Source of the DNA: Candidatus Thorarchaeota archaeon
GTDB taxonomy: Archaea; Asgardarchaeota; Thorarchaeia; Thorarchaeales; Thorarchaeaceae
Direction of reading: 5' to 3'
Assembly: GCA_003345555.1 (NCBI GenBank)
Contig: PRDJ01000075.1
Span: 1,100 to 33,099, forward strand
DNA length: 32,000 bases
Part shown: positions 1 through 32,000 of the stretch, piece by piece
Numbering within the stretch: the first letter of the stretch is position 1
Layout of the letters: every line of letters begins with the position of its first letter
The notes under the pieces: model-generated
What the model saw: the letters and a program-made list of their open reading frames with translations, nothing else
Databases searched by the model: none
Told to the model about the DNA's origin: nothing
Program-made: the position numbers and the translations under genes

Positions 1-2
1 TC

Positions 3-122
3 AGGCCCATGACGAGCCAAGAACTCATTCCCGGCGGCAAAGCCCTGACGCTAAGTGCGGTGGCGGCACAAAAGACGCTTGACTCTCCGTTCGTAGAGGA
101 AATCGCGAGGCTTTCCATTTAG
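3..122 (+). CDS. 3' end of a CDS entering from the left edge, product unknown
   Basis: Open frame from base 3 to TAG at 120-122 reads RPMTSQELIPGGKALTLSAVAAQKTLDSPFVEEIARLSI; too short to assign. Confidence 0.45.
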   Translation, partial: RPMTSQELIPGGKALTLSAVAAQKTLDSPFVEEIARLSI

Positions 123-238
123 GCGACGTGTTGTCTTCAAGGCTTTAGAACGATTAGGGAAATAAGCCATGACCTCTGTGATGGAAAGTACCCGACGGCA
201 ACGGACATAAGGAATGTTCTTCCCTCAGACTCGCAGCC

Positions 239-757
239 ATGACGGATTCCGGAGACTTGCCTCGGCGAGAGATGCACCCTGATGAGATGGATATCGAGGA
301 TCTGTTATGGAGCAGACGACATCAATTCATTGAGAATGCTCACTCATTGCTTTCTCATCACCCTCCGTCACTTTACGGACATTGCCTTCGACTTTCTCTT
401 GGGAGCCACTCTGTCTATTTCTGTGGTCGGTGTTCGGGAATCTACGGTGGGCTCGGCTTGGGCATCATCGTTCTCCTGGCAGTCAATGTGCGTCTGGAGC
501 CATCATGGGCGTGGTTCTTCGGGGCTGTCGTGGTAGGATTCGCTACTGTGATTGATTGGTCGACGCAGAGACTATCGCCTCGTAAGACTACTGTGAGAAC
601 GAGAGCATTGACCGGTCTTATGAGCGGTCTGTCATTGGCGGTTATATTCGTCTTGGGTGATATAATCTACATACTAGTCGCTCTCAGCATAATGCTGGGG
701 ACAATCGCCGTCGTCAGCATTGTCGAAAGCCGCATGACAAGAACGTCTTCCTTCTGA
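239..757 (+). CDS. DUF2085-like membrane protein
   Basis: LLSHH...SVYFCGRCSGIYGG (CxRC) followed by about 4 hydrophobic helices and DWSTQ, typical of DUF2085. Confidence 0.75.
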   Translation: MTDSGDLPRREMHPDEMDIEDLLWSRRHQFIENAHSLLSHHPPSLYGHCLRLSLGSHSVYFCGRCSGIYGGLGLGIIVLLAVNVRLEPSWAWFFGAVVVGFATVIDWSTQRLSPRKTTVRTRALTGLMSGLSLAVIFVLGDIIYILVALSIMLGTIAVVSIVESRMTRTSSF

Positions 758-836
758 TGTGACAAGGCGGACAGGCAGATCCAGCGTGCTCACCTGCACC
801 TCGAAGTGGGCATGGTCCCATGACAGAAAGCAAGCA

Positions 837-842
837 TTTTAA
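837..842 (+). promoter_or_regulatory. Putative TATA box of the DegT gene
   Basis: TTTTAA preceded by purine-rich AAAGCAAGCA, 34 nt upstream of ATG 876. Confidence 0.4.
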
Positions 843-875
843 CCGGCTCATACCGTTGGGAAGTCCGGTGACCCG

Positions 876-2012
876 ATGATTCCAGTAGCCAAACCCCTCG
901 TTGGAAAAGAAGAGATTGAAGCCGTCAGAAAAGTCTTGGAATCCGGAATGCTCGCTGAAGGAACTGTTGCTCATGAACTCGAACACGAATTCGCGACATA
1001 CATTGGAACCAAGTTCGCCATAGCAACTTCGAATGGGACTACTGCCCTGAGCACTGCTCTGGACGCCATGAACATCCAACCGGGCGACGAAGTCATAACA
1101 ACGCCCTTCACATTCATTGCTTCTGCAAATACTATAGCCATGCTGGGAGCTATCCCTGTTTTCGTCGACGTCCAACGTGACACATACAACATCGACCCAG
1201 ACTTGATTGAGAAGGCAATCACAAAGAAGACCAAGGCAATAATGCCAGTCCATATCTTCGGAATGCCGTGTGATATGAAACAGATAATGGAGATTGCGAA
1301 CGCGCACAACCTACTAGTCATCGAAGATGCGGCCCAAGCGCACGGAGCTGCAATTGATGGAAGGAAGATTGGATCTTTCGGCCATACTGCCGCATTCTCC
1401 TTCTATGCCACCAAGAACATGATGACAGGTGAGGGCGGCATGATCATGACTAATGATGAGGAGGTTTACGATAAGGCCATGATGATCAAGAATCATGGTC
1501 GAGGCAAGGAAGGGGGGTATAGTCATCATCGGATTGGCTACAACAGCCGAATGATGGACTTGGTCGCGGCCATCGGTTTAGAGCAGTTGAAGAGATTGCC
1601 CGGCGTCTTGACCGCCAGACGAAAGAATGCAGCAGCGTACGACAAAATGTGCTTCGAACTGAAAGGCATTCGCCCCCAAGTGGCCAAGAAGGGTTTCGAG
1701 TCAGCATATCATGTATACGCACCTTGTCTGAACTCCCCCAAGATGAACCGAGACAAAATGATTGAGTACCTGAAGCAGAACGATGTCGGATCTCGTACAG
1801 TCTATGCTCTGCCATGCCACAAGCAAGATACCTACCTGAACATTAGAGACTGGCGTTGGGCTAGATTCGTCAAGTACCCCAATTACGCTGCGTTAAAGCT
1901 ACCAAATTCTGAAGAGGTTGGGGCACAACACTTCGAGATTCCCGTACATCCATCTGTGACGGATCAGGATCGAACTCGAATTGAGCAATTGGTTAGAAAG
2001 GTCCTGTCCTAA
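876..2012 (+). CDS. DegT/DnrJ/EryC1/StrS family PLP-dependent sugar aminotransferase
   Basis: SNGTTAL, TPFTFIASAN, IEDAAQAHG, FSFYATKNMMTGEGG (PLP lysine) and GYNSRM motifs. Confidence 0.95.
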   Translation: MIPVAKPLVGKEEIEAVRKVLESGMLAEGTVAHELEHEFATYIGTKFAIATSNGTTALSTALDAMNIQPGDEVITTPFTFIASANTIAMLGAIPVFVDVQRDTYNIDPDLIEKAITKKTKAIMPVHIFGMPCDMKQIMEIANAHNLLVIEDAAQAHGAAIDGRKIGSFGHTAAFSFYATKNMMTGEGGMIMTNDEEVYDKAMMIKNHGRGKEGGYSHHRIGYNSRMMDLVAAIGLEQLKRLPGVLTARRKNAAAYDKMCFELKGIRPQVAKKGFESAYHVYAPCLNSPKMNRDKMIEYLKQNDVGSRTVYALPCHKQDTYLNIRDWRWARFVKYPNYAALKLPNSEEVGAQHFEIPVHPSVTDQDRTRIEQLVRKVLS

Positions 2013-2647
2013 GCTGTCTCGAAATACGGAAGGATTGTCCGGAGATCCTTCGACCGAATGGTGACCGAAGCTGCCTGGCTAACCCGCTCGGTCTGAGGGT
2101 TGAACGCAATACTTAGAGAGGATAACTTGAACAAATCCAGGTCGTTCTCGCCATCACCTACGCTTGCTAGATTCCGGGAAGAGAACCCTTTGCTCTTTAG
2201 ATACTGAAGGACCTTCGCTGCCTTCTGAGGTCCTTCCATTACGTACTTTACAGTGCCGTCGTGCTTTCCGTCCTTCTCGCCCAGCGTGTTGGAAAAGGCG
2301 AACTCTAGATTCAGTCTTCTACTAAAAGGCTTCATGAAGAACTGACTAACGCCGCTTGATACACACCCCACTCTGTAACCGAGTTGCCTCAGAGACTTCA
2401 CGGTTTCCTCGGCACCCAGCATCAAGGGGATCTTTTCAACAAGAGGATCCAGTGTTCCGTCCACCGGGATGCCAGTCCATATCCTTGCCCCTTGGATTAT
2501 GGAGTCTCTGAGCGACAACTGCTTTCTCACAACGCCCACAAAGGCCTCTTCTAGACCCAACTGTTTGGCAAGAGGATACGCGGCGCTGGGCCCATCAAAA
2601 AGAACGCCATCGAGATCGAGCGCAACCACAGCAATCCGATTCTGCAT
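2009..2647 (-). CDS. HAD-superfamily phosphoserine phosphatase (SerB-like)
   Basis: DLDGVL motif I, VSSG motif II, K of QKAA, VGDGENDL motif IV; start set at MQNRI (2647), ORF extends to 2680. Confidence 0.85.
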   Translation of the reverse strand: MQNRIAVVALDLDGVLFDGPSAAYPLAKQLGLEEAFVGVVRKQLSLRDSIIQGARIWTGIPVDGTLDPLVEKIPLMLGAEETVKSLRQLGYRVGCVSSGVSQFFMKPFSRRLNLEFAFSNTLGEKDGKHDGTVKYVMEGPQKAAKVLQYLKSKGFSSRNLASVGDGENDLDLFKLSSLSIAFNPQTERVSQAASVTIRSKDLRTILPYFETA

Positions 2648-2733
2648 CAACGAGTCACGTCGCTTGGATCTTATGGGCATCTAATCCGAAGTAGAAACAG
2701 TATTATCGGTTTTGGTCTTGTGATGCAATACCG

Positions 2734-3888
2734 ATGAACGTCATCTACAAAGGCAAGCGTGTGGGCACCATAAACGAGATCCGGAAGCTATTGAGCACTA
2801 AGCGTCCTGACCTCTCTCGGACCTATGAGCTTGGCCGCACACCAAGGGAAGTAATCAGTAAGCTAATGATAGTTTGCGGCAGAGTCGGTAACGAGAGTCT
2901 TGGTCTTTACCGAGCGAAAGCAGGGGAACTTGAATCAGATTTCATTGCTGTGGACAGTAACAGCTGGACCGATTTGCTCGCCAGCATCAAGAGGGCTTTT
3001 GATCCGGGCAGGCATACGGCCATACTGCTCATTGGCTCACGCGACGAGCTTCCCTCGACCCCGATGCGGTTCGGGGGTAATCAGTCTTTCACAGATTGGT
3101 TTCTTCAAGATGTGGACGGTGATGGTGTTCCAGATGTGCCAGTAGGTCGGATATTTGGCTTGCCTCAGACAGTCCTCTATCATATGGACCCACTAATCAT
3201 TGACAGCAACATAGCCGTGATTTTCGACAGTCAACCGGGTCGATCCAATCGCCACGTGCAGGCCTTAGTGAAACTGGGATTCGATGTTCAAGTTCTTGAG
3301 AAATTTGCGCCCGGAGACGTGAGGCTAATGTCTCTTACTGAGTTCATTCTTCAGTTCTCTGATGGTGTGTATTCATCAAGGATACATGGTACTCCCGATA
3401 TGTGGGCGTCGCACAACTCGATGATCCTGAGTCATCAGCAGGTTTCTCAAATCGGATTCCAAGGCTATCCCTTTGTCTTCTCCGAAGCTTGCTGTACAGC
3501 AGGGGAAGGCCCGCTCGTGAGAGCATTCCTGAACCAAGGAGCTTGCTACCTAGGCGCAAGCCTCGACACGATGAACAACACGCGTTCTTTCGACGACTGG
3601 CGTTATTGTGCCTATTGCGATGGCTACAAGTATGGGATTCTCGATCTCCTTGACTCATATGAGACGCTTGGACAGGTGAAACTACAAGTGGACCGGGAGA
3701 TCTTCAATCACTTGGATGAAAGTCCAAGACATCAGATTGAGGACATCAAGAATCATCAAAGCCAGGATTTGTCTTCCGAGAATGCGCTGTCGGCAATCGA
3801 GTGGGTTATGCTAGGCAATCCGGTGCGGCGCACAACAGTCGGACCAAATGCAGACTACAACCCCGGAAAAATAACGGTGGATACTTAG
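2734..3888 (+). CDS. Peptidase C25 (gingipain-like, clan CD) domain protein without signal peptide
   Basis: ILLIG, DVDGDGVPDVPVGRI, IHG (His), FSEACCT (Cys), GACYLGAS and WVMLGNP occur in the C25 motif order. Confidence 0.7.
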   Translation: MNVIYKGKRVGTINEIRKLLSTKRPDLSRTYELGRTPREVISKLMIVCGRVGNESLGLYRAKAGELESDFIAVDSNSWTDLLASIKRAFDPGRHTAILLIGSRDELPSTPMRFGGNQSFTDWFLQDVDGDGVPDVPVGRIFGLPQTVLYHMDPLIIDSNIAVIFDSQPGRSNRHVQALVKLGFDVQVLEKFAPGDVRLMSLTEFILQFSDGVYSSRIHGTPDMWASHNSMILSHQQVSQIGFQGYPFVFSEACCTAGEGPLVRAFLNQGACYLGASLDTMNNTRSFDDWRYCAYCDGYKYGILDLLDSYETLGQVKLQVDREIFNHLDESPRHQIEDIKNHQSQDLSSENALSAIEWVMLGNPVRRTTVGPNADYNPGKITVDT

Positions 3889-4241
3889 TCGTTACGAAAT
3901 GCTATCGTGTCATAGTCATAGAGTATCTTGTAACACCCGGGCAGACTGTTTGCACAAATGGTCTTGGATGAAACAGCCAATGTAGAACCACGGGACGTGC
4001 CAGTTCGAGTTCGGTCTTTGGTGCTGAGTTAGAGTATTAATTGCGGGTTGTGCTAATTCAGAATCTAGACGTTCTAGAAAGAAATGACACACGGCAGAAG
4101 ATGACAAGCTACAATTAGCGTGTTCTAGGCCTGCGAATGGATTGCCCCCAAACGAACGACATGGACAAATGATTAAAATACGGTAATGTGTCAACGAACC
4201 GCAGCTACTATGCACTCAAACAGTAGTGTGAGGCGACTAAT

Positions 4242-4340
4242 GTGAGCGAAGACAAGAAGAAGATTGTTCCCAAGATGCATGGCCCAAAGAATCCGTTCAA
4301 GGGTGGAAACCCGTTGAAGAAGGGCGAGAAGAAGGAGTAG
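4242..4340 (+). CDS. Small Lys-rich protein, 32 aa, absent from the ORF track
   Basis: GTG...TAG gives MSEDKKKIVPKMHGPKNPFKGGNPLKKGEKKE; upstream GAGGCG and TTAAAA (4173), T9 tract directly downstream. Confidence 0.65.
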   Translation: MSEDKKKIVPKMHGPKNPFKGGNPLKKGEKKE

Positions 4341-4344
4341 TGTC

Positions 4345-4353
4345 TTTTTTTTT
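4345..4353 (+). terminator. Archaeal oligo-T terminator
   Basis: Nine consecutive T, 4 nt after the small-ORF stop; the longest T run I saw in the window. Confidence 0.6.
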
Positions 4354-4448
4354 CACTGCATGGAGGTATCTGCAAGGCCTGAGCCTACGCAGATACTTGT
4401 CTATGCATCTATCACAAACGCCTTGCAGACATCGGACGTCCAGATTGA

Positions 4449-5399
4449 ATGACGCTCTCAATTGAAGTTCCTAGGGCTTACGACCTGCTGTCTTCAGTTC
4501 ACGCTTGGGTGTACCCGGACATTCAACCAGTTCCCGAAGTCACATGGAGTGAAGGTTTCGGACGGGTATTCACATTCAATGAGATTCAAGCACCAGTCAT
4601 AGTGTTGCAGGAATCTCCTGGCAATAAGCTGCGATTACAATATGATAACGTGGATGTGAGAGCATCGAGCATCCGAAGCAAGATAAGGCGAGTATTAAGT
4701 CTGGATGTTGATACTAGTAGCGCGATGAAGCATATTATAGAGGATCCTGTAGTATGTTCTGTAGGTCCTGCCGTCGAGAAGATACGTCCGTACTGCACAG
4801 ACACTATTCTTGAGGCACTCATCAAGGCCATCCTGCAACAACAGGTGTCCTATCGGGCAGCCAGTATTCTCACGAAACGTATGATTGTCGGTTTGGTGAC
4901 CCCAACTGAGTTTAAGATGCGGCATCTGTATTCCTTTCCCAGCGCTTTAACTTTGGTCAACGCCGGGAGGCCGAGGCTGTCTGATTTTGGCTTCGGATTC
5001 AAAACTGACTACGTATATGATGTTGCCTCAGCAGCCAACACCGGAATGCTGAATGTCGAGGTGCTCTCAGGAAGGACATCCGCAGACGCAAGGGAGATGC
5101 TCCAGTCTTTTCGAGGCATAGGCAACTGGACGATTGATGCCCTCGCCATATCTGGTCTCGGCGACTTCTCTGTTTTCCCTTCAGGTGACCTGGGCATGAG
5201 AAACCTTCTTGGCAGACTGTACAACAAAGGAATCCGCGTGTCACAAGCCCAGGTTGTCAAGAAAATCGAATCATGGGGGACGGATGGTCCGTTGGTCCTC
5301 TACCTGCTCATGTGCGCCGATGTTCTGGGTATGCTAGGCCAATCAGGACGCCCGAAAACGCATAAAAGGGAACCTTTGAAGGCTCAATCAGAGTCTTAG
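4449..5399 (+). CDS. alkA: AlkA-family HhH-GPD DNA glycosylase
   Basis: AILQQQVS, FPS, HhH FRGIGNWT and FPSGDLG (catalytic Asp). Confidence 0.85.
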   Translation: MTLSIEVPRAYDLLSSVHAWVYPDIQPVPEVTWSEGFGRVFTFNEIQAPVIVLQESPGNKLRLQYDNVDVRASSIRSKIRRVLSLDVDTSSAMKHIIEDPVVCSVGPAVEKIRPYCTDTILEALIKAILQQQVSYRAASILTKRMIVGLVTPTEFKMRHLYSFPSALTLVNAGRPRLSDFGFGFKTDYVYDVASAANTGMLNVEVLSGRTSADAREMLQSFRGIGNWTIDALAISGLGDFSVFPSGDLGMRNLLGRLYNKGIRVSQAQVVKKIESWGTDGPLVLYLLMCADVLGMLGQSGRPKTHKREPLKAQSES

Positions 5400-6575
5400 G
5401 TGAGGCCCTTGTCTCAGCACCCTCGTGTAACTCAGGAGAAGAACACCAAGACATGGCGAATAAGGTCCATGCTTCTGAAGGAACTGAGGCTCATCGAAAT
5501 CGACAAGTTTGCACTGCTAATGGTGTTCGCGCTGCCCGGCATGATAATGGGGACACTATGGGTTGCCCGGTTGCAGGCTAATGCCTCAACCGTTGGAACA
5601 GACACTGGCAAGGACTCTGATGCCCTAACAATAGGAGTCGTGGATCTTGACCCAACTGATACGTATCCGGGTCAGGATTTGTCTGACAATTTCACGTGGT
5701 ACCTAGAGGAAAGTCCTGACTTCATCGTCGTGCGGTTCGCCACCGAACAAGATGCTCTCAATGCATTGTACGAAGACACTATCAAAGCATACGCCGTCAT
5801 TCCCTATGGCTTCGAGGGAAACATAACTGGAGACATACCAGCATTCGTGCCCATACACATCAGCAGCACAGACTTTCAGAGCCAAGCGACAGTATTCGGA
5901 GCATTCCAGACTGCGGTGGCAGACTTCCGGTCCGACCATGGATGGGTAAAGGGTGAGATTAACGTCGACACGATTCGTGAATTTGAGCCGGTAGGCGACT
6001 ATGCCGCGGCGTCGTTTGGTGTGTTCTTGATTGTTTTTTCATCATTCATAGCAGTTGCCGCGACCGGCGCCCAAGCGATAGTGGGCGATGTGCCATTGAA
6101 CAGGATGCTATTGACACCTGCAACAAAGATGGAGGCAGTAATAGCGAAAGTTCTAGCGTACTTCATATTGGGCATGATACAAGCGCAGTTCTTATTGTTG
6201 CTTTGGATGGGCCTGTTTGGAATTGTTCCCAATACAGACTATCTGACGCTCAACGGGGTGTTGGCGTTGATGTCTATTTCAGGGTCCGCCTTGGGAGTCT
6301 TCATATCAACGATGTGTAGAACAAGACTGCAGGCAAATCAATCATTCCTACTCATTCTGTTTAGCTCTTTCATCGTTGGAACAGGATTCATGGATGTAGG
6401 ACCTGTCGACGATTTGTATCCTCTCAACCTAGGACGAATCATGATAATCGACACGGCATTCAAGGGTGTGTCATTGGCGACCTTCTCAAGCGAGATATTT
6501 CGGATATTGGCTTTCACTCTAGTTATGATAGTACTCGCATGGGGAGTACTAGCAAAAAGAGCTACACTGGCGTAA
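5400..6575 (+). CDS. ABC-2 type transporter permease
   Basis: MLLKELR N-terminal motif, TM1, extracytoplasmic loop (IGVVDLD...AYAVIP), 5 further TM and RMLLTP; start uncertain. Confidence 0.85.
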   Translation: MRPLSQHPRVTQEKNTKTWRIRSMLLKELRLIEIDKFALLMVFALPGMIMGTLWVARLQANASTVGTDTGKDSDALTIGVVDLDPTDTYPGQDLSDNFTWYLEESPDFIVVRFATEQDALNALYEDTIKAYAVIPYGFEGNITGDIPAFVPIHISSTDFQSQATVFGAFQTAVADFRSDHGWVKGEINVDTIREFEPVGDYAAASFGVFLIVFSSFIAVAATGAQAIVGDVPLNRMLLTPATKMEAVIAKVLAYFILGMIQAQFLLLLWMGLFGIVPNTDYLTLNGVLALMSISGSALGVFISTMCRTRLQANQSFLLILFSSFIVGTGFMDVGPVDDLYPLNLGRIMIIDTAFKGVSLATFSSEIFRILAFTLVMIVLAWGVLAKRATLA

Positions 6576-6688
6576 AATCCACCAAGGTCTCTGCCATGGG
6601 CTGGATTCGCGGGCTGCCAACCCAATTGAACGACCTGAGACTAACACTCTCGGACTCCTAGTGCTCCTTATTGTGGATACCATCTCAA

Positions 6689-7510
6689 CTAGAATCCGAA
6701 GAGAGTTGCAAGAACAACGACTGCGGCGTTGTTGAAACCATGGGCGACAGCGGGTCCAAGCACGGAGTACCTTCTCTTCTCTGCAAGGTATCCCAGAAAG
6801 AGACTGAGAACAAACAGAGATGGAAGCCCGGTCAAATCCAGATGAGCGGCCGCGAAGACTAAAGAAGTGATCAGAATGGATTTGGTGCCGCTTCTACTTG
6901 AACGTGTTCGAAAGTACATCTGAACTCGTCTCTGCAGGAAACCTCTGAATACGGTCTCCTCGCTCAATCCTACAACAACAAACATCACCGCAATCCACGC
7001 TATTAGCTCCTGTGTCCCTGAAGCGATGAAAGCACTTGGACCTGTGGAGATCTGTGTCCCGGTCACGGTATTGATTAACCAGCTCACAAATCCCGTCACG
7101 CCAATGTTAGCAATCAGCATGACTATGCCGACCAACAGACCCAACGCTATATCGGTCGCCGGGGCGGATGACTTAAGCCCAACGGACGCGAGCGGCAGAG
7201 CCCGCCTCTTCGCATACAGCATAGGAGGCACTATGAATCCAATCTCTGAAAGCGATACCAGTAAGAGCGCCCAAGGTTTGAAGGTAACCCCGAAAGTCAC
7301 TACATTGATTACAATCATCCCCGCATTGATCAATGGTATCATGATGAATAGAAGCAGACCCATAGCGAGAACGAAGGAACCGCCGGTGAAGAGAAGTACG
7401 CGAAATAGAGTGTCCCAGTTAACCTCTCGCTCTAGCTTCGTCCCCGGCTCATAGATATCAATCCCTCTGAATTCTTCGAAGTCGTAGCGATCGGGATCTT
7501 CGATAACCAC
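6689..7510 (-). CDS. CPBP family (CAAX/Abi) intramembrane metalloprotease
   Basis: EETVFRG, FAAAH and AHGFNN motifs with multiple TM helices. Confidence 0.92.
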   Translation of the reverse strand: MVIEDPDRYDFEEFRGIDIYEPGTKLEREVNWDTLFRVLLFTGGSFVLAMGLLLFIMIPLINAGMIVINVVTFGVTFKPWALLLVSLSEIGFIVPPMLYAKRRALPLASVGLKSSAPATDIALGLLVGIVMLIANIGVTGFVSWLINTVTGTQISTGPSAFIASGTQELIAWIAVMFVVVGLSEETVFRGFLQRRVQMYFRTRSSRSGTKSILITSLVFAAAHLDLTGLPSLFVLSLFLGYLAEKRRYSVLGPAVAHGFNNAAVVVLATLFGF

Positions 7511-7589
7511 AAACGTGACCTACTGGAGCTGGCAGGCGGGTTCGTGATAAAGTTGCTGATGTACCATTCTTTATCAGTATTGCAGCCTG

Positions 7590-9647
7590 TTGTCTTCGGT
7601 AGCGAAAGCGGAAGGGAGCAGTGTGGTCTCAACTTACGAAGACTACGAAATGCCTTCAGTCCCGAGAAGAGGAACCGCTTTGCTCTTAGGCACAATTATC
7701 GTCGTCGCAGCTTTCACTCTCGCTTATCTGGCTCCGGGGGGCATAGGTCCTTCTGGGAAGTCTGTCCGAGTAGCAGTCATTGACTCTGGCATGAACACTA
7801 ACGGGATTCTTTGGAACAAGTTAGCTGCCGCTAAGAGCTTTGTAGACAAAGCGTACGGCTATCCCTCAACTGACAACTCCACCGAAGACAGTGCGCCCCA
7901 TGGATATCTGCATGGTTCCTACGTGGCCAAGATCATAGTCGAGAATGCGCCGAACGCGCTGGTTGTCAATGCGAAGGTCGTAGATGCAAATAACACAGCT
8001 CTTGAACTGGCAATCGTTGCGGCCATTCATTGGGCTGTAGTCGAGGAAGACTGCACCATAATCAACCTCAGCCTTGGGAGTCTGGCTTCGAACCACGATA
8101 TACTCAGTGATGCCGTGAAGTGGGCATTTGAGAGAGGAGTCACGGTTGTTGCTGCGGCAGGCAACAACGGTCAGGCGGGTGTTGCAGGCAGTTCGGTCGA
8201 GTCTCCAGCGGCGTATGTTCAGGCAATCGCCGTTGGAGCTGTGGATGAGCATGGGTTTCCGTATCCGTTCTCGGCGTGTGGCCCATTGAGGAATGGTAGC
8301 TTAAAACCAGACATCTCAGCAGACGGCTGGTATGCAGACCGTGAAACCTCCGCGACGGTGCTGGGTACGAGCTTTGCTGCACCACGGGTCACTGCGGCAG
8401 TCGTCACTCTGATTGCCCACTGCAAAGAAAACGGATGGGAATCGACACCCGGGATGATTAAGGCCACTCTAATTGCGAGTGCACACTACTTGCCTTCGGA
8501 CTCTTGGGAGGTTGGCGCCGGGTACTTAGATACTTATTCGGCAGTAATGTACTTGGACGCTGCACCCAAATCAGATAGCCTTCCTCTAGCCGTCTGCGTC
8601 CTTCCGGGCATCCGACCTTATAGCTTCGAGAGATGGTTCGTGAATTCCACTAGCTTTGTAGACTTCTCTGTCTTCGCAAGCAATAGTGCCACGTTCAGTC
8701 TGGTATATGGTGGTTCTGCCGCGCCATGGGTTACCGGACCTGACAGCATTGTGGTCAATCAGACTTCCTCTTTCTCGTTGAAAGTATGCGTGGTGTCAAA
8801 CATTTCTGTTCGCAACCTCAGAGCGTCGATAACCCTTGTTGCTCCTGAGTATGTCACAATCACAGCCCAGCTCAAATTCAACGCATCCGTAGGACTCGCA
8901 ATCGTCGCTTTTGACACAAGCCACTCTCCTTGGTGGACTGATTCAATCTATGGTCAATACAGGGAATTCTACGAACTGCTGACTAGGCTGGGCATAGCTG
9001 TAGAGGAAATCACAGACCCCGAATCCTTGCAGCTCAATACAATGCTGAGATATGATGCCATTGTGATTCTTGACCCTTGCTCGTGGGACTATTTCACCGT
9101 AAACGGCAGTCCTGTGAACGCCGGGTCGACTCGGTACTCACAAGATGACATAGAATCATACACTTCTTACTGGGAAGCAGGAGGAGGCATACTGGTTGTC
9201 GGTCAGCAAAACTCAAGCATTGACGTCGAAGGAGCCAATCAGCTTCTATCCGCGTTTAATGTCAGCATGAACTACGATAGTATGCCGCCCATCACGATTG
9301 TTGTGAACGGAATTGCATCTACGATTGCAGTGACGAGACTGGTTGCTCACAACGTGACCCAAGGCGTGGAATCGTTTGACTATAATGGGTGCTCGCTCAA
9401 CTTCTCTGGTGCGTGTTTTGAGCTTGCATGGACCGAGGTGACTTGGACAGATATGGAAGGCATTCCTCATAATGAGAATAAGACGGTAGTCGTTGGACTT
9501 GAAGGCGAGAGCGGCAACAGGCTGGTTGTCGTCGGCAGCAACTATCCCTTTGATAATTGGGGAATCAGCGGTCTATACACATCAACTCAAAACTCGAAAC
9601 TAGCTCTGCAAGCAATACTGTGGTTGACCAATCTCACTTGGCCTTAG
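7590..9647 (+). CDS. Membrane-anchored S8 subtilase with C-terminal Ig-like and GATase-like (DUF4350-like) region
   Basis: N-terminal TM helix; catalytic VAVIDSG, HGSYVA and GTSFAAP; oxyanion AAGNNG; alternative start ATG 7647. Confidence 0.9.
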   Translation: MSSVAKAEGSSVVSTYEDYEMPSVPRRGTALLLGTIIVVAAFTLAYLAPGGIGPSGKSVRVAVIDSGMNTNGILWNKLAAAKSFVDKAYGYPSTDNSTEDSAPHGYLHGSYVAKIIVENAPNALVVNAKVVDANNTALELAIVAAIHWAVVEEDCTIINLSLGSLASNHDILSDAVKWAFERGVTVVAAAGNNGQAGVAGSSVESPAAYVQAIAVGAVDEHGFPYPFSACGPLRNGSLKPDISADGWYADRETSATVLGTSFAAPRVTAAVVTLIAHCKENGWESTPGMIKATLIASAHYLPSDSWEVGAGYLDTYSAVMYLDAAPKSDSLPLAVCVLPGIRPYSFERWFVNSTSFVDFSVFASNSATFSLVYGGSAAPWVTGPDSIVVNQTSSFSLKVCVVSNISVRNLRASITLVAPEYVTITAQLKFNASVGLAIVAFDTSHSPWWTDSIYGQYREFYELLTRLGIAVEEITDPESLQLNTMLRYDAIVILDPCSWDYFTVNGSPVNAGSTRYSQDDIESYTSYWEAGGGILVVGQQNSSIDVEGANQLLSAFNVSMNYDSMPPITIVVNGIASTIAVTRLVAHNVTQGVESFDYNGCSLNFSGACFELAWTEVTWTDMEGIPHNENKTVVVGLEGESGNRLVVVGSNYPFDNWGISGLYTSTQNSKLALQAILWLTNLTWP

Positions 9648-10036
9648 AGCAGAGGGGCTATCCGATCGCATGCAGTCTTCGCGGCGTAGACCAAGAGGCC
9701 TGTCTTCAGACTCTTGGCTGCTGCTAGCACAAGAATGGCCTTCTCGCCTGCGCTTTTCATGAGCATCATACCATCCTGGTTGGTCACTAGGACTTCCTCC
9801 AGCGATCCCTGCTCCATTCTTTCTGCCGCTAAATCCGCGACCCCCAGAATCGACGCAGCCATTGCTGCGATTTCGGCTTCCTCTAACCCCTGCGGCACAG
9901 CAGACGCAATGGGAAGTCCCTCCTTCGAAAGGAGCATCCAAGCGCGAACTCCTGCAGCCATAGCTGTGGCTTCCTCCATAATCTGCCTCAGCTTGCCCTG
10001 CAGTTGTTCGAACTCGGGGTTAAGGATGGCTGCCAC
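9644..10036 (-). CDS. Roadblock/LC7 (MglB-like) domain protein
   Basis: LLSKEGLPIAS, IAAMAASIL, LEEVLV and AILVLAA pattern; GTG start after GGAGA, ORF extends to 10054. Confidence 0.9.
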   Translation of the reverse strand: MAAILNPEFEQLQGKLRQIMEEATAMAAGVRAWMLLSKEGLPIASAVPQGLEEAEIAAMAASILGVADLAAERMEQGSLEEVLVTNQDGMMLMKSAGEKAILVLAAAKSLKTGLLVYAAKTACDRIAPLL

Positions 10037-10201
10037 TCTCCGAACGCGGCGCACTGGCCTGTGGGTGGGATATGCGCATTAATAAAGTTTGGTTGACGGG
10101 CAGTGAAAATCCTGCAAGACTGGGACACACTCAGAGTAATAAGCAGTCTTTCGAGTAGTACGACTACTATTGCCTGAGGACCTATCCTCTGGTGGAAATC
10201 C

Positions 10202-10819
10202 ATGACCGAACACGTACACGATCTCGCGTCATCGGATGTTCGCATAGATAACACCGGTTGGAAAAGTGGCGTCAGGGTTCTTGGGATTGCAGAAAGTTTC
10301 GAACAATCGGATAAGTCCAGCACCGTGGCTGGAGTCGTGATGCGAGGCGATATCAGAATTGACGGGTATGGATTCTGTCGTCCAACGATTGGCGGGTTGG
10401 ATGCCACCGACAGGCTAGCGTCCATGTATGAGTCGCTCCAAAGGCAGGATATCAGAGCTTGGATGCTTGGAGGGAGCGTGATTTCTTGGTTCAATGTTGT
10501 CGACCTGCAGGAGTTGCATGAGAGAACAGGGACACCTGTTGCGTGCGTATCCTATCGTCACTCTGAAGGCATCGAGAAGTACGTGAAAGAGTACTTCCCG
10601 GATGACTGGAAAAAGCGGATAGACGTGCTGGACCGAACAGGCGAACGAGTCCAGATACGCCTGAGCACGGGTTACCAAGTCTACCTCTCCGTTGCGGGAA
10701 TGACTGTCAATAGAGGACGTCGCTTGATTGACTTGTTCACTCTCGATGGTGCAATACCTGAGCCAATCAGAGCTGCGCGAATCCTAGCAGCATCAATACG
10801 ACATTCCGGCTCCTTCTAG
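10202..10819 (+). CDS. DUF99 family protein (endonuclease V-like fold)
   Basis: VLGIAESF, GVVMRGD..IDG, GLDAT, FNVVD and IPEPIRAA motifs. Confidence 0.85.
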   Translation: MTEHVHDLASSDVRIDNTGWKSGVRVLGIAESFEQSDKSSTVAGVVMRGDIRIDGYGFCRPTIGGLDATDRLASMYESLQRQDIRAWMLGGSVISWFNVVDLQELHERTGTPVACVSYRHSEGIEKYVKEYFPDDWKKRIDVLDRTGERVQIRLSTGYQVYLSVAGMTVNRGRRLIDLFTLDGAIPEPIRAARILAASIRHSGSF

Positions 10820-11436
10820 CGGCTCTTCTTAGGAGAACCTAGGCGCGTCTTGTGAAGTCTGAACAGTTCTGAGAAGAGCTCTTGGGCCAAATCCAAGTGG
10901 AGGCTATTGATTTCGCTCTCCACATGCTCAAAAAACCGTTCAAGGTTCTGCGGGGGAAAACCACGATTCTCCATACTCACCGCATGCGCCAGCATATCGA
11001 GCCGGTCAGAGGCAACGGCGATTTTGGCCTCAAGAGTGTCTGGCCCCTCGAATTCCTCCAAAGCCTTGCTTAAGGACTCACCCAGAGCTCCCAGCGGGGT
11101 CAGTATCTGTTTTGCCGCAACTCGCTCTGTCTCTTTCTTCGCTGATTTCATGGCAATTCCCCCCAGTTCAACGGCTCTGTAGGGAATATCCGAGACAATA
11201 GACTCGGGCAAGTCATGCAGAATTGCCATCGTCAACAGCCGCTCCAAGTCGACACTCTTCCCTTCGAATCTGAGTTGAAGCGCCAAAAGAAGGGCAATGA
11301 CAGAGGTTCCCCAGCAATGAGATGCAATCTTCTCACATCCTGAGTAGTCCTCTCCAGCAAGTATCCAACCCGTGCGCGGAAGCCGTTTGAGAGACTCCGA
11401 TTTCAGACAGAATTCAATAATGTCATCTGCGCTCAT
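10816..11436 (-). CDS. HD-domain hydrolase (YfbR/HDDC2-like 5'-deoxynucleotidase)
   Basis: LKRLPRTGW, ASH, LHDLPES, SDIP and DRLD motifs. Confidence 0.9.
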   Translation of the reverse strand: MSADDIIEFCLKSESLKRLPRTGWILAGEDYSGCEKIASHCWGTSVIALLLALQLRFEGKSVDLERLLTMAILHDLPESIVSDIPYRAVELGGIAMKSAKKETERVAAKQILTPLGALGESLSKALEEFEGPDTLEAKIAVASDRLDMLAHAVSMENRGFPPQNLERFFEHVESEINSLHLDLAQELFSELFRLHKTRLGSPKKSR

Positions 11437-11502
11437 ATGAAGACACCTCGGTGCTTCGTGACTTCAGAATGCTCTTGCTCGGTACCATGGCGGTCCTGCC
11501 GC

Positions 11503-12594
11503 TCATGGAGAAACTACGATGGTACCTGCAACGATTGCGTCCTTGTAGCTATGAATGATGTTCATAACGGAAGCTGGAATGTAGGTGGAACTGTAAGCAA
11601 ACGTCGTGACGTTGGCACCACCATTAGCAAGATTGTACTGGTAGTGATAACCAGAGGGGAATGTGTCCCAGAGTGTTGCATTGATTATTGTGTAGAACAC
11701 CCAGTCTGTGCGAGATACAACACTCGTGACAATCCAGCTCGGCGCGACTGGAATGAGAGGGTCAGCACATCCGTAGTAGTCCTGATCGCCTTCGGCAGCT
11801 ATCACAAGCGGCATCCTATCTTCGGAATAGAGGATTGTGCTGTTGGCGAATAGCATTCCTTCCCGCACGCCGACGATGCTGGCCCGGACTGGAGCGAACA
11901 ATACGGAGACCCCATCGTTGACAAACAAATGAAACGTGCTATTGCTCGCGGCGCTGGAGTCGTTGTAGCTCCCAATGAATTCAGTCGGCAAAAGCGTTAC
12001 ATTCAGCGCATAAGTCGAATTGGCCGCCACTACACCCTGCACGAAACCATTGACCAGACTGATCACGTCCGGGTCATCATCCATGGAAGCAAGTATCCCA
12101 ACTTTGCTTGTGTAGTTCTCTTGAGTCGAAAGTAGCGCGGCAAGAGCACCTGCTAAGAAAGCAGCCTGTTCGGATGCATATGATCCGGATGCCACGTTTA
12201 ACAAATCAACGAACCCCCCGATCATCCCGAATTTCTGGTTTGGGTAAGCAACTGCTGCATTGTGCACTGCCGTTGTTAGCTTTTGTCCAGCCGCCAGAAT
12301 GAGCTCATAATGGCCAGAGGATGCGAGGCTTTCCATCAGAGTCTCGGCCTCAGCTGATGTCTTTGGGTATGGATTTGCTATGTAGTACTGAACCGTGAAA
12401 TTCGCAGAGACTTCATTCATACCTATGCCGACTTGGTCGGCCATGCTGAGGTCATCGAAGCCCGGGTCCAATACCACAACTGCAATCTCAGGAGGCCTGT
12501 ATTGATTCGAGACAAATAGAAACGTACCCACAGAACCGAAGATGACAATGACAATCACTATCGAGGATATCAATGAGGTCGTTGAACTCGGCAC
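11503..12594 (-). CDS. BMP family (PrnA-like) substrate-binding protein with N-terminal membrane anchor
   Basis: N-terminal TM, GFDDLS, EQAAFLAGALAA, GFVQG and EGDQD; many N-x-S/T sequons. Confidence 0.85.
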   Translation of the reverse strand: MPSSTTSLISSIVIVIVIFGSVGTFLFVSNQYRPPEIAVVVLDPGFDDLSMADQVGIGMNEVSANFTVQYYIANPYPKTSAEAETLMESLASSGHYELILAAGQKLTTAVHNAAVAYPNQKFGMIGGFVDLLNVASGSYASEQAAFLAGALAALLSTQENYTSKVGILASMDDDPDVISLVNGFVQGVVAANSTYALNVTLLPTEFIGSYNDSSAASNSTFHLFVNDGVSVLFAPVRASIVGVREGMLFANSTILYSEDRMPLVIAAEGDQDYYGCADPLIPVAPSWIVTSVVSRTDWVFYTIINATLWDTFPSGYHYQYNLANGGANVTTFAYSSTYIPASVMNIIHSYKDAIVAGTIVVSP

Positions 12595-12772
12595 CGTACT
12601 TCCTCCAGCATCGAACGGGAGCGAAGCGCCTAGGGCTTGATTTAAACTTGTTGTTCAAAGAGTCTCAAGTTGTGCGGCGCAAGTCAAATATGAATGACGT
12701 TCGCCTGTATGTTTTCTCTGAAACAGCTGCCACCGAACTCCCTTAGGTCATGCCGCAGCGCTTGACCACAGC

Positions 12773-12779
12773 TTATATA
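12773..12779 (+). promoter_or_regulatory. Putative TATA box of the tandem Roadblock gene
   Basis: TTATATA 42 nt upstream of ATG 12821 in a divergent intergenic region. Confidence 0.5.
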
Positions 12780-12820
12780 GCGGCAGTGAGCTACACGCTT
12801 GAAAGCAGAGGCGCAAGATT

Positions 12821-13546
12821 ATGGCTGGAGAAACGCTTGGCAAGGTCGCAGACTTGCTTGGAGACGCCTTGAAGGTACACCGCTCTGTCAAGAATGTTAT
12901 ACTTTGTACAAAGGAAGGTGTGGTTGTCGCGGCGGTGTCCAGGAAGAACGAGAGTATTGACCCCAAAGTCCTCTCCACTGTATCAGCTGCACTTGTATGG
13001 GCGGGAACGAATGTGCTCGGGCGAGTAGGAAAAGCAAAGCCAACCTACCTAATGCATTCCACACAAAGCGAGACGATACTGACGGTATTGCAGCCGCACT
13101 ATCAGCTGGTAATTGTACTAGTAAGAGCTGAACAGGCCGCGATGGAGCCCGGATCGTTGGTGCCGAAGTTCCAATCCATTGCCACGCGTATTGAGCTGCT
13201 TATGGGTTCAAGTGCAGCGCCCCCGAAGGAAACACTTCTTGGAAACATTGTAAAGACTTTCCCAGAGATAACTCAGGCCATGCTTCTGACAATTGAGGGC
13301 TTGCCTTTGGGTTCGGTCGGGCTAGAAGACCATATAGAGATTGCCGCACTTGTGAGCTCGATATTCGCAAACGGGCTCACATACTCCAATCGCACAGAGA
13401 CCATCCTGATAAACTCTGAGCAGGCGGACCTTTTGGTTACTCGAGTCGACGAAGCGCGTCTGCTTGCAGTCGTGTGCAGGGGAATGCAACCGGATTCGCT
13501 TTCGAAGAAGATTATAGCATTTATCCAAGAGAATGTCGCTGGCTAG
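12821..13546 (+). CDS. Tandem (two-domain) Roadblock/LC7 protein
   Basis: Two repeats of the fold: ILCTKEGVVVA...LSTVSAAL and MLLTIEGLPLG...IAALVSSI. Confidence 0.75.
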   Translation: MAGETLGKVADLLGDALKVHRSVKNVILCTKEGVVVAAVSRKNESIDPKVLSTVSAALVWAGTNVLGRVGKAKPTYLMHSTQSETILTVLQPHYQLVIVLVRAEQAAMEPGSLVPKFQSIATRIELLMGSSAAPPKETLLGNIVKTFPEITQAMLLTIEGLPLGSVGLEDHIEIAALVSSIFANGLTYSNRTETILINSEQADLLVTRVDEARLLAVVCRGMQPDSLSKKIIAFIQENVAG

Positions 13547-14244
13547 TGAACCTTCGTCGGTTCTTCAATTTCGGGAGGGCCTGTTTCTTCATCACTGATC
13601 ATATCTAGTTGCCACTCCCTGAGATTGATCTTTATGTAACAGTCCTTTCCTCTTTCAGGACAGTCAATCCTGATAGTCACGTGGTCTTGCGTCTTCTCTT
13701 TGATTTCGGGATTCAGACATCCATTCTCCAGCTTCTCCATGAGCCACATGACGTAGGCTTCTGTTATTGAATTCAGACTTCCGTCCAGCAGCGCCTGGCC
13801 GAGATGCGCGAGGAAATGCCGCTTCTTCCGGCCCTGCTTTTCCACACGGACCAGCCCGACTTCCTCCATGCGTGAGATGTGCCACCTCACGGTGTCATGA
13901 TGAACACCTAGGGTCTCGGCCATCTGTTCCTGATAGCACCCCGGGTTGTTTACAATGTACGAAAACACCCTTCTAGCGGTCTCACTGCGCATTGTCAGGT
14001 AGGCCATTTCTGCTTCCTGAGACCGTAACATACGAGGATAGTAGAGCCTCTTGCCGGCGAACTTGATTGACTTCACAAGCCCTTCGCGCTCAAGGATTCT
14101 CAGATGCCACGTGAGGGTCCCAAGAGGAGATTCGAGCATCTCCACAAGTTCGAGAAGATACGTACCAGGATTCTCACAGAGGACTTGGTAGAGGTCGCGC
14201 CTAAACGGATGAAGAAGCAGCGTCAAGCGTTTTTGCTTTCCCAT
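13543..14244 (-). CDS. Double winged-HTH transcriptional regulator (COG3398-like)
   Basis: Two wHTH repeats: ENPG...GTLTWHLRILEREGLV and NNPG...TVRWHISRMEEVGLV. Confidence 0.85.
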   Translation of the reverse strand: MGKQKRLTLLLHPFRRDLYQVLCENPGTYLLELVEMLESPLGTLTWHLRILEREGLVKSIKFAGKRLYYPRMLRSQEAEMAYLTMRSETARRVFSYIVNNPGCYQEQMAETLGVHHDTVRWHISRMEEVGLVRVEKQGRKKRHFLAHLGQALLDGSLNSITEAYVMWLMEKLENGCLNPEIKEKTQDHVTIRIDCPERGKDCYIKINLREWQLDMISDEETGPPEIEEPTKVH

Positions 14245-14404
14245 CAGCCAGTCCTCTTGCGTCGGCGTCTATTCGGATGGGCTGAAAGGTCATAAAAGGT
14301 CTTCGACAAGTTGGGTGATGCTTGACATTGGATGTAAGCTTCGCAACCTTTTTGGGCGTCCAGTAACAGCCCCACATTAGAATCTGGGCTCAGAAGGGTC
14401 TGAC

Positions 14405-16237
14405 TTGTGCGGCATAACTGGTATTGTGAGCCTCAATCGCGAGAACATTGGTGAGGTTCTTGTCAAGTGTGGACGCAAACTGACCTACCGGGGGTACGAT
14501 TCCGTTGGTCTTGCAGCTGTTCACGAAGGCAAGGTCGACCTTAGGAAAGATGTCGGGACAGTGGATGCTGTAGACAAGTTACTTGGATTGTCCAAGATGA
14601 AGGGAGACAGAGGAATTGTACAACTCAGATGGGCTACATACGGTCCGCCAACAAAGCTGAATGCCCAACCACATTTCGCATGTGATGATTCAATCTATGG
14701 GGCTCACAACGGCAATATCCACAATTACGTCGAGTATCGAAGGGAGCTTGTAGAAACAGGTCATATCGTGCGTTCTGAGAATGATGGAGAGCTTTGTGTT
14801 CACGCGGTAGATAAGTACTACGAACAGACAGGCGACATGCTTGAAGCCGTGAGGCTTTCTACACGCGATTTGAAAGGTGCCTTTTCATTTGCTGTTGGCA
14901 GGGCAGACAGCAGGGAGATCTATGCCGTCAAGATGGGCTCTTCGCTTGTTGCTGGTGTGGGTAACGAAGAAACGATCGCATCAAGTGACTTGCCTTCAAT
15001 ACTTCCAGTTACTAACAACATCATCTACCTTGCCGACGGAGAAATGCTGGCGCTCTCTCCAGAGAAGGTCGAGGTGTACAGAATCGAAGATGGGAAGCGA
15101 CTCACTCGGAAGCCCGAACCCACAACCATCGACGTGCATGCCGCAGAGAAGGGCGGCTTTCCGCACTTCATGCTCAAAGAGATTAACGAACAGCCGAAGG
15201 TTGCTCAAGACGTAATGGGAGTTCTTCAGGGAGCCAAGTCCGATGAATGGCTGAATATCATAGAAGAATCAAAGAATCTGTACCTCGTGGCTTGTGGGTC
15301 GTCCTACAATGCGGGAGTGGTAGGGGCCTATTACTTCAATCGACTGGCAGGCATACCTCTTGTTCCCTCCATTGGTGGCCAGTTCGAGTCCATGTACGGC
15401 AGGGCCTTGGATGAAGACAGCCTGTCCATCTTGGTTTCCCAAAGCGGAGAGACCAAGGATATACTCAACGTCCTGAATCTCGTGAAGAGTCAAGGCAGAG
15501 GGAAAACACTGGGCATTGTCAACGTCATAGGGAGTACCCTAATGTTCAATGCCGACGCGTACATACCTATGGCCTGCGGGTACGAAGTGAGCGTCCCAGC
15601 CACAAAGACGTACTTCTCTCAGACAGTCATCTTTGCCTATCTGGCAGCGATGCTCGGCGAGAGAAATGGCACCTTGGACAGACAAGAAGCCAAGTCCATT
15701 GTTCGGATGTTAAGTCAGGACCTTCCAACACAGGCCCAAGCAACAATCGACCACACTGGAATCCTTGCAAAGAATCTCGCAAAGACCTTGATCGGTGTAA
15801 AGGATCTTTACTGTTTAGGCTACGGCATGACCGATGGAGTAGCCCGTGAGGGAGCACTCAAAATAAAGGAGATATGTTACAATCACTGTGAAGGAATGTA
15901 CAGTTCCGAGTTCAAGCACGGCCCACTAAGTATCGTCACAAGAGACTACCCTGTGATATTTGTAACGACACCCGAAGACAGCTGGATGGTAATCAACCAC
16001 ATCAACGAGGTCAAGTGCAGGTTTGGTCGTGCGATAATCGTGGGTGAGCGGGAGAGCAGCCTTGAGCCGTACGTCTCAAACGAGGTTGACTACTTGGAGG
16101 TCCCGAAAGGGAACATAGTACTCAATCCGATGATAGATGTCATCCCACTTCAGCTTCTTAGCTATTTCCTGTCAGTGGACCTAGGCATAGATCCGGATTT
16201 GCCGCGGAATCTATCCAAGACACTCACAGTTGACTGA
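14405..16237 (+). CDS. glmS: Glutamine--fructose-6-phosphate transaminase (isomerizing)
   Basis: N-terminal CGI, YRGYDS, HNG, SQSGET, ATKT, EGALKIKE, KHGP and C-terminal PRNLSKTLTVD; TTG start. Confidence 0.97.
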   Translation: MCGITGIVSLNRENIGEVLVKCGRKLTYRGYDSVGLAAVHEGKVDLRKDVGTVDAVDKLLGLSKMKGDRGIVQLRWATYGPPTKLNAQPHFACDDSIYGAHNGNIHNYVEYRRELVETGHIVRSENDGELCVHAVDKYYEQTGDMLEAVRLSTRDLKGAFSFAVGRADSREIYAVKMGSSLVAGVGNEETIASSDLPSILPVTNNIIYLADGEMLALSPEKVEVYRIEDGKRLTRKPEPTTIDVHAAEKGGFPHFMLKEINEQPKVAQDVMGVLQGAKSDEWLNIIEESKNLYLVACGSSYNAGVVGAYYFNRLAGIPLVPSIGGQFESMYGRALDEDSLSILVSQSGETKDILNVLNLVKSQGRGKTLGIVNVIGSTLMFNADAYIPMACGYEVSVPATKTYFSQTVIFAYLAAMLGERNGTLDRQEAKSIVRMLSQDLPTQAQATIDHTGILAKNLAKTLIGVKDLYCLGYGMTDGVAREGALKIKEICYNHCEGMYSSEFKHGPLSIVTRDYPVIFVTTPEDSWMVINHINEVKCRFGRAIIVGERESSLEPYVSNEVDYLEVPKGNIVLNPMIDVIPLQLLSYFLSVDLGIDPDLPRNLSKTLTVD

Positions 16238-16238
16238 A

Positions 16239-16622
16239 TCAGTCTTGACCTGTCTCGCCAATTCTGATTAGCCTCATAGCAGATGATGATACGTTTCCGG
16301 CATCAAAACCTTCTCTGATGTTGACCAACTCATCATCGCCCACTTGAAGCACGGCAGTGAGCTTGGTCTCTTCGGCCAAAGCCCACTGGCCAAAGATGTC
16401 GAGATTGCTGCCGACCTTACATTCGAGAAGACCCGCAGTACCGGAGCTCGACCACCAGCTGAGGCATCGGCCGGAATGCCCAAGACTCTCAAGCATCTCC
16501 TTCCACAGCTTCTTGAGCTGCGTGGGGCCATGGCTGTTCCGGAACGTTATCAGAACGTTGCCTTTCCGTTGGTTGAGCTCTTGGCGGATTGTCCCCATCT
16601 CAGAATCTGAAAACAGCGTCAT
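16239..16622 (-). CDS. Hypothetical protein
   Basis: 127-aa ORF fills the gap between glmS and the divergent RimK-like gene; no motif recognised. Confidence 0.6.
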   Translation of the reverse strand: MTLFSDSEMGTIRQELNQRKGNVLITFRNSHGPTQLKKLWKEMLESLGHSGRCLSWWSSSGTAGLLECKVGSNLDIFGQWALAEETKLTAVLQVGDDELVNIREGFDAGNVSSSAMRLIRIGETGQD

Positions 16623-16699
16623 TTGACTGTCTGCTTATGCTATGCTGGTTAAAAGCTCCGCGCTACGGATAAAAGGAATTCGAGAATCGTTGAATTGAG

Positions 16700-17605
16700 T
16701 TGGATATCTTGGCCAAACCGCATTTCGAAGTGGGACTCTTCTCGTCTGATCCGTACTCTCCCCGGGTGCAAAGCTTGACCACGGCATTTCAGAATCGTGG
16801 TGTCAATGCCATTCAGGTGATTCCGTGGAAGATTGCCCGAACGGGCTCAACCAACACCCATCGTGTTGCGACAGGTGGTAAGGATTTGACGGACCTAGAC
16901 TTGCTGCTCGTGTTGGATCTCGGCGCCACTGAAATCGGAGCGTTCTTCAACCGAGTGGGGCTCCTATCGGCTCTGGCAGAGTCGGGCGTCGAGATCATCA
17001 ACTCCGTTTCGTCTATACTCCTTATGCGAAACAAAGCCGAAACCATGCGTAAGCTAATTTCAGCAGGGCTACCAGTCCCAGAGACTCTCATTACAGAGTC
17101 CATCGACATCGCTGTTGATTTCCTTAGATCACACACGCCTTGTGTATTGAAGCCCATAACAGGCTTTGGAGGTCAGGGTGTTCAACTAGTCAAACGCGAG
17201 TTCGATCTTGAGAACATACATGATTATCTCAAGATTCACAGTCAGGCTTACGGAAAAGGGGCCTTTCTTCTTCAGGAGTACATCGAGAATCCCGGGTATG
17301 ATGTTAGGGCTCTGGTTGTCGAAGGCGAAGTCATCGCGACAATGAAGAGGATCGGGGGAGAAGGTATCACTAGAAATATCCACGCGGGTGGGCTACCCCG
17401 CAAGAACGATATAGACGTGGCTGAGCTGGCAATCGGTGCCGCAAAGTCGGTTCGCGGTAGATTGGTGGGGGTGGACATCATTCCAGATCTCTCAGGACAA
17501 CTCTGGGTGCTGGAAGCGAATGCGACTCCGGGCTGGTCGGGCTTACAGCAAGTGACGGATTTCGATATCTCCGACAGAATAGCAGGTGTATTCAGTCGCG
17601 ACTAG
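16700..17605 (+). CDS. RimK/LysX/MptN family ATP-grasp ligase
   Basis: RNK, LPVPET, VLKPITGFGGQGV, LLQEYI, DVRALVV, VGVDII and LEANATPGW. Confidence 0.92.
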   Translation: MDILAKPHFEVGLFSSDPYSPRVQSLTTAFQNRGVNAIQVIPWKIARTGSTNTHRVATGGKDLTDLDLLLVLDLGATEIGAFFNRVGLLSALAESGVEIINSVSSILLMRNKAETMRKLISAGLPVPETLITESIDIAVDFLRSHTPCVLKPITGFGGQGVQLVKREFDLENIHDYLKIHSQAYGKGAFLLQEYIENPGYDVRALVVEGEVIATMKRIGGEGITRNIHAGGLPRKNDIDVAELAIGAAKSVRGRLVGVDIIPDLSGQLWVLEANATPGWSGLQQVTDFDISDRIAGVFSRD

Positions 17606-17747
17606 CCAGTTATTTCCATAAGCTTAAAAGCGGGCTAGATGGCGTCCCATTTACCCGCTCGACGGGGTCACCCCGGTCGGGTGAGAATGTCGTGGAATCC
17701 TTCCTGCTTTGCAGGACAGCAAGACGAAGTTCTGAGGTTCAATTGGT

Positions 17748-18761
17748 TTGACAGAAGCCGCTGAAACAATTCCAGAAGACCTCGAGTTTCTACGAGCTAA
17801 GCTCAGAGAACTCAAAACGCAAGCACGAGAAGATTTGGAGCAGTTGCGGAGAGACCGCGACAAGATGCGGGAATACAAGACAATCCGAGACGAACACAAC
17901 AAGGAAGTCCGTGCCCTGATAGAGTCCGTCAAGGCCGAACGTGAGGAACGTGACCGCATCAATTCTGAGATAACAGAAGCTAAGGACAAACGTACAGCCA
18001 TACATGCACAGCTGAAGAGTGTGTACGACGAAATCCGTGACTTGAGGGACAAGATAGTGGGCAGTCCCTCGACAGACCAGAGAAGAATGATGCGGAGTGT
18101 CGAGGAACTGGAATGGAAACAGCAGACAGAACAACTCTCCATGGACGAGGAGAGACAAATCGTTGATGAGATTGCGAAGATAGAAGCCCAGCTTGTGAAG
18201 ATTGGTCAAGAGAAAGAGAAGCAGGATAAAATAAGCGAACTTCGCAGATTGGCAAGGAGACTCAAGGAGGATGCCACAGATGCTCATCAGAAGGTACTCA
18301 CGCTTTCCGAACAGTCCCAAGTCCATCATCAAGAAGTCGTGAGAATCAGGCCGCAACTGGAGCAGTATAAGAAGTCGGCCGACACAGCACACCAGAACTT
18401 CGTGGAATGGCTGAAGAAGGTCAAGGACGGGGAGACGAAACTGAAGGACGCCCGCACCCAGATTGATGATCTTCACGAGAAAATCAGGAAGCAGATGTCG
18501 GAGAGAAAAGAAGCAGAGAAGACCGGCAAGAAGGCCCAGCAGAGAGAGCAAGATAAAGAACGGCTTGATCTCGCAGTTGAGAAGCTGACTAGCGGCAAAA
18601 GAATGACGTTCGATGAGTTCATCATGGCGCAACGTGTTGTGAGTGATGATAAGAAGCGGTCCAAGAAGAAGCCCGCAACAGATGAAACTCAAGAGACAAC
18701 CGCTGAAGCACCAGAAGAAGAACCGACGACTGATCAGCAAGCCGAGGAAGAGAAAGAGTAG
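17748..18761 (+). CDS. Archaeal coiled-coil protein (COG1340-like) with acidic tail
   Basis: Long E/K/R/Q heptads, ELEWKQQTEQLSMDEERQIV and C-terminal KLTSGKRMTFDE. Confidence 0.85.
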   Translation: MTEAAETIPEDLEFLRAKLRELKTQAREDLEQLRRDRDKMREYKTIRDEHNKEVRALIESVKAEREERDRINSEITEAKDKRTAIHAQLKSVYDEIRDLRDKIVGSPSTDQRRMMRSVEELEWKQQTEQLSMDEERQIVDEIAKIEAQLVKIGQEKEKQDKISELRRLARRLKEDATDAHQKVLTLSEQSQVHHQEVVRIRPQLEQYKKSADTAHQNFVEWLKKVKDGETKLKDARTQIDDLHEKIRKQMSERKEAEKTGKKAQQREQDKERLDLAVEKLTSGKRMTFDEFIMAQRVVSDDKKRSKKKPATDETQETTAEAPEEEPTTDQQAEEEKE

Positions 18762-18810
18762 CTGAGTTGGTCTTTACGCTGGCTGGCGCAAGAACGGTGG
18801 GATTGGAGCT

Positions 18811-20082
18811 TTGAGCAGCACAAGCGAAAGGCCCGTTAGTCGCCATTCCGTTGTTTCTATCTTCTACTTTCTGGCTCTGGGAGCCGGAGTGATGCGTACA
18901 TTCTCTGTCGGTTTTGACATTGTCGCTCTCAACAAGATAATCCCTTCTGAGTACTCCATGGAATATGGTCTCATGGCACAGTGGGTCAGCTTTGTGGTCA
19001 CAAGCCTACTCGTGCTATTCCTGAGTGCAAAGAAGAGAATCGACGAGAAACCAAGACCATTGGGCTACTTGGTCGACCCTGATTTTGGCAGAATAGGTGT
19101 GCTCCCGAAGAAACCCATGATCTATACTTTCATTGGTGGTGTCTTCGCTGGCATTTCGACATTTTCCTACTACTGGTTGGTGGGAACCAATCCAGACGCA
19201 TCCGCTGTGCTACCCTTTGGTCAACTCGCCGTCATCTATCTTCTGATAGGGGATTTGATGGCTGAAAAGGACACGCCCACAATCATCGAAGTTCAGTGCA
19301 TTATGTCCATAATGTTCGGAGTGCTTCTTGTGGGAGTCTCTCCTGAAGGGGAGTTCAGTCCCCTTACATTGCTCGTGGTGCTCGTGCCAATGAACATGTC
19401 ATCTGCAGTCTTGACCTACTATCAACGGAAGACTAAGCGCCACGAAATCAGGCCCGGACTTCAGGTGGACACTCTCAACATGCGTCTCTGGTCGCTGCTC
19501 TTTCTTAACACAGTGTTCAGCCTCCTCGCAATCCCCTCTTTGAATGCCAGTTCATGGCAGATAATGACAGTGACATTTGTGCCCTTGCTCTGGGCAACCA
19601 TCGGCGGGTCCCTGACGGCATTCTTCTCGATCGTGATGTACTCAAGAGCCCTCGGACGGGGATCGATGGCTATCGTCAACTCATTGTCCTCGATTTCGGT
19701 CGTGCTCGGGATACCCTTGATGCTGATTGGCAACCTAATTGTCCCCGGATCCTTCGGGACGATTAGCACCGCTGCTTCCTTATGGACTTTGAAGATCTTT
19801 GGTGTTTCCCTTGTCATGATCGGAGTAATTGCTCTACAGGCATCAGATGTGAGAGCGATCATCATAATCAGAGTCAAACCACAAACCGGAGACCTACTGC
19901 CCCTTCTCTTCAATATCAAGGGAGTTGAGAGCGTTTCTGGGATTGCAGGTGACATTGATTACCTTCTGAGTATCAAGGCTCGTAGCCTCGCGAAGACACG
20001 GTCTCAGATACTAAGTCGGGTTCAGAAGGTTCCCGGTGTTGAGAGCATTCACACGCTCATTGTCCTCAAGGATTACAGATAA
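18811..20082 (+). CDS. DMT/EamA-like transporter fused to a C-terminal Lrp/AsnC ligand-binding (RAM) domain
   Basis: About 10 TM helices, then AIIIIRV...GVESVSGIAGDIDYLL...KVPGVESIHTLIVL. Confidence 0.8.
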   Translation: MSSTSERPVSRHSVVSIFYFLALGAGVMRTFSVGFDIVALNKIIPSEYSMEYGLMAQWVSFVVTSLLVLFLSAKKRIDEKPRPLGYLVDPDFGRIGVLPKKPMIYTFIGGVFAGISTFSYYWLVGTNPDASAVLPFGQLAVIYLLIGDLMAEKDTPTIIEVQCIMSIMFGVLLVGVSPEGEFSPLTLLVVLVPMNMSSAVLTYYQRKTKRHEIRPGLQVDTLNMRLWSLLFLNTVFSLLAIPSLNASSWQIMTVTFVPLLWATIGGSLTAFFSIVMYSRALGRGSMAIVNSLSSISVVLGIPLMLIGNLIVPGSFGTISTAASLWTLKIFGVSLVMIGVIALQASDVRAIIIIRVKPQTGDLLPLLFNIKGVESVSGIAGDIDYLLSIKARSLAKTRSQILSRVQKVPGVESIHTLIVLKDYR

Positions 20083-20123
20083 CAATGTGGATATGATTAG
20101 TAAAACCAGTTCGAGGTGGAAAG

Positions 20124-20378
20124 ATGGGTAACTCAATCCAAGCGTATGTGCTTATGGACATCGAAATAGGGCAGTTGGACAAAGTTGTCGAACAGCTGAG
20201 ACTCATTCAACAAGCCAACAAGATTGCCGTAGTAACAGGACACTACGACATCATAATGCGAATTCAGGTCGAAAGTCTGGAGCAGCTATACGATATCACT
20301 GTCCAAAGAATTCATACGATACCAGGAATTAGGGAGACAACCACGGCAGTGATTGAGAAAATATACGTAGTACACTAG
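20124..20378 (+). CDS. Stand-alone Lrp/AsnC ligand-binding (RAM) domain protein
   Basis: AYVLMDI, VVTGHYDII and IPGIRETTTAVI; no HTH; GAGGTG upstream. Confidence 0.9.
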   Translation: MGNSIQAYVLMDIEIGQLDKVVEQLRLIQQANKIAVVTGHYDIIMRIQVESLEQLYDITVQRIHTIPGIRETTTAVIEKIYVVH

Positions 20379-20498
20379 TTCATTGCTGGAGCGGCGCTAG
20401 TGCTGTTGTGACCCATCACCTTTTATGTTGATGACCCTCGCTCCTGATGTCGGCATGCCATCATTACGTAGGATTGGCTGGCCCTGTCATAGTCGCTC

Positions 20499-21455
20499 AT
20501 GGTGGTCTGCGTGTCAGAAGAAGTCGAGATACTCGGATTGACAAAGAACTTCGGAGAACTTGTCGCACTTGACCATATTGAAGAATCAGTTCCCGAAGGA
20601 TCCATCTTCGGGCTACTTGGGCCTAATGGCGCAGGAAAGAGCACTACCATAAGGCTCCTTTGCACGCTACTGAAGCCTACTGATGGGACGGCCAAAGTAG
20701 GTGGACTGGATATCAGAGAGAGCCCTGTAAAGGTGAGAGAGATTACTGGCGTTCTTCCAGAGGAAGGAAACCACACGCTTTACCCCTCATTGACTGTCTA
20801 CGAGAATCTCGAGTACTTCGGACGGCTATACGGTGTGCCAGATGATGAGATACCGGGCCGAATACAAGACCTCCTGACTTTCATGGAGCTCTGGGAAAGG
20901 AAGGACGACAAGACTGGTACCCTCAGTACAGGCAACAGACAAAGGGTCGCACTCTGTAGAGCGCTGCTTCATAATCCGAGAGTGCTACTGCTTGATGAGC
21001 CAACTTCTGCGCTCGACCCGGTCGCGGCAAAGCGTGTTCGCGAACTCATCATGAGCCTGTCCCAGAAATACAGACAGACATTCTTCATCAACTCACACAA
21101 CTTAGCTGAGGTCCAACGAATCTGTGACAGGATAGCGATTATAGACAAGGGCAAAATCATACTGACTGGAAAAACAACAGAGTTACGTGAGAAGCTGCAC
21201 GGACAGCAGGAATACAGAATAAGAATCGTTGGTGATCCAAGCAAGGCAGAATCGTTAGTCCGGTCTGTTGATTACGTCGAATCTGCAAGTACGGAGGTTG
21301 ACACGATCGTTGTCAGAATCCGGGATCCTCTTCAAAATAACTCGAAGCTGATACGCAAACTGCTGGATGCTGGCGTCAATGTCGTGGAGTTCTCCGAGGA
21401 AGAAGCATCGCTCGAAGATCTGTACTTGGAGACGATCAAAGGAGGTTCTTCGTGA
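20499..21455 (+). CDS. ABC-2 type transporter ATP-binding protein
   Basis: GPNGAGKST, LSTGNRQ signature, LLLDEP and SH switch. Confidence 0.95.
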   Translation: MVVCVSEEVEILGLTKNFGELVALDHIEESVPEGSIFGLLGPNGAGKSTTIRLLCTLLKPTDGTAKVGGLDIRESPVKVREITGVLPEEGNHTLYPSLTVYENLEYFGRLYGVPDDEIPGRIQDLLTFMELWERKDDKTGTLSTGNRQRVALCRALLHNPRVLLLDEPTSALDPVAAKRVRELIMSLSQKYRQTFFINSHNLAEVQRICDRIAIIDKGKIILTGKTTELREKLHGQQEYRIRIVGDPSKAESLVRSVDYVESASTEVDTIVVRIRDPLQNNSKLIRKLLDAGVNVVEFSEEEASLEDLYLETIKGGSS

Positions 21456-22216
21456 TGGCTTTTAGCAAGGCGATGTTGGTTGCCAGAGCAGACCTGAAGA
21501 TGGCACTTCAGGTCAAGTACGTCAGGCTGAGCCTAATAGGGATGGGGGCTTTCGGCCCTATTATAGCGCTGCTATTGATTGTCTTGGTTGTTGCATCGGT
21601 GCCCTTGGGAGCTGACTATTACATCCTGATGGCCTTCTTCCCTCCGATGGGGGCAACTCTCCTCGCCATGTTCTCAGTCATACCGGCGACCATGATTTCT
21701 GCAAACGCGCTTGTTGGCGAAAGAGAACAGAATACGTTGGAGCCCATCCTGTCGACGCCCCTCACAGATCGTGAGCTCCTCCTCGGCAAGACACTGAGTT
21801 CTTTTATCCCAAGCATAGCGCTTCTACTCGCTGGCACATGTGCGGTCTTGCTGGGGTCGACTATTGCGTTTGTAGTCACTGGGAAACCTTGGATGATGAT
21901 TCCCGATGTTCCAGGCCTGTTCTTGATTCTTTGTGCAGCACCGTTAGTGATACTGACCGCTGTCTCAGTAAACATCATAATCAGCGGGAAGGTCAAGAGA
22001 GTCTATGAGGCCTATCAGTCGTCAGGCATGATAATCCTCGTGCTCATGATCCCGATGCTCGTTCCCATCGTCACTTTGGAGGCCGATATGCCGAATCCCA
22101 ACGTGATATGGTTAGCTAATCTCTTCACATTTCTCATTAGTATCATTCTCGTGACCGTCACATGGGCATTGGCATTGAAACGGTTCAACCGCGACACAAT
22201 GGTGTCCCGAAGATAG
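21452..22216 (+). CDS. ABC-2 type transporter permease
   Basis: GEREQNTLEPILSTPL motif and 6 TM; overlaps the ATPase stop by 4 nt. Confidence 0.9.
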   Translation: MMAFSKAMLVARADLKMALQVKYVRLSLIGMGAFGPIIALLLIVLVVASVPLGADYYILMAFFPPMGATLLAMFSVIPATMISANALVGEREQNTLEPILSTPLTDRELLLGKTLSSFIPSIALLLAGTCAVLLGSTIAFVVTGKPWMMIPDVPGLFLILCAAPLVILTAVSVNIIISGKVKRVYEAYQSSGMIILVLMIPMLVPIVTLEADMPNPNVIWLANLFTFLISIILVTVTWALALKRFNRDTMVSRR

Positions 22217-22298
22217 TAGCTGTGTCCCAGGTGGGTCTGAACCACCTTCGTAGAAAAGTCATTTCTGCGGCCGTGCCCCCTGAAAGCCCCATCTCGGG

Positions 22299-22826
22299 TT
22301 AGTCACGAATCGACTTCAGCCCGGTTGGATACCTTGCTGCTAGGTCCTTGTAAATCGATTTGAATCTCGAAAGCTCATCCTTGTGCCGTTGTTGAACGTC
22401 ACCAATTACCTTCGCAGGTACACCAACAGCAATCTTCTCATCTGGCACCTGGAAGCTTTGCGTGATTACTGCGCCTTCTCCAACGATGGCCCAGCGTCCA
22501 ATCACGGCATAGTCTGACACTATCGCGCCCATCCCTATCACTGCCTCGTCCTTCACGGTCGCATTATGTATGATGCAGCCGTGACCAAGAGTCACATTCT
22601 TGCCGACGGTTGTCTTCTCACCGGGTCTCGCATGTACAACCACATTGTCCTGAACACTCGTTCCGTCACCAATCGCCACCTCTCCGTAGTCACCTTTGAC
22701 AACAGCCCCAGGTGCGATGTAGCAGAGGCTGCCAATCGAGACCTTTCCAATCACTGTGGCAGAATGACTGACGTATGCCTTATCACTGATAGCGGGGACC
22801 CTACCTTCGAATTCGTAGACTGTCAT
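22299..22826 (-). CDS. Gamma carbonic anhydrase family (YrdA/CaiE-like) hexapeptide-repeat protein
   Basis: Hexapeptide repeats, VQDN and three His ligands (VVHA, LGHGCIIHNA). Confidence 0.92.
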   Translation of the reverse strand: MTVYEFEGRVPAISDKAYVSHSATVIGKVSIGSLCYIAPGAVVKGDYGEVAIGDGTSVQDNVVVHARPGEKTTVGKNVTLGHGCIIHNATVKDEAVIGMGAIVSDYAVIGRWAIVGEGAVITQSFQVPDEKIAVGVPAKVIGDVQQRHKDELSRFKSIYKDLAARYPTGLKSIRD

Positions 22827-22960
22827 GCAGAATCACGAAAAAGGCAGGTACTAACATCGATATTAGTGTGGAGGTCGATTCCACCGCGACGGTCAAGTCT
22901 GGCGAAACGTTAAATGCCAGCGCGGCGGATTGATTACTGACCGCATTCTGTAAAACAGGG

Positions 22961-23368
22961 ATGGCTCACATGACAAAGAAGACACCCAAGACTGAGGAGC
23001 CGCACGTGTTTCCGATTCTGAAGGGGGAATCAGTGGGACGCAGTGGTGAATTCACTGGTCGAGCAGTCGTTGTTGTAAATCCTAAGAGCCTGAAACGACG
23101 CTGGGCATCGGACGAGATCCCAGTTCTAGGCATGAATCTGGAAAAACACCTCAAGACAAACGCTCGTGAACTGAACAGCCTCTTCACCAAGGTGTCAGCA
23201 GTACTAGCAGAGTTCGGCGAATCAATCGGGGAGTTTGCCTCAGTCGCCTATGCGCAGCAGGCAATCGGAATCATAAAAGTTCAAGATGCATCACACGTTC
23301 TTGAAACTGACATGCACATCCGTCTCCATGCATCCGAGAACCTGGGAGAGGTCTTCTTCATCTCGTGA
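22961..23368 (+). CDS. Degenerate stand-alone PEP-utilising enzyme mobile (swivel) domain
   Basis: KGESVG.SGEFTGRAVVV, EIPVL, SAVLAEFG and FASVA resemble the PPS/PPDK His domain. Confidence 0.6.
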   Translation: MAHMTKKTPKTEEPHVFPILKGESVGRSGEFTGRAVVVVNPKSLKRRWASDEIPVLGMNLEKHLKTNARELNSLFTKVSAVLAEFGESIGEFASVAYAQQAIGIIKVQDASHVLETDMHIRLHASENLGEVFFIS

Positions 23369-23498
23369 TTTCCGGACAGAAGAATCATAGCACTGCTCCC
23401 TACGACAGAACTTTGCTTTCATCCTAGTGGAGTACTGTACGAATGATGGAAACTGAAAGCCTTTATCGAGAGGTTGCTTCGAAGCCTCTTGGAGATAT

Positions 23499-24515
23499 GT
23501 GATGCCCAAGTCAGAGGAGCCGACAAGGCAGTTCCTGAAGCTGGACCTCTGGGCAATCCGAAGGCGCACCTTTTCGGTAGTGCTTATCAGCTTACCAGTA
23601 TTCGCAGCCTATTGTGGGGTTCTCTTACTGCTGTTTCCTGCATCAGGGACGCCCGAAGGAGCCGTCGTTTTGATTGTTGTCGAAGGCGCAGTCGGCCTCG
23701 CGGCCACACGCAAATACAGTGGTCTTGGAGCAGGAACCAGGTCCCGACTAGGTTTCGTAGACCCTTCGATTCTAGGCTCAGGCTGGAAAGAAGTAACGGC
23801 CGACATGCATCGAGAGGAAATCTCGCGCCTCTTCGAAAGGACATACGCCGAAATCGACGAACACGAAAGCTCGAGAGCAGACGATTTGAACGATGTTGCA
23901 TGGTTCGCTGTACTAGCCTACTCAGTCACCAGCATGGGGATAGCAGTCGCCACCGGACCCAAGATGTATCTGGTACTAGGTGCAGCCGGTCTTCTTCTCG
24001 TACTATGCGGTGTCTGTTATGTTGCGGGCTATCGAAACTATCGGATTAGACTTCTGGAAGAAGATGTGGATCAGCTTCAGCATCATGTAATGGCTCGATT
24101 ATCTGCCCTTGAGATCATCATCACAAAAGGTCGAAGCTGCGTACAGTGGCTTGAGAAGGAAAAGCTCAGAGTCCTTTCTGATGTAGGATTCGTTGTTGAG
24201 TCACCTAATACCACAGTATCCTATTGGTTTGGAATTCCATCTCAACAGTCTGAACGGTTTGAAATCATCGGACCTCATGAGCTCTCGCCGGGTCTTCTCG
24301 CCAGACTGAGAAATGCTCCAATCATGACACAATCAGGCTGGCAACTTTCTACCCGCCAACAAGAATCGAATCTCATGATTCAGATATTCAACCCCGTGAA
24401 GTTGGTGAGATTCCATCCAGACTGCTCAGTCGTACTGAATCCCACTTTTTCCTCTGCGGCATCCGCCGTTCTGGTCGAGAGCATGTCAATGCTTGTTGGC
24501 CTCTTTGTAATATAG
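23499..24515 (+). CDS. Hypothetical membrane protein (two TM hairpins plus soluble C-terminus)
   Basis: 338-aa ORF with four hydrophobic segments; no family recognised. Confidence 0.7.
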   Translation: MMPKSEEPTRQFLKLDLWAIRRRTFSVVLISLPVFAAYCGVLLLLFPASGTPEGAVVLIVVEGAVGLAATRKYSGLGAGTRSRLGFVDPSILGSGWKEVTADMHREEISRLFERTYAEIDEHESSRADDLNDVAWFAVLAYSVTSMGIAVATGPKMYLVLGAAGLLLVLCGVCYVAGYRNYRIRLLEEDVDQLQHHVMARLSALEIIITKGRSCVQWLEKEKLRVLSDVGFVVESPNTTVSYWFGIPSQQSERFEIIGPHELSPGLLARLRNAPIMTQSGWQLSTRQQESNLMIQIFNPVKLVRFHPDCSVVLNPTFSSAASAVLVESMSMLVGLFVI

Positions 24516-24637
24516 CTTGGGCCCCCGGCTCGTCAGACAGGGCCGCAATTGAGGCGTGGCCAAACACACAGCGCCCTCGAGATGCCTGTCGCTAGATTCA
24601 ATAAGACCCTTTGAAGGTAGCCAATCCGAACAGAAAA

Positions 24638-25831
24638 ATGGCTAGAACCATCGGCATCATCGGCAACGGCGTGGCCGCCATTACTGCGACGCGTGAGATC
24701 GCCCATATCGACCCAAGTGTGAAGATTGAAGTCTTTACCGACGAACGTCACGCTTACTACCCAAGACCTAGGCTTATTGACTATATTGCAGGTCGTGTGA
24801 ACGAGAAGGATATCATTCAGTATGATCAAGACTGGTATGAGAAGCAGGGCGCGCAACTGCATCTCTCTGAGGCCGCTGCAAAGGTCGACTCGCAGACAAG
24901 AAGTATAGTCACTCATTCTTCCACTCATTCTGGTTTCGGTGCCGTGCTGGTCGGCGTCGGGAGCTACCCATTCATCCCTCCCATTCAAGGTACAGACAAA
25001 CGAGGGGTTTTCGTTCTCAGGACCCTGGATGATGCGACGATAATTCGAGACTCAATAAGAGGCGCGGGTCAAGTAGTAATCGTGGGAGGAGGCATCCTTG
25101 GAGTGGAACTCGCCGCTGCAGTCCGGGAAGCGGGCCAAGAACCAGTGGTTGTCACGAACATCGACACACTGCTGCCTGCACAACTCGACCACAATGCAAG
25201 CGGATTGTTGACCAAGAGACTAAGAGAGATGGGCATTAGGGTCTTGATGAATTATGCATGCAAGGAAATCACCGGAGGCGACCGGGCAACCGGTGTTGTG
25301 CCCACGACGGGAAACTCCATTGCAGGTGATATGATTGTCGTTGCGACTGGCGTTAAGCCCAACGTTGAGCTCGCCAAAGCAACGGGCATTGGGGTCGGCA
25401 GAGGAATCATCGTCGACGAACGAATGCAGACTTCGGTTCCAAGGGTTTTCGCTGCGGGTGACTGTATCGAGTGGAAAGGGACGTACTATGGAATAATACC
25501 TGTGGCCCTAGAAAGTGCGAAGGTCGCTGCACGCAACATGCTCAAGCCAGACAGCGCAAGATACGAGGGTACAATTCCATCGAACACGCTACAAGTTGCT
25601 GGCATAGACTTGACCTCGATTGGCGTTTTCAATCCACAGACTCCGGAGTACGAGTCGTTTGTACGAACGGATGCTCAGAGGGGAACATATCTCAAAGTAG
25701 TGACCAAGGATGGCACGGCAGTTGGCGGTATTGCATTTGGTGACAGGAAGTTCGCGGTGAAGTTGAGAGGCTTGGTGATGAATCACAAGGACTTGTCGAG
25801 GCTGAAGGATGCAGTCTTCGACGCTGATTGA
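24638..25831 (+). CDS. NAD(P)/FAD-dependent oxidoreductase (NirB/rubredoxin reductase-like)
   Basis: IIGNGVAA, VIVGGGILGVE, ATGVKPN and VFAAGDC; no redox Cys near the N-terminus; ORF extends to TTG 24611. Confidence 0.9.
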   Translation: MARTIGIIGNGVAAITATREIAHIDPSVKIEVFTDERHAYYPRPRLIDYIAGRVNEKDIIQYDQDWYEKQGAQLHLSEAAAKVDSQTRSIVTHSSTHSGFGAVLVGVGSYPFIPPIQGTDKRGVFVLRTLDDATIIRDSIRGAGQVVIVGGGILGVELAAAVREAGQEPVVVTNIDTLLPAQLDHNASGLLTKRLREMGIRVLMNYACKEITGGDRATGVVPTTGNSIAGDMIVVATGVKPNVELAKATGIGVGRGIIVDERMQTSVPRVFAAGDCIEWKGTYYGIIPVALESAKVAARNMLKPDSARYEGTIPSNTLQVAGIDLTSIGVFNPQTPEYESFVRTDAQRGTYLKVVTKDGTAVGGIAFGDRKFAVKLRGLVMNHKDLSRLKDAVFDAD

Positions 25832-25835
25832 TTAC

Positions 25836-25985
25836 TCACTCCTGGATTTCAACCAATGATTGACGCCCCTTGCCCTGTGGCACTAGCGAAATCACACTCT
25901 CCGCAGACGCCCGCAGCTCGTCCATATGCGTTACTACTATGACCTGATCCAGAGATTCGATATCTACGACAGCTTGAGGAAACCA
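25836..25985 (-). pseudogene. Orphan C-terminal fragment of a Rad50/SbcC/SMC-type ABC ATPase
   Basis: Minus strand reads ...IESLDQVIVVTHMDELRASAESVISLVPQGKGRQSLVEIQE-TGA; matches the Rad50 H-loop segment pattern; no N-terminal part. Confidence 0.6.
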
Positions 25986-25988
25986 TCA

Positions 25989-27533
25989 TCAATCCTGAGC
26001 AGCGAGTACCTGAGTATCGGTAGTGAGAGTCACTGGTTTGGCCTGGATGTGTGTTGCTCGAACGACATTCTCGAAGTACGATGATTTCATGAGCGTTAAT
26101 GTAGTCGGGCCGAGTGCGCCTGACTCCCTGACTATACGGAATTCCTCGCTGTCCGACATCAATGCCTCTTCAAGAGCTGTGAGAAACTCGACTGCATCGA
26201 TATTGTTGTTACCCAACATGAGAGCTAGCGTGTAATGCGGTATTCCGTTTTCAACCAAACCGACCATACAGTAGTCTGACACCTGAACGCCAGTCTTCAA
26301 GCAGGCTGCGGCCATGGCATTGGATACATGCTTGTCGGATAGCTTTTCGCCCGACATGTTGACAATCTTGCCTTTTCTACTGATTGATCGTATTGTGTAA
26401 GGATTGGTGTTTGTGAAGGTCAACATATCACCGAGTCGATACCTATAGCACCCTGTGTTATTCGTCAGAACCATCTCATACCTGAATCCCTTCCTGACCT
26501 CCGACAAGGGCACTACAGTGGGATTGAGAACTTCTACTTCACTCTCGGGGATGAACTCAAGGTAATTAAGACTCGGAAGCAGCTGAATTCCCGGTTCTTC
26601 GAAGAGCTGACCTCCATAGAAGCCCTCAGACCCTCCGTACATATCAAGAATCCTCGCAGTCGGCAGTGTCTTGCTGATCCATTCTCTGTAGGGGTCACAA
26701 TCTATTCCAGAAGTGGTAAGCAGCCGCAGATTAGGCCATAGGCCTTGTACGTCCATCATGCCTTCGTCGTTCACGAGCCGTCTGATTCTCTGTTCGTGCC
26801 GGGTTCCCTTCAAAGAGTCAAGCAACCATGGACCGTATTGAGTCTGCATCCTGCGGACAAGCGCTAGCAACAGTGTGCTTATGCCCAGCAAGCCCGTCAC
26901 GTTGGTTGTTGCAAGAAGATTGGCATAACGTTTCATCTTCTCATCAACGTCAGTTATGTTGAATACATCCTCTCCGGGTTTCATCAGTCTCTTGAGAAGC
27001 GGATTGAAGCGTCTAATCATTGCACCTGTAGCATATCCTACGGGGATTCCATTAATGTGATCGATAACGGCTGGCGCGCCCAGTGTTACGAGGGTACCGT
27101 CGAATATCTTGGCATTGTCTGAATCAGCATTGACAAATGCCAACCACACAAGCATCGTTCCTTTCGAAGTGTCCTCAGCTCCACTCTCCGTCAAGGGAAT
27201 GTACTTCGGCTTTCCTGTCGTTCCTGAAGTCTTCAGATACCATATTACCGGGTCGGCAGTCAACACTTGTCCGTTCGGATTGTCGTACGTCATCTTCAGG
27301 TACGGTTCCATGCCATGGTAGTCGAAGAGCGGGACATTGGACGAATACTCTTCCGAGTTCCTTATGGATTCAAAGTCGTATCTCTTACCAAAAACAGTAC
27401 CTTTGTGACGTGCGAGCACGGACATGAGCTTCTCTTCTGTAAGCTCAATGGGGTTGCTCAGAATATGCTCTACTTCCTTGGCCTTTCTTCTGGCCATCAA
27501 TGAAACAAGCCGTCTCATGATTGACATCTGCAT
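25989..27533 (-). CDS. GH3 family acyl-adenylate-forming enzyme
   Basis: TVFGKRYDF, VPLFDY, TSGTTGKPKYIP, YGGSEG, RYRLGD and GEKL. Confidence 0.92.
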   Translation of the reverse strand: MQMSIMRRLVSLMARRKAKEVEHILSNPIELTEEKLMSVLARHKGTVFGKRYDFESIRNSEEYSSNVPLFDYHGMEPYLKMTYDNPNGQVLTADPVIWYLKTSGTTGKPKYIPLTESGAEDTSKGTMLVWLAFVNADSDNAKIFDGTLVTLGAPAVIDHINGIPVGYATGAMIRRFNPLLKRLMKPGEDVFNITDVDEKMKRYANLLATTNVTGLLGISTLLLALVRRMQTQYGPWLLDSLKGTRHEQRIRRLVNDEGMMDVQGLWPNLRLLTTSGIDCDPYREWISKTLPTARILDMYGGSEGFYGGQLFEEPGIQLLPSLNYLEFIPESEVEVLNPTVVPLSEVRKGFRYEMVLTNNTGCYRYRLGDMLTFTNTNPYTIRSISRKGKIVNMSGEKLSDKHVSNAMAAACLKTGVQVSDYCMVGLVENGIPHYTLALMLGNNNIDAVEFLTALEEALMSDSEEFRIVRESGALGPTTLTLMKSSYFENVVRATHIQAKPVTLTTDTQVLAAQD

Positions 27534-28142
27534 GCATAGCCTCCTTGTGCTTGGAACCGACGGCCCAAGCGATGCTTCGCTATGCGTTACTCTCTGATTG
27601 ATAGCCCCAACGAATCATCACTCCAAGACGGAAGCGTTCATCTTACCGCGTTTCGAGCAACCATAATCCTCTGATTCGTATAATTTCATCCAGAAGTGTC
27701 GTTTCTTGCGTCATCGGTAATATAGCTGGCCCTTGCAGAATGATAATACGGAATTTCCTGATTCGCAAGTATGCATTTGCCATGATAGTTCGTGGGAAGT
27801 GATCAGTCAGGACAAGATGCCGGAGAGGAAGACTCAGGCAGACACGCTTCTGACACCTTCAGAGGTCCTGCAGGAGCACACGGGCAGAGAACCTAGCAAG
27901 AAGGCATACGCTTGACATCACGGTAGTATCGAACCATATTGCAGGACCTAGACTTTTCCGTAAGGATATATCTGGCGGGCCAATTTTGCTGTCCCATTTT
28001 ATGACCAGAGCATCCATAGTTTCCCGTTTTGTATCGCAAGGTTAGATGTTGAGTATTTCTGTTCTTACGGCTTTATGGGTTCCCGTGGTTCTTCATGCCA
28101 ACACCCAAGAGTTCTGTGACCTAGCATGACAACGATGCAAAG

Positions 28143-28892
28143 ATGATCGCCAAGATAGAGGCGCAGCTGTTGTCGGCAAGCGCTGTTCGTAGAAATAACA
28201 TCGGCACTGTGGATGTCACTGGCCCACTCCAAGTGATATTCAACAACGGTGACCGCTGTATCGTCAATGCAAAGCTCCGATATCATGGCCCCGAGAGCAG
28301 CTCATGGTTAGCACTTGTGGTGGGCCTAAGGAGCCGGATCCTCTCTCCGTTCAGCAGGTTTGAAAACGGAAGAGACCGATACATTCCCTGCGACATCCCC
28401 GGCTTGGTTCCCGCTCTAGCGCTCACTCTGGCGCATCAAGATTGTGGACTCGCAGTGAGCGCCATAGCGCACGACGCATTCACTCACCTAGTCCTTGTAT
28501 TTGAAGGAGATGTAGCTGCCAAGGGCGGCAATCTCAGATCACTTGCCGCTTCGGTATGGACTTTCATGAAAAGGTGGACCGACTGGACCGATGTTCTGCT
28601 GGCCACCGCTTCGCACGACCCATCGGCGGCTAAATGGAACTTAGACTGGCGAGAATTCCTTGCAGGCGAATCCGGATTTGTAACCATGCCTTGGTTCAGA
28701 CCCATGAACTACCTCGACCGAGCCCTTAGTCTGGAGAGAATTGTTGCGGCCTCCAAATCGCTCTTGGCTTCTGTTCTGAACCAAGCTCAGATGGAGGATC
28801 CCCGGATTCGGACACTCACTTCCTGGCTAGACCAGCTGGCACCCCTTTCAGAGGTCGTCGGTGGAATGGAAGCAGCGGAGGCTGAAGTTTAG
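28143..28892 (+). CDS. Hypothetical protein, gene 1 of the RadA/XPD operon
   Basis: 249-aa globular-looking ORF; next gene starts 1 nt after its stop. Confidence 0.8.
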   Translation: MIAKIEAQLLSASAVRRNNIGTVDVTGPLQVIFNNGDRCIVNAKLRYHGPESSSWLALVVGLRSRILSPFSRFENGRDRYIPCDIPGLVPALALTLAHQDCGLAVSAIAHDAFTHLVLVFEGDVAAKGGNLRSLAASVWTFMKRWTDWTDVLLATASHDPSAAKWNLDWREFLAGESGFVTMPWFRPMNYLDRALSLERIVAASKSLLASVLNQAQMEDPRIRTLTSWLDQLAPLSEVVGGMEAAEAEV

Positions 28893-28893
28893 T

Positions 28894-29361
28894 ATGATGT
28901 GTAACGATCTATGTCGAAGCTTTTCGAGGTTGACTGTGGAAATCATGGGACCTTCGTGGATAGCCGGTGCTGTGACAGGCATTAGAGCTTCCACAAGGCG
29001 AGAATCGGATTGGATTTGGGACCGATTCATCGAGGAACTCTATGACGCCGCCGAAAGGCTAGGAGACATTCAACCAGCTGAGCCAGCAACCTCACTGGCA
29101 GATGAATATGGCTTCGCGGGTTCAGCATACGACACTCTCGGGGGTTATGTCAGCACAGCAGGTGAAGTCCGTTCTCAGGGATTGTACTTCAGTGTCTCTC
29201 CGGAACAGTTGGAGAACGTCATAAGACTGCTTCCGGATTTCACAGTGCTCAGGGCAAAGGGCGGCCTCATTGTACCACGTTACGAACTGGGTTCTTTCTT
29301 GAATCTCGTACCTGTGAACGGACCATTGTTGGATCAGCTGACGGAGGGGAGCTTGCAGTGA
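28894..29361 (+). CDS. Hypothetical protein, gene 2 of the RadA/XPD operon
   Basis: ATG 28894 follows TAG 28892; GTGA overlap with the radA-like gene; ORF extends to 28861. Confidence 0.75.
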   Translation: MMCNDLCRSFSRLTVEIMGPSWIAGAVTGIRASTRRESDWIWDRFIEELYDAAERLGDIQPAEPATSLADEYGFAGSAYDTLGGYVSTAGEVRSQGLYFSVSPEQLENVIRLLPDFTVLRAKGGLIVPRYELGSFLNLVPVNGPLLDQLTEGSLQ

Positions 29362-30434
29362 CAGAGCTTGAGGCAGTGACAGGTGTCGGACCCGCAGTGG
29401 CGAAGAAACTCCGAGAGGTGTTTGTGACGACTGCGGAGCTTCTCGCTGTTCAGAACCATGTGGACCTGCAGAACAGGACCAAACTTGGAGAAGGCACCGC
29501 TCTAAAAATCATACGGAATGCTAGACAACTTGTAGGGCTTTGTGGTTTCAAGTCGGGTCTCGAAATGGAGCAAGAGATGGCAGGTAAGCCCCGCCTTAGC
29601 ACTGGCATAGATAGAGCCAATGCAGCACTCCTCGGTGGTATAGAGACAGGCTCGGTAGTAGAATTCTACGGTGCTGCACGAAGCGGAAAGACGCAATGGT
29701 GTGGTCAGCTAGCTGTCATGGTTCAGCTGCCTCTGGAAAAGGGAGGGCTTGAAGGTCGAGTGCTCTGGCTGGATACAGAAAATTCCTTCAAACCATGGAT
29801 CATTAGAGCGGACGCAGTCCGGTTTGGATTGGACCCGGACGTTGCCCTCGGGAACATTGGCCACGCTCACATCGTAATGACTGAACAGATGACACAGCTC
29901 TTCGAGAACATACCGCAACTCTGTGCGGAGGAAGACTACAAGCTCGTGGTTATTGATTCATTGACCGGGCTTTTCAGGGCCGAATACACAGGACTTGAGC
30001 TCCTAAGAGTAAGACAGCAGGAGATGAATGGCCTTCTCAACCTGATGAGACGTACTGCGACCGCAACTGGAACAATCTTCTGCTACACCAATCAGGTCAT
30101 GTCTAGCATGGGGACATTCAAGTCCAATCCCAACTCTCCAGTCGGAGGACACATCATCTCACACGCCTCCGATTATCGATTCTATGTAAAGAAGAAGCTA
30201 AAGGATGTCAGGGGCCTTCAGCTCCAGGACAACGCAGGTATACCTGAGTTTGACATTGATGTAGTGATCGGATGGGGCGGCTTCTACACAGATGCGAAAA
30301 CGAAGAAGAAAGTCGAGGCGGATGTTCTGGAGTACTTCAGAAAGACCGGTTGGAATCCCGAGATGACAGAGGGTCATGAGGAGCCTGGAGAAACGAAGGG
30401 AGAAACCGAGGAGATTGTGGAGGAAAGCGATTAG
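29358..30434 (+). CDS. Divergent RadA/Rad51-family recombinase paralog with N-terminal HhH domain and acidic tail
   Basis: GVGPAVAKKL HhH, Walker A GAARSGKT, QLP..KGGL, LDTE, Walker B VVIDS, FRAEY, RQQ, TNQV and PVGGH. Confidence 0.92.
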   Translation: MTELEAVTGVGPAVAKKLREVFVTTAELLAVQNHVDLQNRTKLGEGTALKIIRNARQLVGLCGFKSGLEMEQEMAGKPRLSTGIDRANAALLGGIETGSVVEFYGAARSGKTQWCGQLAVMVQLPLEKGGLEGRVLWLDTENSFKPWIIRADAVRFGLDPDVALGNIGHAHIVMTEQMTQLFENIPQLCAEEDYKLVVIDSLTGLFRAEYTGLELLRVRQQEMNGLLNLMRRTATATGTIFCYTNQVMSSMGTFKSNPNSPVGGHIISHASDYRFYVKKKLKDVRGLQLQDNAGIPEFDIDVVIGWGGFYTDAKTKKKVEADVLEYFRKTGWNPEMTEGHEEPGETKGETEEIVEESD

Positions 30435-30880
30435 TGCTCACCAAAGAGAGAGGCATGTTCCGCATCTACGAGTGTCCCCGTTGCAGGAACATCGGTTTCG
30501 CACAAGTCGAAAGCGAGGAGTGCGTTTCGCGATGTAGCTTGTGCCAAGGTCCCATCGCACATGCCCCCGCGATGCAATATGCTGCAACCATTCAGGAAGC
30601 AGAATCCTGTGTCAGAGAGGCCGTGGTCGGAACTAAACTGAAACCAAAATCATCAGGAAGTTCGAGGACCATAGGGCTGAAGAAACGGGTATTGAACATA
30701 GTTGAAGCTCTGGTTGATATGAACAAGGGACGCCCCGTCAGCCTCAAGGACATTCTTCGCGAATGCACAGACGCAGGTATTGACAAGGACAGGGCAATGG
30801 ATTTCATCGAGGCTCTTCTCGGCGAGGGGATTCTCTCAGGCGACGACCTCGGTATGAGACCTTCTGGGAGGCCTTCGTGA
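30434..30880 (+). CDS. Zn-ribbon plus C-terminal winged-helix protein
   Basis: CPRC...CSLC, basic linker, then helical ILRECTDAGIDKDRAMDFIEALLGEGIL; alternative start ATG 30455. Confidence 0.75.
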   Translation: MLTKERGMFRIYECPRCRNIGFAQVESEECVSRCSLCQGPIAHAPAMQYAATIQEAESCVREAVVGTKLKPKSSGSSRTIGLKKRVLNIVEALVDMNKGRPVSLKDILRECTDAGIDKDRAMDFIEALLGEGILSGDDLGMRPSGRPS

Positions 30881-30881
30881 C

Positions 30882-31508
30882 GTGCCCGATACTGAGGTTA
30901 CACCCACATCTATCTGGAATCAGCCCGTGTCGGCAAGTGTTGGTGGTAGCTCTCTCATAAACCTGGCCAACTTGCTTCTTAGAGAGACGAGTACCAGGAT
31001 CACAACGCTTCAACGATGCGAGGGTCCGGACCCAGAACTCTTTGTGGTCTCACGACTAGAATGGAGAGATTCGGATCCGAGGAAACCTGTGCTTCCGCAA
31101 ATGCCTAGAATTCTCTCTCTCCTCGAGACACTCCGTGAAAGCAAGGGTGTGCCTCACGAGATATACTTGGACAGCAACGATGGCATTGCAGTGTACCTTC
31201 CCACAGGAACCAGAATCTCGGACCTGCCCCGGAATTCAAAGGAAGCCATCCGGATTCTCATGGCTCTCGCACGTGACACCGTTGCAAATGTGCTCTCGAC
31301 GATGCATGAAGTGGAGAATTGCTTCTGGATGGCCGCTCGTCGAAAGGGTTTCAGTCCTGAGATTGTAGAGAGGATGGCACTAAAAGAACAGCATTATGAC
31401 TCACCTGGAATCCTCAGGGAATTCCACGGCATCTTGAGGAAGTATTTCTCAATTCGTTTCCACATTCAGAGAAGCGAGTCATGTCTCTACGTCGAGGAGG
31501 AAGTCTGA
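30882..31508 (+). CDS. Hypothetical protein, gene 5 of the RadA/XPD operon
   Basis: 208-aa ORF starting 1 nt after the previous stop; TGATG overlap with the helicase gene. Confidence 0.8.
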   Translation: MPDTEVTPTSIWNQPVSASVGGSSLINLANLLLRETSTRITTLQRCEGPDPELFVVSRLEWRDSDPRKPVLPQMPRILSLLETLRESKGVPHEIYLDSNDGIAVYLPTGTRISDLPRNSKEAIRILMALARDTVANVLSTMHEVENCFWMAARRKGFSPEIVERMALKEQHYDSPGILREFHGILRKYFSIRFHIQRSESCLYVEEEV

Positions 31509-32000
31509 TGGCAACTGTAACGAGTTCGCTTCGGTACTTCCCCTATAGACCCAGACCGCACCAAGACCGGGCTGTTGCATTTGCAGCTCAGGTATTCTCA
31601 GGCAAATCGGTCGGGCTACTCTCTGCAGATTGCGGCGTAGGCAAGACCATTGCTGCCTTGTCGGGCTATCTGGCAGCTCGCGCTGATGATGCCGACTCAA
31701 GGTTGATTGTTCTCACTAGGACACACTCACAAGCCCGTGTCTTTGAGAACGAGCTCGCGATACTCAGGAGCAGACTACCATCGCTGACGGCTACAACTAT
31801 GCTGTCTAGAGTCCACACCTGCCCGATAAGAGACCGGTTCGGGTCAGTATCACTCACCGGTTTCATGAGAGCCTGCATGAACCTCATAAAGACAGGGGAG
31901 TGCACTCACTATTGGGGCTTCTACAAGAGAGGTGAAGGTAGGATTCAGGTAAGGGACCACGTACAGTATGAGATTGACGACCTGCTCGACTCCGGCGTTG
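31508..32000 (+). CDS. XPD/Rad3/DinG-family Fe-S helicase, N-terminal part (runs off the right edge, absent from the ORF track)
   Basis: MATVTSSLRYFPYRPRPHQ (Q motif), ADCGVGKT (Walker A), VLTRTHSQ (motif Ia) and Cys at SRVHTCP, RAC and GEC. Confidence 0.9.
   Translation, partial: MATVTSSLRYFPYRPRPHQDRAVAFAAQVFSGKSVGLLSADCGVGKTIAALSGYLAARADDADSRLIVLTRTHSQARVFENELAILRSRLPSLTATTMLSRVHTCPIRDRFGSVSLTGFMRACMNLIKTGECTHYWGFYKRGEGRIQVRDHVQYEIDDLLDSGV

Follow-up and report, generated by a model that had tools for sequence, protein, structure and literature searches.

Positions 28143–32000 of the window, that is of the whole 32,000-nucleotide stretch of DNA that was analysed, hold the first third (5') of a Thorarchaeota (Asgard archaea) operon with 15 or more genes (g01–g15). 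This operon, which is specific for Thorarchaeota and mostly vertically inherited, probably codes for a dedicated second machinery of homologous recombination anchored at the cell membrane. Its gene set includes a RadA paralog, two RadB-like proteins, an XPD-type and a Hel308-like helicase, a nuclease of the FEN1/XPG family and a Zn-ribbon/winged-helix protein. No published description of such a set was found, so that, as far as the literature search goes, it is undescribed; the earlier note on this DNA also knew of no named archaeal system with these genes.

The part of the operon present in the window consists of six packed ORFs on the + strand (Table 1), every junction being either overlapping or spaced by 1 nt. 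The TAG stop codon of g01 (28890–28892) is followed by the ATG start of g02 at 28894, g02 and g03 overlap by GTGA (29358–29361) and g03 and g04 by TAGTG (30432–30436), the TGA stop of g04 (30878–30880) is followed by the GTG start of g05 at 30882, and g05 and g06 overlap by TGATG (31506–31510). Ortholog alignments placed the starts of g02 and g06 at 28894 and 31508 rather than at 28861 and 31481, respectively. The Shine-Dalgarno motif GGAGG is found within 25 nt 5' of the starts of g02 to g06, and is not found within 25 nt 5' of that of g01. Base 32000 of the window is the end of the contig and g06 is therefore cut after 164 codons. The earlier note had proposed a coupled unit of at least six genes with exactly these junctions; the six genes and the junctions were confirmed, but the unit is longer and only a third of it had been seen.

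Table 1. Features of the operon and its upstream region in the window.
Feature	Position	Strand	Basis or remark
Intergenic region, 609 nt	27534..28142	.	separates divergent GH3 (- strand) from g01
g01, 249 aa, orphan soluble protein	28143..28892	+	alignment A1; AF2
g02, 155 aa, orphan soluble protein	28894..29361	+	alignment A2, 20 orthologs
g03, 358 aa, full-length RadA paralog	29358..30434	+	Pfam Rad51, HHH_5, tree
g04, 148 aa, Zn ribbon + winged helix-turn-helix	30434..30880	+	invariant Cys, weak profile matches
g05, 208 aa, orphan soluble protein	30882..31508	+	alignment A4, 25 orthologs including family f2
g06, XPD/Rad3-type Fe-S helicase, N-terminal 164 codons	31508..32000	+	contig-end fragment

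The gap in front of g01, rightly singled out before as unusually long, is the widest of the window between ORFs of at least 100 aa. It measures 521–720 nt in the ten relatives' loci that have GH3 and g01 adjacent, where it contains neither a conserved sequence nor an ORF, and it gave no match in Rfam; it is presumed to be the promoter region of the operon.

Tight gene junctions by themselves are common in archaeal operons. The arrangement goes beyond chance because all 24 loci examined in relatives, representing 15 genera, have g01 to g12 in the same order, which is also the outcome of the synteny search that the earlier note had suggested. The operon is present in 15 of the 16 genera of family f1 and in 19 of 23 high-quality genomes, and the sister family f2 has a reduced set (g03–g06, g09 and g10). 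Gene g05 was found in 54 of 85 genomes of family f1, in the single genome of f2 and in none of 314 elsewhere in the phylum, and the cluster was likewise not found in the 314 other Asgard genomes. Where present, the operon occurs as a single copy with the same gene order, and 15 of the 24 loci also share the GH3 neighbour; its divergence tracks relatedness, identities being 85% and 63% inside the genus and 25–55% outside. The presence in nearly all genera, the constant order and this pattern of divergence indicate vertical inheritance, unlike that of patchy mobile defence islands; the operon is thus lineage-specific and mostly vertically inherited. It is nevertheless dispensable, since one genus mostly lacks it (4–6/17) and 4 of the 23 high-quality genomes are without it.

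The product of g03 consists of an N-terminal HhH domain, a RecA core and a C-terminal extension with GWGGFY and an acidic tail. It belongs to the Rad51 family (PF08423, 184.7 bits; cut-off 22), the match to HHH_5 being slightly below the cut-off (25.7 versus 27 bits). Walker A (GAARSGKTQ) and Walker B (KLVVIDS) are both conserved across 25 orthologs, and the L1/L2 regions are likewise retained; in the polymerisation motif, F64 is nearly invariant, but FxxG is found where filament-forming proteins have FxxA. The evolutionary tree places the operon RadAs in a clade of their own on a long stem (1.06; support 100/99), which in this tree, made without eukaryotic sequences, falls outside the Asgard RadAs that were sampled. 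Metagenomes contain at least 120 Thorarchaeota clusters of g03. The assignment of g03 as the orthologous archaeal RadA was rejected, as the ortholog in L034 stays below the equivalog cut-offs of both NF003301 (252.7 versus 259 bits) and TIGR02236 (238.7 versus 361 bits), the clade is separate, and the canonical RadA, sharing 36% identity with g03, is encoded on contig C6 (312 bits versus 186 for the operon copy). Housekeeping counterparts of the other enzymes are found elsewhere in the genome or in related ones as well, with an XPD on contig C26, a Hel308-like gene closer to Hel308 than g10 on contig C30 and a canonical FEN1 on contig C10. These data support a recombination module distinct from the housekeeping radA.

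The N-terminal Zn ribbon of g04 has four cysteines (C14, C17, C34 and C37), invariant in 24 orthologs. Weak but consistent profile matches to TFIIB-type Zn ribbons, to HTH_20 and to the C-terminal winged helix of MCM (Mcm7, E 0.0035; PF21100, E 0.0024) suggest a 4-Cys Zn ribbon followed by a winged helix. Of the four cluster cysteines, the fragment of g06 in the window has three; it also carries the Walker A sequence CGVGKT, and its only match is DEAD_2 with 15.5 bits. The full-length orthologs of about 652 aa match DEAD_2 (77.5 bits), HBB (28 bits) and Helicase_C_2 (81.4 bits) and have DEAHNL and the four cysteines of the 4Fe-4S domain at least 90% conserved, and by these family features g06 is a true XPD-type Fe-S helicase; on the rad3 subfamily model an ortholog scored 163.9, below the cut-off of 246.95. 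The assignments of genes 3, 4 and 6 in the earlier note, as a RadA paralog separate from the housekeeping radA, a Zn-ribbon/wHTH protein and an XPD-like helicase, thus all hold.

Genes 1, 2 and 5, which had been left unassigned, fall into no family found here, and the confident AlphaFold models of g01 and g05 matched no enzyme fold. The g01 protein, with orthologs in 30 of 36 family genomes, has an alpha/beta domain (residues ~1–155) followed by a helical domain and gave no match in Pfam, NCBIfam or PADLOC. Its AF2 model (pLDDT 89, pTM 0.87) weakly resembles YbjN and type III chaperone folds (Foldseek probability ~0.9 at E 0.02; VIA Z 4.2–5.3). The motifs WLAGA and GSxYDxLGGYxS are conserved in the 20 orthologs of g02, for which there was no Pfam match, no significant match in the PDB profile search and no likeness to RadA by hhalign. 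In genus g7, a second RadA-like gene occupies the slot of g02. The best conserved of the orphans is g05, with the motifs FWxxAR, GFSPEIVER and YFSxRF; its AF2 model (pLDDT 79.8, pTM 0.71) had no match in the PDB (Foldseek E > 0.07; VIA best Z 4.7). Searches of AFDB with the models of g01 and g05 each returned the protein's own ortholog as the sole clear match. A fourth small orphan, g08, was seen in the relatives.

The segment from the C-terminus of g06 to g10 is unassembled in this genome and was deduced from relatives, while the tail of the operon, g11–g15, lies at the end of contig C37; g13–g15 are conserved 3' of g12 in relatives. Four genes encode membrane proteins, with transmembrane helices numbering, by hydropathy only, two in g07, one or two in g09, two in g11 and three or four in g13. 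These four proteins, g09 among them, are the most telling feature of the operon and had been missed before. In g09, N-terminal transmembrane helices precede a putative HerA/VirB4-like core and a C-terminal winged helix. It had no Pfam match and reached no curated family cut-off, and its PDB profile matches to HerA chains are weak (E 0.014–0.6); its ten nearest ESM-Atlas clusters are all of the DUF87/HerA/VirB4/TraG kind, CedB included, with a structural TM of 0.46–0.54. Weak sequence scores, language-model neighbours and structural neighbours together suggest that g09 is HerA/VirB4-like. Its P-loop is degenerate, the alignment reading CGGxxxER at this position with GK[ST] lost, so that the Walker A lysine is absent. 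Some of the nearest Atlas clusters carry FtsK_SpoIIIE. In other lineages, too, the neighbours of distant g09 homologs are Hel308-like helicases or RecA-like and Zn-ribbon genes.

Hel308/Hjm helicases have a Ski2-like motor followed by winged-helix, ratchet and HhH domains; the match of g10 to Hel308 is confined to the motor half (residues 27–394), and its scores of 352 (PRK02362) and 278 bits are far under the equivalog cut-offs of 887 and 1200. By sequence, it is a Hel308-like protein and not the Hel308/Hjm ortholog. Both g12 and g14 have the RecA core and Walker A without the N-terminal HhH, as defines RadB/Rad51 paralogs. The former is RadB-like (PDB 2cvf, E 6.5e-6; RAD51D and XRCC3 were also matched), with a conserved GSGKT and an hhalign probability of 95% against the RadA profile, and the latter scores 25–39 bits on Pfam Rad51 (cut-off 22). 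A nuclease, for which the earlier note had suggested reading beyond base 32000, is present as g15, which belongs to the FEN1/XPG family (XPG_I, 58–66 bits; cut-off 24.9), XPG_N being found in one of three orthologs (21.1 bits versus a cut-off of 22). It is a second FEN1/XPG-like copy beside the canonical FEN1 in 6/6 genomes checked.

Translational coupling and the invariant gene order suggest that the proteins act together. The membrane proteins g07, g09, g11 and g13 would hold the enzymes at the membrane, where g09, a pseudo-ATPase, may serve as a DNA-binding ring or scaffold. Helicases of the XPD and Hel308 families have opposite polarity, and g06 and g10, together with the flap nuclease, would generate single-stranded or branched DNA substrates. 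Loading or regulation of the RadA paralog would fall to the RadB-like proteins and the small subunits, and the paralog would pair this DNA with the chromosome. The likeliest substrate, at a guess, would be DNA reaching or crossing the membrane, and by analogy the operon may possibly couple DNA uptake to recombination. The sole VirB4/HerA-like protein, g09, has no Walker A lysine, and the operon therefore lacks a Ced-type import motor.

The same genes could alternatively serve cytoplasmic DNA repair or replication restart, e.g. at double-strand breaks, crosslinks or stalled forks, duplicating housekeeping enzymes without any DNA crossing the membrane, the membrane proteins being only an anchor, sensor or regulator. 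This is rather unlikely, although RadA, RadB, XPD, Hel308 and FEN1/XPG are all classical families of repair and fork processing, g09 without the P-loop lysine is no translocation motor of the usual kind, and neither a channel-like protein of 6–7 helices nor a pilin was recognised in the operon. Four membrane proteins among 15 conserved genes, one of them of the VirB4/HerA/CedB kind, are hard to reconcile with a purely cytoplasmic pathway, and full housekeeping copies are already present.

A role in defence against viruses or plasmids, which the earlier note had entertained as an anti-MGE module, is unlikely. In such a system, foreign DNA would be sensed by the helicases, with the RecA-like proteins as sensors too, and would be the target of the nuclease and the membrane effectors. 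HerA-like proteins and membrane effectors are known from such systems (g09 matches SIR2-HerA and DUF4297-HerA chains in the PDB), part of one genus lacks the operon, and g10 scores on HamB of Hachiman (HamA-HamB) and related PADLOC models and g06 on DinG of type IV CRISPR. These scores, however, reflect general helicase family likeness: the models that g06 and g10 matched are all generic helicase models, g01–g05, g07, g09 and g11 were unmatched, and no complete signature set of any system was seen among g01–g07 and g09–g11. Neither HamA nor cas genes, the partners in Hachiman and type IV CRISPR, nor any other defence protein was detected, and a vertically inherited single-copy operon of fixed order, with the same GH3 neighbour in most loci and present in nearly all genera, fits such a role poorly.

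It is very unlikely that the operon acts at the division site as FtsK/SpoIIIE does, resolving chromosomal DNA or clearing it away, with its enzymes untangling linked chromosomes. The layout of g09 is that of FtsK (membrane helices, HerA/FtsK-type core, C-terminal winged helix), FtsK_SpoIIIE is found among its Atlas neighbours and the XPG-family nuclease could cut junctions; yet g09 is without the lysine required for pumping, some genomes dispense with the operon, and it contains no site-specific recombinase and shows no tie to division genes. Finally, it is hardly probable that the operon is the remnant of a viral or plasmid replication-recombination module that was domesticated and became fixed in an ancestral thorarchaeon. 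RecA-like, helicase, FEN-like and VirB4/HerA-like genes do often occur together on mobile elements, and the long stem of the RadA paralog lies outside the sampled diversity of Asgard RadA. However, the cluster showed neither an integrase or capsid gene nor a primase or polymerase, and in composition the region does not differ from the remainder of the window; such an origin would also be silent on the present role.

With regard to a membrane-tethered recombination machine, several known systems can be compared. The herA-mre11-rad50-nurA end-resection operon of thermophilic archaea is likewise an archaeal recombination operon with a HerA-superfamily protein and a nuclease; the Thorarchaeota operon has no Mre11, Rad50 or NurA, and its HerA-like protein is anchored in the membrane and probably has no ATPase activity, whereas the end-resection operon is without the RadA/RadB paralogs and the XPD and Hel308 helicases. 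The eukaryotic RAD51-paralog/HELQ/RTEL1-FANCJ/GEN1-EXO1 toolkit comprises the same families as one set, i.e. a recombinase, truncated RecA-fold paralogs, Hel308/HELQ-type and XPD-family helicases and an XPG-family nuclease. The operon RadA, however, scores 253/239 bits on archaeal RadA models versus 190/187 on those of eukaryotic RAD51/DMC1, and nothing in eukaryotes corresponds to the membrane anchoring. In a published survey, which does not mention Thorarchaeota, none of the Asgard RadA clades includes the eukaryotic Rad51 and Dmc1 (PMC12722695).

The Ced/Ted DNA-import systems of Crenarchaeota (CedA, CedA1, CedA2, CedB; TedA-C) cluster in Thermoproteales with rad50 and herA, and the Ted loci are a precedent for the combination of import genes with recombination genes (PMC9905601). 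Like these, the operon is a lineage-wide chromosomal archaeal cluster of small membrane proteins, a membrane-associated VirB4/HerA-like protein (with CedB among its nearest Atlas neighbours) and recombination genes, sequence similarity being shown at the level of the ATPase superfamily only. In contrast, the helix counts predicted from hydropathy reveal no single protein with the 6–7 helices of a CedA/VirB6-like channel and no VirB2-like pilin was recognised from them, the Walker A GK[ST] of g09 is lost, and the operon itself holds the recombinase, two helicases and the nuclease. The bacterial competence module (ComEC channel, ComFA helicase-like motor, DprA, RecA) offers a working analogy in gene content only, with membrane proteins, an SF2 helicase motor, recombinase loaders and a recombinase acting on incoming single-stranded DNA, and homology is shown for the RecA fold only. 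If the import step is true, the operon would be a functional analogue of the crenarchaeal Ced/Ted systems joined to recombination, or of the bacterial ComFA-DprA-RecA pathway.

The six coupled plus-strand genes that the earlier note placed at the end of the window are real, but the sixth is cut by the contig end, which coincides exactly with the end of the window, and the unit is far longer than six genes: the operon comprises 15 genes or more, here called g01–g15. All junctions within the window are as claimed (listed in the table), and the start codons chosen for g02 (28894 and not the longer 28861) and g06 (31508 and not 31481) are backed by ortholog alignments. A GGAGG motif occurs within 25 nt upstream of the starts of g02–g06, and none precedes g01. 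The 609-nt gap in front of g01 is indeed the largest in the window between ORFs of at least 100 aa, and it measures 521–720 nt in the ten relatives' loci in which the GH3-family gene is adjacent to g01. No conserved ORF, conserved sequence or Rfam family was found in this intergenic region. The gap is divergent, with the operon on one side and the GH3-family gene on the opposite strand. Not only in the window but also in most relatives and the sister family, this gene is the operon's divergent neighbour, at a distance of 0.5 to 2.6 kb, with no functional link evident. Two further long gaps between ORFs of at least 100 aa may contain small genes or RNAs.

The extent of the operon was derived from relatives, in which the orthologs of g01 and g05 are found on the same strand approximately 2.7 kb apart. 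The 24 loci fetched came from 15 genera of the Thorarchaeota family holding the source genome (f1) and from one sister family (f2). The genes g01–g12 are collinear, with abutting or overlapping junctions, in 23 of 23 family loci, the exceptions being that g01, g02 and/or g08 were undetected in six of them and that two contigs stop before g12; the genes retained at the sister-family locus are g03, g04, g05, g06, g09 and g10. Gene order is thus conserved across related genomes in the loci fetched. In the source genome g11–g15 are located at the end of another contig (C37), and the part from the C-terminus of g06 to g10 is unassembled and was deduced from same-genus relatives; since the assembly contains neither g09 nor a second Helicase_C_2 match, the middle of the operon is an assembly gap. 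In genus g7 (genomes G033 and G009), a second RadA-like gene stands in place of g02, immediately upstream of the RadA paralog of the operon, so that this variant has four RecA-fold genes; an orphan ORF of 691 aa separates the GH3-family gene from g01 there. In the single-contig genome G027, g01 is more than 1 Mb away from the remaining operon, so it can be uncoupled from the other genes.

Table. Features of the operon, its surroundings and related loci (window coordinates unless a locus, L, or a genome and contig, G:C, is named).
Feature	Position	Strand	Length	Description
Gap between ORFs	3889-4448		560 nt	
Gap between ORFs	20083-20498		416 nt	
GH3-family gene	25989-27533	-		acyl-acid amido synthetase-like; GH3 N, M and C domains
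g01-g06	28143-32000	+		six ORFs
g01/g02 junction	28890-28892; 28894	+		TAG stop; ATG start
g02/g03 junction	29358-29361	+		GTGA overlap
g03/g04 junction	30432-30436	+		TAGTG overlap
g04/g05 junction	30878-30880; 30882	+		TGA stop; GTG start
g05/g06 junction	31506-31510	+		TGATG overlap
g07			about 198 aa	N-terminal pair of transmembrane helices
g08			about 100 aa	orphan
g09			about 780 aa	HerA/VirB4-like, with membrane anchor
g10			about 730 aa	Hel308-like motor; C-terminal half diverged
g11			490-600 aa	soluble domain and second domain on either side of two transmembrane helices; acidic tail
g12			about 230 aa	RadB-like; PDB RadB E 6.5e-6; hhalign probability 95%
g13			about 320 aa	3-4 transmembrane helices and soluble domain; orphan
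g14			about 242 aa	second RadB-like
g15			about 330 aa	FEN1/XPG-like; XPG_I 58-66 bits
Extra RadA-like gene, genus g7	L045:4605-5603 (G033)		332 aa	HHH_5; Rad51 106 bits
g01 in G027	G027:C1:1252639-1253166			
g05 in G027	G027:C1:96971-97525			
g09 in G027	G027:C1:91833-94130			
XPD-RecA-like neighbourhood	G000:C26:12212-17217 (L003, L007)			source genome
Split XPD gene, G003	L033:8103-10059		443 + 211 aa	
Split Hel308-like gene, G003	L033:13250-15464		304 + 451 aa	
Neighbourhood of distant g09 relative	L111:2220-7092			adjoins very large Peptidase_M28-domain protein
Neighbourhood of distant g09 relative	L112:2-6811			adjoins very large Peptidase_M28-domain protein

The product of g03 is a full-length RadA paralog (Pfam Rad51 184.7 bits, HHH_5 25.7 bits) with 36% identity to the canonical RadA of the same genome, which was found on contig C6, so that the paralog is, as the earlier note had it, distinct from the housekeeping radA. 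Its Walker A, Walker B and L1/L2 regions are intact, the polymerisation phenylalanine is conserved, but in FxxG instead of FxxA, and a C-terminal extension terminates in an acidic tail. One ortholog (locus L034) scores narrowly below the NCBI RadA equivalog cut-off, and public annotations of the protein read RadA, AAA ATPase or hypothetical. In a tree of RadA copies sampled from six Asgard families, the operon copies of both families form a group of their own, which a stem 1.06 substitutions per site long (support 100/99) sets apart from every canonical and extra copy sampled, and the tree rejects g03 as a recent duplicate of the Thorarchaeota RadA. Prediction of a complex of g02, g04 and the RadA paralog gave a score of 0.49, and the control with g02 replaced gave 0.51. 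Three genomes of other Asgard families (G040, G044 and G060; L098–L109) each contain four or five full-length RadA-like genes (Rad51 166–338 bits), counts that fit the published RadA paralog clades of Heimdall-, Loki-, Gerd- and Njordarchaeia.

The Zn-ribbon/winged-helix assignment of g04 agrees with four invariant cysteines in a Zn-ribbon pattern and with weak but repeated winged-helix matches in its C-terminal part, the MCM C-terminal one among them. The part of g06 within the window is the N-terminus of an XPD/Rad3 helicase, and its orthologs (~652 aa) contain DEAD_2, arch (HBB) and Helicase_C_2 domains together with the motif DEAHNL and four conserved cluster cysteines, as expected from the XPD-like call. 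A nuclease, which had been sought beyond base 32000, is present in the form of g15; it was rejected as the housekeeping FEN1, a higher-scoring copy being present at another site in every genome checked. Each enzyme falls in a known superfamily, several of them below ortholog cut-offs, and the recombination set of the operon duplicates housekeeping enzymes, canonical copies of RadA, FEN1, an XPD-type helicase (contig C26) and a closer Hel308-like gene (contig C30) being found elsewhere in the checked genomes. The C26 gene (676-aa ORF) is the source genome's only complete XPD-type helicase; a small RecA/RadB-like gene (249 aa, Rad51 58 bits) lies approximately 1 kb from it, followed by CDP-archaeol synthase, which makes this site a second XPD-RecA-like neighbourhood. 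Genome G003 of the same genus (L033, i.e. G003:C3:589000-606999) has both its XPD gene and its Hel308-like gene split in two ORFs, which may reflect frameshifts by sequencing error or true decay.

At least seven conserved proteins of the operon (g01, g02, g05, g07, g08, g11 and g13) are without a recognised family. No Pfam, NCBIfam or PADLOC family was found for g01, g02 and g05, nothing in Pfam for g08, g09, g11 and g13 (g08 and g13 were searched against Pfam only), and nothing in NCBIfam or PADLOC for g07, g09 and g11, bar a weak chance NCBIfam match of g07 (NuoN). Searches of g01, g02, g05, g11 and g13 against PDB sequence profiles returned chance-level rows only, and with hhalign no relationship of g01 to g05 or of g02 to RadA was found. 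The three genes left unassigned in the earlier note (g01, g02 and g05) are thus without a profile match; the AlphaFold models of g01 (pLDDT 89, pTM 0.87) and g05 (pLDDT 79.8, pTM 0.71) are confident, and these two proteins match no solved fold. The g01 model gave no clear match in the fold search, its likeness to the small alpha-beta fold of YbjN/type III chaperone being weak and carrying no function, and g05 gave no match in PDB Foldseek, VIA wide or AFDB; neither model looks enzyme-like. Neither a usable match nor a stored model was found for g01 and g05 in the ESM-Atlas. Transmembrane helices were called throughout by hydropathy alone.

In g09, 1–2 such helices are located near residues 40–85, the core gives weak profile matches to HerA chains and the C-terminus weak winged-helix matches (MarR and PadR). 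All ten of its nearest named ESM-Atlas clusters have DUF87/HerA/VirB4/TraG domains, with structural TM scores of 0.46–0.54, and one of them is annotated as DNA import protein CedB. Where the P-loop should lie, the alignment shows CGGxxxER, with no GK[ST], from which it follows that g09 is probably no ATPase. Among 1.84 billion representatives a profile search yielded 196 relatives; none of the nine checked has a Pfam ATPase family, the matches being weak winged-helix ones only. Distant members in other lineages adjoin Hel308-like helicases (L059, L061, L110), a RecA-like and Zn-ribbon pair (L111) or a DUF87 ATPase (L057). Two loci also place such relatives beside Peptidase_M28-domain proteins, so the g09 family occurs in quite different membrane-associated contexts too.

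The g05 profile was detected in 54 of 85 genomes of family f1, in the single genome of the sister family and in 0 of 314 genomes of other Asgard families, which corresponds phylum-wide to 20/90 high-quality genomes and 16/85 genera. Within f1 the g09 profile was likewise found in 54/85 genomes (19/23 high-quality ones and 15/16 genera); most genomes of genus g3 are without the operon, which was present in 4–6 of 17. Since each genome has a single copy, with gene order unchanged and the same GH3 neighbour at most loci, and identity follows relatedness (85% and 63% within the genus, 25–55% beyond), the operon is vertically inherited with some losses and does not show a mobile-island pattern. The sequencing runs listed for it are wetland metagenomes, DNA only, with no RNA run among the matches listed.

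Taken together, two or three kinds of RecA-fold protein, two helicases, a flap/junction nuclease paralog, a Zn-ribbon/winged-helix protein and four membrane proteins are encoded in a conserved and translationally coupled set, and we infer that they form one membrane-tethered recombination machine. Helicases of the XPD family move 5'-3' and those of the Hel308 family 3'-5', i.e. with opposite polarity. The helicases and the nuclease would generate DNA that is single-stranded or branched; loading of the dedicated RadA would fall to the RadB-like and small proteins, RadA would pair the DNA so made with the chromosome, and the membrane proteins, with g09 as a putative DNA-binding pseudo-ATPase scaffold, would keep the enzymes where DNA meets membrane. 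This mechanism appears to be the most economical one.

The most interesting reading still open, DNA uptake or exchange coupled to recombination, is a tentative one. External DNA, or DNA of a partner cell, might be fed straight into a built-in recombination line composed of the opposite-polarity helicases, the flap nuclease and the dedicated RadA with its own RadB-type loaders. The base of the machine might be a VirB4/HerA-like ring that has lost its activity, together with three orphan membrane proteins. It is rated in this way because the Ced/Ted DNA-import systems, in which membrane proteins and a VirB4/HerA-like protein are clustered with recombination genes (PMC9905601), are the strongest precedent for such a combination; in contrast to them, the operon has no recognisable CedA-like channel or pilin and g09 has no motor lysine, both of which speak against uptake. 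That the operon serves repair or fork restart in the cytoplasm, with its membrane proteins as an anchor, is rather unlikely. Defence, to which the anti-MGE proposal of the earlier note belongs, is distinctly improbable: apart from matches to generic helicase models no defence signature was found, and the vertical pattern disfavours it. An FtsK-like role at the division site is very improbable, and a domesticated mobile module hardly credible.

A literature search gave no description of this cluster, in agreement with the earlier statement that no named archaeal system has this gene set, and Thorarchaeota go unmentioned in a survey of Asgard RadA paralogs published in 2025 (PMC12722695). The operon can be grouped with the recombination gene clusters of archaea and may be linked to Ced/Ted-like membrane systems. 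It comprises seven or more orphan components, its architecture is previously undescribed, and if the import reading were true it would be new in category. With this operon a whole Asgard class has, apart from its housekeeping enzymes, a complete second set for recombination, and this second set would be physically tied to membrane proteins. The eukaryotic recombination toolkit consists of the same families (a recombinase and its truncated paralogs, helicases of HELQ type and XPD type, and an XPG-type nuclease), and if the enzymes act as one machine, the operon would offer a compact, expressible model for the cooperation between recombinase paralogs, mediators and helicases. If the DNA handled is incoming, Asgard archaea would have in the operon a first candidate for a gene-exchange apparatus. 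Eukaryotic meiosis has a division of labour between recombinase sets, and, were the uptake reading true, the operon would represent a prokaryotic case of the same kind, with a separate recombinase set reserved for exchanged DNA.

Follow-up and report, generated by a model that had tools for sequence, protein, structure and literature searches.

Here, we describe RadA2, a protein encoded in a 32,000-nucleotide stretch of a Candidatus Thorarchaeota genome (the window), as a second full-length RadA next to the canonical one of the same genome. Our results are best explained if RadA2 is a real, vertically inherited and strongly constrained RadA-family ATPase that appears specific to its order (Thorarchaeota by NCBI names). 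We put at roughly 60% the probability that this constrained ATPase self-assembles and supplies the RecA-type core for a distinct DNA transaction of its own operon, in which it would handle DNA and nucleotide differently from canonical RadA. Coordinates of the gene, its motifs and its neighbours are collected in Table 1.

Table 1 Features of the RadA2 locus in the window (positions of the whole stretch).
Feature	Position	Strand	Remarks
orfA, operon gene 1	28143..28892	+	249 aa; syntenic in 11 family genomes
orfB, operon gene 2	28861..29361	+	~166 aa; stop overlaps RadA2 start by 4 nt; found by tblastn in 8/11 family loci
RadA2 CDS	29358..30434	+	358 aa plus stop, GTG start; from ORF list and Pfam/NCBIfam; divergent full-length RadA paralog
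N-terminal helix-hairpin-helix (HhH) domain, residues 1-60	29358..29537	+	HHH_5 at residues 3-56; aligns with PfRadA (1pzn) N-domain
Polymerisation motif F64-K-S-G67 (FxxG for FxxA)	29547..29558	+	F in 118/119, G in 112/119, A in 7/119
Walker A, G105-T112 (GAARSGKT)	29670..29693	+	K111 in 119/119, T112 in 118/119
D139-T-E141 catalytic segment and FKPWIIR (canonical FRPER)	29772..29807	+	D139 and E141 in 119/119
L1 region F206-Q220, Leu213 at the conserved L1 Arg site	29973..30017	+	Leu in 106/119, Ile in 13/119
N245-Q246 sensor and L2 loop to G263-G264-H265	30090..30152	+	N245 in 119/119, Q246 in 115/119
C-terminal extension, residues 311-358	30288..30431	+	proximal conserved helix-like motif, then acidic tail
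Zn-ribbon and winged-helix protein, operon gene 4	30434..30880	+	148 aa; start overlaps RadA2 stop; invariant CxxC...CxxC
orfE, operon gene 5	30882..31508	+	208 aa; syntenic in 12 genomes
XPD2, N-terminal part	31481..32000	+	divergent XPD/Rad3-family helicase; cut by contig end

RadA2 is a full-length RadA beside a canonical one

An earlier note, made from the letters of the window, had taken this reading frame for a second filament-type RadA and not for a truncated paralog of the RadB or RadC kind, and domain searches bear out both the RadA-family assignment and the N-terminal HhH domain on which it leaned. The Pfam Rad51 core was recognised at E = 2.4e-54, far beyond chance, and HHH_5 at E = 1.7e-5, just under its cutoff. 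The N-domain aligns residue for residue with that of Pyrococcus furiosus RadA (PfRadA, PDB 1pzn), which is also the closest solved structure (8e-56). The protein thus has the architecture of an archaeal RadA, an HhH N-domain followed by a RecA-type ATPase core with Walker A and B motifs and the catalytic Glu. Its GTG start is replaced by ATG at the equivalent position in the ortholog from the same genus, which is of equal length.

Both archaeal RadA models of NCBIfam covered RadA2 over its full length at scores below their equivalog cutoffs, namely 254 bits against 259 for NF003301 and 231 against 361 for TIGR02236. Scores on the remaining family models were lower: 197 bits against a cutoff of 478 for RAD51 (TIGR02239), 192 against 448 for DMC1 (TIGR02238) and 58 against 172 for RadB. 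Contig C6 carries the canonical radA whose presence elsewhere in the genome the earlier note wanted confirmed; its product has 313 aa, scores 474 bits on NF003301 and shares 37% identity with RadA2. The assembly holding both genes spans 2.28 Mb in 82 contigs and is 93% complete, and it also carries short RecA-like genes on contigs C26, C73 and C37. RadB and aRadC are likewise RecA-core paralogs coexisting with RadA, and proteins of that type occur both in this genome and in the RadA2 operon; they differ in measuring ~220-260 aa and in having neither the HhH domain nor the polymerisation motif that RadA2 keeps. The combination of HhH N-domain, polymerisation Phe and RecA core supports reading RadA2 as a second full-length RadA, not a truncated paralog of the RadB/aRadC type.

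Phylogenetic placement

We placed RadA2 in a maximum-likelihood tree of 89 rows and 320 columns (IQ-TREE, LG+C20+F+G4 by PMSF, RadB as outgroup), whose clades were labelled by NCBIfam scores and source names. The RadA2 sequences of Thorarchaeota formed one clade (support 99/97), joined by the form from the sister family (100/99). A wider superclade of 33 rows (100/99) added second paralogs of Jordarchaeales, those of one further family, one unnamed sequence and the RadA of Odinarchaeota; in the family taken as Odinarchaeia, each sampled genome held a single RadA-level match. The canonical RadA of Thorarchaeota fell within the canonical Asgard clade (98/92), and eukaryotic Rad51 and Dmc1 formed a clade of their own (100/97) that excluded RadA2. 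The backbone of the tree, and with it the deep branching, was unresolved.

Forcing RadA2 together with the canonical RadA of Thorarchaeota cost 89.7 log-likelihood units (AU test, P = 0.00015). A sole radA branching with the canonical RadA of its lineage, the outcome that the earlier note had named as fatal to its own reading, is thus not what the genome and the tree show, and a recent Thorarchaeota-specific duplication of canonical RadA is rejected by the same test. RadA2 could be either an old Asgard paralog or the product of an early duplication within the order followed by rapid divergence. Forcing the RadA2 superclade together with the eukaryotic sequences was 13.8 units worse and the constraint was not rejected (AU P = 0.23), a comparison to be read with the long branches of the superclade and possible attraction among them in mind. 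The superclade, with its members from Thorarchaeota, Jordarchaeales, one further family and Odinarchaeota, could on this test be sister to eukaryotic Rad51/Dmc1.

Asgard genomes often encode several full-length RadA paralogs (two to six in each of the ten examined), and the extra paralogs of four other Asgard families formed separate clades in our tree. Matsuo et al. (2025) reported two RadA clades in Heimdall-, Gerd-, Njord- and Lokiarchaea, and their genome set covered Thorarchaeia, although the text of that paper neither names this class nor describes a paralog from it (PMC12722695). The second of those clades resembles RadA2 in consisting of full-length Asgard RadA paralogs outside the eukaryotic Rad51/Dmc1 clade. 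It appears to differ in that, in our tree, RadA2 groups with second paralogs from Jordarchaeales and a further family, as well as with Odinarchaeota RadA. Full-text literature searches returned no paper describing the RadA2 family or its operon.

Distribution and selection

Across 201 genomes sampled throughout the Asgard phylum, RadA2 orthologs of at least 52% identity occurred in 37 of the 43 genomes of its own family (Thorarchaeota by NCBI names; the window genome is not counted), and the one genome sampled from the sister family of the same order gave a match of 48% identity. In all remaining families sampled, matches reached at most 41%, the level of canonical RadA, so that RadA2 was absent from every Asgard family in the survey beyond its own and the sister family. 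A match at the level of canonical RadA was also present in 34 of the 37 RadA2-bearing genomes. Searching 5.8 billion proteins with RadA2 returned 339 matches at E ≤ 1e-20; the best 120 of these 339 were 54-89% identical to it, most of them with lengths of 340-400 aa, and those with a name came almost without exception from Candidatus Thorarchaeota.

The gene is under strong purifying constraint. Between the window copy and its same-genus ortholog (genome G152), pN was 0.051 and pS 0.675, giving a dN/dS of ~0.03, at a dS near saturation. The reading frame was intact in all family genomes where the gene was found, and sequence identity followed taxonomy across the sampled genomes.

Residues kept and residues replaced

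Our alignment comprised 119 members of the RadA2 family, 16 canonical RadAs from Asgard archaea, 21 RadAs from other archaea and 9 Rad51/Dmc1 sequences from eukaryotes. The divergent segments that had been picked out in the window copy alone were all present, GFKSG at F64-G67, GAARSGKT at 105-112, KPWII within 144-149 and MSSMGTFKSNP at 248-258, and the same sites proved divergent across the entire family (n = 119). The window copy itself departs slightly from the family consensus in Walker A (GPARGGKT) and in L2 (MAKISTYGGNPNAP).

Much of the catalytic apparatus is kept. Invariant or nearly so within the family are F64, K111, T112, D139, E141, the Walker B Asp (D200), N245/Q246, H265, H269 and the ATP-cap Asp (D291), with G263-G264 and R274 likewise retained. 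The alignment shows that RadA2 has all the residues required for ATP binding and hydrolysis, along with the Phe predicted to insert into the neighbouring subunit. Dozens of invariant positions are peculiar to the family. R150 is newly invariant, and towards the C-terminus D272 and a GWGGFY signature set the family apart.

The replacements are concentrated elsewhere. Walker A reads GPARGGKT against canonical GEF(R/G)(T/S)GKT, the Glu-Phe pair having given way to Pro/Ala-Ala; the P-loop Phe of this pair couples the ATP site to L2. The canonical FRPER segment, which helps to build the pocket for the polymerisation motif, has become FKPW(V/I/T) in the family and FKPWII (residues 144-149) in the window copy, with V, I or T predominating at position 148, the second Arg of FRPER, and neither Arg nor Lys among its commonest residues in the 119 members. 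Counted along a pairwise alignment, this lost Arg corresponds to R181 of PfRadA, against which the nucleoside stacks (PMC4856416). The L1 Arg, present in 15/16 canonical RadAs from Asgard archaea, 20/21 RadAs from other archaea and 8/9 sequences from eukaryotes, is replaced at the Leu213 site, the counterpart of human RAD51 R235 by the same kind of count; the R235D mutant of the human protein still forms filaments, but its DNA binding is markedly impaired (PMC10990931). In L2, a Pro found in all 16 canonical Asgard and all 21 other archaeal RadAs is Ile in 107/119 members and Met in the window copy, the loop being of unchanged length and conserved within the family. The polymerisation motif carries Ala in 16/16 canonical Asgard RadAs where most of the family has Gly, and within the family FxxG/FxxA showed no clear pattern of varying together with the FKPW segment.

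Judging from the family alignment and the R235 and R181 equivalences, RadA2 has kept the phosphate-binding and catalytic half of the active site as well as the oligomerisation Phe, and rebuilt the elements that contact base and DNA. Its handling of DNA and nucleotide probably differs from that of canonical RadA. The missing L1 Arg speaks against DNA binding of the classical kind, and with the nucleoside-stacking Arg and the P-loop Glu-Phe also lost, classical strand-exchange activity is therefore uncertain; strand exchange by RadA2 seems possible but doubtful. Oligomerisation is predicted from one conserved Phe, and the change from Ala to Gly in the polymerisation motif, together with those in FRPER, could alter or abolish self-assembly.

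Set beside canonical archaeal RadA (P. furiosus, 1pzn, and Methanococcus voltae), RadA2 thus shares the HhH domain, the linker Phe, the Walker A Lys and Thr, the catalytic Glu, the Walker B Asp, the Gln sensor, the trans-acting His and the ATP-cap Asp. It differs in FxxG, GPARGGKT, FKPW(V/I/T), the L1 Leu/Ile, the L2 Ile, GWGGFY and a tail of ~48 aa made up of a helix and an acidic stretch, as well as in scoring under both equivalog cutoffs and in having a dedicated operon around its gene.

A conserved helix-like motif and an acidic tail

Canonical Asgard RadAs stop 2-4 residues past the point equivalent to GWGGFY, whereas RadA2 of the window continues for 48 residues to the acidic string quoted in the earlier note. 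Across the family, the tail beyond GWGGFY runs to 33-91 residues (median 48) with a median net charge of -9, and at least six of the last 20 residues are acidic in 107/119 tails. The proximal part carries a conserved motif, roughly KKxxEPxILEYFEKRG, and the distal part is variable in sequence yet consistently acidic. The helix-like motif and the acidic stretch that follows are a family-defining feature of RadA2. We also considered a PIP-box in the proximal part and rejected it, as the pattern [ILVM]xx[FY][FYLIM] occurred in just 82/119 tails and is not family-wide.

The acidic C-terminus of E. coli RecA is autoregulatory. It and the tail of RadA2 both extend the C-terminus of a RecA-family protein by a short, highly acidic stretch, a functional analogy only, as the two are non-homologous and the acidic part of RadA2 is preceded by the conserved helix-like motif. 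By this analogy, the tail may be autoinhibitory or may dock a partner.

A conserved operon of divergent repair paralogs and membrane proteins

The main clue to the role of RadA2 is the company it keeps. It is the third gene of a conserved operon of ~15 genes, in the order orfA, orfB, RadA2, the Zn-ribbon/winged-helix protein, orfE, XPD2, orfH (two transmembrane segments, TM), a small ORF, a 784-aa 2-TM protein, a Hel308-like helicase (736 aa), a 488-aa 2-TM protein, a RecA-like ATPase (237 aa), a 305-aa 5-TM protein, a RadB-like ATPase (243 aa) and a FEN1-like nuclease (329 aa). The genes lie tightly packed on the same strand, and in the long contigs the string is closed by a convergent gene. 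We read it in its entirety in genomes G075 and G152, and the distal genes also in G112 and at the end of contig C37 of the window genome; the queries tried did not recover the middle of the operon (~6.5 kb) from the window's own assembly, where it is unassembled. The order from orfA to orfH, the first ~7-8 genes, is conserved in 11 family genomes, orfB being missed by tblastn in three of them. In the sister family, the order is kept from RadA2 onward and the distal genes are also present. Upstream, a GH3 gene and the same chromosomal neighbourhood recur in most genera sampled in the family. The RadA2-like genes of Jordarchaeales and others outside the order were without these neighbours.

All recognisable enzymes of the operon are divergent paralogs that score under their equivalog cutoffs. 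The full-length ortholog of XPD2 (641 aa) has DEAD_2, HBB and Helicase_C_2 domains and reached 164 bits on the rad3 model (cutoff 247), against 289 bits for the canonical XPD of the genome. Corresponding scores were 278 bits against 1200 for the Hel308-like helicase, 111 against 352 for the FEN1-like nuclease (archaeal FEN1 model), and 31 and 46 against 172 for the two RadB-like proteins. The link to the membrane comes from a simple hydropathy scan, which gave two hydrophobic segments each in orfH and in the 784-aa and 488-aa proteins and five in the 305-aa protein.

The remaining genes are largely orphans. The Zn-ribbon/winged-helix protein weakly resembles the C-terminal winged helix of MCM (PDB 2m45, E = 0.015, with a structural match) and gave a marginal match to LmuB in PADLOC (E = 6.5e-4). 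Neither orfA nor orfE matched Pfam, NCBIfam or PADLOC, and orfA had no match in the protein atlas either. Their AF2 models, which were confident (pLDDT 87 and 80, respectively), found no Foldseek match at E ≤ 0.001, and the best VIA hits (Z = 5.1 and 5.0) were at noise level; small type III secretion chaperone or YbjN-like domains were the only weak match to recur. The 784-aa membrane protein found nothing in Pfam, NCBIfam, PADLOC or a PDB sequence search.

What RadA2 might do

Under the reading that we favour, RadA2 would assemble into rings or filaments and stand as the RecA-type core at the centre of a DNA transaction that its operon conducts separately, possibly at the membrane, with the tail as a brake or a docking site; it would not be a back-up for general homologous recombination. 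One may instead see in RadA2 a true specialised recombinase, forming presynaptic filaments on ssDNA and pairing homologous DNA where a particular substrate or condition calls for it. Its full RadA architecture, the conserved ATPase residues, Gln sensor, trans-acting His and ATP-cap Asp, and the constant length and conservation of L2 would all suit such a role, for which the operon offers two helicases, a flap nuclease and a pair of short RecA-like proteins that might serve as mediators. We nevertheless hold this somewhat unlikely, because Leu or Ile occupies the L1 Arg site in all 119 members, a site where the R235D substitution markedly impairs DNA binding by human RAD51 (PMC10990931), because RadA2 has lost both the nucleoside-stacking Arg and the P-loop Phe, and because it has no phylogenetic tie to the Rad51/Dmc1 split. 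The comparison with Dmc1 beside Rad51, put forward in the earlier note, survives as an analogy: in each case a second full-length paralog stands next to the general recombinase. The notion of a specialised recombinase fits less well with the lost L1 Arg, stacking Arg and P-loop Glu-Phe, and both the tree and the model scores speak against orthology. Dmc1 retains the canonical P-loop and the L1 Arg.

RadA2 might also act on canonical RadA as a mediator or regulator, co-polymerising with it or capping it through FxxG in the manner of Rad55-Rad57 or the filament-capping Rad51 paralogs. A polymerisation Phe that is kept while DNA-contact residues are lost would fit, as would the co-occurrence of canonical RadA in most RadA2-bearing genomes (34/37). 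This appears unlikely to us, given that the known archaeal mediators RadB and aRadC have neither N-domain nor motif, that two RadB-like proteins are already encoded in the operon, and that RadA2 shows linkage to its own operon but none to canonical radA; in four genomes where the two share a contig, 34-79 kb separate them. That RadA2 belongs to a mobile element, a virus or a defence island instead of to core cellular function is very improbable: the operon does consist of divergent paralogs with many orphan proteins, and its helicases match PADLOC helicase models, yet the chromosomal neighbourhood with its GH3 gene recurs in most family genera sampled, identity tracks taxonomy, composition is uniform across the window, and RadA2 and the orphans are without a PADLOC match save the marginal LmuB one. 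A defence-system reading through the DinG match of the helicase was rejected as nonspecific, since canonical XPD equals or beats its score. Scarcely any credence remains for a decaying or redundant duplicate without a function of its own, the scores under the RadA equivalog cutoffs being countered by a dN/dS of ~0.03, dozens of family-specific invariant positions and an intact frame in every family genome with RadA2.

A bolder form of the favoured reading, which we consider decidedly speculative, gives RadA2 the task of pairing or coating DNA at the core of a membrane-anchored, Thorarchaeia-specific machine for DNA transfer and recombination, in which uptake or export across the membrane would be coupled to processing by a private recombinase, mediators, helicases and a nuclease. 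If true, this would be an archaeal counterpart of Ced-type DNA import or of the RecA pathway that is dedicated to transformation. The fixed position of RadA2 in an operon of shadow repair paralogs and membrane proteins points to a DNA-processing pathway that has not been described. This well-defined, order-wide second full-length RadA further shows that full-length recombinases were duplicated and specialised independently in Asgard lineages. An intact ATPase and polymerisation Phe combined with replaced DNA- and base-contact residues makes the family a natural experiment on which RadA features are required for what. The proteins concerned are at present annotated merely as RadA, AAA ATPase or hypothetical protein, which hides the distinction.

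RadA paralogs and the surroundings of the RadA2 operon

Full-length RadA-like genes number three to six per genome in other Asgard families (G026, G139, G147, G054 and G038; loci L026-L048), and they fall into at least four separate paralog clades. RadA paralogy in these families is richer than the two Asgard RadA clades described previously (Matsuo et al. 2025, PMC12722695).

Within the window genome's own family, we noticed a third RadA2-like gene, here called RadA3, in one genus (represented by G027). RadA3 shares about 40% identity with RadA2 and is placed inside the RadA2 clade. The gene divergent from the RadA2 operon, which encodes a GH3-family acyl-acid amido synthetase, keeps this upstream position in most genomes of the family, with no obvious functional link between the two. 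A GH3 copy adjoins RadA3 in G027, and GH3 matches at the RadA2 locus of the same genome are only short and fragmentary, which together suggests local rearrangement or duplication.

Positions of the genes and loci discussed
Feature	Source	Coordinates	Strand	Remark
GH3-family acyl-acid amido synthetase gene	window	25989-27533	-	divergent, upstream of RadA2 operon
RadA3 and neighbouring GH3 copy	G027, L063	7704-8624 and 10647-12176	-	
XPD2 and Hel308-like helicases, each split	G152, L013 and L065	8103-10059 (L013), 3750-5964 (L065)		
RadA-level match, RadB-like gene, XPD-family helicase	G001, L064	7710-13436		same strand

In G152, of the same genus as the window genome, the operon's divergent XPD-family helicase, XPD2, is read as two overlapping ORFs in different frames, as is its Hel308-like helicase. 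Each is a single continuous frame in the other loci checked (e.g., XPD2 in G103 and G075, the Hel308-like helicase in G075), and the splits are likely indel errors of assembly rather than real split genes.

Chromosomal linkage

The canonical radA and radA2 lie 34-79 kb apart on a shared contig in four genomes (G152:C3, G075:C1, G124:C4 and G005:C63); the two loci are therefore loosely linked on the chromosome. RecA-family and XPD genes also seem to be linked repeatedly across Asgard archaea: a RadB-like gene adjoins the canonical XPD in the window genome (contig C26), and in G001, a small closed genome, probably of Odinarchaeia, the sole RadA-level match has both an XPD-family helicase gene and a RadB-like gene within about 5 kb of it on the same strand.
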